DNA from: a virus
Lineage: Duplodnaviria > Caudoviricetes
Length of the DNA: 25,437 nucleotides
Reading direction: 5' to 3' (one strand)
Virus record (IMG/VR): IMGVR_UViG_3300021124_000031
Coordinates: 1 to 25,437 of that record
Within the stretch, counting starts at the first letter, position 1, and every line of letters starts with the position of its first letter. The notes under the pieces are model-generated. The model was not told where the DNA came from, ran no database searches, and worked only from the letters and a program-made list of their open reading frames with translations. The translations under genes were made by a program, and so were the position numbers. Positions 1-25,437 of the stretch are shown here, one piece after another.

Positions 1-309
1 GGAAAATGTAGCTGAATTTCTGGTCAATCCGTTTATTTGGACTTGAGCAGATAATTGTGCGCCTTGTGCATAATTTGGTGAAAAAGAATTAAAAGCATTA
101 GCGACTGATTGACCAGTGTCAAATACTGCTTGTGAAAAAATTCCAATAAACTGTCCATCTTGAGAATCTGAACCTAAATAAACGTCACTTCCAAAAATAT
201 TCTGTGCTTCGGCAATAAGACTATTTTGTATGTCTGAAAATGCAACTGGTTTAATTCCAGTACTATCTATCGTTGGAGCTAATGTTGCCAATGGATAAGC
301 AGTTGTCAT
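1..309 (-). CDS. Baseplate J / gp47-like wedge protein, N-terminal part (runs off the window)
   Basis: Not in the ORF track; translated by hand from ATG at 309 (ATGA overlap with the upstream stop): MTTAYPLATLAPTIDSTGIKPVAFSDIQNSL...IFGSDVYLGSDSQDGQFIG...SPNYAQGAQLS...INGLTR. This is a typical baseplate-J N-terminus and it follows the gp25-like gene. Confidence 0.85.
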   Translation of the reverse strand, partial: MTTAYPLATLAPTIDSTGIKPVAFSDIQNSLIAEAQNIFGSDVYLGSDSQDGQFIGIFSQAVFDTGQSVANAFNSFSPNYAQGAQLSAQVQINGLTRNSATFS

Positions 310-662
310 ACGTTAAATGCTCCATTATATGTTATTTGACCATAGATAGTATCAATTATTGCAACTGGGCTTATCGTCCTTGTTACTGGATTATAATAGC
401 TTGTATAATCAACAAAATCTTTAAATCCTGGTGTACCTGCTATTGTTGCAGAAATAACATAATCACATTGCAATATATTGTTAAATCCCATTATTTCATT
501 TAATGGCAAACCATCACTTGTGTTTACGAACCACTCACCTTGAAATAATTTTAAGCTAGTGGTAATAGCTTGTGCGACTGTTGCTGGAGAATTAGACAGC
601 CAATCAGACGCACCATGACCCATGGAATAATCACCATTTATATCTAATTTTCTATAAATCAT
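306..662 (-). CDS. Baseplate wedge / sheath initiator (gp25/GPW-like)
   Basis: 118 aa; MxYRKLDxxGDY start, VAQAIxTxLxLFxGEWF, and TIYG near the C-terminus; lies between spike and baseplate J. Confidence 0.75.
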   Translation of the reverse strand: MIYRKLDINGDYSMGHGASDWLSNSPATVAQAITTSLKLFQGEWFVNTSDGLPLNEIMGFNNILQCDYVISATIAGTPGFKDFVDYTSYYNPVTRTISPVAIIDTIYGQITYNGAFNV

Positions 663-1306
663 TAAACAACTCCACCAGAATTAGAGCTTCCAGATTGCAC
701 ATTGCTATGAGTGTGATTCATAAAATCCCTTCCGTTAATCGTGCAATCGTTTGTTATTGTAACATTAGATGCTGTAATCGTTACAGAATGTGTCGTATTA
801 TTCATGTCAATTACAGTCAAACCATCATCACTTCTTAATTGCATAGAAGTTGTTGAATAATTAGGTATTTTTCTTGGTTGTGACCTTAATCCAACTATGG
901 CAAATCCATCACTCAAGTCGTGCATCCTAAACTCAGCTTGATTTTGAGTGTTTATTTCATTATTTACAACAGGACAACCGTTTTGCCACCAAGAATCAAT
1001 ACAACGGTCAGAAAAGAAAACTAAACATTCATCACCAGGATTTATAGGACAAGTAAGTGTCATTCCACCACCACCATATAAAATAAGTGGAACATCTAAC
1101 AACATTGGCATTTTTATCCAAGTCTGCTTGCCACTTTTAGGGTCAGTGTATATTCTATTTATTGCTGGTTGAATTTTAAGCGTTAAAGCAACATTGTCAA
1201 AGCTAACGACAATACCAGGCATACTAATATTCAATTGTGATTGAAAGTTCTCTAAAACGTGTAAAAAAGTCTCAGATGGTATTTCAAATCGCTCGTTTCT
1301 TCTCAT
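662..1306 (-). CDS. Baseplate central spike (Gp138-like membrane-puncturing protein)
   Basis: 214 aa; MPGIVVSFD, PxLxDVP, GDECLVFFSDRCIDSWW, RMHDLSDGFA, and a C-terminal HTH (HxH) metal-binding tip. Confidence 0.9.
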   Translation of the reverse strand: MRRNERFEIPSETFLHVLENFQSQLNISMPGIVVSFDNVALTLKIQPAINRIYTDPKSGKQTWIKMPMLLDVPLILYGGGGMTLTCPINPGDECLVFFSDRCIDSWWQNGCPVVNNEINTQNQAEFRMHDLSDGFAIVGLRSQPRKIPNYSTTSMQLRSDDGLTVIDMNNTTHSVTITASNVTITNDCTINGRDFMNHTHSNVQSGSSNSGGVV

Positions 1307-2319
1307 GGCTGTGCTATAGATTGCGTGTTAATTGTGTTTGGATTTTGACTTGGATATTCACTAACTTCTTGATGTGAAAAATCCATGGCAAGAGCAATAA
1401 TATGTGAATACCAATTATTTCCTCTTGTATCACCTTCATGTTCAACAACAAATAATCTGTAATATCCATCACCATCATTAGCACCATCTAATGGTGCAAT
1501 GTGTTGAAATGCTTTATATCTATTATAAGGCTCAGCACCAACAGACCTTTTAGTAAAATCAGTTCTGTTAATGATAGAATTATTTAATTTTACTAGACTG
1601 CCAATGACTAATTTACAGTTTAAAAGGCAAGTCATTCTAATGCCTTCATCAGTTAATTCTGGCATTCCAACTAAGCCAGTTTCTGAATTTAACTCGACAA
1701 CTTCATTATTTAAATAATATCTATTATCAACAACTTGTAAAACTCCATTTTGAATAGACCAACCACAATTTATAGACCTTGCGATATTTCTAGTCATTAC
1801 TTTAGGCATGCCCCAAAGAACTTTACCGCGTATGCTTGGTTGGTGGAAATTATCACTTTTAATTATTCCATTGTAATTTACATCTAATCCATTATCTTTA
1901 GCAATTTTGTTTAATACGTTAGCTTGTGAACCTTGTATTCCTGCTGATATACTTTCATTTATAAAAGTTTGATTATAGAAAGCGTCACCATCAGCAGCTA
2001 AAATGTCTAAAAACGTAGTTGTTGCGTCCTCTTTTCCATGGCGATATTGCTTTATTTGTCCTTTGAATATTATTGCAAAATTATTGTCATTTACATAACC
2101 AGCACTTAAAGCAATATCAGAAAACTCATCTTTAGTTATTAAATCAATTATTGTTATTTTGGAAAGTCCATAAATTCTTATTACCGCGTTATTCGGTGTT
2201 TCTGCATCTGAATTTTGAACTTCAAATGACACTCTAAAATTAGAAAAATCTTTGGCATTGCCGTTATCTGATTGATAAAGCACGACACCTATTTTTCGAT
2301 TAAACTGGTCGTAGTTCAT
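1303..2319 (-). CDS. Baseplate hub protein
   Basis: 338 aa; PNNAVIRIYGLS, LSAGY, IFKGQI, WSIQNG, TGLVGMP and GDTRGNNWY motifs typical of this hub family; directly upstream of the spike. Confidence 0.8.
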   Translation of the reverse strand: MNYDQFNRKIGVVLYQSDNGNAKDFSNFRVSFEVQNSDAETPNNAVIRIYGLSKITIIDLITKDEFSDIALSAGYVNDNNFAIIFKGQIKQYRHGKEDATTTFLDILAADGDAFYNQTFINESISAGIQGSQANVLNKIAKDNGLDVNYNGIIKSDNFHQPSIRGKVLWGMPKVMTRNIARSINCGWSIQNGVLQVVDNRYYLNNEVVELNSETGLVGMPELTDEGIRMTCLLNCKLVIGSLVKLNNSIINRTDFTKRSVGAEPYNRYKAFQHIAPLDGANDGDGYYRLFVVEHEGDTRGNNWYSHIIALAMDFSHQEVSEYPSQNPNTINTQSIAQP

Positions 2320-2320
2320 A

Positions 2321-2632
2321 TTAATATGTTATAAAATACAAATGTCCATTAGAACCAAGATTGTCAAATGTTGGTGGAATATTTATATTCAAATCAGTCT
2401 GTGCGACTAATTGTCCACCAAAATTCATATAAGAATAAGGTCTTAATAAATCAACATTTGCAACAATAGGTATTCCAGATAATATAGCATTACCACTAGA
2501 ATCAGCAATATCAATAATCCAAGAATTGCTATGATTATTCCAATATATTACCAATTGATACTGAGTTCCACCCAAACTTATAAAAAAAGATTGGTTATCA
2601 TTAATGACTGGTATTTCATAAATATTTTTCAT
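2321..2632 (-). CDS. Small baseplate protein (plug-like)
   Basis: 103 aa; YEIP...Q.F.ISLGG..Y.L...WN....WIIDI.D..G..ILSGIPIV...DLL..Y; syntenic position. Confidence 0.75.
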   Translation of the reverse strand: MKNIYEIPVINDNQSFFISLGGTQYQLVIYWNNHSNSWIIDIADSSGNAILSGIPIVANVDLLRPYSYMNFGGQLVAQTDLNINIPPTFDNLGSNGHLYFITY

Positions 2633-3369
2633 GAAAATGGAACTATTTGTTGTGGCGTTGAACTTGGATTAACATTTGGCTTTGAAACTGCATTTTGACC
2701 AGTAGACTTTATTGATGAATTAGCTTTAAATCCTGATTTTAATTGTTCTTTGGATATTGTTGCTACTTGAGTATTAACTATTATTACTTCTTGACACTCT
2801 AGTGTTACTGGCAAACTATTAATAGTGGAAGAATCAGTTTCAGTATGAATTCCTTTAGCCATCATATTGTAATATATACGTTTTTTAGTATATACATTGA
2901 ATATAATTTTATTGTTTTGTAAATCTATTAATGATTGATATATATCTTTCATTTTATCTTTAGCATTTAATAGATTGTATCCTGCTTGGTAGAAGCTAAA
3001 CGCGCTTGTAGCTATTTGACCAACTTGTCCACCGTAAGTTGCAATCATATTATTGCCAATCTCTAGTAAACTAGATTGAGCTAAATTTGGACTATTAGAC
3101 CAACCAAGCCTCATTGTTAATTTTGCTGGTATTTTATAACAGTGGTCGCTAATAGATGCACCTTGTTCAATAGGATGGTCTGTTATAATCATTTCATCAC
3201 TATGTTTTTCTTCAATAGTAACCATAGCAATAATATCAGGATAAGAATTATTTGTAGGGTCATTTAGATTATAAAGACCACTTTTTTTAGTTGATATTAA
3301 TGCAAGGTCAGCAATACCAAGTTGAGCTATATTTTGAGCCGTTGATAATGCTAAAGCTGCTGCTGTCAT
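2629..3369 (-). CDS. Tail tube initiator / Dit-like baseplate protein
   Basis: 246 aa; EEKHSDEMIITDHPIEQGASISDH and VYTKKRIYYNM motifs; immediately downstream of the tape measure gene. Confidence 0.8.
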   Translation of the reverse strand: MTAAALALSTAQNIAQLGIADLALISTKKSGLYNLNDPTNNSYPDIIAMVTIEEKHSDEMIITDHPIEQGASISDHCYKIPAKLTMRLGWSNSPNLAQSSLLEIGNNMIATYGGQVGQIATSAFSFYQAGYNLLNAKDKMKDIYQSLIDLQNNKIIFNVYTKKRIYYNMMAKGIHTETDSSTINSLPVTLECQEVIIVNTQVATISKEQLKSGFKANSSIKSTGQNAVSKPNVNPSSTPQQIVPFS

Positions 3370-4778
3370 ACAACCACCGAACTATTATTTCTTGTTATCT
3401 TAGACCAAGTATTGTCGCTTTTTGTTGCGACTGAAGCTGCTATTTGACTACTATCTGAACCTGTTATGTTATATGTATTGTTTTGGGTTATGTTACTTGT
3501 TTTTTGATTATATCCTTTATAATCATTTAAATTACCACCTGTTATTTTTTTAACATAATCCCAAGTTTCATATGGTAAAGAACCATTTGGATTGCTTTTC
3601 TTTTTATGTCCATGTCCTTTATTAATGAAATCATCAATGTTTCCTTCTCCCCAGTTATAAGCACCCAACGCTAAATTAACATCGCCGTTATACCGTTTTA
3701 AAAGATATTCCAAATAAGCTCTAGCACCTTTTTCATTTTGTTCAGGATTAAAAGAATCAGTAACACCAAATCTTTTAGCTGTTTCTGGCATTAATTGAAA
3801 TAATCCTTTTGCACCTTTCGGGCTTACTGCTTTTGGGTCTCCACCACTTTCCTGTGCTTTTACAGAAGGAACTAAAAATTCTATAATTTCATCAATGGAT
3901 TTGCCAACTTTTTCTTTAGTCAATCCACCTTTACCTTTATCATCACCAAATAAAAAACGACCAATTGCGCCAAATCTGTCTTTCGGGTCAAATTTTTTCA
4001 TCCATTCTTCCCAATGTTGACCAAATTCATCAAGACCATCAACAGCATAAGACCAAGCAGTTGTAACTTCATTTGCAAAGTTTATTATGTCATTCATAAC
4101 TGGGGCTACTTTTAGACCAACTTTTTTCTCGAAAATGTCTAATTTTGCTAAAAGATTGTCAAATTGATTGGTGTAATCCTCAATCTGTTTTTTACCATCT
4201 TCATAAGTTTTGTTTGACATATTTTGTTCTTTTAACATCTTTTCAAAATTTGCCAATCTTTCCTTAAAAACTTCTGAATTTTGTCTATATTGGTGATATG
4301 TATCTTGGTCAATTCCAAATTGAGGAAGAATTGGCAACGCTCTTTGCTCTGGCATTTTATTTAAAGCGTCAAAAAGCATTATCATCTTTTCACTAGCATC
4401 TTTGCCAGCAGTAGAAAGACCAGTAACACTTTCAATAAAAGTTTCTAATGCTGGGTTAGCTCTAAGCTCTCTTGCTAATGAAGTTATTGATTGTTTCATA
4501 GCATCACTAGATATGCCAACTGCTTTTCCAGCGTAAGCCATGCCCATCATATTTTTTGCTGATGTATCAGCTAATTGTGACGAGAAATACATTTTTCTCA
4601 TGTTGTAAGCAAAAGCTGTGAAAGCTGATGCTGCTGCAATTCCAATTTCAGTTATTGCAGTTCCAAGTTTAAATACTTTTTTACCAACAGCACCTAAACT
4701 TTCTTCAAAATTATGAAAAGAAGTTTGATCAGTTTGATAACCGATTCTGACTAAATATTCTTGTATAACTTCAGCCAT
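3366..4778 (-). CDS. Tape measure protein with C-terminal lytic transglycosylase (SLT) domain
   Basis: 470 aa; N-terminal IQEYLVRIGY, helical body, then QESGGDPKAVSPKGAKGLFQLMP and ALGAYNWGEG (SLT motifs with catalytic Glu). Confidence 0.88.
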   Translation of the reverse strand: MAEVIQEYLVRIGYQTDQTSFHNFEESLGAVGKKVFKLGTAITEIGIAAASAFTAFAYNMRKMYFSSQLADTSAKNMMGMAYAGKAVGISSDAMKQSITSLARELRANPALETFIESVTGLSTAGKDASEKMIMLFDALNKMPEQRALPILPQFGIDQDTYHQYRQNSEVFKERLANFEKMLKEQNMSNKTYEDGKKQIEDYTNQFDNLLAKLDIFEKKVGLKVAPVMNDIINFANEVTTAWSYAVDGLDEFGQHWEEWMKKFDPKDRFGAIGRFLFGDDKGKGGLTKEKVGKSIDEIIEFLVPSVKAQESGGDPKAVSPKGAKGLFQLMPETAKRFGVTDSFNPEQNEKGARAYLEYLLKRYNGDVNLALGAYNWGEGNIDDFINKGHGHKKKSNPNGSLPYETWDYVKKITGGNLNDYKGYNQKTSNITQNNTYNITGSDSSQIAASVATKSDNTWSKITRNNSSVVV

Positions 4779-4938
4779 TTTCTTTTCTCATTTGTAAATA
4801 AGTGTTGTAATTTTTTATATCAATAGCTTCATTACATTTAACAGCGTCCAAAAGAGACAAACTACCATCTTTCATAGACTCAAGCTTATACATTCCTTCA
4901 ACAAGTGGGCGAAATATAAAATCTTCACCACACGACAT
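4771..4938 (-). CDS. Tail assembly chaperone, second (T-like) ORF, 55 aa; probably also made as a -1 frameshift fusion
   Basis: Below the ORF-track cutoff; hand translation MSCGEDFIFRPLVEGMYKLESMKDGSLSLLDAVKCNEAIDIKNYNTYLQMRKENG*. Fills the gap between chaperone and tape measure; GED...RP...DG.L.L.D...N pattern typical of this position. Confidence 0.8.
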   Translation of the reverse strand: MSCGEDFIFRPLVEGMYKLESMKDGSLSLLDAVKCNEAIDIKNYNTYLQMRKENG

Positions 4939-4949
4939 TTGTAAATGTG

Positions 4950-5339
4950 TTATTCCGTCACTATCGCTTGGGTCTGCAATCTTGGTAGGACGGTATTCAA
5001 AAAATCCCTCATATCTCTCAAAATTATTTCAGATGTAAAATTTAAGATTTCTGTTAATCCTAAATCATCAAACATTATCTGACCATTTCTGTAAACTGCT
5101 GCTGGTGGCTGCGTACTGACATCATAAAGCTTGCTAATACAAGTGTTTACGACAAAATTTGCATCTTCATCAGACATTTTGTTTAATGCCATTATTAATG
5201 CTGCCACCAGCGAAACATTATTTTGTTCGCCAGCAAGCATCATATCAACAAATGGCAATATAGTGTGACTACCTAAACGCTTTGCAATGGCAAATTGCTC
5301 AGTCATGCTTAGTTTTTGAATTAATTTAAAATTTGACAT
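4950..5339 (-). CDS. Tail assembly chaperone (G-like)
   Basis: 129 aa; KLS..EQF.IAKRL, L.KMSDED...V...C, MFDDL; located between tube and tape measure. Confidence 0.8.
   Translation of the reverse strand: MSNFKLIQKLSMTEQFAIAKRLGSHTILPFVDMMLAGEQNNVSLVAALIMALNKMSDEDANFVVNTCISKLYDVSTQPPAAVYRNGQIMFDDLGLTEILNFTSEIILRDMRDFLNTVLPRLQTQAIVTE
4998..5008 (-). other. Putative -1 programmed ribosomal frameshift site (GGGATTTTTTG)
   Basis: Read as GAT TTT TTG in frame 0. The -1 frame (TTT GAA TAC CGT...CAA ATG TCG) is open and in frame with 4771..4938. Same T6G type as P2 E/E'. Confidence 0.7.
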
Positions 5340-5785
5340 TAGAATACATTACCGCCTAAAACTGGTTCAATTAAGCCAGCATTTAATTTCCACTCATTCA
5401 TGCCAGCGTCTTTTGCATAAGTCAATGGTGAAAAATGTTTTGGCGCAACTCTTTGACAAGTTATAACGTCACCTGTTACTGAGTTTTGAATGCTAAAAAC
5501 ATCTTGGCCATAGTTTTGTGCGCTTGCTCTTTGAAAAGCAATTTTTGTTGAAATTTTCTGATTTATTGGAGATGTTTTTAAAACCCTTATTGTTATTGTA
5601 CCACTTTTATTAGCGTGTAAGCTATGTTGTACAACGCCATCAGCGCCAATATCCATGTGACCAATGTCATCATCATATTCAATAGTCATACCTTCTTCAG
5701 CAGCTCCAGAGCCGTTACCTAAAGATATTGTGCCACCTGGTCCACTCCAAGTGGCATTGTTGTCTATAAAAGAATAAACGCCCAT
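5339..5785 (-). CDS. Tail tube protein (DUF3277-like)
   Basis: 148 aa; YSFID, GAAEEG.TI, M.IGADG...HSLHA.KSG.ITIR.LKTSP.N; follows the sheath. Confidence 0.88.
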   Translation of the reverse strand: MGVYSFIDNNATWSGPGGTISLGNGSGAAEEGMTIEYDDDIGHMDIGADGVVQHSLHANKSGTITIRVLKTSPINQKISTKIAFQRASAQNYGQDVFSIQNSVTGDVITCQRVAPKHFSPLTYAKDAGMNEWKLNAGLIEPVLGGNVF

Positions 5786-5795
5786 AATTTATACC

Positions 5796-7745
5796 TTATT
5801 GGTTTACGTTGATTACTGAAATTACTACTTCGATAGCACCAGCAAGTTTTACAGCTATTTGAATTAATGGTGACTGTCTTAATGACCTTGCTGCTGCTGA
5901 TTGACTTGCTATTGGATTGGCATAGACGTAAAAACCTTTATTAAGATAATCACCTTGATTTAAAGAGCCGAAACCAACCTGACTCCAAATACCAGGGGCT
6001 AAAAATCCATCAGCTACAAAGCCATATAATACCTGTTCAGCCAAAGTCGTTAAAACTTGAACACCACCATCTGTTTGAGGCAATTTTGTTGGTGATAAAT
6101 AAAGTTGATTATACCAAGCAGTTTGCAAGCTAATAACCAAATTATCTAAGCCGATAATAGTATCCATAGGAGTGCCAGATACATTTCGTCCCCATTGCAT
6201 TATAGCTGTATTGTTGTTGTACTGCACGAAAATGTTGTAGTTTTTCGCTTGTAGCGTTGCAGCCTGTGTTTGATTGACCTGTTCAGCAGTAATACCAGGC
6301 TCTTGTTTATACATTAAATCAATAACAGTGTTATTGCCTGTGTAGTTTACCTGAAAATATTTTGCTGCTGCTGACATTACAGCATATTGATTTTGACTTG
6401 AATATTGAACAAAAGTTTTTGTCAAATTTAAAGATGACAAAGTTGAGTTAATATCAGTTGTTACAACAGAACTTATCGCGCCAGAGTCTAAAGCATTGTT
6501 ATTTGGATTAGCAGTGTACCAATAAGTATGCTTGTTAGTAGTTCCTTCAATAAACGATGCAACAGAAGTAATATCAGAATAAGCGACACCAAGAATATTT
6601 AATCCATACCATTTTTGGCCATATTGATTGTCAAATAAAGTTGCTGCTGCCAATGCTGTTTCAGCTGATTGACCAGGAACTAAATATCCACCAGATGTTG
6701 ATATTCCACCTAATGTTGATGAAATATCTGAAGTTGAAGCTACACCACCAGCCATTGTTGCACCGGAAGCAGTAGGTGCACCTGTACCAGTAGCAGTTAT
6801 TGTGTAAGCGTTACCAGCAGTTCCAGCAACTTTTGCTTTTAAATACAGATAGTTACCGTTAATAGAGTAACTCATTAATGCTGTATTGCTTGCTGGATTC
6901 GCTGCTGCATAAGCATTTAAAGCATTAAGTGCATTTATTAAGGTAGCGGTAGCACTAGCACCGACAAGAATTTGTCTACCAGTAGTCAAAGAGCTTACAA
7001 AACTCCAAGCATCACCATTTATTGTTATGCTTGCTGAGCCTGCTGTTGGATTTGTTGTAAAATTATAAAATCCTGTTGCAACTGGTGATGCTAAGAAAGC
7101 AGTTGATGAACCTGCAACTGATGTAGTTGTCAAATAAGTTGCTGCGCTTGCTCCAGTAGTGCCAGAGTAAATTTCAAATCGACTGTAATTAGAGTTCCAT
7201 ATACAAACGATATTAGCTGAACTTGAATAACCTGCTGCCGTTGCTGCTGTTTGTATTGCTGTTTGTAGTACAGATGCTACACCTGACATTGATGTAGCTG
7301 CTGAAAATGGTGAGCCAGTTAAGCTTATTGCAAGTGGTATATTATCTATTGTTACGTTAAACGCTGCTGTGGTTAAAGCGTTCCATGTTGCAATAGCTTG
7401 TTGTGTTGTTGTTAAAAGTCCACCACGTAAAGCACCAGCGCAAGCAGTTTTAGCCCATTTACCAATTAATAAATTGCTATTTGGAAATTGATTAAACCAC
7501 ACAGATGCGGCTAAATATTCAGGTGATGTTGTGCCAAAGTCAGTTGAAACTGCTGTTGAACCGGAATATGTCCTGTATCTTTCAACAGAATCAATAATGT
7601 CAACATTGACAGAGCCAACTAATTGTTGAGTTGAACCTACAAGCAGCATTGAGTTTAAATTTTGATTGATTGCTGCTGTTGGTGCTAGGTTTGTTGTTAT
7701 GTTGATTAATCCAGCTATTGCTAGACCTAAGCTTGATATTGCCAT
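5796..7745 (-). CDS. Contractile tail sheath protein (DUF3383-like)
   Basis: 649 aa; DFG.TSPEYLAA..WF.Q, LMYKQEPGI, KLPQTDGG, KGFYVY, R.SP.IQIAVKLAGAI...INVNQ. Confidence 0.92.
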   Translation of the reverse strand: MAISSLGLAIAGLINITTNLAPTAAINQNLNSMLLVGSTQQLVGSVNVDIIDSVERYRTYSGSTAVSTDFGTTSPEYLAASVWFNQFPNSNLLIGKWAKTACAGALRGGLLTTTQQAIATWNALTTAAFNVTIDNIPLAISLTGSPFSAATSMSGVASVLQTAIQTAATAAGYSSSANIVCIWNSNYSRFEIYSGTTGASAATYLTTTSVAGSSTAFLASPVATGFYNFTTNPTAGSASITINGDAWSFVSSLTTGRQILVGASATATLINALNALNAYAAANPASNTALMSYSINGNYLYLKAKVAGTAGNAYTITATGTGAPTASGATMAGGVASTSDISSTLGGISTSGGYLVPGQSAETALAAATLFDNQYGQKWYGLNILGVAYSDITSVASFIEGTTNKHTYWYTANPNNNALDSGAISSVVTTDINSTLSSLNLTKTFVQYSSQNQYAVMSAAAKYFQVNYTGNNTVIDLMYKQEPGITAEQVNQTQAATLQAKNYNIFVQYNNNTAIMQWGRNVSGTPMDTIIGLDNLVISLQTAWYNQLYLSPTKLPQTDGGVQVLTTLAEQVLYGFVADGFLAPGIWSQVGFGSLNQGDYLNKGFYVYANPIASQSAAARSLRQSPLIQIAVKLAGAIEVVISVINVNQ

Positions 7746-7752
7746 TTTAGCC

Positions 7753-8346
7753 TCAATTAGTTATTGTTTCTGTCAATCCAGTATCTGTTTTAAGTTGACC
7801 AGTTGCAGATGTCAAATCATTGATATTGCAATCCAAAACAACTGCTCTAATAAATTCTATTTCCAAATCCCAATGTGTTATCCAAACACTTTTTATAAGT
7901 TCTGGGACTATAACTGTTTCATTTGTAGATATTGGTCTTATATAATTTGCCAATAACGATTCACTATTTTGCGGTTCAAAAATTCCTTGTGAAATTTTTG
8001 TTTCTGTTAAATCTTGATTTGGTCCATACATTGAACACAACAACCAAAATTTTTCCCATCGAGTGCTTTGATTGCCGCCTAAAGGGAATGAAGAATTTGA
8101 AAAGTGAACTCTATAATCAGTTCCAAGTCTTTTTTTCCTTGTTATTCCAAAAGTCATCCAATCAGTTGTTTCAGAATTTGGAATATTTGGTGGTATTAAT
8201 TGCCACCTTGGCATTATATAGTTTCCGGTTAATCCGGTTAATCCTAAAAGCCAGTCATGCATTAATTTGTTAAATGCAGTGCCAAAAGAGCCAGCAACAA
8301 CAGTTGGCAATAAAGCTCCACCAGTCGCGCTAGAATTAGCTGTCAT
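7753..8346 (-). CDS. Neck / tail terminator protein
   Basis: 197 aa; NSSATGG.L.P, GLTGL.G....PRWQ..PP..P...DW..FGI, PELI...W; directly upstream of the sheath. Confidence 0.75.
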   Translation of the reverse strand: MTANSSATGGALLPTVVAGSFGTAFNKLMHDWLLGLTGLTGNYIMPRWQLIPPNIPNSETTDWMTFGITRKKRLGTDYRVHFSNSSFPLGGNQSTRWEKFWLLCSMYGPNQDLTETKISQGIFEPQNSESLLANYIRPISTNETVIVPELIKSVWITHWDLEIEFIRAVVLDCNINDLTSATGQLKTDTGLTETITN

Positions 8347-8351
8347 TTAAA

Positions 8352-8687
8352 TTACCACTGTCTAAAAGTAAAATTTTGTCCAGCAGTCGCGCCTATGACT
8401 TGTATCGCATTTGCTGAGTTTGGCAATCCTAAATAAGTGGAAATCATTTGTCCTGCCGCCACTTGATAGCCTTTGCCTATTGCTGCTGCTGAATTAACAT
8501 CTTCAACATACAGTGTTGAAGATGAAGTGTTTTGGAAAAGCCAACCTGAACGCAAAGGCACACCAACTGTTATCGTTTGACTTACATTTCCAGTTGTTAT
8601 TGAGCCATCTAAAACAGATATTGATTCTTGAGTCTGAGTAACAACTGTTTGACTAACTCCATTAGCATCTGTCACCGATATAAGCAT
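8352..8687 (-). CDS. Small beta-rich virion protein (possible collar/decoration)
   Basis: 111 aa, Thr/Ser/Gly-rich, R.GWLFQN.S...LYV pattern; embedded among neck genes. Confidence 0.55.
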   Translation of the reverse strand: MLISVTDANGVSQTVVTQTQESISVLDGSITTGNVSQTITVGVPLRSGWLFQNTSSSTLYVEDVNSAAAIGKGYQVAAGQMISTYLGLPNSANAIQVIGATAGQNFTFRQW

Positions 8688-9124
8688 ATTATCCTCGAAC
8701 TATTTGTTTTTGAATTAAAACTCAATTGGCCATTTATAACAAGGTCTAAAGCATTGTCCTCTTGGTCTATGCTTGTGCAGATTGCTTCATAAAAACCATT
8801 GCCAAATTGTGGGTATGGGTCAAAAGTAGCAACAACAAATTGATTACCATGCCAAATTACAATATCAGGTTCAAAACCTTGTCGCTGTCCTTGTAGTCTG
8901 TACTGTGTAATTATATTTAACGAGCGACTAAAATTTTCAAAATCCTCTTCACGATATAAATCATTAGGATTTGCAGTGGTAACAACTCCAACAACATTGT
9001 TTATAGTCGTTTTAGTTTCTAAAACTAAACCATTTGTATCTGTAGTTTGAGCAGTTCTTACAACTGAGAAAAAATCACATATTGATGGGTCACAAAGAAC
9101 TTCATCAACGTCTAAATATGGCAT
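8672..9124 (-). CDS. Head closure / head-tail joining protein
   Basis: 150 aa; MPYLDV.EVL.DP, GVVT, PDIV.W.G..F.V....PY..FG.GF..A.C; neck position. Confidence 0.75.
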   Translation of the reverse strand: MPYLDVDEVLCDPSICDFFSVVRTAQTTDTNGLVLETKTTINNVVGVVTTANPNDLYREEDFENFSRSLNIITQYRLQGQRQGFEPDIVIWHGNQFVVATFDPYPQFGNGFYEAICTSIDQEDNALDLVINGQLSFNSKTNSSRIICLYR

Positions 9125-9754
9125 TTATCCCTCTGTTTCAGTTCCAGAAACTTTATTTTTAATGACATAAGTGATAGAATTTCTTAATTGACCAGTTACA
9201 ATAAGCGGCTTTGAAAATTCTACTGATGGCTCATTTCCTGCTGCTCTGCTATTAATTTCAATTAATGCACCTTTTTTACCACGATTTGCCTTAACTCTTT
9301 CTCTTAAAGTTCTATCGGCTAATGGTGGTGGAATACCATCAGTTATACGCTTTCTAATAGCGTTTTGTGCTGCCATGCCACAATATGTAAAAGTAGCATA
9401 AGAAGCGTTTAAATCACCGCGTAAAGCTTTTATAGCTCCATTTTTCATCCTGTTTGCAATCTTTTCTTTGCAATCTGACATGCCTGGTCGCATAAAACTA
9501 CGTTGTGGTATATTCATAGCAGGACTGCCATTATCGTTTATATAAGCAATGGTAGCATTATTTATTTCTACTTCTACGCCACCCGTTACTTTTCCACCTG
9601 ATATTGAAACCCTGCTTTGTTCAGTATCTTTGTGCCTTTCATTTTTGTCTGATGGCACACCGACATAAAGTTCAAGACTTGACAACTGAGCAAAAGCTTG
9701 TTCAGCTTGCTGTACTCTGTTAGTAGTCAATCTTATTGAGCTTATGATAGTCAT
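9125..9754 (-). CDS. Neck / tail completion protein
   Basis: Track ORF 9125..9787; the likelier start is ATG at 9754 (TAATG overlap with the upstream stop). Motifs VGVP, NA.IAYI...GSP..NIP.RSF.RPG, PPLA..T...R, KPLI.TGQLRNSITY. Confidence 0.8.
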   Translation of the reverse strand: MTIISSIRLTTNRVQQAEQAFAQLSSLELYVGVPSDKNERHKDTEQSRVSISGGKVTGGVEVEINNATIAYINDNGSPAMNIPQRSFMRPGMSDCKEKIANRMKNGAIKALRGDLNASYATFTYCGMAAQNAIRKRITDGIPPPLADRTLRERVKANRGKKGALIEINSRAAGNEPSVEFSKPLIVTGQLRNSITYVIKNKVSGTETEG

Positions 9755-10230
9755 TAGTTGCCAAAGCCTATTTGTGAAGGTGAACAATCTGGTCCAACAT
9801 AAGCTGGTCCACTAAGAACTGGGGCTACACCTGCACCGACATAAATTGGTCCAGCTCCAAATATTCTCATCATCTGCCACAATCTAATTCCGTATGTGGA
9901 CATATTCCAATGACCTGCATTGGGATCCATTATTGTAGCAATGTCATAAGTTATTGCTACTTTATCAACAGTTTTGCTACTTGGAATACCTGCTGACATT
10001 GTTCCTGGTATTCCGTTTGCTGAAGCTTCTTTTAGTGATTTTGCTTCTATTGTGATGCAGTGAGCTGTAAAAAGCTCTTGTGCATATATGTATTGGTCTA
10101 AAAATCTATTGACATTCAACATACCAGCAGACAGATTAATATAAAAATTAACCATAGCATTTGGATAAATAGTCGTGCTGCTAAATTCAGAAAAATCAGC
10201 ACGGAATTGTTGAGATGTCAATATACTCAT
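9754..10230 (-). CDS. Head-tail adaptor (DUF4054-like)
   Basis: 158 aa; FRADF.EF.....YP, LFTAH, SKTVDKV...YD, AGHWN.STYG, FGAG. Confidence 0.85.
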   Translation of the reverse strand: MSILTSQQFRADFSEFSSTTIYPNAMVNFYINLSAGMLNVNRFLDQYIYAQELFTAHCITIEAKSLKEASANGIPGTMSAGIPSSKTVDKVAITYDIATIMDPNAGHWNMSTYGIRLWQMMRIFGAGPIYVGAGVAPVLSGPAYVGPDCSPSQIGFGN

Positions 10231-10454
10231 TATAAGCCTCTTTTACGCTTGTCATTTTCCCTTAAAATTTGACTAGCAGAAATTGAACTTGGCAATTTAG
10301 AGTCACTAGACATCGCGTACTCAGTAACGCTATCATTTTGTTTTTTAACTGAGTACGCGATGGCAACAGCCTGTTTTTGCGGTTTACCAGCTTCAATTTC
10401 TTTCTTTACATTGTTACCAAAAGCATTGTTGCTTGCAGACTGTTCTAATGGCAT
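10230..10454 (-). CDS. Small basic head-associated protein (MPL...GKPQKQAVAIAYS type)
   Basis: 74 aa; MPL..S.S..AF..N...EI.AGKPQKQAVAIAYS, a recurrent small phage head-region module; tightly coupled to its neighbours. Confidence 0.7.
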   Translation of the reverse strand: MPLEQSASNNAFGNNVKKEIEAGKPQKQAVAIAYSVKKQNDSVTEYAMSSDSKLPSSISASQILRENDKRKRGL

Positions 10455-10456
10455 GA

Positions 10457-11065
10457 TTATTCACCGATTGATTGCTTAAACTTATCCAAATTTTCTAAGC
10501 TGCTTTCGACAAAATGAATCAAATCATCCAAAAATTCTTCTTGTTCACTGCTTAAATCAACTATGTTTTCAAGTGATTTAACAACTGGAACTAAATTTTT
10601 AATTCCAGTTTCGACTAAAGAAATTTTGTCAAAAGTTAAAGCTGATTTAATAGAGTTTTCTTCAACTTTGCCAATTACTTTTATGCCTTGAGAAATGGCA
10701 TACCAATGTTTTGCAACCCAACTTGGAACTGTTGATTCGCCAATTTCAATGACTTGATGACCGCCTTCTTTCTTATCAACAAAGAATTTATTTTTTGAAT
10801 AAATCACAATCATTTCAACAGCTTGTTCAACAATTTGCTCAACGGCTTGTTTAACAGTTTCTTGATTTTCTTCAGCCTGTTGAGTTTTTACTTCATCAGG
10901 TTTTTGGTCAGGTTGATCAACAGTTTTTTCAACTTCTGGAACATCCCATGGTTTTGCTGGGTCAACTGAATCAACTAAAACGTCACCAGGTTGAATTTGC
11001 TCTGGTGATATTTCAACAATTTCATCTTGTTGCGTTGCAGGATTTTGTCTTTTAACTTTAGCCAT
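10457..11065 (-). CDS. Head-region protein with acidic N-terminus and VAxHWY domain (STY1053-like)
   Basis: 202 aa immediately after the capsid gene; F......G.....IG...VP.WVAKHWY motif. Confidence 0.6.
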   Translation of the reverse strand: MAKVKRQNPATQQDEIVEISPEQIQPGDVLVDSVDPAKPWDVPEVEKTVDQPDQKPDEVKTQQAEENQETVKQAVEQIVEQAVEMIVIYSKNKFFVDKKEGGHQVIEIGESTVPSWVAKHWYAISQGIKVIGKVEENSIKSALTFDKISLVETGIKNLVPVVKSLENIVDLSSEQEEFLDDLIHFVESSLENLDKFKQSIGE

Positions 11066-11076
11066 GATTAGAATCC

Positions 11077-12288
11077 TTAAATTCCGTCAAAATAACCAAT
11101 GCTTTCTGGATAGATTGGTTCAACTTGACCTAATTTGCAGAAGTAAGTAGATTTATGCCAAATACTATCAAATTGCACTGGAGTTCTTTGTAACAGTGTC
11201 ATTGGATAACGAACTAAGTCTTGACGTTTAGTATAAACAACCATACGGTCAAAACCACCATTACCAAGAGCAGTAGACAGACCAGAAAAACCACCAGCAC
11301 CTTGTAACCATTTGCATGGTTCGATACTTAATTTTTTACCAGTACGTTTAGCAATTAAATTGTTTTCCAAGATGTAATCCAAAAGTGATTGGTTACCAGC
11401 TTGTGAAACTATTGTAAATGCTAAGTAAGCATATTGAACAGGTGGTATCAAAATGTTTTCAGGCACAACTGCCCAAGCTGTATTTGCCCAAACAGTAGAA
11501 AGAGCTGTACTAAAATCTAGCAAGATTTCTTGTGGTGATTTTTTAGCCCATTGTGTAAAGCCTGAGTAACCTAGACCAACTGAAGTTTGAATACCACCAG
11601 AAGTGGAAACTAATGGATTGTTAAGTAACCCGTAAGCGTTAATGCTACTGTCACCAACATAAACCATTTGGTCAATCGACATTTGATGTTGAAGTTTCAA
11701 ACCTTCAAATTTTTGCGTGTCAATAGGGCGACCTAAACGAGCAGCCGATTCCAATTCAAGAATTGTATAGTGAACTTCCATACCCCATGCGGTTAATGGG
11801 TATGTCACTTTTGCAATGTCTACTGATACAGATGGAACTTGACTTGCTCTTTTGTCAATCCATTGTAAGCCAGATGCAGCGTTGATTGCTGCTGAACCTA
11901 AACCACTATTTGAACTAAATGAACTTAGAGAAAATGATGATACATCATCACCTAAAGTTACATCTTCACGTAAGTCAATGTCTCGACTCCAAGACAAATC
12001 GACCAAAGGCATGTGCATTTTAAGGTCGAGTCTTTCCAACTCGCCAACTAAAAATGCGCCGGTACTGTCAACAGTACGATAGCCTACTGCATCTTGATTA
12101 ATAGCTCCGTCACGTGTTTTGTAACTTTGTACGCGATAGCTTTGATCAAAGACTTTACCAGGGTGGATGCCACCATTGTAAGAACTTAAATTAACTGCAT
12201 CTAAAATATTCATAGATGCAGCAGTTACACCATCCAACGTTCTTTGTTTGATTATTGAATTAAAATTGTGAAATTGACTTGGTTTCAT
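11077..12288 (-). CDS. Major capsid protein (DUF2184-like, HK97 fold)
   Basis: 403 aa; DSTGAFLVGELERLD...PL....WSRDI.LREDV, GRPID.QK, D.MVYVGD, GLLN, DRMV.Y, Y.DGI C-terminus. Confidence 0.93.
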   Translation of the reverse strand: MKPSQFHNFNSIIKQRTLDGVTAASMNILDAVNLSSYNGGIHPGKVFDQSYRVQSYKTRDGAINQDAVGYRTVDSTGAFLVGELERLDLKMHMPLVDLSWSRDIDLREDVTLGDDVSSFSLSSFSSNSGLGSAAINAASGLQWIDKRASQVPSVSVDIAKVTYPLTAWGMEVHYTILELESAARLGRPIDTQKFEGLKLQHQMSIDQMVYVGDSSINAYGLLNNPLVSTSGGIQTSVGLGYSGFTQWAKKSPQEILLDFSTALSTVWANTAWAVVPENILIPPVQYAYLAFTIVSQAGNQSLLDYILENNLIAKRTGKKLSIEPCKWLQGAGGFSGLSTALGNGGFDRMVVYTKRQDLVRYPMTLLQRTPVQFDSIWHKSTYFCKLGQVEPIYPESIGYFDGI

Positions 12289-12298
12289 GTATCACCTA

Positions 12299-12862
12299 TT
12301 AAAGATTAAATGCTAATTCAGCATTGCCGTTTGCGTCTACGCCAGACAGCCACTTAGCATTTGCCACCAAAATAGTGTTGCTAAGAGAATAAGCAGATTC
12401 AAAACTGCCTTGAACATGCCCTGAGCCAGTTGCATTATTCCAAATGTAAACAGCACCGCCAGGAATAGGATTAGCACCGGCAGGTAAAGTAACAATAATG
12501 CTACCACTTGTAATAATGCCTAATGGGAAAGCAGTTGGCAATGATTGATTGCCGATTGCTATTGCACCAAAGTTTTGTGATGTTGTTTGTTGTTGAATCG
12601 GGAATTCACGAACAGTAATACCATCAAGAGAAACAGCACCGGAAATGCCATTATAAGGAAAAGTTCCAGAAGCAATAGCAGTGGTGCCATCAGCAGTAAT
12701 AATCTGCCTAACTTTACCAACTGAACTGTAAATTACACCTTGACCTGGTAGAGTTGGTGGATTAGTAGGGTCAGCCTGTTTAGGCATGACTGGTGCTGGA
12801 TGAGTTCTGGTTATATCACCCGCCCATCCTTGATTCATACGGAATTGAATGTTATTTGACAT
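12299..12862 (-). CDS. Capsid decoration / cement protein
   Basis: 187 aa; RM..G.AGDITR, GI.VR.FP, GG.VY, DANGNAELAFNL; between protease-scaffold and capsid. Confidence 0.8.
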   Translation of the reverse strand: MSNNIQFRMNQGWAGDITRTHPAPVMPKQADPTNPPTLPGQGVIYSSVGKVRQIITADGTTAIASGTFPYNGISGAVSLDGITVREFPIQQQTTSQNFGAIAIGNQSLPTAFPLGIITSGSIIVTLPAGANPIPGGAVYIWNNATGSGHVQGSFESAYSLSNTILVANAKWLSGVDANGNAELAFNL

Positions 12863-14271
12863 TATTTTTTACTCCATCTTTGACGGTTAAATTCATTCAA
12901 CTCTCTAATTGATGGTTGACGCTGAATCTCATTACTTGGAACTGTTAAGTGGTCTTTTACACGAACACTTGAACGGTTTTCATTGCGTTTTGACAAAGCA
13001 ACAGCTGTGAATAATTGTCTTGCAGCGGAACATGACATTCTATCAAGATTTAATTCTTTACCGCTATTCAGTTCAAAAACTAAACCAGCACTGTCATTTG
13101 TACTTGCAATTTTCAACGCTTTTTTACGCAAATTGCAGATTGATTTAGCTGTTTTTATTGCAGCAGCAGAAGCATCAGCAGTTGGCATTGAAATACCAGG
13201 GGCAATAATTTCAGCCATAGCCATAGTGTTAATTAAAGAATCTACCAAATAGCGAGAGTCCTTAGTTTTCTTTACTTCTTCCAAATCAACGTCATCAGGA
13301 GCTTCATCTTCTAAGAACTTTTCAAGTTCTTCACCACCATCAATGGTTTCTTCTTGAGAACTTCCACCACCAAGATGTTTTTCAATAGCTTCTAATCGTT
13401 TACGAAAATCTGCATGTTCAGCTGAATTTTGATCAATATGTTGTTGAATGGCATCATCATTAAATCTTGCACGTTGATTGTCACCAGGAATATCAGAACC
13501 TTTTTGCGGGTCTTTTAAATGAACAGCATTTGGGTCTGTTTCAGCTGCGCCTTCATCTTTAATTGGCTCAGGTGAAGATTTATTAGCTGCTTGCCATTCT
13601 TCTTCAGCAGCGTCTAAAATTTCTTCAAATTCTTCAGCATCACCCGTTCTAAAAGCATCACGGAACAACTGCCGTAAAGTTCTTGGCATTTGTGGTTTTG
13701 GCATTTTTCTACCCTCTTTTGTTTTAACAGTTTGTTTATCACGTATTGAACAAGATTTACCACATCTGCCTCTTTCAACAAGTGCAATATGGTTTATAAT
13801 CATATTTGTTTGAACAGCACTACCAACTTTGTTTGGATTTTCTATGTATTTTGCTTCATATCCTAAGCTAATTTCAACTAAGTCTTTTTCAATTTGTTCA
13901 ATTCCATACTCATCTTGGATTATTAAATCCATCAACATATATTCGGAATCGACACCAAAGCCTTGACGACAATTTAAAGAAGTGCCAATTGAAATTTCTT
14001 TCCAATTTGATGGGTCAACATCGTTTTCTGGGTGAGCTATCGTTACACTTTTGCCAACTCCAGATTCAAGAGTTATTTTATCAAATAAAGTTTCAGAATC
14101 ACGATAAATTCTAATAATACCATTTGCTGCTGGTTTAATAGGTACTTCTCCAGCAGCATAAAGCATTTCACCCGTTCTAGCGACCCTAACATCACGACAT
14201 AATAAGAAGCCTTCGTGAGTTCTTTCTCTTTTTGAACCGTTGAAATCAGACTTAAAATATGAATTTGCCAT
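12862..14271 (-). CDS. Prohead protease-scaffold (DUF2213-like)
   Basis: 469 aa; EGFLLC.DV..ARTG...Y, VTI.HP, NW......G, EISLGY, NHIALVERGRCG..C.I.D, followed by an acidic coiled scaffold-like half. Confidence 0.88.
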   Translation of the reverse strand: MANSYFKSDFNGSKRERTHEGFLLCRDVRVARTGEMLYAAGEVPIKPAANGIIRIYRDSETLFDKITLESGVGKSVTIAHPENDVDPSNWKEISIGTSLNCRQGFGVDSEYMLMDLIIQDEYGIEQIEKDLVEISLGYEAKYIENPNKVGSAVQTNMIINHIALVERGRCGKSCSIRDKQTVKTKEGRKMPKPQMPRTLRQLFRDAFRTGDAEEFEEILDAAEEEWQAANKSSPEPIKDEGAAETDPNAVHLKDPQKGSDIPGDNQRARFNDDAIQQHIDQNSAEHADFRKRLEAIEKHLGGGSSQEETIDGGEELEKFLEDEAPDDVDLEEVKKTKDSRYLVDSLINTMAMAEIIAPGISMPTADASAAAIKTAKSICNLRKKALKIASTNDSAGLVFELNSGKELNLDRMSCSAARQLFTAVALSKRNENRSSVRVKDHLTVPSNEIQRQPSIRELNEFNRQRWSKK

Positions 14272-14277
14272 AAAAAA

Positions 14278-15606
14278 TTAGTATTCAGTCCATTCGATTG
14301 CGCCATAACCAGTGCTGTTAGCAAAAGATCCACCACCAGTTATATATAGACATTGGTTAACACCACGCAATGTAACTTCTTTTGCAAAGTTTCTGCTTTG
14401 AGCACCAAAGTCCCAAGACAATGGTGGCACACCAAGAGCAGCAGCAACAGGAGCATTTAAGACACCTGAGCGAATATTGCCGACAGAAGTTCCAACAGTT
14501 GGTCCAGTTCCAGTATAAGTCGTTACCGTTGCGGTAGGCAAAGAACCATAAAAAGTTCCAGCGGTATTAACAATGCCAGATGTTATTGTTGCACCATTAT
14601 AAACAAAGTTAGATGTTAAAACAGTACCGCCAGAGCCAGTAACAGTCACACCATTGTAAGTAAACGTCTGACCAACTGCCGGAGAAGAACCAGCACCAAT
14701 AGCACTAAAATTTGTTGTTCCCAATGCTGTTATGATATAGTTCGTACCGTTTACTAACGAACCAATTGATGTTGCAGTGGCACCTAAACTTGTCCAAGTT
14801 GTTGTGCCAAGCGTCATTATGGTATAAGTATTACCAGTAATGAGTGGTGATGATGTTGATAAAGTAAACTGATTTGTATCATTTAAATCAGATGCAATGC
14901 CAACAACATTTGATGGTGTACCACCCGTATCAACAGTGCTTCTTAATACCATTCTTACATATTTTGAAGCCGATGCTGAACTGTTTGTAGCATTAAATTC
15001 AATATGTGAAATTGATACTGTTCTTGTAGCAGAACCGCAAATGCCAAAATAATCAGTTGTAGAAGTTAATGCCAAACCACCAAAATCAGCGTGATAGGTT
15101 TGTCGAGTACCCATAAATGTGGCATCGAAATAATCATCCAAGCCTTCACTGACACTAGCATTTACTGTTCCAGTAGATAATGACGTTACATTGACATAAA
15201 ATGCGCTTGCACCGGACACGTTCACGGAATACATACCAGGTGTGGTAATTGTATTCGCAAATTGACCTTGGTTAGTTGTTACTGGTGCTTGAACCCAATT
15301 GTAATTTGATAATTGGGTTGATTGAGTTGCCTGACCACTGTCAGATGTAACGTAAACAGTTGCGACTAGACCTTGAAAAACACCAGATACGTTAATTCTG
15401 GCATTTGCATCGTTTCCATAAACTTGATATGGACCAAAAACGCCAGTTGTTGACAAAGAAGCCGTTGCTGATGTATTTGATGGTATAAATGTTGGATTTG
15501 AGAATGGAACTATTACCGGATTACCGATAGCTAGTACAATCTGACAAAATAACGTCAGAACAGCTCCAAACAAAATATTAGTATGTCTTTTCATTGCTAA
15601 TCCCAT
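14278..15606 (-). CDS. Thr/Gly/Ser-rich beta protein with signal-peptide-like N-terminus (putative virion appendage)
   Basis: 442 aa; MKRHTNILFGAVLTLFCQIVLA leader; ends ...IEWTEY; similar to 16309..17121. Confidence 0.55.
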   Translation of the reverse strand: MGLAMKRHTNILFGAVLTLFCQIVLAIGNPVIVPFSNPTFIPSNTSATASLSTTGVFGPYQVYGNDANARINVSGVFQGLVATVYVTSDSGQATQSTQLSNYNWVQAPVTTNQGQFANTITTPGMYSVNVSGASAFYVNVTSLSTGTVNASVSEGLDDYFDATFMGTRQTYHADFGGLALTSTTDYFGICGSATRTVSISHIEFNATNSSASASKYVRMVLRSTVDTGGTPSNVVGIASDLNDTNQFTLSTSSPLITGNTYTIMTLGTTTWTSLGATATSIGSLVNGTNYIITALGTTNFSAIGAGSSPAVGQTFTYNGVTVTGSGGTVLTSNFVYNGATITSGIVNTAGTFYGSLPTATVTTYTGTGPTVGTSVGNIRSGVLNAPVAAALGVPPLSWDFGAQSRNFAKEVTLRGVNQCLYITGGGSFANSTGYGAIEWTEY

Positions 15607-15659
15607 GATTTTAATAAGCTTGGTTAATTATAAGCGCAATTTTTTAATTACGCTTATTT

Positions 15660-16124
15660 TTATTTGTTAATTTGCGAAACTGTGTTAGAAGCATTTACTA
15701 AATTTGCTATGGCAGCTGTGGCTGGTGCTGTATATGGTATTAGTTTGCTATTGTTGGTTAGCTTTAGACCTAATGAAGCTGCATTGGTTATTGTATTTGC
15801 AACGTCTTGTGTGATTCCAGAATTTGCCACAATAGATTGCTGCAAAGCAATTATTGCAGATGCTCCAGCATCATTTAATGGTATTAATTCACCATTACCG
15901 GACATTGCCAAGCCTAAATCAACTGTCTTTTCAATTGTTGGTTCAATTACAGTTAAAAGAATTGGGTTGATTTTTTGCAAATCTGTTTGAACAGTTGCAT
16001 TAAATTTTTCAATGTCTGCAATAATTGTTGGAGTTCCTTTTGCTGGAGTCAAAGTACATCCGACCATTGCTGACATTGAAACTGCTGAAAATAAAATAAA
16101 ACTGGTATAAAAAGTTTTTTTCAT
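15660..16124 (-). CDS. Predicted lipoprotein
   Basis: 154 aa; MKK + hydrophobic stretch + AMVG-C lipobox-like site; Ala-rich helical body. Confidence 0.6.
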   Translation of the reverse strand: MKKTFYTSFILFSAVSMSAMVGCTLTPAKGTPTIIADIEKFNATVQTDLQKINPILLTVIEPTIEKTVDLGLAMSGNGELIPLNDAGASAIIALQQSIVANSGITQDVANTITNAASLGLKLTNNSKLIPYTAPATAAIANLVNASNTVSQINK

Positions 16125-16307
16125 TTAAGAGCCTAAAGTTGGTTTGTTGTCGTCATGTACAATGCCCATTCCACCAGCAACAGCAGAGCCAATGCCAATG
16201 ACTGGAACTGGGTCTTTTCCGATAAAATAGCACACCAGCGCGGCTAATCCTGTTACTAACCAGATTATTCCACGAATGGTCGATGGTTGATTTACATTAA
16301 TGTTCAT
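16125..16307 (-). CDS. Small two-TM membrane protein, holin-like
   Basis: 60 aa; QPSTIRGIIWL (PST.RG motif common in small phage holin-like proteins) and two hydrophobic segments. Confidence 0.6.
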   Translation of the reverse strand: MNINVNQPSTIRGIIWLVTGLAALVCYFIGKDPVPVIGIGSAVAGGMGIVHDDNKPTLGS

Positions 16308-16308
16308 A

Positions 16309-17121
16309 TTATTCCTCTGTCCAAGATATTAACGCATAAAGTGAAACACCTGCTGGCGTTCCAGTCCAACTACCTGCCAAACCGATAGCAAGTGATTCAC
16401 CAGAATGTAAAACTATCATCTGGTCATTTCTAACTCCAAAATCTTCAATCCAAACTGGAGCTGGATAGCCAGCCGTTCCTGAGTTTGGAACTATATAATG
16501 GTCACCACGCAATAATAGTCTATTGTTTCCTAATGAAACTGGACTATTAGAGAAGCTGTAAACTAATGAATGTGCAGATTCATTCGCTATACAAGTTCCT
16601 GAACTTGGAGAAACTGCGCTGGCAATAAAGTTTAATCCAATCGTGTTAGAAGCAGCACCCATATTGGTGCAGCCAGTTGACGTTGATTTAATTTGATAAC
16701 TTTGACCTATTACAAAGCCTGAACTTGAATGTAAAATTGGGTTTGGATAAAAGTTATCATGTTGAACTGGAATTTGTTGTGTTGCATAACTTGTTGTAGC
16801 ATCAGCGCCAGTCTGTTTGTAAACATAAAAATCGACTGCTCCAGTTGCTGAGGCATCAGCAGTTATTTGAATTCTGTTTATTCTGACCAACTTATCCGTT
16901 GGTGCTGTTATTGTTAAGAAATCAGTTTGACCAGATGTAACTGATAAATCAGCAATTTGAACAGAATATGTTTTGTTTGCATAATTAGGGTCAATAGATA
17001 AGCCGATAGCATTAACCGCTAAAGCATTTTTTGGTATTGTGGCAACACAAATTGCCAATAAAAACATTAAAGCCATTCCAAATAGGGCAGCAAATATTTT
17101 TTCGTTCACTTTTCTTATCAT
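16309..17121 (-). CDS. Beta-rich protein with signal-peptide/TM N-terminus; paralog of 14278..15606
   Basis: 270 aa; hydrophobic N-terminus ending NALA; TY......L......TDF..I......V.I..I, DFG and a WTEE C-terminus shared with the 442-aa protein. Confidence 0.55.
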   Translation of the reverse strand: MIRKVNEKIFAALFGMALMFLLAICVATIPKNALAVNAIGLSIDPNYANKTYSVQIADLSVTSGQTDFLTITAPTDKLVRINRIQITADASATGAVDFYVYKQTGADATTSYATQQIPVQHDNFYPNPILHSSSGFVIGQSYQIKSTSTGCTNMGAASNTIGLNFIASAVSPSSGTCIANESAHSLVYSFSNSPVSLGNNRLLLRGDHYIVPNSGTAGYPAPVWIEDFGVRNDQMIVLHSGESLAIGLAGSWTGTPAGVSLYALISWTEE

Positions 17122-17246
17122 TTTTCCACCTTTGAAAATACTGATATATTATTTGAATGTTTAAAACCATTGTCTATGTAATTTAACGTATAAGATAATA
17201 CAATAAACAATGCAATTTCTAAAATTGTTTTGATAATTTCTTTCAT
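17118..17246 (-). CDS. 42-aa single-TM microprotein
   Basis: Hand translation MKEIIKTILEIALFIVLSYTLNYIDNGFKHSNNISVFSKVEK*; ATGA overlaps with both the upstream and downstream genes. Confidence 0.65.
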   Translation of the reverse strand: MKEIIKTILEIALFIVLSYTLNYIDNGFKHSNNISVFSKVEK

Positions 17247-18019
17247 TGTAAGTCGTCCAAAATAGGCTCTATGTAACAACGACAATTCCAAATGCACCCC
17301 GCGTGATAAGGTTCAACTTTTTCATCTACTTTTGGAGGGTCATTAAATGCTATTATTTTTCCATCCATTTTTTTGTGAGAATCTCTCACATTGCTATCTC
17401 TGGATGTTCTCCAATAATAATGAGTGCAGCCAATGCTTTCAGACCTAGCAATAGTCAATGCACTTGCAGTTCTGGCAATTTCAGTTCTGGCAATTAATAC
17501 CGCTCTTTTTTCGGTTATCCTTCCAGTTTCTAGTATTCTACCAGCAATTTCATCTGCTCTAGCTCCTTCAGTTATTGCTTCAAGAGTCAATTCATGCACT
17601 CTTTTTGCAGCTTCTAATGGTAAACTTGTTATTAATCTAACTTGTTCACTTAAAAATATTCTTGTTACATTGCCTGTTGGAGCTTCATTAAGTTCTTTTC
17701 TTAACTCTCTACCCATTAATCTTCCAAGTTGAATCCACTCTGTTTCATTAACTTTGTGAACTCTTTGGATTATTTTTTCAGCAGTTGCATTTGCCCATGG
17801 GTTTATTGCTTTGGCATAATCATTTAATAACCACTCTATTCTTTCTGATGAACTTTTTATTTCTTGTTCGCTCATTTCTACATTTATGAGCAGCTTTATT
17901 AGATGGTCAATGTGTCTTGTCAACGTCCTTAGTTGATGTGTATATTCCATTTCAAGAGAACTAGCAATTTCAAAACGTCTTTTAGCAGCTCTCTTTTGTC
18001 TATTATATTGAATAGCCAT
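17243..18019 (-). CDS. Head morphogenesis protein (SPP1 gp7 / MuF family, short form)
   Basis: 258 aa; RA.LIARTE, Y.WRTS.D..VRDSH..MDG, HAG.I.NCRC..EP; follows the portal. Confidence 0.92.
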   Translation of the reverse strand: MAIQYNRQKRAAKRRFEIASSLEMEYTHQLRTLTRHIDHLIKLLINVEMSEQEIKSSSERIEWLLNDYAKAINPWANATAEKIIQRVHKVNETEWIQLGRLMGRELRKELNEAPTGNVTRIFLSEQVRLITSLPLEAAKRVHELTLEAITEGARADEIAGRILETGRITEKRAVLIARTEIARTASALTIARSESIGCTHYYWRTSRDSNVRDSHKKMDGKIIAFNDPPKVDEKVEPYHAGCIWNCRCYIEPILDDLQ

Positions 18020-20091
18020 TAAAATTTAACACCATATATGTTTTCAGAAACATCTTTTAATATTTCCAAACAATCAGGTAGAATCTGTAATGTTTCAGTT
18101 CCAGAGCGTATATAATTCCATGCAAACCAATTGTATTCAATGTTTTCTTCATTTAATTGTATATCTGGAAATAAACTTGGTAAAAATTTTGGTGGTAATT
18201 CACAAATAAACCCGACAAATCCATTTATTGTGCATTGAACCTCTGAATTGTCCAATTCCATTTTTAATCCAGTTTCTTCTTCAAATTCTCTTTCAGCTGC
18301 TTGAATAGCTATTTCGCCTTTCTCTATTTTGCCACCAGGAAAAGCCCAAAGACCATTATCAGCTCTTTTGCAAAGAAGTAGCCAATCTTTACTTGTCAAC
18401 AAAATACCAGCAGCAACAGGCATAGCAGAATCTCCAACTTTATTTAATGGTTTTACTTTTTCAGATTTTAATTGGCTACTTTGGATTGATTTCCCTTCTC
18501 CAGCTCCATTTCTTTCTTTACCTGACAATTTTCTATTATCAATTGGCTCATTGCCAACAAAACCATTGCTATTGTAAGCTGGCAAACCTTGATAATTATC
18601 CATTCTTTCATTTGGGTATTCTCCGAGTTCAAGCATTGGTGGTGGCTGCAATCTTGCTTTTTCCAAATCTTCATCAGTAATATTGGTAAATATACCACTT
18701 TTCTTGCTACTTTGTTTCAATTCTTTCATAGCAGTATATGGAGTTATCAATCCTGATTCAACAGCTTTTGATACTGAATCGACAACTTTATTTGATAAAT
18801 CGGCTTTTTCAACGTCAGTAAGCTGCCATAAAGAACCAAAAGCTATATCAAAATCATCTGGTATTTCAATTCCTAAATTGTATAAAGTCAGTTTATATAT
18901 GTTTGAAACATCTGTTCTTAGTTCATTTTCACGTCTTAAATCAATACTGTCATAGTAGTTTCTAAGGTCAGTGTCACCTGTACTAAAGCCAGCTGGTGAT
19001 TGTCCAAATAATCTTACTAATGGAATTTGCTCAGAACCACTAACCTGTTCCATAAAACGTATCAAAATATCAGATAAGCCACCGAACGCGCCATGAGTAT
19101 CAGTGACTAATTCATCTTCCAAATCCATCAAGGTCATGCCTTCAGAATTTTGAAACCTTCTCATCATGTTAATTTGATTTATCAAACCTGCCATTGCAGT
19201 TGATGAACCAGTTTGGATTTCTCTGAATCCTTTAATTTTATAGTTTCTGAGATAAGACTTGTAGACTAATTGAGCTGCGCCAGTTGTTGCTGAGTCAAAG
19301 GCTGTTAATCTGTCATAAACTCTTTCCAATACAGATTCACCCCATAAATTTTCCATAACAGCTTGCCAATAAGGTAATTGCACACCAAGGAATCTTATCA
19401 CTCGCGTGTGATGGATTTTTTGACCTACCATTATTGGTGCCATTGAATTCAACCGATACCACTTTGGTTTGCCCAAATCTGGTCCAAGTTCAGTGACTAA
19501 ATTCATTACATCTGGCTCAACCATCCACCTGTCAAGAGCTATAACACCTTTGAATTCACCAGGATTAATAGGAACGTCAAAATTTAACGGGTCTGACATT
19601 TTTTGGTCTGCTATAAGAATGACTAATAGACCACCACCATATAGTCTACCCCACTTAATTGCATCTGATATTTGATGCCAAACCCTGTTTTTGGTTAACC
19701 ACTTAGTCGCTCTTGCCGCATCTTTAGGTTCAATTTCACCAAGAAATTCTGCGCCAGTTCGCGTCATGTCCTCGGCAATCGTGTCAATTAGCTTACCAGC
19801 CAACCAACTTCCACGATACATCCATTCAAGTACCGTTCTTTGTCGTGTTATTGGATTGAAACCGTATGTTGCCGTTGTTAGCGGATTGTCAGCTCCAATG
19901 CCCATGTTCTGTTCATAATTAACAAAACTGTCAGTCGTTCTAAAAGATTCACCACCTTCATCTTTTTCAGAACTTTCACCGTTATTTTTAGCGTCATTTT
20001 CACGCATTATCTTAAATAACAGTTCTTCATCAGATATTGCCTTACTGCGAGCATTTTTAAAACCAGATTTTTTCTTAGTCATAAATTCCAT
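18019..20091 (-). CDS. Portal protein (DUF1073-like) with C-terminal Nudix hydrolase domain
   Basis: 690 aa; YRGSWL....ID..AEDMTR, WGRLYGG, LDRW, IP.VRLFGQSPAGFSTGD.D.RNYYD, LWQL. From about residue 557 a Nudix domain with G-KIEKG-E-IAIQAAE-RE-F-E-EE-T-G-L. Confidence 0.92.
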   Translation of the reverse strand: MEFMTKKKSGFKNARSKAISDEELLFKIMRENDAKNNGESSEKDEGGESFRTTDSFVNYEQNMGIGADNPLTTATYGFNPITRQRTVLEWMYRGSWLAGKLIDTIAEDMTRTGAEFLGEIEPKDAARATKWLTKNRVWHQISDAIKWGRLYGGGLLVILIADQKMSDPLNFDVPINPGEFKGVIALDRWMVEPDVMNLVTELGPDLGKPKWYRLNSMAPIMVGQKIHHTRVIRFLGVQLPYWQAVMENLWGESVLERVYDRLTAFDSATTGAAQLVYKSYLRNYKIKGFREIQTGSSTAMAGLINQINMMRRFQNSEGMTLMDLEDELVTDTHGAFGGLSDILIRFMEQVSGSEQIPLVRLFGQSPAGFSTGDTDLRNYYDSIDLRRENELRTDVSNIYKLTLYNLGIEIPDDFDIAFGSLWQLTDVEKADLSNKVVDSVSKAVESGLITPYTAMKELKQSSKKSGIFTNITDEDLEKARLQPPPMLELGEYPNERMDNYQGLPAYNSNGFVGNEPIDNRKLSGKERNGAGEGKSIQSSQLKSEKVKPLNKVGDSAMPVAAGILLTSKDWLLLCKRADNGLWAFPGGKIEKGEIAIQAAEREFEEETGLKMELDNSEVQCTINGFVGFICELPPKFLPSLFPDIQLNEENIEYNWFAWNYIRSGTETLQILPDCLEILKDVSENIYGVKF

Positions 20092-20217
20092 CGTTAAATT
20101 GTGTTTAAGGCATTTTTTAGCTTTAGCGCTATATTGCTATTGCTAAAGCGTTAAAGTTGCTCTAGCACGTTTTAAATCGGTTTTTAAGGCATTTTAAAGT
20201 AAAACATTAGGTAAAAA

Positions 20218-21699
20218 TTAAGCGTAGACTTTTTCACCAAGTTTTTCCCAAATAGCCATCAAATTATTGCCGAGCATATCCTTAATTGCATCACAGGTTG
20301 GGTCTATTTGGTCATCATGTAAATGCGTGTCATCAGCAGTAAAAGCTTCAAACTCAGCAATGTAGTCGTTGGTAAATGGAGCGTCTGCTGGAACAAAAAC
20401 ATAACCTGATGATATTGATGGTGAAGCATCAGATACTCTTGTGTACTTGTCATTATGTCTTTCAATAGCTTCAACAGGTATCAAACCATCTTTTCTAATT
20501 TCTTGTATTAGACCAGTTCCAGATGCTTTATCTTCAACTTTCAATTTTCTCAAATCACCGTAAAAATAAGTTTCAAAATAAGGTGATTTATGTTTGTTCC
20601 AAAAACCAATAGCACGGAACTTTAGTTCGTGAGATTCCCACTTACCGCGAATCTGGTCAATAAGATAAATACGATTATATCCTTTTTCTTTCCCCCAACA
20701 TTGAATAACAGAATAGTCATTACTTTCTTTGGTCTTTTGTGCAGTATCGGCATAAAGCATCCTGTATTCTAACATCGGTAATGTTGAATATCTACCAAAC
20801 CAACAGCCTTGTATGATATTACCACCTGGTTGAATTGGTCTTTGTTGATATAAAGAAATCCAAGAGTGTAGTGGCAATAGACTTTTTCTTTCTTCAAGAA
20901 ATGATATTGATTTTAATTCTGGGAATAATGCTTCACCAACTTTTCTAAACTTATCATCTTTTTCAGCGATTGCCGGAAAGTTAAAAACTTTCATTTCACT
21001 TCCAAAAGCTTCCTGCGCTCTTGATAATGGGTCGTCAATGTGCCATCGTGTCATAACAAATAACATTCCTGCTTGGTCACTGAAACGAGTAAAAAAGTCA
21101 TCAGTAAACCAATCCCATATAGCGTTTCTGATGATTTCACTACCGGCAGCGTCACGCCCTTTGATTGGATCATCTATATAGCCAATATCAAGAGATTCAC
21201 CAGTAATCTGACCTTTAACAGTGGTGTTTCTAAAGCACCCATCTTTGTTTATAAACTCAACCAAATCTCTATTTCTTATCGCTCCAAACTTATCATTTGT
21301 TCCTGATGATGATATTTTTGTTTCTGGAAATATTTTTTTGTATTTATCGCTGTCAAATATTCTTTGGAGAGACAAGTTAGCCCTAATTCCAAGCCTTTCA
21401 CTAAATGAAGTGTACATTTGTTTAAAGTCAGGATGTTTACCAGCTACCCAAGAAATCAAATCGACAACAAGAGTTGACTTACCATGTTGTGGTGGAGCTT
21501 CTATTGCATATTTCGGTCTTTGCCCAGCAATTAGTTCTTCATAAAATTGTGTTGCTATTCTAGCAAGTTCTTCAGTAAACCACCCCTGTTCCATTTTTGG
21601 GCGTATATAGCAACGGTAAGCATAAAAGTCATTTCTAGCTTGTTTAATTGCTAATTGCTCTAATAACCAAAGGTCACGCTTTGTTAATGACTGTTCCAT
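20218..21699 (-). CDS. terL: Terminase large subunit
   Basis: Walker A PPQHGKS, Walker B IDDPIK, MTRWH.DD, nuclease DTA.K....NDYS, EDKASG, HDDQ.D. Likely start is ATG 21699 (AAGGA 8 nt upstream) rather than the track start at 21750. Confidence 0.95.
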   Translation of the reverse strand: MEQSLTKRDLWLLEQLAIKQARNDFYAYRCYIRPKMEQGWFTEELARIATQFYEELIAGQRPKYAIEAPPQHGKSTLVVDLISWVAGKHPDFKQMYTSFSERLGIRANLSLQRIFDSDKYKKIFPETKISSSGTNDKFGAIRNRDLVEFINKDGCFRNTTVKGQITGESLDIGYIDDPIKGRDAAGSEIIRNAIWDWFTDDFFTRFSDQAGMLFVMTRWHIDDPLSRAQEAFGSEMKVFNFPAIAEKDDKFRKVGEALFPELKSISFLEERKSLLPLHSWISLYQQRPIQPGGNIIQGCWFGRYSTLPMLEYRMLYADTAQKTKESNDYSVIQCWGKEKGYNRIYLIDQIRGKWESHELKFRAIGFWNKHKSPYFETYFYGDLRKLKVEDKASGTGLIQEIRKDGLIPVEAIERHNDKYTRVSDASPSISSGYVFVPADAPFTNDYIAEFEAFTADDTHLHDDQIDPTCDAIKDMLGNNLMAIWEKLGEKVYA

Positions 21700-22261
21700 C
21701 AATAGCGTCCTTTTCACTTTGTTTTTTAAACATTGTCGTTGGAAGTCCACGTTTTGATAATTCTTCCATCAACTTCTCTTGTGATAATTCAATATTTAAA
21801 TCTTCATCTTCAAAGTCACCTTCACTTCCTAATTCAACAGTTCTTAGATAACCTTCATTGTATTTTTTTATGACTACGTTACCTTGCCAACCATATTTTT
21901 GTTTCATGATTAAGGCATAGGTAGATTGAGAGCCCTTTCCAGTTGTAACCATTAATTGACCAGCATCTTCCCACCAACACTGTTCCAACATTTTTGCCAT
22001 CTCAAAGACTTCTTTGAAATGTTCATCTTCTCTGGAAAATTTTCTAAAAGTGTCACTATGTATTCCAAGTAAAACGCACCACCGTGATATTCCTTTTCCT
22101 TCTTGAGCTGAATCTAAGATTATAGTTTCCCAATCACTAGGTAACTCATCCATAGTGATTTTAAATCTGGTGGTTCTTTTTTTTGAGTCAACTAATTTTA
22201 ATGGTGGATTAAAAGTCCAGTCTACTTTTTCATCTTTTTTGTTTCTACCGTTTTCTGCCAT
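21674..22261 (-). CDS. terS: Terminase small subunit
   Basis: 195 aa overlapping the terL start; HTH-like G.GI...C..LGI...TF..F......F, then A....Q.WWE..G and MK...GW. Confidence 0.75.
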   Translation of the reverse strand: MAENGRNKKDEKVDWTFNPPLKLVDSKKRTTRFKITMDELPSDWETIILDSAQEGKGISRWCVLLGIHSDTFRKFSREDEHFKEVFEMAKMLEQCWWEDAGQLMVTTGKGSQSTYALIMKQKYGWQGNVVIKKYNEGYLRTVELGSEGDFEDEDLNIELSQEKLMEELSKRGLPTTMFKKQSEKDAIDGTVINKA

Positions 22262-23057
22262 TTCTTAATTTCTCAATAAATTTTTGCAAATCACCATTTT
22301 TCTTTTTATTTTTGTAGATTATTGTTTTCTTACCATTAATCATCCACCTTTTGTCACTTCCAGTGACACCTTCTTTGTAAAGTCTTTCAAATCCATTTTG
22401 TTCCAATGCGCTGTTTATTTTTGGAGATATTACTTTTATTTTACACCCAAGTTCTATTAACTCGCTAGTTATTTGCTGGGTTGATACAAATTCTTTCTTT
22501 TTGTGTTTTTGAAATACATAATTAAAAACTTTCCAGTCGTCATATCTTTTAAATTCATAGCCTGTCTTTCTTTTACCTTTCTTGTCAAATTTTGGTTCAA
22601 TTATATGCTCTGGAATAGCACTGCCATCCATGTAGATACTCACTAGATAATCTATTCCGTTTTTTCTAAATTTTGTTCTAGTGGTTTTCTTATACATATA
22701 ATAAAAACCATCTTTACCAGATTTAAATTTTATTGGTGTATTGTAGCGTTCATCTTTAATTCTCACATAATCATTTATTCTCATAAATGTTATAAAACGG
22801 ATAGGACAACCATCTTTGTTAACTGGTTTAAATTCCATCTCATTTTCATTTAGCAATTCTTTTTTAAATATTTTTTCAGTTATGTATTCTAAAGATTTAA
22901 GTTTTTCATTGCTGTTTAAAAAATTTGAAAATACAGATAATATTTCAATTATTTCTGGATTTTCATTTACTTTCTCAATAAATTTCGATTTTGCCATGAT
23001 TTTTGTGCTAAAAAACAGGTACTTTTGCGGATTGCTTTTGTACTCGTTTTTTAGCAT
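22245..23057 (-). CDS. Lys-rich hypothetical protein, possible DNA-binding (winged-helix-like C-terminus)
   Basis: 270 aa, overlaps the terS start; start uncertain (alternative ATG at 22997). C-terminal VST..I...L.......I..AL...GF.R......R pattern. Confidence 0.5.
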   Translation of the reverse strand: MLKNEYKSNPQKYLFFSTKIMAKSKFIEKVNENPEIIEILSVFSNFLNSNEKLKSLEYITEKIFKKELLNENEMEFKPVNKDGCPIRFITFMRINDYVRIKDERYNTPIKFKSGKDGFYYMYKKTTRTKFRKNGIDYLVSIYMDGSAIPEHIIEPKFDKKGKRKTGYEFKRYDDWKVFNYVFQKHKKKEFVSTQQITSELIELGCKIKVISPKINSALEQNGFERLYKEGVTGSDKRWMINGKKTIIYKNKKKNGDLQKFIEKLRNGRKR

Positions 23058-23122
23058 AAAGTTAATGCATTAAAACGCTAGTTTTTTGATAAATGTACCT
23101 GTTTTTTGTTGTTTTTTATGAG

Positions 23123-23276
23123 AAAAAAGCACCGAGTCCGTGTTGAACCGTGTTACTTATATAGTGCTTATATAGCTAATAAAATAATTACGTTTTACTA
23201 CTAAAATAATTTATTTTATTTAAAATCTTTAGTAGGGTATATGTAACACGGTTCAACACGGACTCGGTGCTTTTTT
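23123..23276. repeat. Perfect 34-bp inverted repeat flanking an 86-bp AT-rich spacer
   Basis: AAAAAAGCACCGAGTCCGTGTTGAACCGTGTTAC (23123-23156) and its exact reverse complement (23243-23276). Confidence 0.95.
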
Positions 23277-23293
23277 AGCCTAAAATTTGTGAG

Positions 23294-23394
23294 AAAAGAC
23301 ACTTTTTTTGCAAAAATATGTTAGAGTCGAAGCTAAAAAAGACACTTTTTAGGCTAAAATCCGTTAGAGTAAAGACAAAAAAGACCCTTTTTTT
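23294..23394. repeat. Three iteron-like direct repeats, 42-43 bp period
   Basis: AAAAGAC(A/C)CTTTTT with GAC at 23298, 23341 and 23383; GTTAGAGT at 23320 and 23363. Confidence 0.8.
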
Positions 23395-23545
23395 AACACA
23401 AAAACAGGTACACTACTTTTTTGAATTTTTTATGATATTTTTTTGAGAAAAATGGTTTGAATTTTTGCTTCATGGAATTTTAGACAGATAGAGCGTGTGA
23501 AAATGGATTTTTGACCTAGACCCCCTGCCCTGCCCTCTCCGAACG

Positions 23546-23753
23546 TAAGTCCTTGTTTTATAACGATTTTATTTCGGCACGGTATTTGCTAAGGCAAAAT
23601 CTATGCCGGAGTGCTCTCCCCTGCTCTCTTCCGAACTTAAGCTATTGTTTTATAACAACTTTTATAAGTCCTTGTTTTATAACGACTTTATTTTTAGGCA
23701 CGCTAATTGCTAAGGCAAAACACATGCCGATTTGTAAGCTATTGTTTTATAAC
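23546..23753 (-). promoter_or_regulatory. Four IHF-like sites, TAAG-N3-TTGTTTTATAAC
   Basis: Copies start at 23546, 23638, 23665 and 23735. The reverse complement reads AAACAA-N4-TTA versus the IHF consensus WATCAA-N4-TTR (one mismatch). Confidence 0.55.
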
Positions 23754-24037
23754 GGGTTTTGTTTTTCGAGTCAATTCCGTGCTATTCACCCCTAAAAAAA
23801 TAACCCTAAAAAAATAACGGCACACTAATTGCTAATAGCAATTCCTATGCCTAAAATTTTCGAGTCAAAAACAGACAGAGAAAATAAATTTGCAGTCTAT
23901 CGTATTTTGTGTTAGGTAAAAAGTCGGCACGGATTTTGCTAATAGCAAGGTTTATGCCTAAAAAAATAGGTGGATAGGACGGATATGTACTAGGGTAAAT
24001 AACGGCACGGCTTTTGCTATTAGCAAGGTTTATGCCG
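23575..24037. promoter_or_regulatory. Five dyad elements, each made of two facing sigma54-type -24/-12 boxes
   Basis: GGCAC-N5-TTGC-N4/5-GCAA-N5-ATGCC at 23575-23608, 23696-23729, 23818-23852, 23925-23959 and 24003-24037; GG-N10-GC spacing exact in all ten half-sites. Confidence 0.7.
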
Positions 24038-24234
24038 ACATTTGCCGTTTGTTGTACAGGCTTATGACCGGCAATGTTTGCGGTCGGATTTGACTCGATT
24101 GCCTATATGTTAAATGCTCTAAAACGCTCTACGCTTGCCGTTACGCGACAAAAATAAAAAAGCTATACATTAGCATTAGTCCGTTGCTAATCGTTGTATA
24201 TAGCGCTCTAATATCTTAGAAAATAAGGCTTTTA

Positions 24235-24312
24235 TAATTCGATTTAAGACACGAAAATTTTTAACCTGTACCTTAGTACACGTTTTTAAAAGTCTAGGCT
24301 TAAATCGAATTA
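24235..24312. repeat. Long hairpin with 14-bp perfect outer arms
   Basis: TAATTCGATTTAAG (24235-24248) / CTTAAATCGAATTA (24299-24312), with an inner TGTAC-ctta-GTACA. Confidence 0.8.
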
Positions 24313-24370
24313 CGAAAAATTTGCAATCGTTGTGCAATTATGTTAAGCACAAATTCGAGTCAATCGCAAA

Positions 24371-24441
24371 AAAATAAAAACACTTGTTAGCGAGTCAATC
24401 GCTAAAATTTAGACAAAAAAATACCCGCTAAAAAGCGGGTA
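24371..24441. repeat. Direct-repeat block, copy 1
   Basis: AAAATAAAAACACTTGTTAGCGAGTCAATCGC...AAAATTTAGACAAAAAAATACCCGCTAAAAAGCGGGTA; repeated at 24980-25084. Confidence 0.9.
24415..24441 (-). terminator. Rho-independent terminator
   Basis: Minus strand TACCCGC-TTTTTA-GCGGGTA followed by T7; about 20 nt after the stop of 24464..24853. Confidence 0.85.
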
Positions 24442-24463
24442 CTAAGTCCGTGTGCTGTTATTG

Positions 24464-24853
24464 CTAGATGCTACCACATTGGTAGCAAGCTCCAAAAGAA
24501 TGTCCTTGTGGTACAACGATGTCTCCACCGCAAAAACCACATGCACCGACATGAATTGTGTCGGTTTCTAAAATTTCACCAGCGCGGCAAGATTCAGCCG
24601 ATTGTACAACAACAGCATGGTCGTTGTCGTTGTCGTTGTCGTCATTGCCAGAACTAGCATCACCACTAACTGCAGCTATTTTGTGCAGTTCATTAACAAT
24701 GGTCTCCCAGCCTTCCATGCAGCCACCAACATTAGCTAATGTTGGTGGCAGACCGTTCACTCTGTGCAAGTGAACTTCCGTTCCTTTTCTGGTCAAGAAA
24801 AGGTCTGCTGTGCACTCAAAAGTGCCGAATTGTGTTTCAACATTGTATTTCAT
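24464..24853 (-). CDS. Small hypothetical protein with C-terminal zinc ribbon
   Basis: Likely start is ATG 24853 (AAGGTG 6 nt upstream); acidic NDDNDNDND linker; CGFC...CYQC; has its own promoter candidate and terminator. Confidence 0.7.
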   Translation of the reverse strand: MKYNVETQFGTFECTADLFLTRKGTEVHLHRVNGLPPTLANVGGCMEGWETIVNELHKIAAVSGDASSGNDDNDNDNDHAVVVQSAESCRAGEILETDTIHVGACGFCGGDIVVPQGHSFGACYQCGSI

Positions 24854-24941
24854 TGTAAGCACCTTGCCGGATAATCCGGCGATTAAATTTAAAAAAACTT
24901 AGATAGACATCTATCTAAGTGATAAAACAAATTACGGCTTA

Positions 24942-24969
24942 ATAATAACAAATAAAAATAAAAAAACAA
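24942..24969 (-). promoter_or_regulatory. Putative sigma70 promoter for the zinc-ribbon gene
   Basis: TTGTTT-16 nt-TATTAT with an extended -10 TGn and AT-rich upstream sequence. Confidence 0.5.
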
Positions 24970-24979
24970 GTACATTTTT

Positions 24980-25084
24980 AAAATAAAAACACTTGTTAGC
25001 GAGTCAATCGCAAATTCGAGTCAATCGCAAATTCGAGTCAATCGCAAAAATTTAGACAAAAAAATACCCGCTAAAAAGCGGGTA
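24980..25084. repeat. Direct-repeat block, copy 2, with a 17-bp unit expanded to three copies
   Basis: Same block as 24371-24441 but CGAGTCAATCGCAAA(TT) occurs at 25000, 25017 and 25034. Confidence 0.9.
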
Positions 25085-25086
25085 TT
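25058..25086 (-). terminator. Rho-independent terminator (copy of the 24415 terminator)
   Basis: TACCCGC-TTTTTA-GCGGGTA plus T7 on the minus strand. Confidence 0.8.
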
Positions 25087-25097
25087 AATTACGAGTC

Positions 25098-25124
25098 AAA
25101 AAGAGCTATTTAAAAAATAGCTCT
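25098..25124 (-). terminator. Putative terminator directly after the last ORF
   Basis: AGAGCTATTT/AAATAGCTCT 10-bp stem with 3-nt loop and a short T-run, 8 nt after the stop. Confidence 0.55.
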
Positions 25125-25132
25125 GTCTTTTA

Positions 25133-25437
25133 TTAAGGTATCGCTGTAAGAACGATTTTTAGTCCTGTCTTAGTCTTACCTTCGACAGGACCTATAGACA
25201 GTGCAGCTTTTTTACGCAAAGCTGCACCGCTTACGCAGCCCGTACCTAAAGTCTTTTCGACTTTAGGTAACTGTGTGTTTTCAAAAAATTGTTCTGTGCC
25301 ATCCGCGTTAAATACGCGGATGTTGAAAAAACGAGCCTGTTTGCCTACAGGCTTAACAGGCTTAACAGGCTTAACAGGCTGTTTAGCGGTTTTGTCAGCG
25401 GTTTTGTCAGCGGTTTTGTCAGCGGTTTTGTCAGCGG
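25133..25437 (-). CDS. 5'-truncated basic hypothetical protein with TADK and PVK repeats
   Basis: Not in the track (start lies outside the window); 100 open codons: ...ADKTADKTADKTADKTAKQPVKPVKPVKPVGKQARFFNIRVFNADG...KIVLTAIP, then TAA TAA and terminators. Confidence 0.7.
   Translation of the reverse strand, partial: ADKTADKTADKTADKTAKQPVKPVKPVKPVGKQARFFNIRVFNADGTEQFFENTQLPKVEKTLGTGCVSGAALRKKAALSIGPVEGKTKTGLKIVLTAIP
25347..25437. repeat. In-frame tandem repeats (9 bp and 12 bp)
   Basis: ACAGGCTTA x3.8 (25347-25380) and AGCGGTTTTGTC x4.4 (25385 to window end). Confidence 0.95.

Follow-up and report, generated by a model that had tools for sequence, protein, structure and literature searches.

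The 25,437-nt stretch of Caudoviricetes DNA analysed here (the window; IMG/VR record IMGVR_UViG_3300021124_000031) carries five copies of a palindromic module upstream of its terminase operon. In each copy, two putative -24/-12 boxes of the sigma-54 type interleave, one on either strand, forming what appears to be a virus-specific element of 32–33 bp. The module is widespread among viral contigs, where it occurs in about 720 stretches. We regard it as almost certainly a selected protein-binding module, and judging from the sequence comparisons below, it is probably bound by sigma-54 holoenzyme. That it docks the host sigma-54 polymerase and works as a two-way promoter is a more tentative proposal, and one that we set against several alternatives.

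An array of five modules in non-coding DNA

The pattern GGCAY-N5-TTGC-N3-6-GCAA-N5-RTGCC has exactly five matches in the window, spanning 23576–24036, and none of 100 dinucleotide-preserving shuffles gave any. This reproduces the five head-to-head box pairs described in an initial annotation of the sequence, with start-to-start distances of 121, 122, 107 and 78 bp. The modules are 32–33 bases long and uniform in polarity: in all five, the + strand carries GGCAC and the - strand GGCAT. Module 1 (23576–23607; coordinates of the modules are given without strand) reads GGCAC-GGTAT-TTGC-TAAG-GCAA-AATCT-ATGCC, two sigma-54-type boxes on opposite strands, with predicted starts at ~23601 on the + strand and ~23582 on the - strand. 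Module 2 (23697–23728) shares 81% identity with module 1 across 42 nt and has the same 4-bp central spacer, TAAG. The spacers of modules 3 (23819–23851), 4 (23926–23958) and 5 (24004–24036) are 5 bp long and read TAATA, TAATA and TATTA, respectively.

Half-sites of the form GGCAY-N5-TTGC number 10 in the window against 0.5 expected, and all 10 belong to the five pairs, leaving none solitary. With one mismatch allowed, the count rises to 19, compared with an expectation of 10.9; this number was reached in 3 of 100 shuffles, and there is no excess over chance at this level. Alignment of the five copies together with 20-bp flanks gives 22 invariant columns, 20 of which lie inside the boxes. The GG and GC doublets are exactly 10 bp apart in 10/10 halves, R follows GGCAY in 10/10 and W follows TTGC in 8/10. 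GG is preceded by C or A in 10/10 halves, as previously annotated, and by T in 0/10.

This lake phage derives from freshwater metagenomes, and the array stretch is present in 24 sequencing runs, among which no RNA data set is listed. Among contigs of four freshwater runs, the interval 23247–24036 has one variant, and the adjoining 350 bp has 13 variable places. That one variant, a T>A change at 24020 in the spacer of module 5, seen in one contig from one run, is the sole population variant inside any module. A further record (L343), which comes from a 60-kb metagenome contig, repeats window positions 15291–25437 at 99.9% identity.

The array lies within a region, 23058–24463, that is non-coding by every test run. 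Only two ORFs occur there, of 80 aa (23553–23795, + strand) and 53 aa (24176–24337, - strand), and neither has a Pfam or PHROG match, in agreement with the non-coding location originally assigned to the array. The first gene downstream, on the - strand, encodes a 270-aa protein of no family (22245–23057) and starts 519 bp from module 1. Beyond it on the same strand are a small-terminase-subunit-like gene (21674–22261; phrog_3064, E 1e-7) and the gene for the large terminase subunit (20218–21750; phrog_38, E 1.4e-87), the start of which lies 1.8–2.3 kb from the modules. On the opposite side, an intrinsic-terminator-like hairpin with a T run (24420–24443, - strand) ends a small upstream gene before the array is reached. 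Look-alikes of the neighbouring 270-aa and 132-aa proteins in the ESM Atlas all scored under 0.9, and no tRNA gene was found in the window.

Several other elements accompany the modules. A G-rich box (23520–23541, - strand), which reads GGAGAGGGCAGGGCAGGGGGT and holds 8/12 G, lies on the terminase side of module 1 and is a weaker counterpart of the CGGGGGAGGGGG-type box that follows modules in related loci. Stretches with at least 9/12 G are found on the terminase side of modules in 18 of 30 loci, compared with 1, 1 and 5 of 30 in three controls. A second, degenerate G-rich box (23612–23637, - strand) between modules 2 and 1 is contained in a duplicated 121-bp unit made up of G-rich box, D2 repeat and module. 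Four copies of the repeat TAAGYYNTTGTTTTATAAC occupy 23546–23574, 23638–23666, 23665–23693 and 23735–23763 on the - strand, within 23546–23763. Their - strand reading, TATAAAACAA-N4-TTA, is one that we take to resemble the IHF consensus, and this IHF-like motif is also present in six other loci, on the terminase strand and 216–316 bp from the module (0.009 expected). Between modules 3 and 2, a candidate sigma-70-like promoter, TTGACT-17-TATAAA (23746–23774, - strand), picked out by eye and unlisted by the promoter scan, would point towards the terminase genes. Overlapping sigma-70 promoters were also considered as a general feature of the module and dropped, as only module 3 was listed with one (TTGCTA-17-TAAAAT).

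Sigma-54-type halves in a virus-specific module

We assembled a viral consensus set of 143 unique sites, corresponding to 286 halves. At the positions that the search pattern leaves free, T precedes GG in 90% of these halves, R follows GGCAY in 279/286 and W follows TTGC in 231/286, while the centre of the module is 75% A+T. The sigma-54 consensus is given as TGGCAC-N5-7-TTGCT in PMC12316311. Because the positions left free by the search copy this consensus in the viral relatives, we read the halves as sigma-54-type boxes, and the assignment made from the five window copies is thereby strengthened. With C or A and never T before GG, the window copies are a rare variant of the viral module: in the spacer-4 TTGCT form, non-T flanks occur in only 5 stretches of the whole viral collection.

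The spacing within each half is rigid. Outside the index modules, TGGCAY-Nx-TTGC was found 209 times with x = 5, and 3, 1, 2, 3, 1, 2 and 7 times with x = 2, 3, 4, 6, 7, 8 and 9, respectively. Variable GG-N10-GC spacing had been named in the initial annotation as an observation that would speak against its reading, and the spacing proves to be fixed. The distance between the two -12 boxes is constrained to a narrow range: spacers of 3, 4, 5, 6 and 7 bp occur in 21, 69, 32, 23 and 13 viral sites, none measures 0–2 bp and one measures 8 bp, the 7-bp class having lain outside the search pattern. The half-site is preserved whatever the base composition of the contig, from AT-rich to GC-rich.

Bacterial genomes give a different picture. 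A search of 596 Gb yielded 117 unique matches, of which 22 carry both the T and the A flank, compared with 115 of the 143 viral sites. R and W occupy their positions in 121/234 and 97/234 bacterial halves, which is the chance level. The module is almost confined to viral contigs, and the pattern in bacterial genomes looks like chance.

Inverted repeats by construction, the modules might instead act as RNA or single-stranded DNA hairpins, whether as terminators, processing sites or single-strand origins. When G-U pairs are allowed, the + strand RNAs of the window copies do fold with z-scores of -5.2, -1.3, -4.0, -4.0 and -2.6 relative to shuffles, three of them clearly better. The N5 blocks of the same copies, however, show only 2, 1, 3, 1 and 0 Watson–Crick matches out of 5, and 4 or 5 of the 5 positions are complementary in just 7 of the 143 viral sites. 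Within a site, 1.88 of the 6 arm positions can pair on average, compared with 2.29 ± 0.10 when the arm pairs are shuffled, with 1000 of 1000 shuffles equal to or above the observed value; complementarity that includes G-U pairs, on either strand, is also lower within sites (at least 999 of 1000 shuffles at or above the observed value). No T run follows the modules, and no Rfam family reached its gathering score in 22900–25437, where the best match, on a large inverted repeat, scored 33 bits against 70. We do not take the module for a hairpin because its two arms avoid complementarity. Covariation in N5 was the other outcome singled out beforehand as damaging, and the arms show the reverse. These comparisons favour protein binding to double-stranded DNA over a hairpin, a reading that they largely refute and that we consider extremely improbable.

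One locus per genome, upstream of the terminase

A large terminase gene lies downstream of the module in all 30 loci that hold one, and of the 13 whole records that encode a phrog_38 terminase, 8 have the module about 1–7 kb upstream of that gene. In 19 of 27 loci, the terminase gene and the next ORF upstream (90 aa or longer) are divergent. All boxes fall at one locus in 6/6 complete genomes of 36–62 kb and in 2/4 of 79–91 kb, that is, in 8 of 10 complete genomes below 100 kb (G002, G004, G012, G016, G020, G025, G027 and G031). Three of these, G016, G020 and G027 (38–57 kb), hold a single module each, and G002, G004 and G012 hold one small module cluster each. A sigma-54 decoy, one of the roles suggested in the initial annotation, fits such genomes poorly; the roadblock, the loading platform and the phage protein of like specificity, also suggested there, may still apply. 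In the large phages G026, G033, G034, G037 and G008, the boxes are dispersed and distant from the terminase gene.

The search of viral contigs that the annotation had called for also places modules near contig ends more often than expected (23 of 90 contigs against 6.9), and at 0.3–0.7 kb from an end in the complete linear genome G004 and in G002. No constant contig-end position beside the modules was found, and the ends do not fall at the G-rich box either.

Besides the large terminase, no protein family common to all module loci was found, which favours a universal host factor. The small-terminase-like genes vary by locus: the window has phrog_3064, a family from 17 loci matches nothing in PHROG or Pfam apart from an AT hook, and other loci have neither. 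The sigma-54 activator domain PF00158 was detected in 0/39 carrier records, of which 13 have a completeness of 90% or more, and in 14/14 control genomes; the window, which is 45% complete, likewise had no PF00158 match. No recurring enhancer-like palindrome was seen beside the modules. A phage-encoded sigma-54 DNA-binding domain scored above the cut-off in 0/40 records, and T7-type RNA polymerase (PF00940) was found in 0/39, with the control genomes likewise silent for this domain.

The phage has no close cultured relative. Among 80 loci related by large terminase (at most 60% identity, except L127), none has the palindromic module; L127 is a 100%-identical record that ends before the array. 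The best cultured terminase match, Ralstonia phage PY059YO380 (59%), has no GGCAY-N5-TTGC box, and DNA similarity to cultured phage records gave no match for window positions 23000–24470 or for the L032 control region. Readings of the modules as restriction sites, CRISPR-like repeats or transposon ends were rejected, as they are at odds with both the likeness to the sigma-54 consensus and the confinement to one locus.

A possible two-way promoter and its alternatives

We propose that host sigma-54 RNA polymerase would dock on the module in either of two mutually exclusive orientations, and that transcripts from its two halves would diverge without overlapping, making the module a compact two-way enhancer-dependent promoter. 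The starts are predicted to be divergent because +1 was placed twelve bases after the -12 C in each half. From this geometry their separation is 23 minus the spacer, or 16–20 bp, and 18–19 bp in the window; with predicted starts this far apart and pointing apart, the module would not be a colliding pair. The initial annotation had argued that facing boxes are unlikely to be ordinary promoters, an objection that loses its force given that symmetric sigma-70 promoters have a comparable divergent arrangement, as described in PMC12825309. In the window, leftward firing would serve the 270-aa gene and the terminase operon, and rightward firing would produce non-coding or antisense RNA. Firing would require a host-supplied activator or an unrecognised phage factor, and until activated, polymerase docked on the module would remain in the closed state and obstruct passage.

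Several observations count against this promoter reading. The T that precedes GG in most halves of the family is missing from every window half. Promoters would also be odd here because the five tandem copies lie 520–980 bp from the first - strand ORF and no + strand gene follows to the right. No activator is encoded, and related loci already have a perfect sigma-70 promoter before the terminase genes (L040, 12/12 with TG). Solitary boxes do not clearly favour ORF starts in the direction of firing, with 44 against 47 of 135 by naive ORF calls, and in L047, 7 of 8 + strand boxes are solitary, all directed against conserved - strand genes. The position of the module, at one locus per genome by the terminase and often near contig ends, suits a packaging or replication cis-site just as well. 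It is conceivable, although rather doubtful, that phages have evolved a palindromic sigma-54 docking module of their own, present once beside the terminase control region in the smaller genomes, and that the polymerase captured there with no classical activator would constitute either an activator-independent two-way promoter or a permanently parked landmark for packaging, replication or insulation.

Binding without firing is one alternative, which we hold to be unlikely: the modules would bind host sigma-54 holoenzyme or free sigma-54, and the stable closed complex would itself be the product. It could separate the terminase operon from the small upstream genes as a roadblock or insulator that works in either orientation, mark a site for packaging or replication, or, in multi-copy arrays, serve as a sigma-54 sink. 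This alternative agrees with the lack of an encoded activator in the 39 carrier genomes and in the window, and with retention of the -12 C, the lock of closed complexes, which is part of the search pattern. In PMC4551910, sigma-54 holoenzyme is described to repress by occupancy and C at -12 is found in all repressive sigma-54 sites, a known precedent for such a role. The window array is situated between the terminator and the late operon, with the sigma-70-like promoter upstream of modules 2 and 1, and a single locus near the terminase and contig ends fits a landmark. A sink, however, requires many sites, and G016, G020 and G027 have only one module in 38–57 kb; a roadblock is superfluous at the 19 of 27 loci where flanking genes diverge, and intrinsic terminators, one of which is already present, insulate more cheaply. 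Neither role accounts for the strict face-to-face geometry at 3–7 bp.

The binder may also be another protein altogether, phage-encoded or from the host, with a specificity that coincides with that of sigma-54, for example a repressor, an initiator of replication bound to an origin, or a small terminase subunit that recognises an accessory part of a cos or pac site. We judge this improbable, despite the constant terminase-upstream position, the one-locus genomes, the contig-end enrichment, the G-rich box and IHF-like site as companions, and window copies that are without the T usual in sigma-54 sites; binding by a dimer would also give palindromy naturally. Known packaging sites offer a parallel, namely the R sites of lambda cosB, which come with an IHF site, and the pac repeats of SPP1 and P1, each specific to its own small terminase subunit. 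Like the module, they are repeat arrays just upstream of the terminase genes and unique in the genome. Unlike them, the module has one host-sigma consensus across phages with unrelated small-terminase-like genes. The unique locus upstream of the terminase that a cos or pac site would have was found (30/30 loci; eight one-locus genomes), but neither a repeat that co-varies with the small terminase subunit nor adjacent ends were found: the same consensus accompanies unrelated genes, and contig ends lie at varying distances. A conserved bipartite half-site of 15 bp that matches sigma-54 is, moreover, hard to explain by fast-evolving phage proteins, the sigma-54 DNA-binding domain is absent from all 40 records, and the spacings of 41–122 bp within arrays are without helical phasing. 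Finally, the dispersed boxes of the five large phages lie far from the terminase.

Comparison with known sigma-54 sites and symmetric promoters

The half-site of the module, TGGCAY-R-N4-TTGC-W with its fixed GG-N10-GC, is the same as that of bacterial RpoN -24/-12 promoters, and an A+T-rich stretch after -12 is common to both. Unlike RpoN promoters, the module consists of two boxes face to face across 3–7 bp, an arrangement at chance level in the bacterial genomes searched. It comes without a detected activator gene or recognisable enhancer, its boxes sit at one locus per small phage genome and form no regulon, and in the window copies C or A takes the place of the usual T before GG.

Symmetric bidirectional sigma-70 promoters, described by Warman, Grainger and colleagues (PMC12825309), have a pseudo-symmetric core, as does the module. 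Promoters of this class are characterised by divergent starts 10–23 bp apart, one on each side of the core. In that study, polymerase binds them in two exclusive orientations, and the commonest distance between starts is 18 bp, compared with the 16–20 bp predicted here. They share a -10 hexamer and fire spontaneously, whereas the module has two complete -24/-12 sets and would employ a sigma that needs an ATPase; sigma-54 is mentioned 0 times in the text of that article. The non-promoter and repressive sigma-54 sites of E. coli and Salmonella (PMC4551910 and PMC3844500) resemble the module in lying where one would not look for a conventional promoter and in conserving C at -12, and holoenzyme occupancy can repress. 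They occur singly, dispersed over bacterial chromosomes and often within genes, whereas the module is palindromic and stands at a fixed phage landmark. Our literature search found no description of this module or of such phage use of sigma-54 boxes.

Significance

To our knowledge, no bacterial sigma factor other than sigma-54 keeps polymerase locked in a closed complex until an ATPase opens it. Sigma-54 is viewed as a device for tight host regulation and not as a phage tool. If the two-way promoter reading is true, the module would offer synthetic biology a compact two-way enhancer-dependent promoter. In uncultured phage genomes, it would be a sequence marker of the boundary between control and packaging. 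For the phages themselves, the finding would mean that they either activate sigma-54 polymerase in a way not yet known or make use of it while it is stably bound and silent, and, should such capture take place, it would represent a previously unknown viral use of the sigma-54 closed complex.

Results

Five copies of the module GGCAY-N5-TTGC-N4/5-GCAA-N5-RTGCC, in which two sigma-54-type -24/-12 boxes (half-sites) face each other on opposite strands, begin at positions 23576, 23697, 23819, 23926 and 24004 (sites 1-5). They lie in non-coding DNA, as the initial annotation had claimed: no credible gene occupies the 1.4 kb at 23058-24463. None of 100 shuffled sequences contained a match. The window holds 10 half-sites (0.5 expected), every one within the five pairs, and a one-mismatch search of the window gave no excess above chance. 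Polarity is uniform in all five copies (GGCAC on the + strand, GGCAT on the - strand), and when the copies are aligned together with 20 bp on either side, 22 columns are invariant, 20 of them in the boxes; the N5 blocks and flanks vary. Sites 1 and 2 lie in a common 121-bp unit that combines a C-rich box and a TTGTTTTATAAC repeat with the module, and sites 3-5 have 47-51 nt in common; the copies arose via duplication of units larger than the module. Among contigs of four runs, 23247-24036 has one variant only, at 24020 in a spacer, and the following 350 bp has 13 variable places; this low variation hints at constraint.

The 25.4-kb window is the entire record for this virus (CheckV completeness 45%), has a G+C content of 28-40%, and is present in 24 freshwater or freshwater-sediment metagenome runs, all recorded as DNA. 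All credible genes are on the - strand: tail and baseplate genes, the major capsid (11077-12288), a DUF2213 protease-like gene, a MuF-like gene, a portal-NUDIX fusion gene (18019-20091), the large terminase gene (20218-21750; PHROG family phrog_38, E 1.4e-87), a gene similar to those of small terminase subunits (21674-22261) and a 270-aa gene (22245-23057). The portal fusion is a single 690-aa frame with PF06381 (E 4e-89) and a C-terminal NUDIX hydrolase domain, PF00293 (E 1e-13). ESM Atlas look-alikes gave no identification for the 270-aa and 132-aa proteins neighbouring the array. To the right of the gene-free 1.4 kb lie two small ORFs on the - strand; a terminator-like hairpin comes after each of them.

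Several other repeats surround the array. Directly upstream of the 270-aa gene is a large inverted repeat (23114-23161/23238-23285; 48-nt arms, 92% complementary, 76-nt A+T-rich loop). In contigs of three runs the sequence diverges from that of the window at 23178, with identical alternative letters each time, so this loop is variable or present in two forms; an Rfam match at 23114-23285 reached 33 bits, short of the gathering score of 70, and was spurious. The repeat CGAGTCAATCGC, whose - strand reads TTGACT and is -35-box-like, occurs at 24342-24453 and 24980-25096, and also at 23766-23779, 23859-23872 and 24085-24098; with the terminator hairpin it makes up a promoter-terminator cassette duplicated (92-97% identity) ahead of each small - strand gene. 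The last ORF (25133-25435; also in the tail of fetched locus L343) contains in-frame tandem 9- and 12-nt repeats that yield KPV and ADKT runs; 12-mer copies vary among contigs (about 4 in the window, at least 12 in L343), and assemblies break at these repeats. The ~0-760 bp past the right end (locus L344, reverse complement) is non-coding and repeat-rich: five tandem 28-bp units, whose core GTTGTTTTATAA also occurs in the D2 repeats of the window, are succeeded by ten CAAT repeats and, as far as the contig end, by seven or more 15-bp units. This stretch is possibly an origin or terminal region.

A search for further clusters, proposed in the initial annotation, found the pattern in at least 126 stretches of viral contigs, with ~720 estimated across the collection. 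The longer sigma-54 consensus has R after GGCAC and W after TTGC. Among 143 unique viral sites (286 halves) from the matches listed, a T stands before GG in 90% of halves, 279 have R after GGCAY and 231 have W after TTGC; 115/143 sites have both the T and the A flank and 2 have neither, and the central spacer is 75% A+T. At the positions left free by the search, viral sites thus read as the sigma-54 consensus, published as TGGCAC-N5-7-TTGCT (PMC12316311). An estimated 610 stretches match in a 596-Gb bacterial and archaeal genome set, where ~140 are expected by chance (calculated with equal base frequencies). The 117 unique bacterial sites look like chance matches, with both flanks at 22, R at 121/234 halves, W at 97/234 and a spacer A+T of 0.48. 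About half of the 22 double-flanked sites are one Leptospira repeat lacking R (T after GGCAT), with copies ~0.9-1.8 kb apart (loci L249-L251, L270-L275, L229, L231 and L233), probably a different repeat family and no sigma-54 module. Since the free positions fit the consensus in viruses and are chance-like in bacteria, the face-to-face module is essentially a viral feature. The T before GG is missing in all ten window halves, and such flanks in the spacer-4 form occur in only 5 stretches of the viral collection; the window is thus a variant member of the family, and sigma-54 affinity may be lower at its copies.

The geometry is strict. Fetched viral loci (411 kb, index modules excluded) contain 209 TGGCAY-N5-TTGC boxes and 1-7 for each other spacing from 2 to 9, which bears out the exact GG-N10-GC spacing first noted. 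The gap between the -12 boxes is 3 bp at 21 sites, 4 at 69, 5 at 32, 6 at 23 and 7 at 13 (a gap outside the search pattern), 8 once and 0-2 never. Spacings of neighbouring modules within arrays (41-122 bp) had no helical phasing. Complementarity at Y+N5 is lower within modules than between modules (1.88 vs 2.29 +/- 0.10; 1000/1000 shuffles at or above the observed value), a deficit unchanged with G-U pairs on either strand. Hairpins are therefore avoided and not favoured, and the hairpin reading is very unlikely; with no covariation found, the initial preference for a protein site over an RNA hairpin stands. On this evidence the module is best described as a double-stranded protein site with sigma-54 geometry.

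Modules lie beside terminase genes. When 1869 flank ORFs were clustered, the biggest family was the large terminase (30 loci including the window), and no other protein family was common to all loci; genes resembling small terminase subunits fall into different families. The module is upstream of the large terminase gene in 30/30 loci, at 730-2612 bp. Of 13 whole carrier records with a phrog_38 terminase, 8 have it ~1-7 kb upstream; in the other 5, all larger phages, it is distant from that gene. Of 27 loci, 19 have a divergent and 8, including the window, a co-directional orientation of the nearest upstream ORF (90 aa or longer) relative to the terminase gene; in L005, L029 and L044 the gene diverging across the module codes for an amidoligase-like protein of 445-456 aa (PF12224, E ~1e-6 to 1e-7). 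In 18/30 loci the modules are followed, towards the terminase, by a G-rich box (at least 9/12 G, often CGGGGGAGGGGG), against 1, 1 and 5 of 30 for three control placements; the window's is weaker (8/12, at 23520-23541). The motif TATAAA-N-CAA-N4-TTA, which resembles the IHF consensus, is found on the terminase strand 216-316 bp from the module in six other loci and four times in the window's D2 repeats (23546-23763), against 0.009 expected. Several loci have a near-perfect sigma-70 promoter ahead of terminase genes (12/12 with an extended -10 in L040).

The initial annotation had also pointed to genome termini. Modules are enriched near ends, lying within 1 kb of one in 23/90 contigs of at least 10 kb (6.9 expected), but no constant distance between end and module was found. 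The complete, linear record G004 has three modules 0.5-0.7 kb from its right end; an unannotated 481-aa ORF near its left end (1390-2835) is taken to be the large terminase gene, although a phrog_38 search of G004 gave no match. In record G002 a module lies 315 bp from an end.

In near-complete 36-62 kb genomes, all TGGCAY-N5-TTGC boxes are at one spot (8/8 within 424 bp in G004, 3/3 each in G002 and G012), and G016, G020 and G027 have a single module each. Larger phages (G023, G026, G028, G033) have more boxes, partly dispersed, and locus L047 has nine in 6 kb (0.02 expected). At L047 1-4000, and in L065, L038 and L001, all from larger uncultured phages, many solitary boxes lie in gaps between small genes, often as tandem pairs 26-38 bp apart oriented against conserved - strand genes.

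Carriers were searched for the proteins that such sites might involve. The sigma-54 activator AAA+ domain was found in 0/39 carrier records (13 at least 90% complete) and not in the window (control 14/14), and the sigma-54 DNA-binding domain scored above cut-off in 0/40 records. A T7-type polymerase search gave no match, and its control was likewise silent.

Discussion

A bipartite half-site of 15 bp, the same as the consensus of a host sigma factor, is kept across AT-rich to GC-rich contigs with unrelated phage proteins. Host sigma-54 holoenzyme is therefore probably the most economical binder. Since small genomes keep their boxes at a single locus, phages in the size class of the window carry the module as a unique cis-acting landmark and not as a regulon, which makes the proposed decoy, a pure sigma-54 sink, improbable.

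Face-to-face boxes had been held to argue against ordinary promoters. With +1 predicted 12 nt past the -12 C, the + start is at module position 26 and the - start at spacer+3. The two RNAs would therefore point apart without overlap, from starts separated by 23 minus the spacer (16-20 bp overall, 18-19 bp in the window); the face-to-face arrangement is that of the boxes and would not extend to the transcription units. The layout is the one known from symmetric sigma-70 bidirectional promoters, where polymerase binds in two mutually exclusive orientations and the commonest start distance is 18 bp (PMC12825309), and the objection thus loses its force. We tentatively prefer the module as a compact two-way promoter, short of an even chance; the strict geometry, shared A+T-rich centre and frequent divergent genes fit it. 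Against it count that neither activator nor enhancer was found, that the five tandem copies are distant from any start codon, that no + strand gene lies to the right, even in the next 760 bp past the window, and that terminase genes of relatives are already served by perfect sigma-70 promoters. A parked, non-firing polymerase serving as landmark or block is a serious though less probable rival, and so, to a similar degree, is a phage protein site for packaging or replication.

A full-text literature search returned no account of sigma-54 boxes arranged as palindromes or face to face in phages, and the bidirectional-promoter paper makes no mention of sigma-54 (PMC12825309). The present analysis adds a rule for the face-to-face geometry, a virus-bacteria contrast, the arms' avoidance of complementarity, the one-locus placement upstream of terminase, and the companion G-rich and IHF-like motifs.
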